Shown here piece after piece: positions 1 to 25,544 of a stretch of 25,544 bases of DNA. Below the pieces are notes generated by a model. It was not told the origin of the DNA, searched no databases, and worked only from the letters and a program-made list of their open reading frames with translations. Position 1 is the stretch's first letter, and every line of letters begins with the position of its first letter. The DNA comes from a virus. Its lineage: Duplodnaviria > Caudoviricetes. A program made the position numbers and the translations under genes. The DNA lies in IMG/VR virus record IMGVR_UViG_3300020352_000034, positions 1-25,544 of that record; one strand, 5' to 3'.

Positions 1-1497
1 GTATGCACGTTTGATAAGACTCTCTAATTCTTTCTTTCGTTTAGGTTCTTTACAAACTTCTTTCTCTTGTTGATATGCAATCATCTTCTTCTTCCACATC
101 TTACGTTCGTCATAGAATGTTTCCATAAGTTCAGGAAGGAATCCTTGTTTATCTCTACTAAACATTACTCCATTAGGTGCAACTGTTCTGTTAGTCTTTT
201 TCAATGAAGATAACTCTGACTCTCCGTCTAACATTTTTTGAATGTCAACGTCCATTCTTGCACCACCTTTAATCATTGTCTCGGGTGAGATATTAAACTG
301 CATAATTAAATGTGGATAAAGTGAGTTCAAGTCAAATGACATAACCCAATCATGTTTACCTACGAGAGGTTCCTTTACATATGCACCAACAATAGAATGG
401 GTTTTAGTCTGTTGTTTAAGTCTTTGTGGTGGTGTTTGAATATTCTGTTTCTTAAGGAAGTTGTATATAATAGTTTCCCAATATTTTACCATTCCAAAGG
501 TATCAGAGTAATTACACTTTGCATCGTAAGCCATGGTCATGGTCAATTCCATAAGTCCAAGTTTCTCCTCTAGTTCTTCTACGAGAACAACGTCCTGTAC
601 ATTATATGCAAGATACTTAGAGTAATCATTCTTATACAATCCATGCAATGAACCATGTTCTGAATAGTCTAACTTTGCAGAACCCAATTCAACATGTGAA
701 ATATGATTTAGTGAATACGATTCTTGATTGACAAAGGTTCTCTGTTTGTACATTGCCATATAATCAATAACATTGATTCCATATAAAGTGTACTGCTGAT
801 TCTTTTGATATCCTTGTGTAGTGTATTCTCTGACATCAGACATGTTCCATGGAGATAATCTTTTGTGTTGGTCTTCTCCAAATAATCTATCAATACGATT
901 ACAGAGATAAGTGATATCAAATGAATCTACATTCCAACCTGTAATGATATCGTAAGAGGCCTTTCTCCAGTGTTTTATAAACTCTTCTAGTAAGTGTGCC
1001 TCGTCTTTACATTCATAGTAAACAACATTACTAGGACACTCGTCCCAACGACCAATACCAAATGTGTGTGAATTGTGTCTAAATGGTTTTACTGTTATTG
1101 CATTTACCTTTTCTTGTGCAAGGGAAGGTTCGGGAAATCCGTTTTCTGATTCACACTCAATGTCAAGTGTTGCAATTTTAACTTTGTTGTAGTCCCATTC
1201 AACTTCTGTTGGCCACTTATCTGCAATATAGGTATAGATATATCGGTCATATCCATGAATCTCAAACCCTTGGGTTCCTGCATACTGTTCTCTAAACTTT
1301 CTTGCACCACCCATTGAGTTGAGTTCAACAACTTCAAGTGGTCTTCCGTCTAATGACCTATGTGCAGTGTCACCTTTCTTTGAAGGTACGAAATGTTTTG
1401 GTCTGTATGAGACCGATAGTTTTTGTTTTTTGTTTCCTTGATACCCAGTGATTAGAATTTTGTCACGGGTTCGGCAGACATTTGTATAGAAATCCAT
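1..1497 (-). CDS. gp43: Family B DNA polymerase, T4 gp43-like (5' part; runs off the window)
   Basis: Not in the ORF track. Translated by hand in pieces from the ATG at 1497 (MDFYTNVCRTRDKILITGY...): ExoI motif LDIECESENGFP, PolB motif WVMSFDLNSLYPHLIMQFNISPET, then NGVMF..KQGFLPELM..YDERK; same frame continues to base 1. Confidence 0.96.
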   Translation of the reverse strand, partial: MDFYTNVCRTRDKILITGYQGNKKQKLSVSYRPKHFVPSKKGDTAHRSLDGRPLEVVELNSMGGARKFREQYAGTQGFEIHGYDRYIYTYIADKWPTEVEWDYNKVKIATLDIECESENGFPEPSLAQEKVNAITVKPFRHNSHTFGIGRWDECPSNVVYYECKDEAHLLEEFIKHWRKASYDIITGWNVDSFDITYLCNRIDRLFGEDQHKRLSPWNMSDVREYTTQGYQKNQQYTLYGINVIDYMAMYKQRTFVNQESYSLNHISHVELGSAKLDYSEHGSLHGLYKNDYSKYLAYNVQDVVLVEELEEKLGLMELTMTMAYDAKCNYSDTFGMVKYWETIIYNFLKKQNIQTPPQRLKQQTKTHSIVGAYVKEPLVGKHDWVMSFDLNSLYPHLIMQFNISPETMIKGGARMDVDIQKMLDGESELSSLKKTNRTVAPNGVMFSRDKQGFLPELMETFYDERKMWKKKMIAYQQEKEVCKEPKRKKELESLIKRAY

Positions 1498-1503
1498 GTA
1501 GTA

Positions 1504-1532
1504 ATTATACTACAATTGGACTATTCTGTCAA
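1504..1532 (-). promoter_or_regulatory. Consensus sigma70 promoter for gp43
   Basis: TTGACA (1532-1527), 17 nt spacer, TATAAT (1509-1504); 6 nt before the gp43 ATG. Confidence 0.85.
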
Positions 1533-1757
1533 TGTGGTTTTACCGTCATTTTGGATACCTAATATGTCACCAACTGCGTCATATTTTTCTTTTGCGTTTG
1601 CGTATCTTTCGATTTGAGTATCTAGTGCTTCTGCGACATCGGGGTGTTCACCAATACCTACAGGATTATTTTGATAAACATGAATGTTCGCCATTGCGAT
1701 ATCCATTTCACCTTGGTATTGACTCATTAGTGCTTTTAATAGTGTTTCTCTTCCCAT
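1521..1757 (-). CDS. Hypothetical protein of T4-like marine phage type
   Basis: 78 aa, NPVGIGEHPD motif recalled from marine myophage hypotheticals; coupled to the upstream ORF (TAATG overlap). Confidence 0.75.
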   Translation of the reverse strand: MGRETLLKALMSQYQGEMDIAMANIHVYQNNPVGIGEHPDVAEALDTQIERYANAKEKYDAVGDILGIQNDGKTTLTE

Positions 1758-2041
1758 TACTTATTACCTGTATTTTTCTTATAGTTAATTTCTAAGTTGG
1801 GTCTTACTTTGAAAACCGTTATGATTGAACTCTTACTAACTTCAAAGTTATATTCCATTGCAAATGGTAGCCATGGTGCAAGTTCTACTTCCATTTTACC
1901 GTCAATGATTTGAACTAAACACTCTTGTGCTTCTTCTATGAGAAGTTTACCACCTAACTTTTTTTCAGTACAGAACCCTAATATGATTTCTCCACCGATT
2001 AGTTTGACTGCACGGATTTCTTTATTTAACATTTCTAACAA
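1757..2041 (-). CDS. Hypothetical protein, possible Sm-like beta fold
   Basis: 94 aa; VKLIGGEIILG...LAPWLPF pattern typical of small T4-like phage proteins; tight gene packing. Confidence 0.7.
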   Translation of the reverse strand: MLEMLNKEIRAVKLIGGEIILGFCTEKKLGGKLLIEEAQECLVQIIDGKMEVELAPWLPFAMEYNFEVSKSSIITVFKVRPNLEINYKKNTGNK

Positions 2042-2480
2042 GTTCCTGTAGTTCTACTGAACGTCTTCCAACCTGTTTGAACCATCTTGAATCTTCCATT
2101 TCTACTGCAACCTTTTCCCAGTCACATGATACAACACCTTTCCACATGTTGTTGAACTTACCAAAACGACTTCCACCTAAGTTGAATGTCATGTTGACTA
2201 GAACGTGTTGAATGTCTTCGGGTAGTGCATAGAAATCTTCTCCACCTTTTGACTCAAATACATGGATACATTCTTCAACGTGTTTGTCAAAGTCTGACTC
2301 ATAGTATGCATCTACCACTTCTTGACTGACTGGTGTTCCTGCAGGTTGTCCGTGTTCTGCATCACCTTCTTTAATTAGATGTCCAACACCGAGTGTTAAA
2401 TATCCTAGTGAATCTTCGTACACTTCAAGGACTTCTCCCTCGTGTCTCTTAATCTGTTCCTTTAATATCTCTCTGTTCAT
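2022..2480 (-). CDS. Phage lysozyme (GH24, T4 e-like endolysin)
   Basis: Catalytic pattern HEG-x7-D-x5-T-x-G-x-GH (HEGEVLEVYEDSLGYLTLGVGH); NMTFNLG and DSRWFKQVGRR motifs; start taken at MNREILK. Confidence 0.9.
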   Translation of the reverse strand: MNREILKEQIKRHEGEVLEVYEDSLGYLTLGVGHLIKEGDAEHGQPAGTPVSQEVVDAYYESDFDKHVEECIHVFESKGGEDFYALPEDIQHVLVNMTFNLGGSRFGKFNNMWKGVVSCDWEKVAVEMEDSRWFKQVGRRSVELQELVRNVK

Positions 2481-2751
2481 TCTCTTTTTTCCTTTGTTCA
2501 TCTATGAGTTCAACTAATATATCACCCATAACATCTTGTAAATCTTCGTTATTATTTAGTTCTTCAACACTCCCACCTTTCTCGGGAAGTCTCCTAATCG
2601 TTCTCTGAAAGTTTAAATGATTCTTACCCTCAACAAACTGAACCTTTCCGTATTGGTATACCAATCCTTTATATTCACCCTCTAAGATTTCAATCCCTGC
2701 ATCATCTTCATTAGGGTTCTCTACAACTCTATATAAACTACCGAACAGCAT
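2449..2751 (-). CDS. Hypothetical phage protein
   Basis: 100 aa ORF in the operon, overlapping both neighbours. Confidence 0.7.
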   Translation of the reverse strand: MLFGSLYRVVENPNEDDAGIEILEGEYKGLVYQYGKVQFVEGKNHLNFQRTIRRLPEKGGSVEELNNNEDLQDVMGDILVELIDEQRKKENEQRDIKGTD

Positions 2752-3175
2752 GTTTCCAAACCTTTCCTTTCATTTCACCATTAGACCAGTTTATGTATCC
2801 AACATTTTCCATTCCAATTCTTTTATAGAACTTATTTGCAGGAATGTTGTCTGCACGAACTGTAAGATACACATTAGTATCTACATAGTCAAAGAATCTT
2901 TTTATAACTTTCTCTGCACTTCCATTACCAATTTTTGAATTTACTATTTGATGTAAAATATGACAGCCACCTTCTACTTTTACATCAGTGTCAAATCCTA
3001 TTTTTCTATTTGATTTATTTTTATGATATGTGATAAGAACACCGTCTTCTAGAATCATTTGACTTCTAGATATTCTTACCCTACAATGTGATTTTCTTAC
3101 ATGAGGAAACCACTCTTTTGCACCTTGAAATATATCCCAAATGGTATCGAAATCTGATTCTTGTACTTTATACAT
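2738..3175 (-). CDS. GNAT-family N-acetyltransferase
   Basis: Acetyl-CoA loop LHQIV..IGNGSA; C-terminal YLTVRADNIPANKFYKRIGM matches the GNAT N-x-x-A-x-x-FY-x-x-x-G motif. Confidence 0.8.
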   Translation of the reverse strand: MYKVQESDFDTIWDIFQGAKEWFPHVRKSHCRVRISRSQMILEDGVLITYHKNKSNRKIGFDTDVKVEGGCHILHQIVNSKIGNGSAEKVIKRFFDYVDTNVYLTVRADNIPANKFYKRIGMENVGYINWSNGEMKGKVWKHAVR

Positions 3176-3731
3176 TTATGTTTTCATTATTATATACATC
3201 AATAACTAAGTGTACTCTATCTATATCAGAGTTATTTTCTACTGCATGTGGTCTTGAAACATCTAACCACCAACATTCACCTTCTGACATCTTAAAGTCG
3301 ACCAATCCTTCAGTCAACCATGTCTTCATAGTTATATCTTCATTTGTAATTATGGGTATGTGTAGTCTTACCACCTTACCACTTTTAATATCCTTATCCA
3401 CTTTATCAGTGTGTTTAGATATCTTAGTTCCTGCTTTTAACTTCATGAGTCTGACCCTTTCAGTATCTGCAGGAATATGTTCTAATATCTTACCTATATT
3501 TAGTAGGTCATATAAGGGTGTAGTTTGTAATTCGTCTACGCCTGTTGTCCCTAATACACCACCTTTTCCTATTTGGTTTGGGTCACTACTATATCCTTTG
3601 AGAGATATTGCAGTCCATTGTCCTTGTTTATTAAACTTGGTCACTACTGGTGCAAAGTCTGTATTGTTTTCACACCAATCTTTTATAGGATTTGTAAGTT
3701 GAGTGGATAAATGGATATCTAACTTTTTCAA
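3168..3731 (-). CDS. Aspartyl/asparaginyl beta-hydroxylase-like 2OG-Fe(II) dioxygenase
   Basis: RVRLMKL..GTKISKHTD (HxD), RLHIPI, PHAVENNSDIDRVHLVID (distal His and Arg). Confidence 0.85.
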   Translation of the reverse strand: MKKLDIHLSTQLTNPIKDWCENNTDFAPVVTKFNKQGQWTAISLKGYSSDPNQIGKGGVLGTTGVDELQTTPLYDLLNIGKILEHIPADTERVRLMKLKAGTKISKHTDKVDKDIKSGKVVRLHIPIITNEDITMKTWLTEGLVDFKMSEGECWWLDVSRPHAVENNSDIDRVHLVIDVYNNENINV

Positions 3732-5098
3732 AAGAAACTCTCAAGTGTACTTACCTTTACACTCTCGAATAAATCTATTGAAGTGTCTTTACTAAAACAC
3801 CAAACATTTTCCATGTAAAGTTTGTTCATAAATTCGTCCATGGCCTCTTTATCAAAGTTTCCATCTTCGTCTTTGAATACTGCCTTACCTTGTGGTCTTT
3901 GCATGATTCTCATACCCAATTGACCTAAGAAATTATTTCTTAACATATCACAAAGTTCGTCTCCCGACCTGTATCTAGTTCCATGTATCTTAGGGTCTAG
4001 TATGTTAACTAACACTACACCTTTATCACTAAGTGCATCGAATGATTTTTGCGATACTGGTAAATAGAAATCATCTCTCCATTGGTCATACTCATTAAAC
4101 TTTGACCATGATTGGTCTTCTGAATGTTCTCCACCTTCATTATATCGTTCTGTTGAAAAGTATGGGGGTGAAGTAAATGAGCAATCTATAGGTGGTAATT
4201 TATCATATGGTAAATCTTCTGCACCACATCTATATATCTCAACTTTTTTTGAACCTATGCAAGAAAAGTAATCGTCTTGTTCTAATACATTGGGGGTTTT
4301 TCCTGTAAGAATCTTTTCATATTCTATACATTGTTTTTTATATCTTTCAAATGTGTTTGGGTTCGGGTCACAACCAACATAATGATTTGCATTAGATGTA
4401 TAAAAACCACATAGTCTATCTCCCCAACCACATGAAGTATCTAAAACTGTATTTGCATTAGTCATTGAATAGATTGTTCTTGCAACATTGGGTTTGAATT
4501 GAGTTGCAATATAGGTTCCTAATCTGAATGCAGAGATATAACTTTTTTCATTAAGTTGTCCACCTCTTAGTTCTTCTTTGCCTTCTATCTCTACTTTCTT
4601 TACACCATTGATTCCTCTCCACATAGGCCCGAAACAACTCCATATTTGTTTTGCAGTTCCTTCAGTCCAAACTTCTACTGGTGATTTAAAACCATAACTT
4701 CCACATGCAAGTCTTAAGTCTTGGTGAAAGTAATTAGATGCATCATTATATACAGAAGGTGCATCTATAAAACCTAATCCGTATTCTTGAAAATTGTATT
4801 TGTAATCGTCATATTTTTCTAACACTTCTTTCTGCAAGTCTTTCTTTGCAGTCATACTTTTATATGGGTCTGAATCCCTAAGTGCGAGAAATGTTTTTCT
4901 CATTTTTTCTTTTGATATATCTTTAAATGGGAATGGAGGTCTTTCAGTTGCAATGTATTCTGATAAGACTTCACGAAAATGTTCTTTGCCATATTCGTTA
5001 GTAATAGACTCAAAAGTAGGATTATCCATTATAGGCAATCCTACTTCATTTGAGTGTTCTTTAAGAACCGAATAGAGTTTAGATGTTTGCGAGGACAT
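3728..5098 (-). CDS. Amino (N4-C or N6-A) DNA methyltransferase-like protein
   Basis: SAM-binding motif VLDTSCGWGDRL followed by catalytic FTSPPYF; start at 5098 or 5119. Confidence 0.8.
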   Translation of the reverse strand: MSSQTSKLYSVLKEHSNEVGLPIMDNPTFESITNEYGKEHFREVLSEYIATERPPFPFKDISKEKMRKTFLALRDSDPYKSMTAKKDLQKEVLEKYDDYKYNFQEYGLGFIDAPSVYNDASNYFHQDLRLACGSYGFKSPVEVWTEGTAKQIWSCFGPMWRGINGVKKVEIEGKEELRGGQLNEKSYISAFRLGTYIATQFKPNVARTIYSMTNANTVLDTSCGWGDRLCGFYTSNANHYVGCDPNPNTFERYKKQCIEYEKILTGKTPNVLEQDDYFSCIGSKKVEIYRCGAEDLPYDKLPPIDCSFTSPPYFSTERYNEGGEHSEDQSWSKFNEYDQWRDDFYLPVSQKSFDALSDKGVVLVNILDPKIHGTRYRSGDELCDMLRNNFLGQLGMRIMQRPQGKAVFKDEDGNFDKEAMDEFMNKLYMENVWCFSKDTSIDLFESVKVSTLESFF

Positions 5099-5576
5099 TT
5101 TCTGGCGTTGATACTTCATAAGGGTCTGAATCTATATTATCAGATTGTCCTTCTTCTGTAAAGACCTTTTCAACAACATTATCGTTTACAACGATTGCAT
5201 ATCTCCAAGACCTTATTCCAAATCCTAAATTTGCCTTTGCTACTGAAGCACCAAGTAATTCAGTAAACTCACCATTACCATCAGGCAACGGATAAACATT
5301 CTGAATATTTTGGGATTCAAACCATGCATTCATTACGAATGTATCATTTACTGATAAACAGTAAACTTGTTCTACACCTTTCTCATTAAACTCTGAAAAT
5401 TTCTCGTCAAAGCCAGGTAATTGGTAAGTTGAACATGTTGGTGTGAATGCTCCAGGCAGTGCAAATATCACTACTCTTTTCCCTGCGAATTGTTCAGTTG
5501 TGTTTAATGTTTTAAACTCCCCTTCAACTCTCACTGGTAAGTTAACACTCGGAAGTGTATCTCCTACATTTATCAT
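5079..5576 (-). CDS. Peroxiredoxin (Prx5/redoxin family)
   Basis: FALPGAFTPTCS active site, SVNDTFVMNAW, RSWRYA; AAGGAG RBS before the ATG at 5576. Confidence 0.93.
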   Translation of the reverse strand: MINVGDTLPSVNLPVRVEGEFKTLNTTEQFAGKRVVIFALPGAFTPTCSTYQLPGFDEKFSEFNEKGVEQVYCLSVNDTFVMNAWFESQNIQNVYPLPDGNGEFTELLGASVAKANLGFGIRSWRYAIVVNDNVVEKVFTEEGQSDNIDSDPYEVSTPENVLANI

Positions 5577-5595
5577 AATAATCTCCTTTATATAA

Positions 5596-5630
5596 AGATA
5601 CACCCATTATAACTCATAACAGGTGTATCT
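5596..5630 (-). other. 15-bp hairpin between hsp20 and prx (weak terminator or regulatory element) containing TATAAT
   Basis: AGATACACCTGTTAT-gagtt-ATAATGGGTGTATCT pairs fully with two G-U pairs; only a short T tail follows. Confidence 0.5.
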
Positions 5631-5643
5631 GTAAGGGGTTTTT

Positions 5644-6057
5644 TTAAGAAATTTTGATTTCTTGAGGTTTGTCTTCCTCAGGCACAATTCTCTCTAAACT
5701 AACAATCAAAATACCATTCTTCATATCTGCACCCTTAACGATTATATCGTCTGCAAGTGTGAATGACCTTTTGAATGAACGAGAAGCAAGTCCTTGGTGG
5801 ACATACTCTTTTGATTCAGTATCTTGTTCTCCCTCGATAATTAGTTTCTCTTTCTCTTTAGAGATAGAAACCTCTTTCTTATCGAACCCAGCCACTGCCA
5901 TTTCAATTTGGAAATTTTCCTCATCGATTTTTACAATGTTGTAAGGTGGATAGTTTGAACTAGAATGTGTATCTGCACGTTCTAATAGTTGTAGAGTTCT
6001 GTCGAACCCGATTGCGAATGGGAATGATTTCCCGAAGACATCATCATAGATAGTCAT
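5644..6057 (-). CDS. hsp20: Small heat shock protein Hsp20 (IbpA-like)
   Basis: IGFDR, NYPPYNIVK, IEMAVAGF, YVHQGLASRSFKRSFTLAD, ADMKNGILIVSLERIVPEE; AAGGAG RBS. Confidence 0.95.
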   Translation of the reverse strand: MTIYDDVFGKSFPFAIGFDRTLQLLERADTHSSSNYPPYNIVKIDEENFQIEMAVAGFDKKEVSISKEKEKLIIEGEQDTESKEYVHQGLASRSFKRSFTLADDIIVKGADMKNGILIVSLERIVPEEDKPQEIKIS

Positions 6058-6063
6058 AGTTTT

Positions 6064-6116
6064 CTCCTTTATTAAGCAAGTTTATATTATTACCTAACCC
6101 CTATTGGGCATTAGGT
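6064..6116 (-). promoter_or_regulatory. ROSE-like RNA thermometer in the hsp20 5' UTR
   Basis: CUUGCUU-AAUA-AAGGAG: the U(U/C)GCU motif pairs with the SD leaving a bulged G; preceded by hairpin ACCUAA..CCC-AAUA-GGG..UUAGGU. Confidence 0.6.
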
Positions 6117-6211
6117 GTAGAGAACCGAGCTCTTTTGAAGAAATGGGGTCACTAGATGTCGGCGTTGCCCAATCCTAGTTCCAAATCCGAGCTCTTTTGA
6201 AGTTCTCGTAC
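6117..6211 (-). ncRNA. Putative structured RNA with two identical 16-nt boxes (two-fold symmetric rod)
   Basis: Direct repeat CCGAGCTCTTTTGAAG at 6125-6140 and 6187-6202; closing stem GAGAAC/GTTCTC; inner stem ACTAG/CTAGT; starts ~6 nt after a TATAAATA box. Confidence 0.6.
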
Positions 6212-6216
6212 AATGG

Positions 6217-6224
6217 TATTTATA
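6217..6224 (-). promoter_or_regulatory. T4 gp55-type late promoter
   Basis: Exact TATAAATA on the minus strand in intergenic DNA. Confidence 0.65.
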
Positions 6225-6237
6225 ACACCATACTACT

Positions 6238-6269
6238 ATTATAAGGACTTTTTCTGAAATTTCAAGGGG
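6238..6269 (-). promoter_or_regulatory. Host-type promoter upstream of hsp20 (sigma32-like -35; could also be sigma70)
   Basis: CCCCTTGAAA-N13-CCTTATAAT; also readable as TTGAAA-N16-TATAAT. Confidence 0.5.
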
Positions 6270-6272
6270 TTT

Positions 6273-6866
6273 TTATCTTTTTTTGCAATATTTTTTTGCA
6301 TCACCTATTTGGTCAATGTTATTTGCAACTACTATGGACATAAGAAAGTTCATTTCGTTAAAGACTTCTACAGTTAAATTACCTTCTCTCCTATCCATTT
6401 CTAGAGCAGGAGTAAGAATTGCAGTCTTAACAAAGAACATTCTACCTACTGAGGGGGACTCTCCTACAATCGGATTTAGTTCTTTTACACAATCGTATTG
6501 AAGTCCACGATATGTAGAATAGATATCTAACAATTGTAGAGTGTAGAATGTAGTCCACTGAAGCCTACTAGGTTCTTCAGATAGTGTAAACCACGACTGG
6601 TTCTGTCTTTCCTTTAACTGTGATTGAATCAACTTTTGTGAATGTTCGGTTTGGACACTGGAGATAAGTTTGGTGTCCCAACAACACGTCAACCCCATCA
6701 TAATTTCTTGTTTGTCCTTCGAGTCTAGCACCAAGGTTGACGGCATCTCCAATGACGGAATAGTCAAATCTAAGTTCTGACCCCATGTTTCCAACGATAC
6801 ACTCACCAGTATTAATCCCAATACCCACGTTAATGGGTGGAAGACCGAGTGGTTTAAGTTCTTCAT
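6273..6866 (-). CDS. Hypothetical membrane or exported protein (DUF5658-like C-terminal half); start uncertain
   Basis: LQLLDIYSTYRGL...ELNPIVG motif; the 5' ~290 nt overlap the cyclase gene in another frame. Confidence 0.6.
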   Translation of the reverse strand: MKNLNHSVFHPLTWVLGLILVSVSLETWGQNLDLTIPSLEMPSTLVLDSKDKQEIMMGLTCCWDTKLISSVQTEHSQKLIQSQLKERQNQSWFTLSEEPSRLQWTTFYTLQLLDIYSTYRGLQYDCVKELNPIVGESPSVGRMFFVKTAILTPALEMDRREGNLTVEVFNEMNFLMSIVVANNIDQIGDAKKYCKKR

Positions 6867-8415
6867 TGAGTTCCTTGGTTGCGATTAATATTTCTTCTGC
6901 AGACTTGACTGCCATCTCGGCGTGGTCGGGACAATCTAAGGGTGCATTCCAAAAACTCATAATACAATCACCCATGTATTTGTCGATTGTTCCATTATTA
7001 TTTAGTATTATCTTTGTTTGCATGTCAAGAAATTTGTTGATAAGTTCTACTAATCCTTCGGGGTCATCTTGTTTCATGTAGTGTTCTGATATGGGGGTGA
7101 ATCCACATATGTCCATAAACATGAATGTAAGTTCCTTTCTATCTCCACCTAGTTTAAGTAAATCGGGATTCTCTGCAAGTTGGTCAACCATGTCGGGAGA
7201 TAAATACTTTTGGAACTGCTTCTTAATTTCTTCTTTGAGTTTGTAGGTTGTATAGTATTGATTGAAAGAGGCATGACCAAAAACAATTAAGGAGGCAATT
7301 GATGAAAAGAAGGTATCGAAAAGAACGAGACTTGAAGTCCAAATATAATAACTCCCACCCACCTGAAGTCCTACAAGTGTTAGACTCATTATCCCCGAAA
7401 GAATTGTGGGAAGCTTGTAAACCATCAGAAGTATCAATACTAGAACTATCGAAAGAAGAACAATCTCAAGTAATTCAAGATAGTAGGATTGTTGTATTTG
7501 AACTCCTGACAAGACGGTTTGGATATGGTTCGCTTGTACTTCGTGAGGATACAATACACCCACTGGAGTTGAAACTGGATTATTCAATCCCTCTGCAGTC
7601 AAACCCCATATCAGAATTTTATTAGTAAGATTTAGATTAGGTAGGTCTACTGCAGAAACCCGTTGGAACTCATTCCAATAGGTCACCATAACATCACTCG
7701 TTGCAGTGGTGGTGATTGGTTTGTCTCTACCCATTCTTACCCACTCTACTCCGACTTCTGTAATTTTAGTTTGGTATGAAGGTTGGTCTTTTAATGCACG
7801 AAGTGTTTCTAGTGCAAGAGACGGATATACCTGTTCGTTTGCAGTGACGATTAAAGGGATAGACCTAGTTGTCCCATCAAAGTTTGATGTTCCACTAACA
7901 CTAGGTGTTGCAACAGTGACCCCAACTCCGTAAGTATTGTCCTGAAGTATCCTGATAGGACTTGAAATTCCTGAGAAGTTCCATAGATGGTCTGTTGCCT
8001 TTCCACCCCCAAATGTAGAGTTTCCTACGAAGGGTGCAGAACCAGTGTCTTTTTGAATGGTAGGTGCAGAGGATAAAATTGTTAATCTGTTGATTAATCC
8101 TTCTGCAAAGATTTCGTCTTCTCCTGAATTTCTATCAGGTTGATTGAAGAGTTGAGTGAAAACATGTGTGTTAGTGTAATGAGTGTCAAGCAGGATATCC
8201 CTATAGATACTACGTTTGATAGGATACTGTCCAAACACTTCAAGTGACTTCTCGTCTATGTCTACTAAGACAATGTCATCTACCTGAACTATTTCCTGAC
8301 TCTGATGAAGAACATCAAAGTATGACCACTTGATATTTTCTACAAGATATGGAGACCAAATTTTAAGTCCTACAAATACACCGATTGTGATGAGGACTGT
8401 TTTCCAACTATACAC
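6577..8415 (-). CDS. CHASE2-domain class III adenylate cyclase
   Basis: N-terminal TM, CHASE2 (IVLVDIDEKSL..FGQYP..RS), three TM helices, catalytic domain with FMDICGFT, DKYMGDCIM and RFDYSVIGDAVNLGARLEG (both metal Asp; Lys/Asp adenine specificity; Asn/Arg). Confidence 0.93.
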   Translation of the reverse strand: MYSWKTVLITIGVFVGLKIWSPYLVENIKWSYFDVLHQSQEIVQVDDIVLVDIDEKSLEVFGQYPIKRSIYRDILLDTHYTNTHVFTQLFNQPDRNSGEDEIFAEGLINRLTILSSAPTIQKDTGSAPFVGNSTFGGGKATDHLWNFSGISSPIRILQDNTYGVGVTVATPSVSGTSNFDGTTRSIPLIVTANEQVYPSLALETLRALKDQPSYQTKITEVGVEWVRMGRDKPITTTATSDVMVTYWNEFQRVSAVDLPNLNLTNKILIWGLTAEGLNNPVSTPVGVLYPHEVQANHIQTVLSGVQIQQSYYLELLEIVLLSIVLVLILLMVYKLPTILSGIMSLTLVGLQVGGSYYIWTSSLVLFDTFFSSIASLIVFGHASFNQYYTTYKLKEEIKKQFQKYLSPDMVDQLAENPDLLKLGGDRKELTFMFMDICGFTPISEHYMKQDDPEGLVELINKFLDMQTKIILNNNGTIDKYMGDCIMSFWNAPLDCPDHAEMAVKSAEEILIATKELNEELKPLGLPPINVGIGINTGECIVGNMGSELRFDYSVIGDAVNLGARLEGQTRNYDGVDVLLGHQTYLQCPNRTFTKVDSITVKGKTEPVVVYTI

Positions 8416-8806
8416 TCTTTGTTTCCCAATCCTCTATTGCCTTTCTGATTGAGTCTTCTGCAAGAACACTACAGTGTAATTTTATGGGTGGTAGTTCTAG
8501 AATTTCTGCAATCTCTTTATCTTTAATAAGTTTTGCTTCTTCTATGGTTTTACCTTTGAGTAGGTCAACAAATAATGAACTACTTGCAATTGCACTTCCA
8601 CAACCATAAGTCTTAAACTTCACGTCTACTATCAACTCGTTCTCGTCAAGTTTAAGTTGCAGTTTCATCACATCTCCACAAGCAGGAGCTCCTGTCATAC
8701 CTGTTGCAACATTAGGGTCGTTGGGGTCGAATCTACCAACAGAGAATTGTTCGGGTGCATTGAGAACACCTTCAAATCTATCGATTACTTTTTGTGAATA
8801 TGCCAT
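8408..8806 (-). CDS. iscU: Fe-S cluster scaffold protein IscU
   Basis: GAPACGDVMKLQ, FKTYGCGSAIASSS, LPPIKLHCSVLAEDSI: all three Cys plus an LPPVK-like HscA motif. Confidence 0.95.
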   Translation of the reverse strand: MAYSQKVIDRFEGVLNAPEQFSVGRFDPNDPNVATGMTGAPACGDVMKLQLKLDENELIVDVKFKTYGCGSAIASSSLFVDLLKGKTIEEAKLIKDKEIAEILELPPIKLHCSVLAEDSIRKAIEDWETKSV

Positions 8807-8807
8807 A

Positions 8808-9443
8808 TTATTGTTGTGTCACCGATACTGAACAACCAGTAGTTGTTTGACAATTTTGTGTTAGTGTATATGCTTTGTTTGTTGAACCTTCTTGTAAAAG
8901 ATTCAGTGTTGTAGGATAGTTTCCTTGTAGTGTAATTTGTGCATTATGATTTCCTGAACCTTTCTGCATGATACTACTATCTGAACCTGTTGCAGTTCCA
9001 TAGAAGTAAGTGTGTGCATAATGTGAACCACTACCCGACTGGTGTAGTTCATGGTCTACTGAATTTGAGTGAATGTCTATGTTATGTGTGTGACTTCCGT
9101 TTTGATATACGTCTACTGTATTACTATCTCCCCATATGTGTCTACCATAGGTTGCACCACCAGTTTGTTCTACGTTTTCAGTATTGTTGATTCCGTCTAC
9201 GTCACCACCCCAAGACTTTCCAGGCCCCCAGTAAGAGACCCAAGAAATAGAGTTTCCATTTCCTGTTTGCAATAGATTGAATGTGTTTCCACTATGTGCA
9301 AAAGAAAACTTAATTTCATTATCATAACCTTGTTGTGTTATGTTAAGTTCAACGTCTCCACTGGATACTTGCTCAACATGGACGTGGTTATCCCCAGCCC
9401 ATGTTAGAGGTGTCAATAAAATTAATAATAAAATTCTTTTCAT
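8808..9443 (-). CDS. Curlin-like secreted beta-solenoid protein (His-rich)
   Basis: Signal peptide MKRILLLILLTPLTWA; repeated Q-x-G-x-x-N/H units (QQGYDN, QTGNGN, QNGSH, QSGSGSH, QKGSGNH, QEGSTN); start coupled by TAATG at 9443. Confidence 0.75.
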   Translation of the reverse strand: MKRILLLILLTPLTWAGDNHVHVEQVSSGDVELNITQQGYDNEIKFSFAHSGNTFNLLQTGNGNSISWVSYWGPGKSWGGDVDGINNTENVEQTGGATYGRHIWGDSNTVDVYQNGSHTHNIDIHSNSVDHELHQSGSGSHYAHTYFYGTATGSDSSIMQKGSGNHNAQITLQGNYPTTLNLLQEGSTNKAYTLTQNCQTTTGCSVSVTQQ

Positions 9444-9592
9444 TAGATAATCCATAAAAATAATAATGTAATTATTACTCCTTTACTAAATGATAACCAT
9501 AACATATGGTAATCGTCAAGTCTCATTGCATCTTGAAATCCAGTTATCTGAAGTTCATGCCAATCACGAAGTTTTTCTAACATACTATTCAT
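9443..9592 (-). CDS. Small membrane protein (49 aa)
   Basis: Hand-translated MNSMLEKLRDWHELQITGFQDAMRLDDYHMLWLSFSKGVIITLLFLWII; AGGAG RBS; stop overlaps the next ATG. Confidence 0.7.
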   Translation of the reverse strand: MNSMLEKLRDWHELQITGFQDAMRLDDYHMLWLSFSKGVIITLLFLWII

Positions 9593-9601
9593 ATAATTCT
9601 C

Positions 9602-10738
9602 CTAGTTTGTTTGTGTGACAGTTATATTTATAGACGAACCATCACCCACTTTAATTAGTGAACCTTTTTCGTCTGTAGTGGTTCTAATCGTTGCTTGTGC
9701 AAAGATTGGAAGTTTAATGGAGATAATCCCTTGAACTTCTCTGTAGAACCAAATTTGACCAAGACCCTTGTCAACAATTGTATTGTATTGAGTGTCTTTG
9801 TCAAACCCAAATGCAGTTCCTTCTATTCTTGCAACTCCGAAAGGGTCTCCCCTTCTTTCTGCATCGATACCAACCTTTCGGTCAATCTCCAAAACTACAT
9901 CTAGTAAATCTTGTAAGAAATCGACATCTAATAAGTCTCTGTCGAGTTCTGTATATTCCAACTCATCGTCTTCAAAATAATCTTCTTCTAAATCATTGAA
10001 CTCTAAAAAGTCCACGTCTAGAATGTTGCTACTATCATTTTCGTTGTTAGACGATTCTTCTGCAACTTGTTCTTGCACCTCTTCGGGTGGATTCACAATA
10101 AACATATTGTCAATCATACTTGCATCAATTCCATTCACTGTCACTGGTTTAGTAGGTGAATCGTCAAAAGAAGATACCATTGTCGCTTGGTATGCTTCTT
10201 CTAGTGTCACACTTCCACCAGCATTACTTACAATAATCTTACCCGAAGGATTACCAAATTCATCAGGCAAAAGTATAACAAGTGACCTTCCGATTTCATC
10301 AATACTGGTAGTGAAATCTGTTCCAACCACAGCAATTTGTGCTGTAGGTGTGGACACTTTAATATTACTTTTCTTTATCTTACCACCGAATCCCGAAGCA
10401 AATCGAGCAGTGCCTTGTGCCATTCGTATGGCCATTTTGGACTTGGATGGGTCGGGGTCGTAATAAACCTCGTCTATCCAAACCTTGGTATGTTCTGTCA
10501 AATCCAGTTCTTGGTCACCCTTAAACTGAATCTTCATTCTACCATTTTGAGTCTTTGCTGTATCATACATTAAGACTTCGGGTTCAGTATTTGCACTGAC
10601 AACAGAAGACTCTCCGTCTCTCTGAAGTCCTGCTGAACCCTTATATTCTACAATCTCACCTATCGGTTCACCTGAAAGTGAACCAATAAGTAAAAGATTA
10701 ATCGTTAGAGTCTTTCTGAACGATGTCAATATCTGCAT
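9602..10738 (-). CDS. FecR-domain periplasmic protein with acidic linker
   Basis: IGEIVEYKGSA...DTAKTQNGRMKIQF...LDLTEHTKVWID...VSTPTAQIAVVGTDF FecR signature; D/E-rich middle region; start approximate. Confidence 0.82.
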   Translation of the reverse strand: MQILTSFRKTLTINLLLIGSLSGEPIGEIVEYKGSAGLQRDGESSVVSANTEPEVLMYDTAKTQNGRMKIQFKGDQELDLTEHTKVWIDEVYYDPDPSKSKMAIRMAQGTARFASGFGGKIKKSNIKVSTPTAQIAVVGTDFTTSIDEIGRSLVILLPDEFGNPSGKIIVSNAGGSVTLEEAYQATMVSSFDDSPTKPVTVNGIDASMIDNMFIVNPPEEVQEQVAEESSNNENDSSNILDVDFLEFNDLEEDYFEDDELEYTELDRDLLDVDFLQDLLDVVLEIDRKVGIDAERRGDPFGVARIEGTAFGFDKDTQYNTIVDKGLGQIWFYREVQGIISIKLPIFAQATIRTTTDEKGSLIKVGDGSSINITVTQTN

Positions 10739-11426
10739 TAGAAGTCACGAAAGACACATCAATAATACCACTACACAATGAACCACTTGGACAACCAGCA
10801 TCTGAACCACTCTTCTGAATGATGTCGATGTCGTTTGTTGAACCAGTTAGAACTGCAGTGATTTTGTTATCAGATGCATCAGCTTGGATTGTGTTGATAT
10901 CATTTGATGAACCATTAACAGTCCAGTTCCAAACTGCATTATCACTATCTATTTTAGTAGTGAATACGTTTGATGAACCATCTAAGTCTAAGTCCCAGTT
11001 AAGATATTCTGCAGATGCATCATATCCGATATCAATATCGAATGTGTTTGATGAACCATCTATTGTTCCTAACATATTTAAATAATCAGCACTACCAACA
11101 TATCCTACATTCCAGTCCATTGAGTTTGAATCACCAGTAAAAGTTAAATCTACTGTAGCATTATCTGCAATGAATGGGCCGTATAATTTATTTGAGTCTC
11201 CGTCCTGTAATAGTGTTAAACTATTAGTTGCACCAGTCAAAATCATATCAATCGATGAACTTGAAAAATCATCTCCACCAAGTTTGTTTGCATAACCTTT
11301 TTGAGTTATGTTCAAAGTTAAGTTGTCACCTGACTGTTGTATAAAAATCTCGTTATCATCTGCAGCTGCAGATACGAAACCAGTTAACCCTAATGATAAA
11401 CATAATAAAAGAAGTTTATTCTTCAT
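10698..11426 (-). CDS. Curlin-like (CsgA/CsgB-type) secreted repeat protein
   Basis: Signal peptide; ~23-28 aa repeats ending in G-x-S-N (QDGDSN, TGDSN, DGSSN, DGSSN, NGSSN, TGSTN); directly after csgG. Confidence 0.75.
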   Translation of the reverse strand: MKNKLLLLCLSLGLTGFVSAAADDNEIFIQQSGDNLTLNITQKGYANKLGGDDFSSSSIDMILTGATNSLTLLQDGDSNKLYGPFIADNATVDLTFTGDSNSMDWNVGYVGSADYLNMLGTIDGSSNTFDIDIGYDASAEYLNWDLDLDGSSNVFTTKIDSDNAVWNWTVNGSSNDINTIQADASDNKITAVLTGSTNDIDIIQKSGSDAGCPSGSLCSGIIDVSFVTSNADIDIVQKDSND

Positions 11427-12300
11427 TTGTTTTTTCCTCTATTTCCCAAAAACCTCTATCGTGTCCTTGGTATATTAATTCTAAGACAGCAAGTTCGATT
11501 GCAGAACGAGTCGCTTTTGTGACTCCTTCATTCTCTGCTACACCATCTTCTATTTCAACAAGTTGTGTATCCATATCCACAAACTTGAAAACATCATAAC
11601 CACCACCAACTGACAATATTGTCTTGGTAGTCTGCACATTAAGTAAAATTTCACCTGTAAGTGTTGAGATTCCTCTTAAACTTACAGTCACTATATCTCT
11701 TCTATATGAACGTGATGTTCCTACACCAAGTGTTCTTGCACCTCGTCCACCACTTTCAATGTTAGTGTCATAACCAATTATCCCACCATCAAGTAGGATA
11801 CCAGCAAATAAGAGAGGTTGGATTCCTGTTGGGGAATCTTCATTACCTTCTTGATTTGCAAAATCTTCTCTTGCACTTCGTATGATTTGTCTCTCTCTTA
11901 CAAGTGCATCTAAATTTGTTCTCTCTACTACTCTAAACCATTTACCATTTCCAGCAGTCTTCAATGCATCAATCAAAAATGATTCTGCACCTTGGGTGAC
12001 TGCAGTTGAGAATGATGCAACTCCGTCCATTCTCTTCCTTTGTCCTGTCTTATCTATATAAGAATACACTGCAACAATAGGCATTGTCTCAGCAGGTGGT
12101 AAGTCTGCAAGTTCTTGATAGGTTGGTATCTTCACAACCTCTGCATTTTCAACACAAGTAAATGGTATTGCCTTTTCAACAAGAGTCTTAACATCTACAA
12201 TGTTTGGGTCACAATTACTTGAATCTCTATTCATAGTGGGAACACTTGCACAACTACTGGCAAGTAAGACTGCAAGTCCCACTGATAAAAAATTCTTCAT
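11416..12300 (-). CDS. csgG: Curli secretion channel CsgG (outer membrane lipoprotein)
   Basis: Lipobox LASSC; VAVYSYIDKTGQRK, FSTAVTQGA, WFRVVERTNLDALVRERQIIR, GGIIGYDTNIESGGRGA, YRRDIVTVSLR. Confidence 0.93.
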   Translation of the reverse strand: MKNFLSVGLAVLLASSCASVPTMNRDSSNCDPNIVDVKTLVEKAIPFTCVENAEVVKIPTYQELADLPPAETMPIVAVYSYIDKTGQRKRMDGVASFSTAVTQGAESFLIDALKTAGNGKWFRVVERTNLDALVRERQIIRSAREDFANQEGNEDSPTGIQPLLFAGILLDGGIIGYDTNIESGGRGARTLGVGTSRSYRRDIVTVSLRGISTLTGEILLNVQTTKTILSVGGGYDVFKFVDMDTQLVEIEDGVAENEGVTKATRSAIELAVLELIYQGHDRGFWEIEEKTNEE

Positions 12301-12753
12301 TTAAAAACTTCCAGTTCCTACTGGTATATCTAAAGTTGTTGTCGTTCCGTCTTGTGATACAATTGTCAATCTAATAAATTCTGCACCATCTTCTCCAACC
12401 AATTTTTCGTATGTGACTGTATTCCCTTCTATTGAGAAAACACCATATGATGCAGCTTCTCCATTAGAGAACATATTTTCTACTAACTGTTTTGCTATCT
12501 GAGCGTAGATTCTACTTTCGACATTTCTTAAAAATTTTGCAAGGGTAGTGTTATCTGCTTCCCTTTCTGCTTTTGCAATTCTATCTTCTATGTCTTGTGC
12601 TATCTTATCACGTCTTGATTTCTCTTGGTTCTCAATCGTAAGATAATGTGAACTCTGTCCTATTCCACTGAAGGAAGGACTTTTGAATTTGTGTACTATT
12701 TCGTCAGCACTAACACTGGTCGAGAATAGTAGTATCAATAATATCTTTTTCAT
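12301..12753 (-). CDS. csgF: Curli assembly protein CsgF
   Basis: Signal peptide then EIVHKFKSPSFSG (cf. the CsgF N-terminus F.F.NP.FGG); C-terminal TIVSQDGTTTTLDIP; immediately upstream of csgG. Confidence 0.85.
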   Translation of the reverse strand: MKKILLILLFSTSVSADEIVHKFKSPSFSGIGQSSHYLTIENQEKSRRDKIAQDIEDRIAKAEREADNTTLAKFLRNVESRIYAQIAKQLVENMFSNGEAASYGVFSIEGNTVTYEKLVGEDGAEFIRLTIVSQDGTTTTLDIPVGTGSF

Positions 12754-13555
12754 ATACATTTACCGTTTCTATTATATTAATCCCTTTATCAAAGTTCCTA
12801 ATATCAGTCTTCCATTTATTACTTGACCATGGTGATTGTTTACCTGGCCAATAACATGTCTCACACCTATCTAAAGGTTCTTCACGATGTACATAATTAT
12901 CAATATCTTTTGCATTAGACCAATCAACACCTTCAATCCTTTCGTTCATAGTGATGGTGCAACGATATACACCTTCTTTTGATAATGATTTACAACTATT
13001 TTTTTGATAACAATTATTCCAATTGTCCCAAATACTATAATCCATACCATCTATCTTCTCACCAAAACGAACAAATGAATCCTGTTCCCAATAGTCTACT
13101 TTTGTGTTTGTAGATAATCGGTCGTTCAATCCACTTCGTCTCATTGATTCTCTTATATCGCCTAATTGTTTATAAACTGATATAATGATTCTATCATAAC
13201 TTTTGAGAATATCTATAATCTCACTAGTTATGTTTAGTCCATTGGTCACAATGGCTAGTGTTTCATAACACTCTTTATTTTCTCTAAGGTACTCTGTAAT
13301 TTCTTTAAGTTCCTTGTGTGTTGTAGGTTCTCCACCTAGAACTTTAAGTTCTTCAACACATAAATCTAATCGGTTAAAGTTTTCTACAATGTCTTTTACA
13401 TCGTCTAACTTTAAGTAGGGTATTGTTATCTTACCCTTAGTATCATAATCTCCACCGTAATCTAAAACACTACAACCAGTGCAGTGTAAATTACAAGCGT
13501 TAGTTATGTATAAATCATAACTACCTTTTAGTAGTTTTCTTTTTTTCATTTTCAC
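12710..13555 (-). CDS. Radical SAM protein with Cys-containing C-terminal (twitch/SPASM-like) region
   Basis: CNLHCTGC (CxxxCxxC), LGGEPT, VTNG; later NCYQKNSC, YRC and RCETC. Confidence 0.88.
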   Translation of the reverse strand: MKMKKRKLLKGSYDLYITNACNLHCTGCSVLDYGGDYDTKGKITIPYLKLDDVKDIVENFNRLDLCVEELKVLGGEPTTHKELKEITEYLRENKECYETLAIVTNGLNITSEIIDILKSYDRIIISVYKQLGDIRESMRRSGLNDRLSTNTKVDYWEQDSFVRFGEKIDGMDYSIWDNWNNCYQKNSCKSLSKEGVYRCTITMNERIEGVDWSNAKDIDNYVHREEPLDRCETCYWPGKQSPWSSNKWKTDIRNFDKGINIIETVNVYEKDIIDTTILDQC

Positions 13556-13790
13556 GGTATTCTAAAACAACATCAACCTTTTCTTTTAATCTAATTAAAT
13601 CTTGGTCTAACATTCTAGTTTGGTCTATGACTCTAATCAATGCAAAATGCATTTTCTCTATTTCGGGGTCTATGTGTTCACTAATAAAGTTCCACACAAA
13701 GTATACAAAATAACCTAGTCCAACCATCATAACAACTGGAAACCCATAATCAGTGATTAGTTCTACAATCATTGGGACTTCTTGTTCCAT
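13521..13790 (-). CDS. Single-TM plus coiled-coil membrane protein
   Basis: LITDYGFPVVMMVGLGYFVYFVW followed by an amphipathic helix; resembles 13790-14086. Confidence 0.75.
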   Translation of the reverse strand: MEQEVPMIVELITDYGFPVVMMVGLGYFVYFVWNFISEHIDPEIEKMHFALIRVIDQTRMLDQDLIRLKEKVDVVLEYRENEKKKTTKR

Positions 13791-14086
13791 TAATCCCTCC
13801 TCACATCAAGTTTACCATCTTCTATAAAATTTTCTGCACGTGCAACTCTATCTATATCAGGCCTTAATTCTAAAGCACTTGACACTAACATGTCAATCTT
13901 AATCATTTCATTTGACATTGTTCTTGCACGATTCTCTAAAGATTCGCAAAACATTGTTAGGGTTTTGATACTATCTACTATCCCTTCCATGATTTGTCTG
14001 ATTATAAGAAAGATGAATACACCCATGACTAATGCCATTGCAATTGGAACACCCACATCACCTATCAAATCAAATATTGCTTCCAT
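13790..14086 (-). CDS. Single-TM plus coiled-coil membrane protein
   Basis: LIGDVGVPIAMALVMGVFIFLII followed by a helical region; first gene after the late promoter. Confidence 0.75.
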   Translation of the reverse strand: MEAIFDLIGDVGVPIAMALVMGVFIFLIIRQIMEGIVDSIKTLTMFCESLENRARTMSNEMIKIDMLVSSALELRPDIDRVARAENFIEDGKLDVRRD

Positions 14087-14091
14087 ACCCT

Positions 14092-14099
14092 TATTTATA
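14092..14099 (-). promoter_or_regulatory. T4 gp55-type late promoter heading the curli/cyclase operon
   Basis: Exact TATAAATA, 5 nt before the ATG at 14086, right after a terminator. Confidence 0.75.
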
Positions 14100-14100
14100 T

Positions 14101-14129
14101 AAAAAAAGGGTGCATTTCTGCACCCTTTT
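14101..14129 (-). terminator. Rho-independent terminator
   Basis: AAAAGGGTGCA-GAAA-TGCACCC-TTTTTTT on the minus strand. Confidence 0.9.
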
Positions 14130-14147
14130 ACGAACTAATAATTAAAG

Positions 14148-14390
14148 TTATTTAACAGATGATATCTGTTTTATCACTTCAGCTTTAGTGCCAGATTTCT
14201 TAACCTTAATCTGTTTCTTCTCTGCAAGGTCAAAAAGTTGATTTTTTGTTAACTTTTTAAGTTGTGCAGTAGTAGGAACATCTGATTTAGGTTTGGAAAC
14301 TGTAGTTTTACTTACAACTTTTTCTTCCTTCCCGTTAAGAAAGTAGATAAGAACTGCAAGTCCAACTATTACTAGTATTGCGTATTCCAT
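14148..14390 (-). CDS. Membrane-anchored protein with Rho_N/HeH-like helical domain
   Basis: N-terminal TM; C-terminal LKKLTKNQLFDLAEKKQIKVKKSGTKAEVIKQI; AGGAG RBS. Confidence 0.7.
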   Translation of the reverse strand: MEYAILVIVGLAVLIYFLNGKEEKVVSKTTVSKPKSDVPTTAQLKKLTKNQLFDLAEKKQIKVKKSGTKAEVIKQISSVK

Positions 14391-14403
14391 AATTTTCTCC
14401 TAT

Positions 14404-14610
14404 TTATTTATCCAATAATGGATTTTTATCTTTTGCTTTGCCTATTGCAAGCGCCAAGATTTCTAAGTATTTATACACCTTAGCCCATACCTTATCGTCG
14501 GCTGGTGTTGGTGTCATTGCTACTATGACTGAACAAATTGATATTACAACTGGTACAATCATTAATAAATTCCAAATTCCCATAACAAAGTCTATAATGC
14601 CTGAAAACAT
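14404..14610 (-). CDS. Small membrane protein
   Basis: 68 aa, hydrophobic, TPTPADD..W.K.YK.LE.LAL motif; AAGGAG RBS. Confidence 0.7.
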   Translation of the reverse strand: MFSGIIDFVMGIWNLLMIVPVVISICSVIVAMTPTPADDKVWAKVYKYLEILALAIGKAKDKNPLLDK

Positions 14611-14643
14611 ATAAATCTCCTTTGATGTTATTTAACCTTATAT

Positions 14644-15054
14644 TTAGGTATTTGTACTACCAATTGAGTATTTAGTGGTTAGTTTCCAGTCCTTTTTATC
14701 TTTGTATGGTATGATTTTAACTTGTGATAAGGGTACTGTAGGGGTTTCTATTGTAGTTGGCACTACAACAGTTAATAGTTTCCATTGTTGTAAAAGATTA
14801 CATATAGTGTTTCTTCTACCCAAGTCACTCTCTTCTATAGTTGTCGGTTTACCGTCTAACTGGAATAACTCTTTAAAATGGACTATGTAGTATTTACCTC
14901 TTTTGTGTAATATGTGACATGATTGAAATAATTCTTGCTCACGTCTTGAGGCAATACCGATTCTTGATAGGGTTTCTCTTATTTTTAGAAAGTCGTCTCG
15001 TTCTGCGAAGGTCACTTCAACTAACTTTTCGACTAATTGGTCTTGGTCATTCAT
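14644..15054 (-). CDS. regA: Translational repressor RegA
   Basis: DDFLKIRETLSRIGIAS, LFQSCHILHKRGKYYIVHFKELF; T4 synteny 45-44-62-regA. Confidence 0.96.
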   Translation of the reverse strand: MNDQDQLVEKLVEVTFAERDDFLKIRETLSRIGIASRREQELFQSCHILHKRGKYYIVHFKELFQLDGKPTTIEESDLGRRNTICNLLQQWKLLTVVVPTTIETPTVPLSQVKIIPYKDKKDWKLTTKYSIGSTNT

Positions 15055-15439
15055 TATCTTTTCCACCAGTTTTCATTCTTTTTTTCATGTTTCGGACATC
15101 ACTATCTGATAATACACTCATGTAGTCTTTAGCTTCTTTTGTACTTATCTCGTAGTATTGTTTTATGACATCAAGTTTTTTACTCGTGTATGGTTTTTGC
15201 CATTTAGAGAACCTTTGTCTTTTCCTTAAAGTATTTAGGAAAAAAAGGTATTGAAGACGGTTTTCCGTACCGTGCCTGATGTTCATTTCATTAGAAAAAA
15301 AGACTGAATCTTGGTGATAAGATAAAGCCTTGTTAGTTAGAAATGGTGCATATGATTTCTCTTCGATTTCGTCAAACATAATATTCTTCTTATCAGAAGA
15401 AACGGATTTTACAAAATCAAAGGGATTTGTTTTAGACAT
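15047..15439 (-). CDS. gp62: Clamp loader small subunit gp62
   Basis: NPFDFVKS, YAPFLTNKALS, LQYLFFLNTLRKRQRFSKW; synteny. Confidence 0.92.
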   Translation of the reverse strand: MSKTNPFDFVKSVSSDKKNIMFDEIEEKSYAPFLTNKALSYHQDSVFFSNEMNIRHGTENRLQYLFFLNTLRKRQRFSKWQKPYTSKKLDVIKQYYEISTKEAKDYMSVLSDSDVRNMKKRMKTGGKDNE

Positions 15440-15711
15440 TATGTAGATTTTACAAATGCATCTATAAGGTCTTGTCCACTAAGAGCGTGACCAAACATCA
15501 CAATCTCATCGTTGTCTAGAGTCCGTTTTACCGAAGAATCGTTGTATTCAACGTCTAAGACATTCCTAGACCCCTTTTCAGTGTCTTCGGGTCGTGTATC
15601 GTAGTGCATAGAATCTATTGAATGTGCATGTACGGATTTAACACCTTTTGCCCATTTTTCTGCTTCTAGTAAAAGTCTTTGTGCCTCTACGGTTTCGTTA
15701 TATTGTGTCAT
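15439..15711 (-). CDS. Hypothetical protein
   Basis: 90 aa, GGAG RBS, coupled to both neighbours. Confidence 0.7.
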   Translation of the reverse strand: MTQYNETVEAQRLLLEAEKWAKGVKSVHAHSIDSMHYDTRPEDTEKGSRNVLDVEYNDSSVKRTLDNDEIVMFGHALSGQDLIDAFVKST

Positions 15712-15833
15712 GTATTATCTCCATCTCTATATTCTACACTATGTTTTGCAAACAGTTTATCTGCATTTCTTTGGAGTGATTTTTCAATTTGTTTATCCAT
15801 CCACTTTCTAAACCATTGTCTCAACTTACCCAT
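15708..15833 (-). CDS. Small hypothetical protein (41 aa)
   Basis: Hand-translated MGKLRQWFRKWMDKQIEKSLQRNADKLFAKHSVEYRDGDNT; ATGA overlap with the next gene. Confidence 0.6.
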   Translation of the reverse strand: MGKLRQWFRKWMDKQIEKSLQRNADKLFAKHSVEYRDGDNT

Positions 15834-15918
15834 TATGTTTTACATACTCCTTTATCACACGAAGTCCTACTGACAACCATGTAATTACTATTAGACTCCA
15901 TACTAATAGTTCAATCAC
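15826..15918 (-). CDS. Small membrane peptide (30 aa)
   Basis: GTG start overlapping the gp44 stop (GTGA): MIELLVWSLIVITWLSVGLRVIKEYVKHNG. Confidence 0.5.
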   Translation of the reverse strand: MIELLVWSLIVITWLSVGLRVIKEYVKHNG

Positions 15919-16856
15919 TTGAACTTACACTCCGACATAATCTCTGTAAGACATGCAGTGAAGTTAATCTCTGAATCCATTGCAAATGCAGATTTGTATT
16001 GATAGTCTGCAATTAATAATACACATGCTGGGATAGAACTTGGTTCTAGTCTTTGTTCAAGTGTATCAAACAATTTTCTGAATAAAGTGTTGAAGTCGTT
16101 ATCAGAATTTTGACCGACCCACTTTCTCATTCCACCCCAATTCTTATCTGCGAGCATATCAACGAGAGGTGTTAGTTTCTCTTCATTAAGAGTAGAGAGA
16201 AGACCTGTATCAATTTCTCCACCAACACCATATCTCTGAACTTCATTCAAACACCTTCTGAAGTCGGGAAAGAACTTTAAGATTAATTCTACTAAAACTT
16301 TTTGGTCATACTTAATATTTTCAGTATCACATATTTCCATAAGTCTTGTTAAGAAAATACTTGCAAGTCTTTGTTTATCATCAGGTGTCATTGTAAAGTC
16401 AATAACAGTTGTTCTTGAATGTAGGGGTGGTATGATTCTATTTTTGTAATTACAAGTGAATATGAATCTACAGTTTGAAGAGAACTCTTCTATAAAGTTT
16501 CTCAATGCAGGTTGAACTGAATCTGCAGAAATGTAATCTGCTTCATCAAGTATCACAACCTTAGGGCCTCCTGCAAGGGATACAGTAGATGCAAAGTTTT
16601 TAATCTTAGTCCTAAGAGTATCTATGAGTCTTCCTTCGTCTGACCCATTTATTACAATATAGTCTGCACCAAGTTCATTACATAGTGCCTTTGCAACTGT
16701 TGTCTTACCTATTCCTGCAGAACCACATAACATTAAATTAGGAATCTCACCCGACTCTAAGAAGTCATTGAATGTTTGTTTAATTCTTGTAGGTAATATT
16801 GTATCGTTTATTGTTTGTGGACGATACTTTTCCACATATAAAAATTCTTGTTTCAT
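15915..16856 (-). CDS. gp44: Clamp loader ATPase subunit gp44
   Basis: VEKYRPQTI, Walker A GSAGIGKTT, Walker B VVILDEAD, QPALRNFIEEFSSNCRF. Confidence 0.97.
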   Translation of the reverse strand: MKQEFLYVEKYRPQTINDTILPTRIKQTFNDFLESGEIPNLMLCGSAGIGKTTVAKALCNELGADYIVINGSDEGRLIDTLRTKIKNFASTVSLAGGPKVVILDEADYISADSVQPALRNFIEEFSSNCRFIFTCNYKNRIIPPLHSRTTVIDFTMTPDDKQRLASIFLTRLMEICDTENIKYDQKVLVELILKFFPDFRRCLNEVQRYGVGGEIDTGLLSTLNEEKLTPLVDMLADKNWGGMRKWVGQNSDNDFNTLFRKLFDTLEQRLEPSSIPACVLLIADYQYKSAFAMDSEINFTACLTEIMSECKFK

Positions 16857-16865
16857 AATAAGAGC

Positions 16866-16956
16866 AAACCCCCCACCGAGTTTACAGTGTAATCCACCCT
16901 TTGATGAGTATGGACTACTCCCGTGTATATTGCAGAGACTGGCACAATATTCACAC
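16866..16956 (-). promoter_or_regulatory. Structured intergenic leader before gp44 (three hairpins)
   Basis: GTGT..ATATTG/CAATAT.ACAC; GTAGTCCA/TGGATTAC; AAACTC/GGGTTT. Confidence 0.45.
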
Positions 16957-16970
16957 TAAATGTATTTAGT

Positions 16971-17636
16971 CTAAATACCATACTTTGAATCGGGTTCCAA
17001 TGCAATAAAGTACTCTAAATCAATATCTATATTTTTGAAATTAGATATTCCTTTTGAAGATACTGAAACTTCATAGTTTCCTTCTAAAACTTTTAGGTTC
17101 TCAATCTTAAAGTTCATTACATATTTTGTACCATCACCTTCTGCAACAATTCTAGAGAATGTATTAGAAGTAGTATTCTTCTTATCAGTCACTTCTAATG
17201 ACACTGTAGTACCGTCTGATTTAAGAATTAAATCATTTACACCTAGAACACTTGCAGCCTTATTGAGGTCTGTTAGAAGTGTAGAGGATAGATTGAATGT
17301 TATTTCAGTTTCTGGCATTGTAATCATTTTATCGGGTGCAGTCACCATACCTTCACTTGCAAAGAAATAGTTCATTGCAGAATGGTCATCTGTTATAGAC
17401 AATGATGAATCATTAAATTCAAACTCGGGGTCTTCTAATAAAGAAGTTGCACCTAAGAACTCTGGCAGATTATATATACTGAAGTCTTGTGGAAAGTCTT
17501 CGGGTATCGTTGCAACTGCAAGAATGTTTTTCATGTTAGAGATTGTCTCCAACTTGTTTCCTGTTTTAACCCTAATTCCTTGGTTAATTGTTGAGAAATT
17601 TTTTAAGACATTTCTCGTGTCATTACTTATTTTCAT
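16971..17636 (-). CDS. gp45: Sliding clamp gp45
   Basis: MKISNDTRNVLKNFSTINQGI, FSIYNLPEFLG, YFIALEPDS; AGGAG RBS supports the start at 17636. Confidence 0.95.
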   Translation of the reverse strand: MKISNDTRNVLKNFSTINQGIRVKTGNKLETISNMKNILAVATIPEDFPQDFSIYNLPEFLGATSLLEDPEFEFNDSSLSITDDHSAMNYFFASEGMVTAPDKMITMPETEITFNLSSTLLTDLNKAASVLGVNDLILKSDGTTVSLEVTDKKNTTSNTFSRIVAEGDGTKYVMNFKIENLKVLEGNYEVSVSSKGISNFKNIDIDLEYFIALEPDSKYGI

Positions 17637-17931
17637 CACTATTAGTCTCCTGTTTATCGTGAACATGAAGCATAAACAAAGCATAATGTAAAACCTTTAA
17701 TAGGTCTGCCCTGTTCTTACCTCCCTTTTTACCGTATCGTTGAGCATACTTCATTATGTTCCCGATACAAAAACCTTCACCATGTCCACTGTCAATTATA
17801 AATTCAGTGGATTGGTATTTGTTTAAACTGTAATGTTGGTCGTAGGTATTATCGATATAAGAGGACAATTCCTTTAGGGATTTGTCCTCGTTATATTTGT
17901 AATCTATTGTTTTAACCTTTTTACCAAACAT
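17623..17931 (-). CDS. DUF3310/SaV-like protein (T7 gp1.7 nucleotide kinase-like family)
   Basis: QHY...GEGFCIGNIMKYAQRYGKKGG...DLLKVLHY; start at 17931 supported by promoter position. Confidence 0.75.
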   Translation of the reverse strand: MFGKKVKTIDYKYNEDKSLKELSSYIDNTYDQHYSLNKYQSTEFIIDSGHGEGFCIGNIMKYAQRYGKKGGKNRADLLKVLHYALFMLHVHDKQETNSDENK

Positions 17932-17932
17932 A

Positions 17933-19168
17933 CTAGTCATTATACTCTGAAGTGTCTGATTCGTCAATAGAGTTTTCTGCATTCAAGTCTACTCCAGCAT
18001 CAATCTTGGAGTAGAGGTCGAGGATACTATTTCTAGTCTCTTCGTCAAACCTTGAAATACACATTGTGATTGACTTCAGTTTGTCATTGAACATTCTGAA
18101 TGCATTGACAATGTGAACCAATCTTCTAGTCGTGACAACATCATCAATCGCACCTTCATAGTAGGTTTTTCTGATAATGTCTGCCCAGTCAACTAGTTTA
18201 GTGACGAACTCTGAATCAACTTCACCAGTCAATTCCATTTCTTTTGCAAGGATTTTTCTTTCAGTAGTCACTGGTGGGTATTCTTGTTGCATTGTGATTG
18301 CAAACCTTTCCAACATTGCCTCATTCATGATTTGAGTTCCTATGAACTTTCCATCATCAGACCCTTGTCCTTTAGTATTTGCAGTAGCAAGAATAGTGAA
18401 CCCGTCTTTAGGTGTCACCCACTCACCAGTTTTCTTGATAAGGTATCCTTTACCTTCAAGAACTGATTGTAGACACATAAGTTTGTTAGAACCTAAGTCA
18501 ACTTCGTCAAGAAGTAGGACAGAACCTTTTCTCATTGCCTTGATAACAGGGCCTTCTCTATAGACTATGTTTCCATTGACTAGAGTGTGTCCACCCATTA
18601 AGTCATCTTCATCAGTCTCGATTGTTATATTGACTCTGAAGAGTTCTCTCTTCAATTGAGCACATGTTTGTTCAATCATTAATGTTTTACCATTACCACT
18701 TAGTCCAGTAATGAATACTGGGAAAAAGATTTTAGATTTGATTATGTTCTTTACATCTTTGAAATGTCCGAATGGAACATAGTTTGACATTTTCTCGGGA
18801 ATGATTTTAACACTATCGTTAAGAACATTCACGGACTCGGTTGCAGCCGCAACTGGCATATTACTTACAACTGGTGTTGCAGGAATTGGTTTTGCAATTG
18901 ACACTACATTCTCAGGTTCATAACCACCGTTATATCCACCTACAACTGCCTCAAGATTAAATATCTCACCATTCTTGAAATTGTATCTAGTAGATTTACA
19001 CCAGTAAGGCATTCCACCTACTGCATCAAAATCTTCTTTGGTGAAAGATGTTTTATCTTTAAACATTGTGGTTAAGGTTGATAGAAACTCCTTCCTATCG
19101 GGTGTGAAGTGAAACGGTTTTCCGTCTATGTTTATTGACTCACTTCTGTCATAACTTCTTTTACTCAT
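17933..19168 (-). CDS. cobS: CobS-like MoxR-family AAA+ ATPase
   Basis: Walker A GLSGNGKT, ETDEDDLMGG, Walker B LLLDEVD, ATANTKGQG, LERF, TTRRLV; AAGGAG RBS. Confidence 0.9.
   Translation of the reverse strand: MSKRSYDRSESINIDGKPFHFTPDRKEFLSTLTTMFKDKTSFTKEDFDAVGGMPYWCKSTRYNFKNGEIFNLEAVVGGYNGGYEPENVVSIAKPIPATPVVSNMPVAAATESVNVLNDSVKIIPEKMSNYVPFGHFKDVKNIIKSKIFFPVFITGLSGNGKTLMIEQTCAQLKRELFRVNITIETDEDDLMGGHTLVNGNIVYREGPVIKAMRKGSVLLLDEVDLGSNKLMCLQSVLEGKGYLIKKTGEWVTPKDGFTILATANTKGQGSDDGKFIGTQIMNEAMLERFAITMQQEYPPVTTERKILAKEMELTGEVDSEFVTKLVDWADIIRKTYYEGAIDDVVTTRRLVHIVNAFRMFNDKLKSITMCISRFDEETRNSILDLYSKIDAGVDLNAENSIDESDTSEYND
17939..17967 (-). promoter_or_regulatory. sigma70-type promoter for the gp45-44-62-regA block
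   Basis: TTGACG-N17-TATAAT inside the 3' end of cobS, 7 nt before the ATG at 17931. Confidence 0.7.
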
Positions 19169-19203
19169 TTAGTCTCCTTGGTTAAGTTAGTTTGTTTTCT
19201 CAT
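19165..19203 (-). CDS. Possible 12-aa leader ORF coupled to cobS
   Basis: ATG 7 nt after the promoter -10; MRKQTNLTKETK; its TGA overlaps the cobS ATG. Confidence 0.3.
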   Translation of the reverse strand: MRKQTNLTKETK

Positions 19204-19208
19204 CTTGT

Positions 19209-19242
19209 ATAGTATACAAAAAAGTGGCGGGGATTGTCAAGC
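19209..19242 (-). promoter_or_regulatory. Repeated early promoter, copy 1
   Basis: GCTTGACAATCCCCGCCACTTTTTTGTATACTAT (TTGACA-N18-TATACT). Confidence 0.85.
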
Positions 19243-19244
19243 AC

Positions 19245-19514
19245 TTATTTGATTGGTTGTAAAAGTTTTTCCATTTCATGGGCAATAGAAATGTGTTTTT
19301 TAAGTTTCTTCCTGTAAGTTGTAAACTCACCATTGTTTACCCAGTATCTGAATGCCTTACATTCAACCTTTTCTTCAGCACATGCAGATTGTCTTGGACA
19401 ATCAAACTTTTGACATGGACTTGGGCCCACGTCCATAACAGCATCTGCAAAAGCACTGTAATCAGTATTGTGTGAAATGTAATATGCTGGGTCTACTTTT
19501 AATGTATCTCTCAT
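19245..19514 (-). CDS. Hypothetical Cys-rich protein
   Basis: 89 aa; PCQKFDCPRQSACAEEKVECKAF (4 Cys); AAGGAG RBS. Confidence 0.75.
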   Translation of the reverse strand: MRDTLKVDPAYYISHNTDYSAFADAVMDVGPSPCQKFDCPRQSACAEEKVECKAFRYWVNNGEFTTYRKKLKKHISIAHEMEKLLQPIK

Positions 19515-19672
19515 TATAATTCTCCTTGATTAAATAATTTACTTTTTTCTAATAAAGTCACTTTAAAGGTGTTATGAATAAAATCCATATCTACAATATA
19601 GGGAACATCTATTTTGTTTGTAAAATCTTTGTATTGGTTTTCATCCAATACCATTGTGGTTTGTAAATTCAT
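19514..19672 (-). CDS. Small hypothetical protein (52 aa)
   Basis: Hand-translated MNLQTTMVLDENQYKDFTNKIDVPYIVDMDF...GEL; TAATG overlaps at both ends; AAGGAG upstream. Confidence 0.65.
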   Translation of the reverse strand: MNLQTTMVLDENQYKDFTNKIDVPYIVDMDFIHNTFKVTLLEKSKLFNQGEL

Positions 19673-22026
19673 TATGCAATCTCCTTAATAAATTCGTTGG
19701 TTAAAAATCTTGAAGTTGTTTTTGATTTCTGATTTCTTTTGAATGCAGCCATAACTCTAGTTTTCTTTGCATCAACCAAGTCATCAGAAAGTTCGTCATC
19801 ACCACTAACACCTATAGCGTTAGTAGAAGTAATGAATAGTTTATTGTATCCATGGCACTCAACGACATATCCAGTTTTTCTGACTTGTCTCCAAATCTCA
19901 TCACTGATTGATGACAGTTTGTCATTTGCAATGTAAAGTAAATCCAGCATGTCTCTTTTTTTACCTAAGACAAAGTACCCAGTGACCGTGACATTACACT
20001 CTTTTGATAACCAGTCTAAAAGGTTTTGAGTGTTCTTAAAACCACTTCTTCCACTGTATCCAGTATCAGTTGAATAGTCATAAACTTTTTTTGAATATGG
20101 GTCAATGATTTCTCTTGAACGTGGTGTTCTCCATGAATAATCTTCTTCAGTTTCTTGAGATTTAATAACTTGATTTTCTTCAGCAGTCTTATCAAGAAAA
20201 TCTCCTTGATGTGAATAACCATCAGTAATGATTGTAAGAATTGATTTCTCAATTGAATATTGAGTGTTGAACTTAGGAAGCATTTTTCTTAGAGCAACTA
20301 GTGATTGGTCTAGAGGTGTTCCACCCAGTCTATAGTTTCTAGGGCCGACATTAGTATCTAAGTAAGTGTAATATCCATCATTGGTAATGTAATCAACTTC
20401 TCCATACAAGTCATTCCATTTAGTTAGTGCCTTATCTTGATTTCTGTAAGAGTATTTTCCAAAGTGATAGTTAGACCATTTGGTTCCTAGTGCCTCTAAC
20501 ATTTTTGTCCATTCTCTGTTATTCATTTCATCAGAAGCAATAGTTAGTAATGAAGTGTAATCACTTCTAAAAGTCCACTCATCTTCTACTGTATATGAAT
20601 CAGAGAAAAGATATATTCTATGTGGGATATTAACTGTTCTACAGAACATTGCAAGTATAATTGATTGTTCTATCAAATCATCACACTGGTCTTGAATAGA
20701 ACCACTCCAATCAAGTAAAATTGTCAACCCGTGATTTTGTCCCTCTGGCACATACAATGCCTTTTTGAAAACATCATCAACGATTTGATATTTAGCAAGT
20801 CTATTCATATCCAACTTACCAGTTTTACCAGTGTAAGCATGTTTACTTCTTTGTGCAGTTTGTTTCATCTCAAACTCTTTTGCCATATGAGCAACAAGTT
20901 TTTTGTTTTTATCAACTAGATACTTACCTGCAAGTTTAGACCTTGCAATTTGTTTTTCTTTATTAGAATTATCAGTAGTATTCCAGTGGTTATCCCAATC
21001 TGCAAGAACAGTTTTATATGACACTTCAACATTGTCTATATCTTCTTTTCTATCTTTAAATACTTTAGGAAGGTCGATTTGAGATTTGATATGTGCAACA
21101 TCTGAAATATATTCACCTTCGTTATTGTGTGCATAGTGTTCAGTAATTGATTCTCTTGCACCGTTTTGGTCGTCATGAGAACCAAATCCTAGACCACCTT
21201 TTTGACCAGTCTCTTTAGTCTCTTCCTTTTCTTCTAGTTCTTTTTTAGATTCATCAGAGTTCTCTTGTCCAGTAGAATCTCCTTCGTCTATATCTTCTAA
21301 GTCAGGCAGGGAATCTCCACCACCTTTAGAACCTTCTTGATTTTCTGAATCCTCTTCTGATTCCTCATCTCCCCAAGACTCCTCTTCTCCATCTTCGTCT
21401 TCTTCGTCTTCTCCAATGTCTAAGGTTTGTGGGACTAGACTTTCATCAGTTTCATCTCTAGTCTCATTCTCTTTAGACCACTCGTAAATTTCAGTTGCAA
21501 CTGCCTCAACTTCTTCCCAAGTCTTACAAGCATAACACTTGTCTAACAATACTTGTTCTTCAGAAGTTAATTTAATTGATACCCTAGAACCAACCTTAGT
21601 GATAAGATTGATTTTATCTATGAGTGAAAGTGTTTGAAGGTCTCTATCTTTAATACCAAAGAAGTCTCTTTGCATTAATTCGTCATAAGCCTTGTAGAAT
21701 GATTTTCTTAGACCTTGATATCTATCTTTGATTGCAGATTCGATTCTTACATCTTCTACAACATTAAGATATCCCTTAAGTGTTCTATTCTTTTCTAATG
21801 CACTATGAACACCTTCGTATGGTGTGTGTAGTGCATGTCCAACTTCATGTCCCATGAATAGGTCATAAAGTTCATTACTGATATCGTCCTTGAAAGTAGG
21901 ACATGCAAGGATTCTATTCTTGATATCAAAATATGCAGTAGGTATATTCCTATGCACAACAGTTAGGTCTTCAGTCGCCATTAGTTTAGCGAGTTGGTCT
22001 TTTTGGTTTGTTATTGAATTTGTCAT
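19672..22026 (-). CDS. CobT-like protein: N-terminal HExxH metallopeptidase-like domain, acidic linker, VWA domain
   Basis: GHEVGHALHT..NVVEDVRIE; E/D-rich linker; MIDAS elements LLDWSGS, GGTPL, ITDG; likely partner of the nearby CobS. Confidence 0.85.
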   Translation of the reverse strand: MTNSITNQKDQLAKLMATEDLTVVHRNIPTAYFDIKNRILACPTFKDDISNELYDLFMGHEVGHALHTPYEGVHSALEKNRTLKGYLNVVEDVRIESAIKDRYQGLRKSFYKAYDELMQRDFFGIKDRDLQTLSLIDKINLITKVGSRVSIKLTSEEQVLLDKCYACKTWEEVEAVATEIYEWSKENETRDETDESLVPQTLDIGEDEEDEDGEEESWGDEESEEDSENQEGSKGGGDSLPDLEDIDEGDSTGQENSDESKKELEEKEETKETGQKGGLGFGSHDDQNGARESITEHYAHNNEGEYISDVAHIKSQIDLPKVFKDRKEDIDNVEVSYKTVLADWDNHWNTTDNSNKEKQIARSKLAGKYLVDKNKKLVAHMAKEFEMKQTAQRSKHAYTGKTGKLDMNRLAKYQIVDDVFKKALYVPEGQNHGLTILLDWSGSIQDQCDDLIEQSIILAMFCRTVNIPHRIYLFSDSYTVEDEWTFRSDYTSLLTIASDEMNNREWTKMLEALGTKWSNYHFGKYSYRNQDKALTKWNDLYGEVDYITNDGYYTYLDTNVGPRNYRLGGTPLDQSLVALRKMLPKFNTQYSIEKSILTIITDGYSHQGDFLDKTAEENQVIKSQETEEDYSWRTPRSREIIDPYSKKVYDYSTDTGYSGRSGFKNTQNLLDWLSKECNVTVTGYFVLGKKRDMLDLLYIANDKLSSISDEIWRQVRKTGYVVECHGYNKLFITSTNAIGVSGDDELSDDLVDAKKTRVMAAFKRNQKSKTTSRFLTNEFIKEIA

Positions 22027-22030
22027 GTTT

Positions 22031-22064
22031 ATAGTATACTAAAAAGTGGCGAGGATTGTCAAGC
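22031..22064 (-). promoter_or_regulatory. Repeated early promoter, copy 2
   Basis: GCTTGACAATCCTCGCCACTTTTTAGTATACTAT; -10 lies 6 nt before the ATG at 22026. Confidence 0.85.
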
Positions 22065-22232
22065 CGTGTCGAATTTTCTCCAAGATTTTGAAAAGTTTTT
22101 CATTGGGGTTTTAAAGATTATCTCTTTTTTTGTTCCCTCTATAATATAGCCAACCAATTCCATTTTCTTATTGACTATGTAAGTATGACTAGGAAATTCC
22201 CAATCTGTTTTTTCTTTAAGATAAGTATTCAT
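22059..22232 (-). CDS. Small hypothetical protein (57 aa)
   Basis: Hand-translated MNTYLKEKTDWEFPSHTYIVNKKMELVGYII...FSKSWRKFDTA; TAATG coupled. Confidence 0.7.
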   Translation of the reverse strand: MNTYLKEKTDWEFPSHTYIVNKKMELVGYIIEGTKKEIIFKTPMKNFSKSWRKFDTA

Positions 22233-22531
22233 TATGCAACCAACCTAGTGTATGGTTCATAACAACCACTGACACCGATTGCAGAGTTATCACAACCTCT
22301 ACCGTCCATCCATATCTCTAAATCCATAGATTCATAACACTCTGAAGAGAATGTCTCACCCACGAAAGTAGTGTCTAAATTAGTCTCATAAACATTCTTA
22401 CCCATTTTACTGATAGGTTTTACTGATAGGTAATTAGGAGTCACCTCTTTGATTATAGCAGTAGTCGTTATACCGTCTATAGTGTACTTACAGGTATCAT
22501 ACCCAACTTCTATGTAATTAGTATCTAACAT
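22232..22531 (-). CDS. Hypothetical protein
   Basis: ~99 aa; GAGG RBS and TAATG overlap support the start at 22531. Confidence 0.7.
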   Translation of the reverse strand: MLDTNYIEVGYDTCKYTIDGITTTAIIKEVTPNYLSVKPISKMGKNVYETNLDTTFVGETFSSECYESMDLEIWMDGRGCDNSAIGVSGCYEPYTRLVA

Positions 22532-22728
22532 TAAATGCACCTCGCTTCTTTTCTAAGTTCAAATAGTTTTGCAATAAAACCATTTGCACCACCTGTAGGA
22601 CTTGGTACTTCTGCAATACCGAATTCACTTTCGATTGCAAAAATTACATTCCAAATATCCTTATCTGCCATAGACAGGATATCTTCCATAATTTCTTGAT
22701 TAATGTTGTCGTTTTGAATGTTTGACAT
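22531..22728 (-). CDS. Hypothetical early protein (65 aa)
   Basis: AAGGAG RBS before the ATG at 22728; downstream of promoter copy 3. Confidence 0.7.
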   Translation of the reverse strand: MSNIQNDNINQEIMEDILSMADKDIWNVIFAIESEFGIAEVPSPTGGANGFIAKLFELRKEARCI

Positions 22729-22753
22729 GTTATCTCCTTTTTTCATTATATAC

Positions 22754-22787
22754 ATAGTATACAAAAAAGTGGCGGGGATTGTCAAGC
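22754..22787 (-). promoter_or_regulatory. Repeated early promoter, copy 3
   Basis: GCTTGACAATCCCCGCCACTTTTTTGTATACTAT, identical to copy 1. Confidence 0.85.
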
Positions 22788-23420
22788 TTTGCGTAATCTA
22801 TAGTGGTCTAATTCTAAGTCTTTTGTTCTATTATCGGTGATAATATTATCGGGGTTCGTAGAGAACCACATTGAGATAGTGTGTCGTGAGTTCCTTCGGA
22901 CGGGATACACACCGTGTTTATGGTATAAACCTTGAAACAAAAGACCTTCTCTTGCAACTGGTTTATGTACATAGTTTTCTTGGTCGGGAAAATAGGTTTC
23001 CCCACCTCTGAAATTTTCATTTAAATATAGTATAAGAGTCCATTCTCTACTTGGTTGTTCTTCTACCACATCATTATCTAATTCTACTGTAGAGTAAGTG
23101 TCTAAGTGTGGTTCTTGTACACCACCTATTGCCCACTCATTAAGTGCTGTCATTTCGGGATATACTACTTGGTCTGAATGCTTACGGATTTCACCAACTG
23201 ACTGGTACGCAATTCTATTAAATACATCACGAATCCACTGGGTGTGAATGTGAATAAGGTCTATTGCACGGTAATCAGAACCGTCTCCAACACTTCTAAG
23301 ATGCTTGTGCGTTTGGTGAAAGTGAATCAGATTCCTCGACTGATTCTCCGTCAACATGTTCGGAATCTTTATTAGATTGAAGTTGTTGGATATATTGGGC
23401 AATTGCTTGTCGTTTTTCAT
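22782..23420 (-). CDS. 2OG-Fe(II) oxygenase (prolyl 4-hydroxylase-like); start uncertain
   Basis: EPHLD (HxD), TLILYLNENFRGGETYF, HKHGVYPVRRNSRHTISMWF. Confidence 0.88.
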   Translation of the reverse strand: MKNDKQLPNISNNFNLIKIPNMLTENQSRNLIHFHQTHKHLRSVGDGSDYRAIDLIHIHTQWIRDVFNRIAYQSVGEIRKHSDQVVYPEMTALNEWAIGGVQEPHLDTYSTVELDNDVVEEQPSREWTLILYLNENFRGGETYFPDQENYVHKPVAREGLLFQGLYHKHGVYPVRRNSRHTISMWFSTNPDNIITDNRTKDLELDHYRLRKA

Positions 23421-23916
23421 ACTCTATTCTTCTTTTTCTCTCTTTAGGACGAGACTTCAATGCACGTTCTAATTTCAATTTGGATGCTCGTTGTAAGAAC
23501 ACTATTCCATTTAAATGGTCTATTTCATGTTGGGCACATCTAGCACCAACACCGTCTAACATAGTTGAATGTTCATTACCCTCTGAGTCTTGATATTTCA
23601 TTTCACAAACTTTAGGTCTCTTTATCATAAGGTATATATCGGGAAATGATAAACACCCCTCTTTTAGTAAATCGGTTTCTTGTGATACTTTAGTAATTTC
23701 GGGATTGAAGAAGGCCTTATTTCCGTCTTGTGTTCTCATTACAAAAACCCTTGCATCTAATCCAACTTGATTTGCAGACAAACCAATACCTCCAAATTTA
23801 TCCATTGATTCAGATAGTTTTGTTTCTATCTCTTTTGCGTCTTCCCTAGACTCAAAATCAAAAGGTGCTGGTGGTGTTCTTAATACTTTACTTGCTTCTT
23901 CTATTAATGTATACAT
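23296..23916 (-). CDS. def: Peptide deformylase
   Basis: All three motifs present: GIGLSANQVG, EGCLSFP, QHEIDHLNG. Confidence 0.95.
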   Translation of the reverse strand: MYTLIEEASKVLRTPPAPFDFESREDAKEIETKLSESMDKFGGIGLSANQVGLDARVFVMRTQDGNKAFFNPEITKVSQETDLLKEGCLSFPDIYLMIKRPKVCEMKYQDSEGNEHSTMLDGVGARCAQHEIDHLNGIVFLQRASKLKLERALKSRPKERKRRIEYEKRQAIAQYIQQLQSNKDSEHVDGESVEESDSLSPNAQAS

Positions 23917-25049
23917 TATCTATCTACTACTCCACTATATTGTAATTTTAACATACTAAATTTTGCCAATCTTCCTAGTGTTGCAAGTTTCTTTCCTTCT
24001 CTAACTCCTGCATCACTTCTAATTGTCATTTTTAATTTTTTCATTTCATCAGGTGTATCTATATCTATAAACCATTCTTGGACTGACGATTTATTTAGAT
24101 ATGCATTAAAACTTGTGACCAATGGTAATAATGATGCAAGGTCGTCACCTTTTTGTTCTGCTGTTTTACCTACGGCCTTTACTAATATTAATGGAACTTT
24201 TGCAGGTTTTTGTAGATTAAAATTGTCATAAACCCATTTTTTAAAATCCTCTAGTTTTAATTCATTGAGTGCTTTACATACATGTGTTCTTTGTATTCTT
24301 ACCATTGCGGCATACAAATTGTTAGACTCTTCTTCATTTTCAATATGATAATCTAAGTATAGTTGTCTAATACTTGCAGTCACTTTTCTATCTCCACTTG
24401 CATAAGTACTTTTTGATGCAACTGATTCTATGTTTGGAAGTTTAGAGTACACTGCATCCCATAGTTCATCTTCCATAGGTTTGAGTGCAGACTCTTTATC
24501 CATTCTTACAAGTTGAGTCTTAACATAAGAGTTTAACAATGGTTCTTTCGATTTCGTTGTTCCTGCTTTTAATGAAATACCTAATATTTCTTTATTTTGA
24601 AAGAAGACAAAAATATCACCTGCATGATTTTTAGGAACCCCACTTGGTTTTGCACGGTATCCCCATACAACTTTCTTTATGGGTTTAGATGTGTTTAAAT
24701 CATATAAAAAATTTGTAATACCAATTGCATTTTCCATTTTCATTTTAACAAATCTTTCTTCCATAGTACTAAGTTTTTCTATGACCTCTGCAGCCGCATC
24801 TGCATCTGAAGGTGCATAAGAGGTTTTTGCACTTTTTATATTTAACTTGTAAAGAAACTTTTTAAAATCTTCTACATTACTAGGTCGAAACTTTTTGTTA
24901 AATGCTAAACATGGAAATAATTCTGTCACAGATGCATTTTGAGTAGTTTCACCCATACTCTCAAGTAAATCAAGAGGTATGTCACTAGAATAGGAAGGTA
25001 AGTCTAACTTAATAAGTTTTGGCGATAGATACTCGTTAAAAGATTTCAT
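23916..25049 (-). CDS. Hypothetical protein, possible PD-(D/E)xK nuclease
   Basis: 377 aa; AGDIFVFF...ILGISLKAG resembles the D..(S/E)xK core of restriction-like nucleases. Confidence 0.55.
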   Translation of the reverse strand: MKSFNEYLSPKLIKLDLPSYSSDIPLDLLESMGETTQNASVTELFPCLAFNKKFRPSNVEDFKKFLYKLNIKSAKTSYAPSDADAAAEVIEKLSTMEERFVKMKMENAIGITNFLYDLNTSKPIKKVVWGYRAKPSGVPKNHAGDIFVFFQNKEILGISLKAGTTKSKEPLLNSYVKTQLVRMDKESALKPMEDELWDAVYSKLPNIESVASKSTYASGDRKVTASIRQLYLDYHIENEEESNNLYAAMVRIQRTHVCKALNELKLEDFKKWVYDNFNLQKPAKVPLILVKAVGKTAEQKGDDLASLLPLVTSFNAYLNKSSVQEWFIDIDTPDEMKKLKMTIRSDAGVREGKKLATLGRLAKFSMLKLQYSGVVDR

Positions 25050-25054
25050 ACTAC

Positions 25055-25062
25055 TATTTATC
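25055..25062 (-). promoter_or_regulatory. Late-promoter variant GATAAATA
   Basis: 5 nt before the ATG at 25049; same geometry as the 14092 promoter. Confidence 0.5.
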
Positions 25063-25544
25063 TATTCTGCAACCCTTGAGAAGTTCTTATGCTTCTCAAA
25101 TCGTATAACATCATTAAACTTATCATATAATGCATCACCTTTGTGAGATATAATAAATGCGTTGGTTTTTTCTGTAAGTGTATTCAAAAGTTTTAGAAAG
25201 TCGTCTGTACCATTAGTATCTAAAGAAGAGTCAAATACTTCGTCTAATATCAATAGATTGGTGTTAACACTATTCTTCATTCTTGCAACAGCCCTCCATG
25301 TGAACAATAATGATAAATCAATTCTCATCTTTTCTCCTTGTGAGAAGTTATCATATTTAAATACATCTCTGAATCTTGACTTGATTGTTTCTTCAAAAGA
25401 TTCATTCAATTCAAACCCAACATAGAACTCCAGTTGTGCAAGGTACTTATTAATAAGTTTGTTCATAATAGGAACATACTGTCTTATGATTCTTTCCTTA
25501 ACACCTTGGTCTCTAAGAAGTGTCGTAGCAATGTCATAATAATG
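25062..25544 (-). CDS. gp46: Recombination endonuclease ATPase subunit gp46 (Rad50/SbcC-like), 3' part
   Basis: ABC signature FSQGEKMRIDL, Walker B/D-loop LILDEVFDSSLD, IISH; frame open to the window edge. Confidence 0.95.
   Translation of the reverse strand, partial: HYYDIATTLLRDQGVKERIIRQYVPIMNKLINKYLAQLEFYVGFELNESFEETIKSRFRDVFKYDNFSQGEKMRIDLSLLFTWRAVARMKNSVNTNLLILDEVFDSSLDTNGTDDFLKLLNTLTEKTNAFIISHKGDALYDKFNDVIRFEKHKNFSRVAE

Follow-up and report, generated by a model that had tools for sequence, protein, structure and literature searches.

The leader of a phage hsp20 gene contains a conserved, covarying RNA structure with pseudo-two-fold symmetry, encoded on the hsp20 sense strand, in which two 16-nt boxes on opposite arms of a single hairpin pair through a shared GAGCUC core. 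This rod (minus strand, 6117–6211) is almost always linked to hsp20. We tentatively read it as a domain that acts in cis and offers two docking sites to a dimeric or oligomeric RNA-binding protein, an interpretation that we favour while rating it somewhat short of probable.

The window analysed here is a whole IMG/VR record of 25.5 kb (25,544 nucleotides), estimated to be 14% complete, with all of its genes on the minus strand. It contains a T4-type replication module (gp43, gp45, gp44/62 and RegA) together with auxiliary genes for a peroxiredoxin, HSP20, a CHASE2 cyclase, IscU, CsgG/F and a deformylase. The CHASE2 cyclase resembles that of pelagiphage HTVC008M, and a sensor cyclase gene lies just upstream of the hsp20 leader both in the window and in several relatives. 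The hsp20 gene itself (5644–6057, minus strand) encodes an IbpA-type small heat-shock protein of 137 aa (Pfam HSP20, 7.8e-19) that shares 40% identity with E. coli IbpA and has retained an arginine at the column of IbpA R93. Between the hsp20 promoters and the hsp20 start codon lie two elements, the rod and a part resembling a ROSE RNA thermometer.

Two exact minus-strand copies of the 16-nt box CTTCAAAAGAGCTCGG were located at 6202→6187 and 6140→6125, 62 nt apart from start to start and each containing GAGCTC, just as the first-pass annotation of this DNA had described. When up to three mismatches are allowed, the box matches the window twice, against an expectation of 0.11, and two matches were reached by 1 of 100 shuffles. 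In the predicted fold of the sense strand, the order of elements is P1, a 6-nt bulge, the 6-bp GAGCUC helix (P2), a second 6-nt bulge, P3 and a variable tip. The minimum-energy fold pairs GAGAACU (6207–6201) with GGUUCUC (6126–6120), GAGCUC with GAGCUC, and ACUAG (6179–6175) with CUAGU (6155–6151), recovering the self-paired rod with a GAGAAC/GUUCUC base and an ACUAG/CUAGU cap that had been proposed earlier.

All parts of the rod are encoded on the minus strand. The 5' strand of P1 (6201–6207) comes from the fold, with four of its seven pairs to 6120–6126 changing on both sides in alignment A1, and the 3' strand (6120–6126) is supported by fold and alignment; according to the fold, this helix may be extended by pairing of GUA (6209–6211) with UAC (6117–6119). 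Within box 1, CUUCAAAAGAGCUCGG (6187–6202), the first C and U close P1, UCAAAA (6195–6200) is bulged, GAGCUC (6189–6194) forms the 5' strand of P2 and GG opens P3. Box 2, again CUUCAAAAGAGCUCGG (6125–6140), repeats this arrangement on the other arm: C and U close P3, UCAAAA (6133–6138) is bulged, the 3' strand of P2 is GAGCUC (6127–6132), and the 3' strand of P1 starts with GG. The remainder of P3 and the variable apical domain, including P4 (6175–6179 with 6151–6155), are placed by the fold at 6141–6186. An identical bulge had been proposed for each arm; it is indeed present on both, although as UCAAAA (6 nt) rather than UUCAAAA, because the first U of each box is predicted to form a G.U pair. 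P3 of the window contains two U.U mismatches, both of which are repaired in relatives.

Folding energies differ between the two strands. On the sense strand, a 126-nt stretch folds at −33.9 kcal/mol (z −3.06) and 6117–6211 at −29.6 kcal/mol (z −2.84), equalled by 0 of 200 shuffles, whereas the antisense of 6117–6211 folds at −24.4 kcal/mol (z −0.89), equalled by 38 of 200. The rod helices persist to 65 °C in predicted folds, and R1, a covariance model of the rod, scores 117.4 bits on the window at 6113–6214. Supported by the fold and by R1, and bounded by the points at which relatives' contigs diverge, the whole twin-box rod spans 6117–6211 on the minus strand.

Upstream of the rod lies a sigma-70-like promoter, TTGAAA-16-TATAAT (6238–6265, minus strand, read 6265→6238), which agrees with the consensus at 11 of 12 positions and is recognised by that consensus match only. 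It is followed by a small hairpin insert, ATGGT..ACCAT (6212–6231, minus strand), recognised from its sequence, whose loop carries the T4-late-type TATAAATA (6224→6217). The first-pass annotation had overlooked the sigma-70-like promoter, which is upstream of TATAAATA. Among relatives, an CCCCTTGAAA..TATAAT arrangement likewise precedes the rod or the ROSE part; the TATAAATA hairpin insert occurs in one group of them, and in others, which lack it, the rod comes directly after TATAAT. Of 44 distinct rod contexts, 40 have TATAAT or TATAAATA no more than 45 nt upstream, with box 1 starting 11–17 nt after TATAAT or 14 nt after TATAAATA. At the usual promoter-to-start distances, P1 is thus predicted to begin at about the expected start site. 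The earlier proposal that the rod begins where a transcript should start therefore holds, by distance, for both the TATAAATA and the sigma-70-like promoter in these 40 contexts, and we infer from promoter spacing that transcription starts at the base of P1. Further downstream, no terminator-like site was found on the minus strand from 6057 to 1049, and a role in antitermination was rejected because of this.

Directly after the rod, a ROSE_3-like RNA thermometer occupies 6052–6117 (minus strand), with hairpin 1 at 6092–6116 followed by a hairpin that sequesters the Shine–Dalgarno (SD) sequence. The match to Rfam RF02523 covers the full length of the model and has an E-value of 1.8e-6 in a 301-nt search, although its 37.6 bits fall below the gathering score of 43. 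In the SD hairpin, CUUGCUU (6074–6080) pairs with AAGGAG (6064–6069) around one bulged G, according to both the ROSE_3 alignment and the 10 °C fold; across predicted folds from 10 to 45 °C, this hairpin is complete only at 10 °C. The rod, by comparison, is predicted to be stable to 65 °C and is therefore not the melting element or temperature sensor. The ROSE_3 model aligns to 6052–6117 only, leaving the rod outside the family model, and neither ROSE nor ROSE_2 gave a match at E ≤ 10 in 6000–6300. The first-pass annotation was silent both on this directly following thermometer and on the rod being optional. Sequestration of the SD by the 3' strand of P1 was also considered and rejected, as the complementarity exists only in the GAGAAC type and the other P1 forms of relatives lack it.

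The rod behaves as an optional cassette. Four loci (L003–L006) encode an Hsp20 99% identical to that of the window and have the same promoters joined directly to the ROSE part, without a rod; hence, no protein change accompanies its presence. RNA-library contigs depart from the window exactly at 6117 and 6211, so that the limits assigned to the structure on first inspection coincide with those of the cassette; one such contig has the rod in a different flank, and another has the promoter part joined directly to a ROSE hairpin. Contigs of three RNA-library runs (X16, X17 and X19) contain the rod and may derive from DNA. No contig joint falls inside the rod and the cover of one run ends at 6073, both of which are uninformative. 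Unrelated hairpin modules occupy the same leader slot in L028 and L044. R1 occurs exactly once in each of five contigs of 94–140 kb, indicating that the rod is not a multicopy mobile element. MITE/PeSL-like cassettes, which occur in many copies per genome at unrelated sites, share with it a presence/absence polymorphism with sharp limits but differ from it in copy number.

Linkage to hsp20 is close to exclusive. A TYGCT..GGAG..ATG pattern follows within 140 nt of the rod in 39 of 44 distinct contexts, the five exceptions being two long leaders, one leader with an interposed module and two cut loci. Among the best 80 of 598 confirmed hsp20 stretches, R1 matched 26 (E ≤ 1e-7 for 24 of them, and 3.5e-4 and 0.87 for the other two), many of these loci having themselves been used to build R1. 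A metagenome scan for shorter or half forms returned 40 stretches with 28 distinct sequences, 18 of which we read as structured rods. In 16 of these 18, hsp20 lies 77–350 nt downstream, including a long-leader lineage with a distant Hsp20, and the Hsp20 proteins of these lineages are only 38–43% identical to E. coli IbpA. Exceptions are L191, where the contig ends 422 nt past the rod, and L125/L209, where a one-bulge half-rod sits within a terminator-like hairpin after a gp32-like gene; one-bulge forms are also found before hsp20 (L083, L100 and L218). The R1 scores of L125/L209 (26.5 bits) and L019 (25 bits) are no proof in themselves, since loci read as unrelated reach 27.1 (L194), 24.2 (L169) and 22.6 bits (L206); L125 was retained because its helices, its bulge and a second AGCUCGG match the rod layout. 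Such a tie to hsp20, irrespective of promoter type or leader length, would be expected if the rod were an operator on which the gene's own product acts, or if it sensed a related signal.

Rods are carried by many uncultured marine T4-like phage contigs. The exact 16-mer is present in 82 stretches of the viral collection, nearly all of which have a second box with no change or with a change at position 4 alone. In the forms observed, the element is 70–135 nt long and the boxes are spaced by 30, 32, 35, 37, 38, 40, 50, 62, 63 or 93 nt. P1, P3, the tip and the spacing vary, and the boxes are almost invariant. P1, for instance, occurs as GAGAAC/GUUCUC, GUGAC/GUCAU, AUAGUUC/GGACUAU, UUGAAUC/GGAUUUAA and UUAAGUC/GGACUUAA, and the apical domain is swapped for short hairpins in some relatives.

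These changes preserve pairing. A MAFFT alignment (A1) comprising 31 distinct rods has 95.6% of its cells paired, and both partners change in 10 of its 26 pairs, a result that 0 of 500 shuffles reach; slid registers of the same alignment are at most 48.9% paired. A model-fitted alignment of 35 rods gives 16 of 26 pairs changing on both sides, although this alignment, which includes more distant rods, was fitted to R1 and leans towards the model. The covariation sought among hsp20-upstream regions of related phages is thus found in both. The P4 pair 44–66 is split between U-A (11 sequences) and A-U (9). Two pairs are G.U in every sequence (31/31), and G.U pairs occur at further positions as well, marking the hsp20 sense strand as the one that is structured. 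The closing C-G and U.G pairs on either side of the core show no variation.

Within the boxes, conservation was assessed in 42 distinct twin rods, a count that leaves out a 43rd regular-expression pair arising as an artefact of a cut locus. The two hexamers are GAGCUC/GAGCUC in 39 rods and GAGCAC/GUGCUC in 3, with 0 uncompensated combinations. Apart from this compensated flip, the box letters not fixed by the search pattern are invariant in all 42. Since the pattern fixes TT.AAAA and GG and leaves the hexamer and position 1 free, part of the invariance exists by construction, and because many loci were fetched through the box itself, the apparent invariance is inflated. The pattern leaves position 4 as a wildcard, and this position varies freely. 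Reading the boxes as sigma-32 promoters was tried and rejected: the −35 position at which the sigma-32 consensus requires G is mostly C or A.

Database searches returned no description of this element. In Rfam, no family reached the gathering level anywhere in the window; at E ≤ 10, four matches were obtained in 6000–6300, namely ROSE_3 beside the rod and three noise matches, and 15 related loci yielded only tRNAs at E ≤ 0.01. R1 found no match in the E. coli ibpA region at E ≤ 0.01. A blastn search of cultured phages with 6050–6225 recovered the SD/start region only (for example in S-PM2 hsp20) and never the rod, short boxes alone escaping the E limit of this search. The twin pattern occurs at eight places in the genome collection, seven of which are unrelated tandem or coding repeats; the eighth (L172), a locus of phage type, lies on a 121-kb contig assigned to a MAG bin, and no bacterial copy was found in that collection.

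A literature search returned the box sequence only in unrelated papers and found no paper on a phage hsp20 RNA thermometer. A catalogue of structured RNAs from IMG/VR contains, in the part available to us, about 20 unnamed 'DNAVirus_' candidates located ≤25 bp upstream of hsp20/IbpA on marine viral contigs (PMC10690425). The six largest of these measure 53–86 nt, matching in size the ROSE part rather than rod and ROSE combined. The box is absent from the searchable tables of PMC10690425, whose alignments lie outside such a search, so the rod may be listed there.

Comparison with known systems places the rod among the leader RNAs of small heat-shock genes. Leaders of the ROSE type share with the present one their position 5' of an IbpA-type gene, their several hairpins and a last hairpin that pairs the SD with UUGCU around a bulged G. 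Long ROSE elements have two to four stem-loops (PMC10474464), and the rod lies where these carry their additional 5' hairpins. It differs from ROSE in its invariant twin boxes and its predicted stability to 65 °C, and in that the ROSE_3 match stops at 6117.

Its layout finds likenesses elsewhere. The bulge-helix-bulge (BHB) motif of archaeal tRNA and rRNA introns, in which 3-nt bulges flank a 4-bp helix, is read by a dimeric enzyme and leaves its outer part free to vary. The rod likewise has two bulges on opposite strands flanking a short helix with pseudo-two-fold symmetry, but its dimensions are 6-6-6 instead of 3-4-3 and its sequence is fixed; moreover, its host is bacterial, as judged by the sigma-70-like promoter and T4-type genes, and nothing points to cleavage or splicing. 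RAT hairpins, which are bound by homodimers of the antiterminators LicT, SacY and BglG, are also quasi-symmetric leader hairpins with two internal loops, whereas here the window has no CAT-PRD protein and no terminator overlaps the rod. Type III antitoxins and abiF RNAs are similar in being repeated, structured and phage- or defence-related, but they consist of tandem full units, while the rod is a single hairpin with a 16-nt box on each arm.

The rod belongs to none of these groups (ROSE, abiF/type III, BHB or RAT), as their testable defining features are either absent from it or present in the neighbouring element. It is closest in function and place to the additional 5' hairpins of ROSE-type leaders, and in layout it resembles BHB or RAT. 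We describe it as a variant of the small-heat-shock leader RNAs, an orphan, well-supported motif that matches no described RNA family.

What might read this RNA? A plain stabilising hairpin would need none of the fixed letters in the boxes, which are retained while P1, P3, tip and spacing vary; that the core is fixed amid drifted lineages points to its being read by something and to more than a hairpin. We infer that a trans-acting factor, presumably a protein, recognises the boxes, which would then do more than pair with each other. It is reasonable to regard the rod as a putative symmetric ligand for a dimeric protein, as the first-pass annotation had suggested. Its suggestion of a cis-regulator of hsp20 also fits, because the rod starts at the predicted promoter output and is tied to hsp20.

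According to the docking interpretation, the rod, optional and placed where the hsp20 message is predicted to begin, would act directly ahead of the ROSE-like thermometer. Its two bulge sites would dock a dimeric or oligomeric protein, predicted to be the phage IbpA-type Hsp20, and the bound Hsp20 would feed back on translation or stability of its own message. The weak SD hairpin 50 nt downstream would then serve as the thermosensor and the rod as a second, sequence-specific input. RNA operators are familiar from T4-type phages, which use them for gp32, gp43 and RegA.

For Hsp20 as the partner, there is a bacterial precedent: in E. coli, IbpA binds the thermometer-type 5' UTR of its own message and so represses translation, with Arg93 being essential (PMC10474464). 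An arginine occupies the Arg93 column in all five aligned phage Hsp20 proteins; IbpB has a glutamine there. The phage locus shares with this self-repression, seen in gamma-proteobacteria, both an IbpA-type protein with the essential arginine and a thermometer-type leader, and feedback of this kind would explain why the RNA is tied to hsp20. In what PMC10474464 sets out for E. coli, though, repression depends on IbpA oligomers and on a thermometer-like structure, and neither a twin-box RNA nor a phage case figures in that account. The half-rod after a gp32-like gene in L125/L209 also speaks against hsp20-specific feedback, and we consider it distinctly unlikely that the docked protein is the phage Hsp20 specifically. 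Against docking in general stands the optional nature of the rod, the promoters and ROSE part being unchanged in the rod-less L003–L006; the one-bulge forms (L083, L100 and L218) imply that two sites are not strictly needed.

A different explanation, rather unlikely in our estimation, dispenses with a partner altogether: the rod could be a self-contained structural domain in which the A-rich bulges dock on neighbouring helices to give a compact 5'-terminal fold, guarding the message from 5'-end-dependent decay or shielding thermometer folding from upstream sequence. Such a role would suit a P1 that begins at the predicted +1 of both promoter types, the predicted stability to 65 °C, and the nature of the sole change in P2, a U-A to A-U flip of the kind that A-minor docking would allow. 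This flip leaves the minor groove nearly unchanged. The additional 5' hairpins of long ROSE elements (PMC10474464) provide a further parallel. Rod-less phages, however, already have a 5' hairpin, since ROSE hairpin 1 is then at the predicted +1, and although the unrelated modules in L028/L044 are what 'any hairpin' would lead one to expect, the invariance of the box letters across distant lineages is left unexplained.

On a par with this, and similarly speculative, would be a new class of RNA sensor, whose pseudo-two-fold bulge-helix-bulge pocket would bind the chaperone of the phage itself or else a small symmetric molecule. The narrower case of a riboswitch, in which the two bulges across the GAGCUC helix form the pseudo-two-fold pocket of an aptamer for a small molecule or ion and so bring a chemical input to hsp20, we regard as improbable. 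Its location in a 5' leader, its invariant unpaired letters framed by covarying helices, its dispensable tip and the sensor cyclase gene just upstream in the window and several relatives would all be in keeping with an aptamer. Nevertheless, the core is small, no terminator follows the rod, and inspection by eye of relatives' leaders revealed no conserved alternative pairing, the P1 3' strand/SD pairing existing only in the GAGAAC type; furthermore, L025, L031 and L032 have the cyclase directly upstream and yet lack the rod.

Less probable still is a processing site for a dimeric endoribonuclease, acting in an RNase III-like or bulge-helix-bulge manner to trim the leader or release the tip. 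Early phage messages are classic RNase III substrates, and both the two-fold symmetric bulge-helix-bulge layout and the immateriality of the tip sequence would agree with such cutting; RNase III, on the other hand, does not need sequence conservation of this degree, and a scan of 27 ORFs in this 14%-complete record gave no homologue of a splicing endonuclease.

A trans-acting decoy or antitoxin RNA, cut out or titrating a defence or toxin protein of the host, is very improbable. The first-pass annotation had put forward a decoy antitoxin for a HEPN/AbiF-type or other type III toxin on the strength of the symmetry, which with the strong box conservation is all that recommends it; the searches lent this idea no support, as the Rfam check that it called for, including the abiF motif, gave no match to abiF or type III antitoxin families (0 at the gathering level, none at E ≤ 10 in 6000–6300), no toxin, HEPN or Abi match was obtained (Pfam on 27 ORFs of the 14%-complete record, PADLOC on 15 of them), and the rod is almost always found in cis before hsp20, as a single copy and with no tandem array. 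Equally remote is a DNA-level element without an RNA role, either a two-site operator at which a repressor would bind just past the promoter, or a cassette for recombination or mobility: palindrome-holding direct repeats right after a promoter and presence/absence with sharp limits would fit it, but the GAGCAC box 1/GTGCTC box 2 variant keeps pairing while destroying both the repeat identity and the two palindromes, the 30–93 nt spacing has no helical phasing, the invariant G.U pairs and the sense/antisense fold asymmetry indicate one strand, and there is exactly one copy in each of the five long contigs, so that together these features argue for a sense-strand RNA rather than a DNA operator.

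Among the auxiliary genes of marine T4-like phages, those for small heat-shock proteins are common. The leader described here appears to join a ROSE-like thermometer with an optional domain resembling a recognition site, in the otherwise undescribed control of phage hsp20. Because the element is short and modular and has natural variants, including compensated and rod-less alleles, its function is directly accessible to reporter and binding assays. If the rod binds the chaperone, feedback of the IbpA type would extend to viruses, and if it binds a ligand, it would represent a new aptamer class. Should the sensor reading be true, the rod would add a second input, reporting on proteostasis or chemistry, atop the thermometer on a stolen heat-shock gene, and would be the first chaperone RNA operator to be described from a virus.

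The phage hsp20 gene is preceded by a ROSE_3-like RNA thermometer of two hairpins (window 6052-6117, minus strand), and the UUGCU/AGGAG hairpin found in this thermometer also precedes nearly all of the phage hsp20 genes that we inspected. A narrow literature search combining phage, hsp20 and RNA thermometer returned no paper naming a thermometer of phage hsp20. Shortly 3′ of hsp20, three relatives carry a tRNA gene matched by the Rfam tRNA model at 49-54 bits (L033, 708-777; L044, 1748-1817; L133, 619-688).

Elsewhere in the window, the gene at 6577-8415 (minus strand) joins a CHASE2 sensor domain to a class III nucleotidyl cyclase and resembles both an HTVC008M gene and the PycC models of PADLOC. 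At its 3′ end this gene runs into a 197-aa ORF (6273-6866) whose match to DUF5658 is weak and, because of this overlap, the start of one of the two was probably called too far upstream. The same fragment encodes homologues of the curli secretion proteins CsgG and CsgF (11416-12759, minus strand), together with the translational repressor RegA (14644-15066, minus strand).

A second hsp20 lineage, comprising loci L083, L100, L116, L176-L182, L190, L196, L199, L205 and L218-L225, has leaders of 220-350 nt, with repeats (CAAGG..ATCGTAAG..) upstream. Between the rod, the two-fold symmetric hairpin, and the ROSE part, these leaders contain a conserved stretch of ~120 nt (..GGTTACCCAACAAAGGAC..GATGGCAACA..ACACACTAAC..), which looks like a further candidate structured RNA; scanning three loci of the lineage gave no Rfam match at E ≤ 0.01.

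The only structured instance of the rod that we saw apart from hsp20 is a one-bulge form at L125 589-672 (identical to L209), a terminator-like hairpin with a 10-bp stem and a T run, located 3′ of a gp32-like single-strand-binding gene on a phage contig of higher G+C. Ahead of hsp20 in the window, a small hairpin, ATGGT..ACCAT (6212-6231, minus strand), separates the sigma-70-like -10 element from the rod as an insert whose loop holds a T4-late-type TATAAATA, so that the window allele seems to combine an early-type promoter with a late-type one; some relatives lack this insert. Just 5′ of the ROSE part, in the slot of the rod, L028 and L044 have a different hairpin module (GTGTAGAGAGTTCTAGG...CCTAGATACTTCTACAC), which in L044 is present together with the rod, and the slot between promoter and thermometer therefore looks modular.
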